NCBI GenBank assembly: GCA_016235455.1
Contig: JACRKZ010000142.1
Span: forward strand, 1 to 15,299
Length of the DNA stretch: 15,299 bases
Direction: 5' to 3'
Origin: Armatimonadota bacterium
Lineage (GTDB): Bacteria > Armatimonadota > UBA10988
Each line of letters opens with the position of its first letter. Position 1 is the stretch's first letter. The position numbers and the translations under genes are program-made. The notes beneath the pieces were generated by a model that had not been told where the DNA came from, made no database searches, and saw only the letters and a list, made by a program, of their open reading frames with translations. Below are positions 1-15,299 of the stretch, in pieces.

Positions 1-663
1 GCGCCGGCGGTCATTGAGGGCTGGCTAGGTCGGCGGCGTCGCCGAGAGCGCTACTATGTGGAATCGCCTACGGGGGCGCCGCCGGCGGTACGCCGTGAGC
101 CCATCGTTGGGCAAGGCATGGCAAGAGGCGAGTGGGTGTGGGGCACTACGGGTGGTGCCCTCCTCGGCCTGTTCATTGTCGGCACCGGAATGGAGTCTGC
201 GGGCCTTTGGCTGACCTCGGTGGCCGGATGGGCGGTGTGGATCGTGGCCCGGTCTCTGTGGGCGAACACATCGCCGCAAGCGCAAGGTTGGGGCGATGCG
301 ACGAGGTCCGATCCGCCGCGTTCCCGATGGGTGACGCTCAAAGCCGATGGCACAGCGCTCACGCTGCTTGACGGCGTCTATGACGGGCGACGACTCTGGG
401 CGGATCTCGTTGCCGTGCGTGGCGCAGCCAAAGAGCTTGTGCTGACCTACCACCGCTCCGGCGATCTCCACGTCCCAAGGCCCGCGCGGTACCGTAGTCA
501 GTTGCTGGACAATGTGCAAAGCATCGCCGAACGTGTCCTGGCGGCGCGCGCGGCCCAGATGGCGCGGGACGAGGCGGCGCTGGAGCGCATGGAACGCGGT
601 CTATCGCGCCCCGAGGACGACGAGCACGCCGACCGCGGGCTGAGCGTCACCGACGGCGGATAG
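1..663 (+). CDS. Array paralog 1 (5'-partial): membrane protein with putative PH-like domain and RGLS-x9-RGLS tail
   Basis: The frame of ORF 58..663 is open back to base 1 (APAVIEGWLGRRRRRERYYVESP...). PAVIEGWLG matches the family N-terminal motif, so the true start is upstream of the window. Two hydrophobic segments; ends MERGLSRPEDDEHADRGLSVTDGG. Confidence 0.75.
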   Translation, partial: APAVIEGWLGRRRRRERYYVESPTGAPPAVRREPIVGQGMARGEWVWGTTGGALLGLFIVGTGMESAGLWLTSVAGWAVWIVARSLWANTSPQAQGWGDATRSDPPRSRWVTLKADGTALTLLDGVYDGRRLWADLVAVRGAAKELVLTYHRSGDLHVPRPARYRSQLLDNVQSIAERVLAARAAQMARDEAALERMERGLSRPEDDEHADRGLSVTDGG

Positions 664-965
664 GCCCAGGCGGGGTCTGTTGTCCCGGCTTCAGCCGGCT
701 GGCGCTTGCATGGGTCGGTCAGTGCCGCTGGTGCCGGTACGCCAATCTCCAGATTGGCATCGGGTCGCAGACCCGACATTCCCAACGGCGTCGCCATCCG
801 GTCGGCCGCCGGCTGCGCCTCTGGCCGATGCCACGCGGGAGCGTACCGGTCCGGCACGGGCGGCGCTGACCGACCCACGGAAGCGCCATCGGGCTATAGC
901 CGGGACAACGAACCAGACCAGCCCCGCGAGGAGACCCGCGCCGCGCGCCGAACCGTCGGCCATGG
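604..965 (+). repeat. Junction direct repeat A, copy 1 (gene tail + palindromic element + next start)
   Basis: Aligns by eye with 1640-1910, from TCGCGCCCCGAG through the TAG stop and the palindrome to GGCCATGG. Confidence 0.9.
679..909. repeat. Nested REP/REPIN-like palindromic element, long form
   Basis: 59-bp inverted arms 679-737 and 851-909 (50/59 complementary; GTTGTCCCGGCT...AGCCGGGACAAC). They enclose hairpins GCCAATCT-CC-AGATTGGC (741-758) and TCGGGTC-GCA-GACCCGA (760-776). Confidence 0.8.
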
Positions 966-1699
966 ATGATGGGGGACCGCGACGACCGATGCAAGCAGAG
1001 CACGATCACGCCTGGCTGCCGCCGGCCGAACAGATTGCGTCCTGGCTGGGCGACTTTGGCTCGGTGGCACTGCGGCGCGAACTCACGCCACGCGAGCGCG
1101 AGTCGCTGCCGCTGCCCGAGTTCGAGTTGGCCAGGCGCACGGCGTCGATGGGCTCCTACCTGGCCGCTGGGTTTGTGCTGGTCACCGGCCTGTTGCTGCT
1201 GCTGGCGCTGGCGGCATCGGGCTTGGGCCGGGCCCAGTTGGTGTGGTGTGTCGTGATGCTCGTCCTGGCCGCAGCCACGCTACTGCCGCCGCGCGTACAC
1301 AGCGTCATCCTCGCGCGCGGGGGTCAGGTGCTGCCGCGCGCGCGACACACCGTCCAGGCCCAGTGGGGCGACATGCCGGTCGTCGTCGAGACCACGGTCT
1401 CGGCCGATGCCCGCGGGATCCGCCTGGCCACCGAAGGCTCCGAGCAGACCCTGGCCTGGGAGGAGCTGGTGGAGGTGCAGCACCACGGCGAGGACGCCCT
1501 GCTGTGCTCGGAGTATGGCGAGGCGCTGCGCCTACCCCGAACCTCGGCGCTGCGACCGGTGCTCCATGCCGCTGGCCATGTGGTGGCGGCCCGCGCCGCG
1601 CATGACCAGGCCGCAGCGGCGCGCCTGGAGCGCGGGCTGTCGCGCCCCGAGCACGACGAGCACGCCGACCGCGGGCTGAGCGTCACCGGCGGCGGTTAG
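962..1699 (+). CDS. Array paralog 2: membrane protein with putative PH-like domain and RGLS-x9-RGLS tail
   Basis: ATG 962 is positionally homologous to ATG 1907 (both in GGCCATGG, both with Trp at residue 18); ATG 989 is an alternative. Motif AWLPPAEQIASWLGDFG, TM hairpin, ADARGIRL...LAWEEL...EALRLP, tail LERGLSRPEHDEHADRGLSVTGGG. Confidence 0.8.
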   Translation: MDDGGPRRPMQAEHDHAWLPPAEQIASWLGDFGSVALRRELTPRERESLPLPEFELARRTASMGSYLAAGFVLVTGLLLLLALAASGLGRAQLVWCVVMLVLAAATLLPPRVHSVILARGGQVLPRARHTVQAQWGDMPVVVETTVSADARGIRLATEGSEQTLAWEELVEVQHHGEDALLCSEYGEALRLPRTSALRPVLHAAGHVVAARAAHDQAAAARLERGLSRPEHDEHADRGLSVTGGG

Positions 1700-1910
1700 G
1701 CTCGGGCGCGGGTTCGTTGTCCCGGCTTCAGCCGGCTGGCGCTTTCATGGGTCGGTCAGTGCCGCTGGTGCCGGCACGCCAATCTCCAGATTGGCATCGG
1801 GTCGCAGACCCGACATGCCCGACGGCGTCGCCATCCGGCCAAAGCCGGGACAACGAACCAGACCAGCCCCGCGAGGAGACCCGTACCTCGCGCCGAATCC
1901 GCGGCCATGG
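1640..1910 (+). repeat. Junction direct repeat A, copy 2 (92 bp shorter in the palindrome)
   Basis: Matches 604-965 except that 92 bp between two CGCCATC sites of copy 1 is absent. Confidence 0.9.
1711..1859. repeat. Nested REP/REPIN-like palindromic element, short form
   Basis: Perfect 17-bp terminal inverted repeat GGTTCGTTGTCCCGGCT (1711-1727) / AGCCGGGACAACGAACC (1843-1859), with the same two inner hairpins as 679-909. Confidence 0.8.
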
Positions 1911-2659
1911 CAGCCGGGGGCATGGGACAACCAGGGCAGCGCGATGATGGCGAGGCGTGGATGCCGTCGCCCGAGCAGATCGGCGCCTGGCTGGGTGGCT
2001 TCGACGGCGCGTGGTTTGTACCGCTTCGCCCGCGCGAGCCGTGGGAGCGGGCTTGGCTCGAGCGCCCCAGACCAACGAGCGAGCGTGCCCGGGCGCGCGT
2101 TGCGCTCCTACAGCTGTCGGCGGCGATTGCAGTAGCGACCGCCTTGGCGGGGTGGGCGGCCGCGGCATCCGGAGACCGGGTCCTGGGCACGGTGACCGCT
2201 GTCATGGGAATCAGCTATGTCGTGCTCGCCGTGGCGGCCACTGTTGGCCAAGTCGGTGGTGACGAGCCAAGCAATCGCGCGCCCGCCAAGCGCCAGCGCG
2301 GCCGGAGGCGTGCCAGATTGGCCGCCAGCCCGGCTACGCTGTCCGTGCACGGTGCCGGCAACCATCACTGCCTGCCCTGGAGCTCCCTCACTCGCGTCGA
2401 GACGGACGATGGCGAGACGGTACTGCACTGGTCGGATGGGGTCGTCATCCGCTTGCCAGATGACCAGGGGCTCGAACCCGTCATCAGCGTCGCCCAGCGC
2501 ATCATGGCCGCCCGCGTCGAGCAGGACGACGCTCTGCAAGCGCGCATGGAACGCGGTCTGTCGCGACCCGATGACGACCAGCGCGCCGACCGGGGCATCA
2601 GCCTCATGACTGCCGAGGAACCCGCTGAGCGCGACGAGCGTTCGATGCCAAGGGGCTGA
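1907..2659 (+). CDS. Array paralog 3: membrane protein with putative PH-like domain and RGLS-x9-RGIS tail
   Basis: AWMPSPEQIGAWLGGFDG, two hydrophobic segments, LPWSSLTRVE...VIRLPDDQGLEPVISVAQRI, tail MERGLSRPDDDQRADRGISL. ATG 1922 is an alternative start. Confidence 0.8.
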   Translation: MAAGGMGQPGQRDDGEAWMPSPEQIGAWLGGFDGAWFVPLRPREPWERAWLERPRPTSERARARVALLQLSAAIAVATALAGWAAAASGDRVLGTVTAVMGISYVVLAVAATVGQVGGDEPSNRAPAKRQRGRRRARLAASPATLSVHGAGNHHCLPWSSLTRVETDDGETVLHWSDGVVIRLPDDQGLEPVISVAQRIMAARVEQDDALQARMERGLSRPDDDQRADRGISLMTAEEPAERDERSMPRG

Positions 2660-2696
2660 CGATGCACCACGAACAACCCGCCTGGCCGCCGACGCC
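2612..2696 (+). repeat. Junction direct repeat B, copy 1 (85 bp)
   Basis: Identical to 3840-3924; encodes AEEPAERDERSMPRG-stop-CG-MHHEQPAWPPT. Confidence 0.95.
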
Positions 2697-2829
2697 GGAA
2701 CAGATTGAGTCCTGGCTGGACGACTTTGGCCCGGTGGCGCTACGGCGCGAAGTCACGCGGCCGGAGCACGACGAGCGCGCCGAGCGCGGGCTGAGCGTCA
2801 CCGGCGGCGCGGTGAGGGCAAGTCGGTGA
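2662..2829 (+). CDS. 55-aa mini-paralog (internally deleted array member; small protein or pseudogene)
   Basis: Hand translation: MHHEQPAWPPTPEQIESWLDDFGPVALRREVTRPEHDERAERGLSVTGGAVRASR*. The family N-motif is fused in frame to the C-tail. Its TGA overlaps the next GTG start (GTGA, 2826-2829). Confidence 0.65.
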   Translation: MHHEQPAWPPTPEQIESWLDDFGPVALRREVTRPEHDERAERGLSVTGGAVRASR

Positions 2830-3887
2830 CACAACGGCCGTGTGGTACCCACCGAACTGCGCGCTGGCCGGTCGGCCCCGCGCAGTTCTGCCACTGGCTG
2901 GCCGCTGAGGGCGCCGTGGTGACCGACTTACGGCGGAGCGGGCGCTCGCGCGACGACGCCGGCCCGAGCCCGTGGCTGGCCGCGATTGTTGAGCCCCCGG
3001 CTGCGGCGCGGTCGGGTCATCTGCGGATCACCATCGGTTCGGAATCCGTCCATTTCGACGGGCTACCTCAGAGCCGCTCGGTGTGCTGGGCCAATGTGGT
3101 CGGCGTTTGGCGGCGACATGGCGTGGCATTGGTGGATCTGGCCGACGGCCAGTCAGTGCAGTTGCCCGCGAACGAGCACACCGAGCCGGTCCTGCGCGTG
3201 ATCGAGCGAATTGCCCGGTTGCGCGAGACCTCGTGCCCTGCCGCCCGCGTGCCGGCTAATACGTGGGTCCCGGATGCTGCGCTGGCCAGCCAGTGGCTAC
3301 GGATCGCCGCTGTGGCTGACGAGGATCTCGACCGACGGGTCGGCAGGCGAGCCAACGGCACGGCTTGGTTGCTCGCCGTCACCATCCTCGCTACCATCGC
3401 GGTGCTGCTGTGCCCCGGTGCCGTGACGCCCGGGCGGTGGTGGGCCATGGGCAGTACGGTCGCGCTCGTAGCCATCGCCGTTGCGTCTGGTGCCCGTCGA
3501 ACGTCAGTCGCACCGGCCCAAGCTCCCCTGGTCGACCTTGCGGGCATCGTGGCAACCGATGAGGCGATGGTGTTCTCGCGGGGCGAGCGGACGGTTCGCC
3601 TGGCCTACGCAGACATCGTCAGGGTCGAACACGACGCTAGCATCGCGGCCATCGTCCTGCACGGCGGGCGCAGGCTCAGGCTGCCAAGGCGTGGGGCCCT
3701 GGAGCCGGTGATCGCCGTGGCGCAACGAATCGTCGACGAGCGCCAGCGGCTGGCGGCGCTGGTGGATGCTGATCAGGAGCGCGGCCTGTCGCCGGCAGGG
3801 CTGCACGGATCGGCCGACCGCGGCTTGAGCCGCCTGGCCGCCGAGGAACCCGCTGAGCGCGACGAGCGTTCGATGCCAAGGGGCTGA
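2826..3887 (+). CDS. Array paralog 4: longer member with two PH-like units and RGLS-x9-RGLS tail
   Basis: Two copies of the W...WL motif and two of the LP...EPV helix motif, with a TM hairpin between them. Tail QERGLSPAGLHGSADRGLSRL. GAGG at 2814-2817 precedes the GTG; start uncertain. Confidence 0.75.
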   Translation: MTQRPCGTHRTARWPVGPAQFCHWLAAEGAVVTDLRRSGRSRDDAGPSPWLAAIVEPPAAARSGHLRITIGSESVHFDGLPQSRSVCWANVVGVWRRHGVALVDLADGQSVQLPANEHTEPVLRVIERIARLRETSCPAARVPANTWVPDAALASQWLRIAAVADEDLDRRVGRRANGTAWLLAVTILATIAVLLCPGAVTPGRWWAMGSTVALVAIAVASGARRTSVAPAQAPLVDLAGIVATDEAMVFSRGERTVRLAYADIVRVEHDASIAAIVLHGGRRLRLPRRGALEPVIAVAQRIVDERQRLAALVDADQERGLSPAGLHGSADRGLSRLAAEEPAERDERSMPRG

Positions 3888-3924
3888 CGATGCACCACGA
3901 ACAACCCGCCTGGCCGCCGACGCC
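3840..3924 (+). repeat. Junction direct repeat B, copy 2 (85 bp)
   Basis: Identical to 2612-2696. Confidence 0.95.
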
Positions 3925-4630
3925 CGACCAGATCGCCCGGTGGCTGGACGGGTTCGAGCAAGCCACGCACAGCCCCGCGCCACCTCACGCCGACCGGCCC
4001 GCCGCGCCGCCGCTATCCGCGGGCGCGGTAGCCCTCGTCGTGTCGGCCGCAGCGGTCGTAGCGGTTGTTGTCTACGGCTGCGTCACCGGGCTGCTGGGCG
4101 TCCTGCACGGCATTGGGCCGGCCGTGCCGTTGATCGTGATCCTCGCCTTCGCGCTGATCTCGGCCATCGGGCGGATGGTTGAGTTCTGGACCCCGCCGTG
4201 GTCGCCCGAGTCGTCTGGCGTGGACCTGTCGGGTTGTGCCCGGTGGCTGGGCGGATGGTTGTCACCTGTGTGGTCAGCCGGGCGCCTCGGTCAGGCAGAC
4301 CACCCGCATGCCGACGCTCTGCCGGTCACCGTGCTGGCCGACGCGCAGGGCATCGAGGTCCGTACGGGCACCACCGCGCAGCGCGAGGCCTGGCTGGAAC
4401 TGATGTCGGTCCAGGACCATGGCACTGCACTCGTGCTGGTGTTCGAGTATGGCGAGGCTCTGCGCGTGCCACGCGAGGACGTCTTCGAGCCCGTGTTGAG
4501 CACCGCGCGCCACGTCGCCGCCGCCCGCGCCGCGCGGCAGGACGCGGTTCGGGACGACATGGAGCACGGCCTGTCGCGCGCGGATCTGCCGGTCGACGCC
4601 AGCCGGGGACTCAGTCGTAGAGAGCACTGA
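3890..4630 (+). CDS. Array paralog 5: membrane protein with putative PH-like domain and HGLS-x9-RGLS tail
   Basis: AWPPTPDQIARWLDGFE, two long hydrophobic helices, ADAQGIEV...AWLEL...EYGEALRVP, tail MEHGLSRADLPVDASRGLSRREH. Confidence 0.8.
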   Translation: MHHEQPAWPPTPDQIARWLDGFEQATHSPAPPHADRPAAPPLSAGAVALVVSAAAVVAVVVYGCVTGLLGVLHGIGPAVPLIVILAFALISAIGRMVEFWTPPWSPESSGVDLSGCARWLGGWLSPVWSAGRLGQADHPHADALPVTVLADAQGIEVRTGTTAQREAWLELMSVQDHGTALVLVFEYGEALRVPREDVFEPVLSTARHVAAARAARQDAVRDDMEHGLSRADLPVDASRGLSRREH

Positions 4631-4667
4631 GCGCCGTTCCATCCGACCACACCAAGGAGCATCGTCC

Positions 4668-5132
4668 ATGACCACTGACGGCACGGCCTCCGATCCCAGC
4701 ACCGGCTACCTCCGAGTCATCGCCATCTGCGTCTTCCGCGACGGCCGCCGCATCCTGGTCGGTGACGCCTGGGACCCGACCAAGCAGCAGATGTTCTATC
4801 GTCCGCCCGGCGGGCGCGTGGAGTTCGGCGAGACGAGCGAGCAGGCCCTGCGCCGCGAGATGCGCGAGGAGCTCGGCGCGGAGATCGCCGCGCCCCGGCT
4901 GCTGGGCGTGCTGGAGAACCTGTTCACGTACGACGGTGCCCAGGGTCACGAGATCGTCTTCGTGTACGACGCGCGGCTGTGCGACGAGGCACGGTACGGC
5001 GTCACGCAGTTTGACGCCGTCGAGAGCGATGGCAGCGCTTACAACGCGATCTGGCTGGACCTCGACACCATCGGGCCGGAGACGCCGCCGGTCTATCCCG
5101 GCGGGCTGCTGGAACTGCTCCCCACGCTCTGA
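4668..5132 (+). CDS. NUDIX hydrolase
   Basis: Nudix box G-RVEFG-E-TSEQALR-RE-MR-EE-LG; Shine-Dalgarno AAGGAG at 4654-4659. Confidence 0.93.
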   Translation: MTTDGTASDPSTGYLRVIAICVFRDGRRILVGDAWDPTKQQMFYRPPGGRVEFGETSEQALRREMREELGAEIAAPRLLGVLENLFTYDGAQGHEIVFVYDARLCDEARYGVTQFDAVESDGSAYNAIWLDLDTIGPETPPVYPGGLLELLPTL

Positions 5133-5161
5133 GACCAGGCCTGGTGCGGAGCCGTTCTCGG

Positions 5162-5190
5162 TTGACTCGCGCGGACGACCCATCTACCCT
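5162..5190 (+). promoter_or_regulatory. Putative sigma70-type promoter for the DUF169-like gene
   Basis: TTGACT (5162-5167), 17-bp spacer, TACCCT (5185-5190), intergenic, about 60 bp upstream of ATG 5249. Confidence 0.45.
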
Positions 5191-5248
5191 TCGGTCAAAC
5201 GATGTCGGGCGCGGGCTGAGGCCGGCCTGGAGGGAGTGAGCGAAAGCA

Positions 5249-6067
5249 ATGGCGACCCAGATCGAGGCGTTCCTGCGACCCAAGTACCCGGCCTTGGCGC
5301 TGGGCTGGCTGACGGATCCGGCCGAAGACGTGCTGGAGAAGGGGCCGCAGTGTCTGATGCACGTCCTCTGGCGGGCGGCTCGCGGCGAGCGGGTGGTCAT
5401 GGGCCAGGCCAGCCTGGGCTGCATCGCCGCGCGCGAAGGTCTGGGGCTCGATTACCCGCTGACCGACGCCTTCCCCGGCGGCCCCGACTGCTTCTACGGA
5501 TTCCTCTCGGCGGGCAATGCCGACACCGAGGCTGGTCGCGCTCTGGTGGCAGGCATGCGGGCCGGCGGCGCGCCGCGGCACTTCACCGAGCTGCTGGAGC
5601 ACGGCGAGGGCTACGTGAAGGACCGCGAACTGGTCAAGGAGTATCGCACCCACATCCCCCAGATCACGCCCGAGGGCACGCACGTCTACCTGGCGCCGCT
5701 GGACTCGCTGCCCGAGGGCGAGCAGCCGGCGCTGGTCAGCTTCCTGGTCAACGCCAACCAGCTCTCGGCGCTGACCGTCCTGGCCAACTACGCGCGACCG
5801 GGCATCGACAACGTGCGCATCCCCTTCGGCGCGGCCTGCGCCAGCCTCGGCCTGTTCCCCTTCTGGGAGGCCGCGCAGCCCAACCCCCGCGCGGTCGTCG
5901 GCCTGATCGACATCACCGCGCGTTTCCACATCCGCAAGACCCTGGGTGACGACCTCCTGAGCTTCACCGTGCCATGGTCGCTGTTCGCCGAGATGGAGGC
6001 CAACGCCGCCGAGAGCTTCCTGAGCCGCGCCGAGTGGCGCATGATCGCCGGGCTGGGCGAGGAGTAG
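5249..6067 (+). CDS. DUF169-family protein (uncharacterised, conserved Cys)
   Basis: Recognised pattern: QC...AARG...LGC..A..GLG, GEGYVK, FLVNANQLSAL..LANY, PFGAAC, VVGLIDITAR, LSFTVPW. Strong GC3 codon bias. Confidence 0.8.
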   Translation: MATQIEAFLRPKYPALALGWLTDPAEDVLEKGPQCLMHVLWRAARGERVVMGQASLGCIAAREGLGLDYPLTDAFPGGPDCFYGFLSAGNADTEAGRALVAGMRAGGAPRHFTELLEHGEGYVKDRELVKEYRTHIPQITPEGTHVYLAPLDSLPEGEQPALVSFLVNANQLSALTVLANYARPGIDNVRIPFGAACASLGLFPFWEAAQPNPRAVVGLIDITARFHIRKTLGDDLLSFTVPWSLFAEMEANAAESFLSRAEWRMIAGLGEE

Positions 6068-6110
6068 CTCGCTGCCGCCAACGACGCCTGGCCTCGCCCT
6101 CACCATCCGC

Positions 6111-6116
6111 TACAAT
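6111..6116 (+). promoter_or_regulatory. Possible -10 element
   Basis: TACAAT in an otherwise GC-rich spacer, 20 nt upstream of ATG 6137; no convincing -35. Confidence 0.3.
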
Positions 6117-6136
6117 GCACGCCACAGGCAGATCCC

Positions 6137-7375
6137 ATGGCAGACACCCTCTCCACCCATGACCTCGACATCCTCCGGCGCCTCGCCGCGCGCAAGGCCG
6201 AGATCGCCCACGACCCCGTCAACGTCGAACGCCGCCGCGCCTGGCTGGCGCACGATGCCGGCGGCGACAGCCGGCCCATGGTGCTGGCCGAATCGGGCGG
6301 CGTCCGCGACGCCCAGCGGCCCCTGGTGCCCACGCTCGAATGCGCCGACGGCTGGGCCCGCGGCGTCGAAGCCGGCCTGCGCGGCGAGATCCTGCGCTTC
6401 GAGGAGCTGCGCGACGACCACGTGGTCGAGCCGGTGCTCAACGTCGGCTGGCACGTCGCCACCAGCGACTACGGCGTGCAGGCCGTGGTGCACCAGGGCG
6501 GCGATGCCCAGACCATGGGCTCGCGCTCGTGGGAGGCGCCCATCACCGACCTGGATCGCGACTTCCACCGACTGCGCCCGCGCACCTTCAGCGTCGACCG
6601 CGACGCCACGCTGGCGGCCAAGGCGCGGCTGGAGCGCGTGTTCGACGGCCTGCTGCCGGTGCGCCTGCGTGGCGGGTTCTACTGGACCATGGGCATGACC
6701 TGGGTGGCCATCGACCTGATCGGCCTCGAAGGCCTGATGCTGGCCATGTACGACAACCCCGCCGGCCTGCACCGGCTGATGGCCTTCCTGCGCGACGACC
6801 ACCTGGCCTTCTCCGCCTGGCTCGAAGCCGAGGGCCTGTATACGCTCAACAATGAGAACGACTACATCGGCTCGGGCTCCGAGGGTTACACCGCCGACCT
6901 GGCCGCCGACGGGCCAGCGCGCGCGCGCGACCTGTGGGTGCTGCTGGAGTCGCAGGAAACGGTCGGTGTCAGCCCCGCGCTGTTCGAGGAGTTCGTCTTC
7001 CCCTACCAACAGACCCTCGCCGAGCGCTTCGGCCGGGTCTACTACGGCTGTTGCGAGCCGGTCGACAGCCGCTGGCACATCCTGCGGCGCCTGCCCAACC
7101 TGGCGCGCCTGTCGGTCTCGCCCTGGTCCAACCAGGAGGCCATGGCCGAGCTGCTGGGCCGCGACTACGTCTTCTCGCGCAAGCCCAACCCGACGCTGAT
7201 CAGCACCGCCCGCTTCGACGAGGCCGCCATCCGCGCCGACCTGCGGCAGACGCTGGCCACCGCGCGCGGCTGCCGGCTCGAGATCATCATGAAGGACGTG
7301 CACACGCTGCACAACGAGCCGGGCCGGCTGGCGCGGTGGGTGGCGATGGCTCGCGAAGAGATAGATCGCGCGTAA
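6137..7375 (+). CDS. URO-D/methyltransferase-like TIM-barrel protein, function unknown
   Basis: GLEGLMLAMYDNP..LHRLM, SQETVGVSPALFEEFVFPYQ, YYGCCEP, SVSPW and SRKPNP resemble the uroporphyrinogen decarboxylase-like superfamily. Not recognisable as true HemE. Confidence 0.7.
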   Translation: MADTLSTHDLDILRRLAARKAEIAHDPVNVERRRAWLAHDAGGDSRPMVLAESGGVRDAQRPLVPTLECADGWARGVEAGLRGEILRFEELRDDHVVEPVLNVGWHVATSDYGVQAVVHQGGDAQTMGSRSWEAPITDLDRDFHRLRPRTFSVDRDATLAAKARLERVFDGLLPVRLRGGFYWTMGMTWVAIDLIGLEGLMLAMYDNPAGLHRLMAFLRDDHLAFSAWLEAEGLYTLNNENDYIGSGSEGYTADLAADGPARARDLWVLLESQETVGVSPALFEEFVFPYQQTLAERFGRVYYGCCEPVDSRWHILRRLPNLARLSVSPWSNQEAMAELLGRDYVFSRKPNPTLISTARFDEAAIRADLRQTLATARGCRLEIIMKDVHTLHNEPGRLARWVAMAREEIDRA

Positions 7376-7428
7376 TCCATGCAGGAACGCATGGACGGTG
7401 GGCGAATGCCGCACCGGAGATCGTTACC

Positions 7429-9438
7429 ATGCTCACCCCGACGCTCCTGGCGCTGCTCGCCCTGGCGCCGCTGAACCTGTTTGTCGCGCCGACCGGCCGC
7501 GACACCAACGCCGGCACCAAGGCCGCGCCGTTCGCCACCATCGAACGCGCGCGCGATGCCATCCGCGCGGCCAAGCCTGCCGATGGCGCCGAGGTGACCG
7601 TGGCCGCGGGTACCTACGAGTTGGCGCGGCCGCTGGCCTTCACCGCGCAGGATTCCGGCACCGCCGCCGCGCCGATCGTCTATCGCGGCGCACGCGGCAC
7701 CAGACTGCTGGGTGGCAAGCGGCTCGGGGGCTGGCGGCCCGTGACCGATGCCGCCGTGCTGGGGCGGCTGGATCCCGCGGCACGCGCCAAGGTGGTCGTG
7801 GCCGATCTGAAGGCGGCCGGCGTCACGGATCTGGCGGCGCCCGGCGGCTCGCCCGGCATGGAGCTGTTCTTCGGGGGCCGGGCCATGACCCTGGCTCGCT
7901 ACCCCAACGAGGGCTTCCTCAAGATTGTCTCGGCCGACGGCCCGACCAAGACCGAGCGCCAAGGGAGCAAGGAAGGCATCTTCACGACCGATAGCGACCG
8001 GCTGGAGCGCTGGTCCGCCGAGAAGGGCCTCATGGCACATGGCTACTGGTACTGGGACTGGGCCGACGCGCGCCAGGCCGTGGCCAGCATCGACGTCGCC
8101 GCCAAGCGCATCACCCTGGCCGAACCGTGGCACAACTACGGCTACCGGAAGGGCCAGTGGTTCTACGTGTTCAACGCTCTGTGCGAACTCGACCAGCCGG
8201 GCGAATGGTATGTCGACCGCGCCAACAGCCTGCTCTACTTCTGGCCGCCGACCGACCCGGCCGCCGCGGCCGCCGCGGCTGCCGGTGAAGCCATGGTCAC
8301 CGTGCAGCAGAACCTGGTCACGGCCGAAGGTCTGAAGCAGGTCAGCTTCGAGGACTTGACCTTCGAGGGCAGCCGCGGGCATGGCCTGGTGCTGAACAAC
8401 TGCGACGACGTGACGGTCAGCGGCTGCACCATTCGCAACCTGGGCTCGTGGGCCGTGTCGGCCAACGGCGGCCATCGCGTGAAGGTGCTCGGCTGCGATA
8501 TCACCGCCACGGGCGACGGCGGCGTGTCGCTCAACGGCGGCGACCGCGCCACGCTTACGCGCGGCGACCACCTGGTGGACAACTGCCACATCTGGGCGTA
8601 TAGCCGCTGGAACCGCATGTACAAGCCGGCGGTGCAGCTCAACGGCGTGGGCAACAAGGCCTCGCACTGCCTCATCCACGATGCGCCGCACATGGCCATC
8701 GGCTTCGGCGGCAACGACCAGACCATCGAGTTCTGCGAGATCCACAGCGTCTGCTACGAATCCAACGACGCGGGCGCCATCTACACCGGCCGCAACTGGT
8801 CCATGCGCGGCAACGTGGTGCGCAACACCTACCTGCACCACATCTACGGCCACGAAGGCCGCGGCTGCATGGGCATCTACCTCGACGACAACTTCAGTTC
8901 GTGCGACATGATCGGCAACCTGTTCTACCAGGTGCCGCGCGCGGCGTTCGTCGGTGGTGGGCGCGACAACAACATCGCCAACAACGTCTTCGTCGACTGC
9001 ACGCCGGCCGTGGCCATCGATGCGCGCGGCCTGGGCTGGCGCGCCTATGGCAAGGACGACCTGACCGCCAAGCTCAAGGAGATGCCCTACACCACGCCGC
9101 TCTGGTCGACGCGCTACCCGACGCTGCCCGGCATGCTGGACGATGAGCCCATGGCGCCCAAGGGCAATCTGATCGCCCGCAACATCTGCGTCGGCGGCAA
9201 GTGGGACGGCTGCGAGGGCAAGGCCAAGCCGTACCTCAAGTTCGAGAACAACCTGCTCGACGCCGACCCGCAGTTCGTCGACGCGGCCAAGCTCGATTTC
9301 CGGCTCAAGCCCACCTCGCCGGCCTTCGCGCTGGGCTTCAAGGCGCTCCCCATTGACCAGATGGGCCTCTACGCCGATCCGGCGCGCGCGAGTTGGCCGG
9401 TAGTCAGCGAGCCCCGGCCCAAGCCGGCCAAGCCGTGA
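7429..9438 (+). CDS. Secreted right-handed parallel beta-helix protein, GH141-like putative glycoside hydrolase
   Basis: GGAG at 7416-7419 then MLTPTLLALLALAP (signal-like). FVAPTGRDTNAGTKAAPFATIERA, ARYPN, ELDQPGEWY, Asn/Cys-rich beta-helix repeats, DAGAIY and GIYLDD motifs. Confidence 0.8.
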   Translation: MLTPTLLALLALAPLNLFVAPTGRDTNAGTKAAPFATIERARDAIRAAKPADGAEVTVAAGTYELARPLAFTAQDSGTAAAPIVYRGARGTRLLGGKRLGGWRPVTDAAVLGRLDPAARAKVVVADLKAAGVTDLAAPGGSPGMELFFGGRAMTLARYPNEGFLKIVSADGPTKTERQGSKEGIFTTDSDRLERWSAEKGLMAHGYWYWDWADARQAVASIDVAAKRITLAEPWHNYGYRKGQWFYVFNALCELDQPGEWYVDRANSLLYFWPPTDPAAAAAAAAGEAMVTVQQNLVTAEGLKQVSFEDLTFEGSRGHGLVLNNCDDVTVSGCTIRNLGSWAVSANGGHRVKVLGCDITATGDGGVSLNGGDRATLTRGDHLVDNCHIWAYSRWNRMYKPAVQLNGVGNKASHCLIHDAPHMAIGFGGNDQTIEFCEIHSVCYESNDAGAIYTGRNWSMRGNVVRNTYLHHIYGHEGRGCMGIYLDDNFSSCDMIGNLFYQVPRAAFVGGGRDNNIANNVFVDCTPAVAIDARGLGWRAYGKDDLTAKLKEMPYTTPLWSTRYPTLPGMLDDEPMAPKGNLIARNICVGGKWDGCEGKAKPYLKFENNLLDADPQFVDAAKLDFRLKPTSPAFALGFKALPIDQMGLYADPARASWPVVSEPRPKPAKP

Positions 9439-9452
9439 GCTGAGCCCCAGTA

Positions 9453-9530
9453 GATCCACAGATGACGCAGATTACACAGATCAGGTCGGTCCAGTCGCTC
9501 CATCTGTGTAATCTGCGTCATCTGTGGATC
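9453..9530. repeat. Perfect 29-bp inverted repeat between convergent genes (REP-like; possible bidirectional terminator)
   Basis: GATCCACAGATGACGCAGATTACACAGAT (9453-9481), 20-nt spacer, exact reverse complement at 9502-9530. Confidence 0.9.
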
Positions 9531-9535
9531 AAGGA

Positions 9536-9967
9536 CTACTCGCTCCCGCAGTCGCCGCTCGGCACCTCGTCGGTGGGTTCGCCGAACTGGACCGCAAACC
9601 CGTCCGGGTCGAAGACGTGGGTGTCCTTCATGCCGTAGAACCTGGCTTCCGGCGCCGGCACGTCGAGGCCACGGGCGACCAGGTCGGCATGGAGCGCCGC
9701 GATGTCGTCGGTGTAGATGTACAGCCCGGCATCGCGGTGGCCATCGGGCGCGCGCTGCAGCGGGATGTCGTTGCCCTCGGCATCGTGGTCGTGGCCGGCG
9801 TGCAGCATGATGTGCTGGCCATCGCGCTCGATGTTGGCCCAGAACGCCGGGCCGTCGTCATGGGCCATGCGGCCGGTCTGGGTGAAGCCGAGCTTGTCGA
9901 CATAGAAGGCCAGGCTGCGGTCGACATCGGCGACGGATAGCATGGCGGTGATGGTCTTGACGCTCAT
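9536..9967 (-). CDS. VOC family (glyoxalase/bleomycin-resistance) protein
   Basis: LSVADVDRSLAFYVDKLGF ... FYGMKDTHVFDPDG; GAGGAA upstream of ATG 9967. Confidence 0.9.
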   Translation of the reverse strand: MSVKTITAMLSVADVDRSLAFYVDKLGFTQTGRMAHDDGPAFWANIERDGQHIMLHAGHDHDAEGNDIPLQRAPDGHRDAGLYIYTDDIAALHADLVARGLDVPAPEARFYGMKDTHVFDPDGFAVQFGEPTDEVPSGDCGSE

Positions 9968-10007
9968 GGTGGTTTCCTCGCCCATCAGGGTGGGTCAGGG
10001 TGCTTTC

Positions 10008-11063
10008 TCAGGCAAGGACGCTGCGCGGTGCCACCGCCCGACCCTCACGCGCCGACTGATAGATCGCCTCGATGATCGACACCGAGCGGATCCCCGACCA
10101 GCCCGGCCCCACCGGCTCGGCGCCGTCGCGGACCACCGCCACCATGTCGGCCACGGCGCCCGCCGGCACCGTCGGCAGCGTCAGTTCGGGCTCATACGGG
10201 CCGGCGTCGCCGCCGTCCACCGCGCCGGTCTGGGGATTCCAGGCAGCCGCCCGCTGCGCGGGCTCTTGGAACTCCCAGCGCAGCAGATGCTCCAGGTCGA
10301 AGCCGACCGCGCCCTGTGTTCCGTGGATCTCGACCAGGTCGTGCTGCCGGCCGGGGTAGGCCGTGGTGGTGTGGATGAGGCCCTCGGCGCCGTTGCTAAA
10401 GCGGATCAGGGCGTTGGTCATGTCTTCCGTCTCGCAGTTGACATGGGCGTGGACGCCGCTGTAGGCGAAGACCTCGGTCACGTCGCCCAGCACATACGTC
10501 AGCGCGTCGACGAAGTGCACCGCCTGGTTCATCACCGAGCCGCCGCCGTCCAGCTCCCAGGTGCCGTGCCAGCCCTCGTAGTAGTCCTCGCCACGCCACC
10601 ACTTGAGCTTCACCTCGCCAAACAGCGGCCGGCCCAGCGCGCCTTGCGCCATGGCCGCACGAGCGCGCTGGAGCGCGCTCGTGTAGCGCATCTGGAAGTC
10701 GACCAGCAGCGTGATGCCGCACTCGTCGCAGACGCGGCAGAACTCGACGGCGCGGTCGACCGTGATGTCGATGGGCTTGGTGCTGATGACGTGCTTGCCC
10801 GCGCGGGCCGCGGCCATGCCCATCTTGGCGTGGTTGCCGGTTTCGGTCATCACGTAGACCACGTCGATGTCGTCGGCGTGGGCCAGCAGGTCGTCGAAGC
10901 TGTCGTGGGCGCGGCAGCGCCACTTGGTCTCGGCCTTGCGGCGCCGGTCGGGCTGCAGGTCGGCCACGGCCACGAGTTGCGCGCCGGGCGTGTCCACCAC
11001 CTGTTGCGCGCGCACCATGCCCATGCCCAGGCCTACCACCGCGAAACGCAGGTCATCCATCAT
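10008..11063 (-). CDS. Gfo/Idh/MocA family NAD(P)-dependent oxidoreductase
   Basis: LRFAVVGLGMG Rossmann start, AGKHVISTKP, FQMRY, GGGSVMNQAVHFVD, ETED. Start overlaps the upstream stop (TGATG). Confidence 0.9.
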   Translation of the reverse strand: MMDDLRFAVVGLGMGMVRAQQVVDTPGAQLVAVADLQPDRRRKAETKWRCRAHDSFDDLLAHADDIDVVYVMTETGNHAKMGMAAARAGKHVISTKPIDITVDRAVEFCRVCDECGITLLVDFQMRYTSALQRARAAMAQGALGRPLFGEVKLKWWRGEDYYEGWHGTWELDGGGSVMNQAVHFVDALTYVLGDVTEVFAYSGVHAHVNCETEDMTNALIRFSNGAEGLIHTTTAYPGRQHDLVEIHGTQGAVGFDLEHLLRWEFQEPAQRAAAWNPQTGAVDGGDAGPYEPELTLPTVPAGAVADMVAVVRDGAEPVGPGWSGIRSVSIIEAIYQSAREGRAVAPRSVLA

Positions 11064-13123
11064 CAGCCTCCCGCCACTGCCGTCACACTGCCGTCCGCCG
11101 CGGCCACCACCACCGTGCCGTCCTCGGCCACCGCGGCGCCGGGCACATAGTAGCCGGGGCACACGCGGTACTGCCAGCGCAGCTTGCCATCGGCCGCCGA
11201 CACCGCCGAGACCAGGCCGGTGTTGCTGGTCACCGCGACCAGCCCGTGGCCCTCGGCGGGCGCCGAGGGCAGGCTGCCCGCGGGCACCGCACAGCGCCAG
11301 ACGACCTTGCCGTCGCGGTCCAGCCGGGCCAGGGCCGGGCCTTCCTTGTCCGTCAGCTTGGCCCACACGCCCGTGCCGTCGGCGGCCGGGCTGGTCGACA
11401 CGACGCCCGGCCGCGTGCCGATGCGCGCGCCGGTGGCCGCGTCGACGATGGTCAGGTCATAGTGCCGATCGGCGCAGAAGACGCGGTCGCCCAGCACCGT
11501 CGGGCCGGCGTCGGCGGGGCTGTAGTACTTGGCCGCCGGTCGGTTGGTCGAGCCCTCGCACACGGCCTTCCACAGCTCGGCACCGTCCGCGGCATTGAGG
11601 CCGCGGATGAACGTGTCCCAGGCGCCGAGGAACAGCCGGCCGCCGGAGGCGGCAATCGGCGACTCGATGCTGTAGTCGGCCACGGGCCGGTGCCAGACCG
11701 GCTTGCCGTCGAGCCCGACGCAGTGCACGGAGCCGTCGGCCGCGCCGATGACCAGGCGGTCGGCGGCGAGCGTCGGTGTGGCGGTCAACGGCGCGTTGGC
11801 ATCGTAGCGCCAGGCGATAGCGCCGGCCGGGTCCAAGGCGACCAGCAGGCCGGTGGTGGTGGGCACGATGACGCGTCCGCCGGCGAGCAGCGGGCCGCCG
11901 ATGACCTCGCCCGGCAGACGCGTCTGCCACAGCGTGCGGCCGGTGGCCAGATCAAGCGCGCTGACCTGACCGCCGAGCGAGGCCACATAGACCCGCCCAG
12001 GCGCCATCGCCGGCACGGCGCGGAACGAGCCGCCCGGCAGCGCGCGCCATCGCGCCCCGGCCGCGCCGGGCACATGCACCAGCAGGTCGGCGCTGGCCAG
12101 ACAGACGCGGTCGCCGATCTTGGCCTCGGCGCGCAGCAGGTGCTGGCCCGGTTCGGCGTCGGCCAGAGGAATGATCGCCTGCCCGGCGTCGTTGACCGGC
12201 ACCGGCTTGCCGCCATCGAGCGCCACCGTGCCCGCGGTGAGCCCGCCCGGCACGGTCAGTGTCACCCGGACGGCATTGCCCTCGACCCGCCCCTCAACCC
12301 GCGCCGCGGGCAGCGGCGGCCGGGCCGTCAAGGGCTTCTCGATGAGCAGTTGCTCGGTGGCCAGGTCGGTGTTCCGATGGTAGGCGGCGCGCAGGATGCC
12401 GCCCTTGATGCTGATCACATTGAAGCCAGCGTTGCCCGCCGAGGCCGGTTTGGCGCCATTGTCGAACGTCGAGCCGCCTTCGACCGCGTCGTAGTCACCG
12501 AACTTCAGCCGCGCCGCGGCGTGGCCGTGGCCGACCAGCATGAGCGCGATGTTGTAGGGCTGGAGGCGGGTAAGCAGCCGTTCGTAGTCCGCCGGGCTCG
12601 CCCACTCGCTGCCCGACAGGGGGTGGTGGAAGGCCAGGATGACCGGCATCCCCGGCTGCAGTTTGGCCAGATCGGCCGAGAGCCAGTCGAGTTCCTCGAG
12701 GCTGAACCCGGGCCGCGGGTCGCCACGACCAGCCGAGTCGAGCCCGGCGAAATGCACGCCGCCGTGATCGAAGCTCCAGGGCAGGCCGCCGGGCAGTTCC
12801 TGCAGCGCGGGCCGCAGCAGCCACCAGGTGTTGTCGTGGTTGCCCGGCACAAAGCGGATGGGCACGGGCCAGCCGCTGAACCACTTGCTGAACGTGGCCC
12901 AGCCTTCGCCCTGGCCGAACTCGGTCAGGTCGCCGGTGACGATGGCGAAGGCGGGCGGCGGCGTGTTGGGCAGTCCCTGCCCAACACGTTGGCGCGCGGC
13001 GCCGATGACCACGCCGCTGGCAGAGAGTGGGGCATGCGTGTCGCTGAACTGCCAGAAGGCGAAGTCATCAACGCCCAGCGCCAGCGCGGGCGCCAGTCCG
13101 AGTAGCAGCAGCCAACGGCGCAT
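11063..13123 (-). CDS. Secreted calcineurin-like metallophosphoesterase fused to PQQ-like (BamB-type) beta-propeller repeats
   Basis: Signal-like MRRWLLLLGLAPALALG; motifs DTH, GDLTE, GNHD, HHP, GHGH; C-terminal A(L/V)DxxxGxxxW repeats. Confidence 0.88.
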   Translation of the reverse strand: MRRWLLLLGLAPALALGVDDFAFWQFSDTHAPLSASGVVIGAARQRVGQGLPNTPPPAFAIVTGDLTEFGQGEGWATFSKWFSGWPVPIRFVPGNHDNTWWLLRPALQELPGGLPWSFDHGGVHFAGLDSAGRGDPRPGFSLEELDWLSADLAKLQPGMPVILAFHHPLSGSEWASPADYERLLTRLQPYNIALMLVGHGHAAARLKFGDYDAVEGGSTFDNGAKPASAGNAGFNVISIKGGILRAAYHRNTDLATEQLLIEKPLTARPPLPAARVEGRVEGNAVRVTLTVPGGLTAGTVALDGGKPVPVNDAGQAIIPLADAEPGQHLLRAEAKIGDRVCLASADLLVHVPGAAGARWRALPGGSFRAVPAMAPGRVYVASLGGQVSALDLATGRTLWQTRLPGEVIGGPLLAGGRVIVPTTTGLLVALDPAGAIAWRYDANAPLTATPTLAADRLVIGAADGSVHCVGLDGKPVWHRPVADYSIESPIAASGGRLFLGAWDTFIRGLNAADGAELWKAVCEGSTNRPAAKYYSPADAGPTVLGDRVFCADRHYDLTIVDAATGARIGTRPGVVSTSPAADGTGVWAKLTDKEGPALARLDRDGKVVWRCAVPAGSLPSAPAEGHGLVAVTSNTGLVSAVSAADGKLRWQYRVCPGYYVPGAAVAEDGTVVVAAADGSVTAVAGG

Positions 13124-13143
13124 GGATCGTGCTCCCATCGGGT

Positions 13144-14112
13144 CTACCGTTCGACGCGCACGCGGAATCCCTCGTCGGTACGGCGCTCGATGACCACTTT
13201 GGCGCGGTGCTCGGTGTCGTCGAGCACGGTGCCGTCGAACCACAGCGCGCTGTACAGCACCTCGAACAGGCGCTTCCAGGCGGGATTGCCGTCGTCGGGC
13301 CGGGCCGGGAGCACGCGGATCGGCCCTTCGCCGCGGGCGGTCTCGGACGACACGCGGTACAGCAGCAGCCCCAGCGGGTCATCGTCGCCCACGCCGTGGC
13401 GCCGTGCCTCGACCACATAGGCCTCGTGCGCGCCGATGGGCAACACCACGGCCTTGGTGCCGTCGGCGGTCTCGACCGAGGTCAGGTCGACACTGCCCGA
13501 GCCCTCGCGCAGCACCACCGCCTGGTCCTCGCGCAGCCAGCCCAGCTTGATCTTGTGCCAGACCAGATGGTGGCAGCCGGGCATCTGCAGGCCCATCGGG
13601 TCCCACGCGCCCGAGGCGCGATGCCAATTGGTCTTCTCGTAGAGGTACAGGTCAGGCAGCCCGAACAGATGACCCGTCTCATGCACCAGCGTCTGCCAAC
13701 CCCAGTCGCGCCCGCGGATGTCGTTGCCGAAGGTCACCGCGAAACGAATCTCCCGGCCATCGGCCCGGACGCCCTCCCCCGCGGGGCACAGCAGCGTCGG
13801 CGAGTTCGGCACGCCCGGCGCACGGGAGCCGACGACATACACGACGTCATAGTCGGATAAATCGACCTCATTGTCGACTTTTCCGATGATCTCGGCCACG
13901 TAGCGCCGGTGGGTGTCGAAGCGGGAGCAGTCGTAGTCGCCGGAGGTCGACGTGCGGTCGGTGGGCAGCCAACGGTCGACGCGGTCAACCTTCAGAGTGA
14001 GCCGGCCATAGGAGGCGCGGCGGTAGTAGTCGAGCGCGCCGGGCACGAGGCGGTCGTAGAGCGACTGCGTGGTCTCCTCGACGGTGGTGTCGGGGAAGTG
14101 GGCAAAGAGCAT
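13144..14112 (-). CDS. M6-like (immune inhibitor A-type) zinc metalloprotease; 5' end possibly frameshifted or truncated
   Basis: MLFAHFPD, YYRRASYGRL, HETGHLFGLPDLY (HEXXH), WDPMG, WHKIKLGWL, YVVEAR. No signal peptide in frame. Confidence 0.8.
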   Translation of the reverse strand: MLFAHFPDTTVEETTQSLYDRLVPGALDYYRRASYGRLTLKVDRVDRWLPTDRTSTSGDYDCSRFDTHRRYVAEIIGKVDNEVDLSDYDVVYVVGSRAPGVPNSPTLLCPAGEGVRADGREIRFAVTFGNDIRGRDWGWQTLVHETGHLFGLPDLYLYEKTNWHRASGAWDPMGLQMPGCHHLVWHKIKLGWLREDQAVVLREGSGSVDLTSVETADGTKAVVLPIGAHEAYVVEARRHGVGDDDPLGLLLYRVSSETARGEGPIRVLPARPDDGNPAWKRLFEVLYSALWFDGTVLDDTEHRAKVVIERRTDEGFRVRVER

Positions 14113-14191
14113 GAGCCAGAACTGCCGACGCGGGCATGGCGGTCTCCGGCAGGTGGGTTCGGTGCGGCGGGCGCGAGTCCTGTCGGCTCTG

Positions 14192-14281
14192 GTGGCACCG
14201 GCGTCCCCGCCGGTAGGCGCGGGGTGGCTGGTGCTCGCGCGCGCGGAGCTGGTCGGTCCACCGGCAAGATGCCGGTGCCAC
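14192..14281. repeat. Inverted pair of REP-like elements
   Basis: GTGGCACCGGCGTCCCCGCCGGT (14192-14214) and, on the - strand, GTGGCACCGGCATCTTGCCGGT (14281-14260); each is a short leader plus a hairpin. Confidence 0.75.
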
Positions 14282-14325
14282 GTTGGGGCGATGGCCCTTC
14301 GAGGACCAACCACGACCGACTGAGC

Positions 14326-14401
14326 AGTTACCGGACTACACGGATGCCCGGCCCGTCCGGCCGCGACATCTGCGTCATCTGCTGATATTCAGTGGGGCTC
14401 A
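14326..14401 (-). repeat. Degenerate copy of the 9441-9530 element
   Basis: Minus strand reads TGAGCCCCA...CAGATGACGCAGAT-(22 nt)-ATCCGTGTAGTCCG. ATCTGCGTCATCTG at 14368-14381 is identical to 9511-9524. Confidence 0.6.
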
Positions 14402-14404
14402 ACA

Positions 14405-15299
14405 TCACCGCTTGAGCAGCACCTGCACATCGGACCCCGTGGCGTCGTAGTCCAGGTTGCCGGCCGGTCCCGGCGTCACTGCGAAGTCGATGACGGTGCC
14501 CACCTGGGCGTCGACGGGCAGCTCGAAGCGCCGCTCCGTGGGCGTGGTCGGCCCGCCGATGGGCTGGTCGTAGAGCGGCTTGCCGTCGACCAGCACCAAG
14601 ACCGTGCAGCCGTCGCCCTGGCGGTCGCGCTCGAACTGGCCGCGAAGCACCAGTTGGCCGGCGACGGTCGACACCCAGCGGCGGATGGCCCACACGGCCT
14701 TGCCGCCGCGCACCTGCGGGTGCAGCGTGTCGGCGCTGGCGCCGAGGAACGGCAGCGGCCCGGCCCACTGCTCGCCCCACTGGTCGGCCTTGGCCTCGAA
14801 CGGCTGGAAGGCGGCGGGCTGGTACTGTCCCTGATTGGCATCAAAGTACCCGTAGTGCCAGCCCGATTCGCCCTGGGCCTTGGTGGTAAAGTCGGCCGCG
14901 GAATCCGCTACGACGCGGAGCGGGCCGGGCCCCTCGGTCACCTTGGCCACGCGGCCGAGCAGGTAGAACGGCGTGTCGTCGACGGCCAACTCCACTACGC
15001 CGCCCGGTGTGGCCACGGGCGAGCGGTTGCCCATCAGGTCGACCTTGACCAGCCCGTCGGCGCCATCCAGGCGGATGCGGCTGAGGTTGGCGGCCCAGCA
15101 GACGCGCAGTTCCTCGCCGCCGCGGTCGAAGCGCATGACATAGGTGCGCGAGTAGGGCTCCTCGGCCTCGCGGGCGACGAACCGCGCCCCGGCCAGCAGG
15201 CGCACCATGGCGGCCATGGCGCCGTAGGCCGGCGCGGGCGAGTAGGCGCCGCGTGGGTCTTTCGGGTCGTGCACGAGGCCCATGCCCACGAAGTCGTTG
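14405..15299 (-). CDS. 3' part of a putative glycoside hydrolase-like protein with C-terminal beta-sandwich domain (5'-partial)
   Basis: Frame is open to the window edge (NDFVGMGLV...). GLV...PAPAYGA resembles the last strand/helix of clan GH-A barrels, followed by a VADSAADF..QG..GWHYGY...RRWVS...GDG domain. Confidence 0.55.
   Translation of the reverse strand, partial: NDFVGMGLVHDPKDPRGAYSPAPAYGAMAAMVRLLAGARFVAREAEEPYSRTYVMRFDRGGEELRVCWAANLSRIRLDGADGLVKVDLMGNRSPVATPGGVVELAVDDTPFYLLGRVAKVTEGPGPLRVVADSAADFTTKAQGESGWHYGYFDANQGQYQPAAFQPFEAKADQWGEQWAGPLPFLGASADTLHPQVRGGKAVWAIRRWVSTVAGQLVLRGQFERDRQGDGCTVLVLVDGKPLYDQPIGGPTTPTERRFELPVDAQVGTVIDFAVTPGPAGNLDYDATGSDVQVLLKR

What the first reader, a model, noticed from the sequence alone, without database searches (positions are those of the whole stretch)
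1..4630. Tandem array of divergent membrane-anchored PH-like paralogs with conserved ends: candidate undescribed polymorphic system
Seen: five co-oriented ORFs plus a mini-ORF share one architecture. The N-motif reads (A)PAVIEGWLG, WLPPAEQIASWLG, WMPSPEQIGAWLG, WPPTPEQIESWLD, WPVGPAQFCHWLA and WPPTPDQIARWLD. It is followed by a hydrophobic hairpin, a beta-rich segment ending LxLP...(E/R)PV...A..(V/I)..AR, and a doubled RGLS tail. The middles are barely alignable, and the array runs off the left edge. Known: a TM hairpin followed by a G-I-x..W..L..V..L..L.LP pattern is typical of bacterial PH/YcxB-like domains. Inference: an expanding set of variable-specificity membrane adaptors or sensors (immunity, anti-phage or signalling) docking on a common partner. 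I do not recognise a named family with this motif pair.
Basis: partly seen in the sequence, partly recalled or inferred. Interest (0 to 1): 0.8.

Follow-up and report, generated by a model that had tools for sequence, protein, structure and literature searches.

The report
Membrane PH-domain paralogs with RGLS tail
Six neighbouring genes belong to a family of about forty membrane-anchored PH-domain proteins in one probable planctomycete, and all end in a short serine-containing tail that two unrelated protein families of the same lineage also carry, which suggests an undescribed shared docking or modification signal.

Summary
Window 1-4630 carries five co-oriented paralogs and a 55-aa deletion remnant.

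The genes belong to a family of about 40 ORFs and about 70 PH-like modules in this 6.5-Mb genome. The public protein library holds 1867 related clusters at E<=1e-3. None of the 10 clusters I looked up carries an informative name.

The core is a bacterial PH domain, weakly matching Pfam bPH_6. AlphaFold2 and structure searches agree on a PH fold.

- **N-motif:** it appears to be a helix plus the first strand of the PH fold, separated from the rest by the membrane hairpin (weak support).
- **Tail:** the consensus is (A/G)LS-x9-10-(E/D)RGLS, and it is portable. It also ends a tandem family of HEAT-repeat proteins and a single-copy membrane protein. All three tailed families occur in the window's taxonomic family and nowhere else among those searched.
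- **Selection:** the serines use both codon families, so conservation acts on the peptide.

I found no toxin, ATPase, defence gene or conserved neighbour.

Verdict: this is a new variant of membrane-anchored bacterial PH proteins carrying an undescribed lineage-specific C-terminal motif. Its function is inferred, not shown.

The parts
1..663 (+). Paralog A, 220 aa, 5' end cut by the contig start. N-motif IEGWLG at 13-30, weak TM hairpin, PH-like core, tail RGLSRPEDDEHADRGLS at 595-645.
674..914 (.). Intergenic, long imperfect palindrome. It is a dispersed repeat of this genome and is not specific to the family.
   Evidence: no Rfam match
962..1699 (+). Paralog B, 245 aa from the ATG at 962. 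N-motif at 1034-1051, TM hairpin, PH-like core, tail at 1631-1681.
1711..1859 (.). Second, shorter copy of the palindromic intergenic repeat. Bases 1710-1838 are 95% identical to 673-801.
1907..2659 (+). Paralog C, 250 aa. N-motif at 1979-1996, TM hairpin, PH core (Pfam bPH_6, 23.9 bits against a cut-off of 22), tail at 2552-2602 followed by an extension AEEPAERDERSMPRG.
2662..2829 (+). Mini-ORF, 55 aa: an N-motif (2704-2721) joined directly to one RGLS tail copy (2785-2796). It looks like an in-frame internal deletion of a B/E-like gene. Its 5' part is 89% identical to E's, and its remainder is 84-93% identical to B's N-terminal and tail DNA.
2826..3887 (+). Paralog D, 353 aa, with two modules. 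The first has an N-motif (2886-2903) followed by a PH-like core without a TM hairpin. The second has the motif ASQWLR (3285-3302), a TM hairpin, a PH-like core and a tail at 3780-3830, with the same extension as C.
3890..4630 (+). Paralog E, 246 aa. N-motif at 3932-3949 (modelled helix 12-19 and strand 24-27), TM helices 44-69 and 78-100, a low-confidence linker 100-138, six strands 146-194, helix 197-227, and a disordered tail at 4565-4615.

Best explanation
The array encodes inner-membrane proteins of one large, lineage-restricted family.

Each core module is a bacterial PH domain interrupted by a membrane hairpin. A short N-terminal helix and strand (consensus hydrophobic-x-x-W-L-G) lie before two transmembrane helices. 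The remaining six strands and the C-terminal helix lie after them. Both protein ends therefore face the cytoplasm, and the PH domain sits against the membrane.

Every full protein ends in a disordered cytoplasmic tail with two spaced serine motifs, (A/G)-L-S, then 9-10 residues, then (E/D)-R-G-L-S. This tail is a portable short linear motif. The same lineage attaches it to a HEAT-repeat family and to a single-copy multi-pass membrane protein.

I infer that one shared cytoplasmic factor reads or modifies the tail by docking, serine modification or processing. On this reading the PH paralogs act as diversified membrane-anchored scaffolds that present the tail at the membrane.

Shown here: the paralogy, the architecture, the fold class, the restriction of the tail to one lineage, the portability of the tail, and selection at the peptide level.
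Inferred only: the topology, the split-PH reading, and everything about what the tail does.
For: Family size:
- An HMM iterated on six-frame ORFs of the window's own genome finds about 70 modules in about 40 ORFs (43 ORFs in the last round).
- Many of them lie in tandem arrays and at contig ends.

Fold:
- bPH_6 scores above its cut-off in C and in 3 of 10 other paralogs.
- 31 of 70 public relatives match bPH_6 at E<=1e-3.
- The AF2 model of E has mean pLDDT 77.4 and pTM 0.62.
- Foldseek's best hits are FERM-F3, PTB and PH domains, but none reaches E<=1e-3 (best 4.7e-3).
- In the VIA-align search of 48,161 chains almost all of the top 50 are PH-superfold domains. The best is Z 7.6, rmsd 2.6 over 78 residues, and the list includes split PH domains 2rlo and 1z87.

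Split PH:
- The N-motif is modelled at pLDDT 95-98.
- Alignments to PH domains start at model residues 11-23 and end near 212-223, skipping the hairpin.
- D's first module has the motif directly followed by the PH core, with no hairpin between them.
- A complex prediction of E residues 1-35 against 139-246 gave weak support: score 0.54, best of 3 controls 0.02. That mark was reached by 58 of 80 solved complexes and 2 of 110 mismatched pairs. At 0.60 or under it was reached by only 7 of those 80 and by both mismatches that passed. The runs agree in at least 86% of contacts and the partner's pLDDT is at least 67.

Topology:
- In 24 of 27 modules with two clear helices, Lys+Arg counts are 53 in the N flank, 17 in the loop and 56 in the C flank. 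The median loop is 10 residues.

Tail:
- L228, S229 and S242 of E are invariant and R239 nearly so across 27 modules that are otherwise 17-37% identical.
- 142 of the 150 best public hits end in R-[GASW]-[LIV]-[ST], with a median of 6 residues after it.
- The tail is disordered in both models.

Portability:
- A tail HMM run on all 83,052 ORFs of the genome gave only family members at E<1e-3, with five kinds of exception: a fragment at a contig end; two divergent ORFs that I read as PH-like (C90 and C135) and that the family HMM did not hit; two of five tandem genes on contig C7; and one gene on C145.
- All five C7 proteins have R-[AS]-L-S and R-G-L-S invariant. They are HEAT repeats, matching alphaRep chains at E 4.3e-30, with an all-helical AF2 model at pLDDT 89.4.
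- The tailed HEAT family occurs in 5 of 5 genomes of the same taxonomic family, and 12 of 14 ORFs examined there end in the doubled motif.
- The C145-type protein occurs in 4 of 5 of those genomes, and 4 of 4 carry the tail.

Lineage restriction:
- In a sample of 300 other genomes of the phylum, matches that reach the tail positions occur only in the window's family, for both the PH profile and the HEAT profile.

Peptide-level selection:
- In 40 tails, Ser1 is encoded by TCN 34 times and AGY 6 times. Ser2 is encoded by AGY 33 times and TCN 7 times. The Leu, Arg and Gly codons vary as well.
Against: - No partner, enzyme or reader was identified.
- No neighbour is conserved around the six PH arrays, the HEAT array or the C145 gene.
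- The fold matches are only middling. VIA Z stays under 8, a range the tool says is common, and Foldseek gave nothing at E<=1e-3.
- The split-PH reading rests on model confidence and on a complex score that the tool itself classes as weak. I saw no coordinates or contacts.
- The topology rests on the positive-inside rule alone.
- The tail could have reached three families by descent or fusion within one lineage without sharing a function today.
- The DNA upstream of the window is unknown, so a partner gene there cannot be excluded.
- The phylum (Planctomycetota) is inferred. It rests on 81 DUF1559 matches in this genome against 0 of 14 control genomes and on my recollection that this family is expanded in that phylum.
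Confidence: 0.5

Rival explanations
1. The PH domains themselves read the tails. As PTB and other PH-like domains bind extended peptides along the open strand edge, the tail of one paralog, or of a HEAT-repeat protein, would dock on the PH domain of another. The result would be a membrane-bound hetero-oligomeric network. Reader and ligand would have expanded together.
For: - Top structural neighbours include peptide-binding PTB and FERM-F3 domains.
- Passages read from Xu et al. 2010 (PMC2817789) say that bacterial PH domains oligomerise by strand extension at the beta4/beta5 edge, the site eukaryotic PH domains use for peptides.
- The tailed PH and tailed HEAT families occur together in 6 of 6 genomes of the family, and neither was found with its tail elsewhere among those searched.
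Against: - In the monomer model the tail is not docked (pLDDT about 61-63, no secondary structure).
- No tail-to-PH complex was tested, because the single complex job went to the N-motif.
- Co-occurrence inside one lineage counts as one observation, not several.
Confidence: 0.15
2. The proteins are transport or envelope-resistance proteins of the YdbS/YdbT and DdE/DdF kind. Membrane-anchored PH domains would oligomerise into rings that help export or resist peptides, and the many paralogs would give different specificities.
For: - The architecture is the same: a TM hairpin followed by a cytoplasmic PH domain, sometimes repeated within one protein.
- Xu et al. 2010 propose membrane transporters or pores for such proteins (passages read).
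- DdE and DdF are required for export of a leaderless bacteriocin (PMC8657885, abstract and passages read).
Against: - No Pfam bPH_2 (YdbS/YdbT-type) match was listed for any member.
- No bacteriocin or ABC-transporter gene lies beside any array examined.
- This model does not explain a tail shared with soluble HEAT-repeat proteins.
Confidence: 0.15
3. The array is a set of immunity or anti-phage genes of a polymorphic conflict system. The variable middles would match variable toxins or phage proteins.
For: - The genes form tandem arrays of divergent paralogs with conserved ends.
- The left flank of this array is unknown.
Against: - PADLOC gave hits for 0 of 9 proteins.
- No toxin, Rhs, ATPase, nuclease or recombinase lies next to the arrays examined on contigs C98, C120, C167, C166, C114 and C52.
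- The paralogs are old, and sequences from other sources interleave with them in the tree.
- All parts of the protein apart from the short hairpin loop are predicted to be cytoplasmic.
Confidence: 0.07
4. The conserved ends are a DNA-level feature, such as cassette boundaries or repeat-driven recombination sites, rather than functional peptide motifs. On this view many of the ORFs would be decaying copies.
For: - Junctions (tail, intergenic DNA and the next N-motif) are 76-95% identical at the DNA level while the gene bodies are not alike.
- A dispersed palindromic repeat sits in two junctions and just downstream of paralogs on C65 and C12.
- The mini-ORF is a deletion product.
Against: - The invariant serines switch between the TCN and AGY codon families, and the other motif codons vary.
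- The tail is conserved in 142 of the 150 best public hits and in relatives only about 45% identical in other genes.
- The frames show coding-type GC3.
- The palindromic repeat has 37 loci, and only 4 of them lie near family genes.
Confidence: 0.05

Closest known systems
Pfam bPH_6 (PF10756), bacterial PH domain
   Same: The sequence matches over the beta-strand core. C scores 23.9 bits and three other paralogs 28.6-32.5 bits against a cut-off of 22. 31 of 70 public relatives match at E<=1e-3.
   Different: Most members fall below the cut-off (5 of 6 window proteins have no listed hit). The Pfam model covers only part of the core. It covers neither the N-motif before the hairpin nor the tail.
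YdbS/YdbT of Bacillus subtilis and DdE/DdF of Enterococcus faecalis (bPH_2 / COG3402, COG3428)
   Same: A TM hairpin is followed by a cytoplasmic PH domain, single or repeated within one protein, and the genes are often adjacent (architecture as described in PMC8657885 and PMC2817789, passages read).
   Different: No bPH_2 match was listed in Pfam. There is no bacteriocin or ABC-transporter context. Copy number is far higher (about 40 per genome). The conserved pre-hairpin motif and the double-serine tail are not described for those proteins in the passages I read.
PHb1/PHb2 (PF08000) ring-forming bacterial PH domains, Xu et al. 2010
   Same: They share the PH-like fold in a bacterial protein. 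Oligomerisation through the open strand edge is a plausible shared property.
   Different: Those proteins are soluble. They did not appear among the top 50 rows of either structure search. Oligomerisation was not tested here.
Eukaryotic split PH domains (PIKE 2rlo, alpha-syntrophin 1z87, PLC-gamma)
   Same: The PH fold is interrupted by an inserted element. 2rlo (Z 6.6) and 1z87 (Z 5.7) are among the structural matches, and their alignments span both halves of the model.
   Different: Here the insert is a transmembrane hairpin placed after the first strand. In those proteins the inserts are soluble domains placed later in the fold (recalled, not tested). There is no sequence relationship.
SHOCT (PF09851), a short C-terminal domain found on many bacterial architectures including PH proteins
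   Same: The concept is the same: a short, portable C-terminal module attached to unrelated domains (PMC3581485, abstract seen in the listing).
   Different: No family member matches SHOCT in Pfam. The tail here is a disordered double Ser motif, not a small folded domain, and it is confined to one lineage among those searched.

Membership tests
Pfam bPH_6 (PF10756) | Whole-protein score at or above the gathering cut-off of 22 bits | tested here: inconclusive
   Met by 1 of 6 window proteins (C, 23.9 bits) and by 3 of 10 other paralogs of the genome. 31 of 70 public relatives match at E<=1e-3.
PH-like superfold | A seven-stranded bent sheet capped by a C-terminal helix | tested here: met
   The AF2 model has strands 24-27 and 146-194 and helix 197-227. 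Almost all of the top 50 VIA matches are PH, PTB, GRAM or FERM-F3 domains, best Z 7.6. Foldseek's best hits are of the same kind, but with E no better than 4.7e-3. The scores are middling.
bPH_2 / YdbS-YdbT (PF03703) | Sequence match to the bPH_2 model | tested here: not met
   Not listed for any of 16 own proteins at E<=0.1-1 or for any of 70 relatives at E<=1e-3.
bPH_2 / YdbS-YdbT (PF03703) | A TM hairpin directly before a cytoplasmic PH domain | tested here: met
   Two hydrophobic helices lie before the PH core. Lys+Arg counts of 53/17/56 in flank, loop and flank over 24 modules fit an N-in, C-in topology.
YcxB-like (PF14317) | Score at or above the cut-off of 23.3 bits | tested here: not met
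   The only hits are sub-threshold: 16.5 bits in 1 of 10 paralogs and 1 of 70 relatives at E 9.8e-4. One Atlas cluster with 37% YcxB members scored 0.89.
Immunity-gene arrays of polymorphic toxin systems | Location beside a toxin gene or its delivery genes | tested here: inconclusive
   None was seen among the neighbours examined on six contigs. The window's left flank is missing.
Known anti-phage defence systems (PADLOC-DB 2.0.0) | Match to any defence-system protein model | tested here: not met
   0 of 9 proteins matched at E<=0.01. The library dates from 2023.
HEAT repeats (for the second tailed family, contig C7) | Repeated helix-turn-helix units matching HEAT models | tested here: met
   A profile of the five proteins matches alphaRep HEAT-like chains at E 4.3e-30. 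The AF2 model is all-helical with pLDDT 89.4. Pfam HEAT_2 gives only 14.6-23.3 bits against a cut-off of 27.7.

The most novel reading that the evidence does not exclude
One bacterial lineage has evolved its own cytoplasmic tagging system. A double-serine C-terminal motif, (A/G)LS-x9-10-(E/D)RGLS, is attached to at least three unrelated protein families, more than 45 genes per genome. An as yet unidentified dedicated reader or enzyme recognises it, or the PH domains themselves do so in the manner of PTB domains. Diverse soluble and membrane proteins would thereby be wired into one membrane-associated network.
Probability: 0.25. Interest if true: 0.75.

Novelty: new variant of a known kind. Interest (0 to 1): 0.55.

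Why it matters
Membrane-anchored bacterial PH domains are widespread but almost uncharacterised. This family offers two concrete handles.

The first is a PH fold that seems to be split by a membrane hairpin. That arrangement would fix the domain's orientation at the membrane.

The second is an invariant, portable, disordered tail shared with HEAT-repeat proteins and with a conserved single-copy membrane protein. Short linear motifs shared across unrelated families usually mark a common interaction, modification or targeting step. Such motifs are poorly known in bacteria.

If the tail turns out to have no function, the result is still a clean description of a large unnamed family for annotation.

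Tried and rejected
- **NCBIfam:** only two chance-level rows for 1 of 10 proteins.
- **Rfam on the window:** no match.
- **PADLOC:** 0 of 9 proteins.
- **Word-based homology search with E:** found only E itself.
- **Protein Atlas:** only unnamed clusters for E, one of them 37% YcxB. Nothing usable for the C145-type protein.
- **PDB by sequence with the PH profile:** nothing better than E 0.086.
- **The search for related loci in genome contigs:** A smaller alignment, A5, ran but confirmed no relative, so no organism names were obtained.
- **Synteny and copy-number comparison with relatives:** not feasible. The nearest reference genomes are only about 45% identical in the neighbouring 412-aa protein, which is itself multi-copy. 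The C145-type gene shares no flanking genes with its relatives within 1.5 kb.
- **Sequencing runs:** no RNA holder is listed, so nothing can be said about expression.
- **Laid contigs:**
  - The four joints have only 21-30 letters on the shorter side and fall in repeated tails. I treat them as assembly-graph links, not structural variants.
  - Short low-depth contigs of one freshwater run match pieces of the array at 90-100% and then run on unlike (share 0.94). That is compatible with mosaic relatives but too thin to use.
- **Literature:**
  - 'RGLS' + 'planctomycet': one irrelevant paper.
  - 'PH domain' + 'planctomycetes' + 'paralog' + 'tandem': two irrelevant papers.
  - 'bacterial PH domain' + 'transmembrane': six papers. 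I read passages of two of them.
  - On these three searches alone I found no description of this family or tail.
  - Supplementary files were not consulted.
- **DNA-motif reading of the conserved ends:** rejected on codon evidence.
- **TTG start at 680 for B:** rejected because it lies inside the palindromic repeat.

Full report
**What is in the window.** The window is an entire 15.3-kb contig with about 70% GC. Its first 4.6 kb carries six co-oriented ORFs:

| Gene | Coordinates | Note |
|---|---|---|
| A | 1-663 | cut by the contig start |
| B | 962-1699 | |
| C | 1907-2659 | |
| mini-ORF | 2662-2829 | 55 aa |
| D | 2826-3887 | two modules |
| E | 3890-4630 | |

Codon-position GC fits coding in these frames. 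The paralogy is statistically secure, with E-values from 5.6e-20 to 7.4e-7 when E is searched against its own genome. A is separated from B, and B from C, by 200-300 bp of DNA that holds a long palindromic repeat. C, the mini-ORF, D and E are packed with gaps or overlaps of 2-4 bases.

**Conserved ends, divergent middles.** Among the five window modules, block-wise pairwise identity is 0.39 at the N-motif and 0.40-0.62 over the last 50 residues. In between it is 0.08-0.28. At the DNA level a self-comparison finds similarity only at the gene junctions:

- 562-801 against 1598-1838, 90% identical
- 2585-2722 against 3813-3950, 89%
- 884-1056 against 1829-2001, 76%
- one 68% stretch inside B and E

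The mini-ORF shares its 5' end with E and the rest with B's N-terminus and tail. It joins the sequence just after the N-motif to the second half of the tail, so it is an in-frame deletion derivative.

In a tree of 136 modules the window genes are not each other's closest relatives. B pairs with a paralog on contig C65 and C with one on C134, and sequences from other sources interleave. End branches are 0.6-2 changes per site (FastTree, with many weakly supported forks). The paralogs are therefore old. The near-identical junctions are best read as local sequence exchange or partial duplication, but that step is inference.

**Size and range of the family.** An HMM built from the window copies and iterated on the six-frame ORFs of the genome collects about 70 modules in about 40 ORFs (43 ORFs in the final round). 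These include tandem runs on contigs C120, C167, C114, C3 and C132. Many lie at contig ends, so the true number is probably higher.

More distant members carry one to three extra PH-like modules before the last one. A profile of 27 modules finds 1867 public 50%-identity clusters at E<=1e-3, 286 at <=1e-10 and 41 at <=1e-30. Of the 150 best, 23 are this genome's own proteins. Ten clusters looked up carry either no name or 'hypothetical protein'.

In a sample of 300 further genomes of the phylum, matches that extend to the tail positions occur only in the five genomes of the window's own taxonomic family, often in tandem. In 28 other genomes only the hairpin-plus-core part matches. The organism is probably a planctomycete. 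Its genome has 81 DUF1559 matches against none in 14 control genomes. The link between DUF1559 and that phylum is my recollection.

**Fold.**
- Pfam bPH_6 is above its cut-off for C and for 3 of 10 other paralogs. It matches 31 of 70 public relatives at E<=1e-3.
- No other family recurs, and NCBIfam has nothing.
- An AlphaFold2 model of E built on the 27-row alignment has mean pLDDT 77.4. It shows helix 12-19 and strand 24-27 (pLDDT 95-98), two long helices 44-69 and 78-100, a low-confidence linker, six strands 146-194 and helix 197-227. The last 20 residues have no structure.
- Foldseek against the PDB gives FERM-F3, PTB and PH domains first, though none at E<=1e-3.
- An independent alignment against 48,161 chains gives PH-superfold domains in almost all of the top 50 rows. 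The best Z is 7.6, and the tool warns that this range is common.

**The N-motif.** The structural alignments begin at model residues 11-23 and end near 212-223, which means they use the N-terminal strand together with the C-terminal core. D's first module has the motif followed at once by the core, with no hairpin. A controlled complex prediction of E 1-35 against E 139-246 gave weak support:

- Score 0.54; best of 3 controls 0.02.
- The mark was reached by 58 of 80 solved complexes and 2 of 110 mismatched pairs.
- At 0.60 or under it was reached by only 7 of those 80 and by both mismatches that passed.
- The runs agree in at least 86% of contacts, and the partner's pLDDT is at least 67.

[quoted passage not shown] Xu et al. 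2010 note that the membrane-bound PH families DUF304, DUF1200 and DUF2244 appear to lack strand beta1 (passage read). This family may show where that strand went, but I did not test those families. Lys+Arg counts of 53, 17 and 56 in the N flank, loop and C flank of 24 modules fit both ends being cytoplasmic.

**The tail is the most informative part.** Across 27 modules that share only 17-37% identity, L228, S229 and S242 of E are invariant and R239 nearly so. In 142 of the 150 best public hits the protein ends with R-G-L-S (R 100%, G 92%, L 87%, S 99% of those 142). An acidic residue precedes it in 79%, and a median of 6 residues follows it. The first L-S lies mostly 9-10 residues upstream.

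A tail-only HMM run on all 83,052 ORFs of the genome returns family members, with these exceptions below E 1e-3: a contig-end fragment; two divergent ORFs that I read as PH-like and that the family HMM did not hit (C90, C135); two genes of a five-gene tandem array on contig C7; and one gene on C145.

- **C7 family.** All five C7 proteins keep R-[AS]-L-S and R-G-L-S invariant. They are HEAT-repeat proteins, matching alphaRep chains at E 4.3e-30. Their AF2 model is all-helical at pLDDT 89.4, with a tail below pLDDT 50. The family occurs with its tail in 5 of 5 related genomes, again in tandem. There, 12 of 14 ORFs examined end in the doubled motif, and the other two are partial or different proteins. 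Outside the taxonomic family only generic HEAT-repeat stretches match.
- **C145 family.** The C145 protein is a multi-pass membrane protein with no Pfam match. It is single-copy and about 45% identical in 4 of 5 related genomes, and all four carry the tail.

Conservation acts on the peptide. In 40 tails the first serine is TCN 34 times and AGY 6 times, the second is AGY 33 times and TCN 7 times, and the other codons vary as well.

**What it is not, on present evidence.** The downstream neighbours in the window are a NUDIX hydrolase, DUF169, a beta-helix protein, a glyoxalase, a GFO/IDH/MocA oxidoreductase and a PQQ-repeat phosphoesterase. Neighbours of five other PH arrays, of the HEAT array and of the C145 gene are glycoside hydrolases, aconitase, an acyl-CoA ligase, a deaminase, a peroxiredoxin and the like. 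I saw no toxin, ATPase, nuclease, recombinase, kinase or protease recurring beside them. PADLOC is blank. The left flank of the window's own array remains unseen.

**Most likely mechanism.** I commit to the following, at about 50% confidence. The proteins are inner-membrane scaffolds whose cytoplasmic split-PH domain is held against the membrane. Their disordered tail, shared with HEAT-repeat proteins and one conserved membrane protein, is a short linear motif read or modified by a common cytoplasmic factor. The spacing of two serines, each with an Arg at -3 in many members and an acidic residue at +3, is what one would expect of a modification or docking site. That remark is inference only.

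A bolder variant is that the PH domains themselves bind the tails as PTB domains bind peptides (about 15%). A YdbST/DdEF-like transport role is about 15%. Immunity or defence is about 7%. A purely DNA-level explanation is about 5% and is largely excluded.

**Novelty.** The domain class and the hairpin-plus-PH architecture are known. The family as such, its pre-hairpin motif and above all the portable double-serine tail are not named in Pfam, NCBIfam or PADLOC. They did not turn up in my three literature searches either. I file it as a new variant of a known kind.

Noticed in passing
window 674-914 and 1711-1859: A long imperfect palindrome. As RNA, 670-920 folds into one hairpin of -174 kcal/mol, z -11.5 against shuffles. 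It is dispersed at 37 loci on 28 contigs of the genome, median 132 bp, and has no Rfam match. It looks like a MITE- or REP-like element. Copies also sit just downstream of family genes on C65 and C12.
   Followed up: partly
G000 contig C7:11854-16865 (- strand; locus L047 3855-8866): Five tandem HEAT-repeat genes whose products end in the same doubled RxLS...RGLS tail as the PH family. Tandem tailed homologs occur in all five related genomes.
   Followed up: yes
G000 contig C145:65888-67030 (+; locus L048 3889-5031): A single-copy multi-pass membrane protein with repeated G-Q-x-A-x-G stretches and no Pfam match, ending in the same tail. It is conserved, with the tail, in 4 of 5 related genomes. 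It starts 4 bases after a 1088-aa protein with an Ig-like (He_PIG) domain.
   Followed up: partly
window 6137-7375 (+): A 412-aa ORF with strong coding signal (GC3 0.94) and no Pfam match. It has 1-7 copies at E<=1e-20 in each of the five related genomes, so it is another multi-copy unnamed family. ORFs 13144-14313 and 14405-15289 (- strand) also lack Pfam matches.
   Followed up: no
whole genome G000: 81 matches to DUF1559 (PF07596) above its cut-off, against none in 14 control genomes. One such gene, with an N-terminal methylation motif, lies between two PH paralogs on contig C52.
   Followed up: partly
window 218-4093, run X5: Short low-depth contigs from a freshwater metagenome of a different study match separate pieces of the array at 90-100% (one 253-base piece at 1383-1635 has no differences), and most run on into unlike sequence. 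This may indicate a related population with a differently arranged array.
   Followed up: no
G000 contig C120:245-1759 (- strand; locus L021): A three-module family member keeps a tail-like ALS...RGVS stretch internally, between its second and third modules. This suggests a fusion of formerly separate genes.
   Followed up: no
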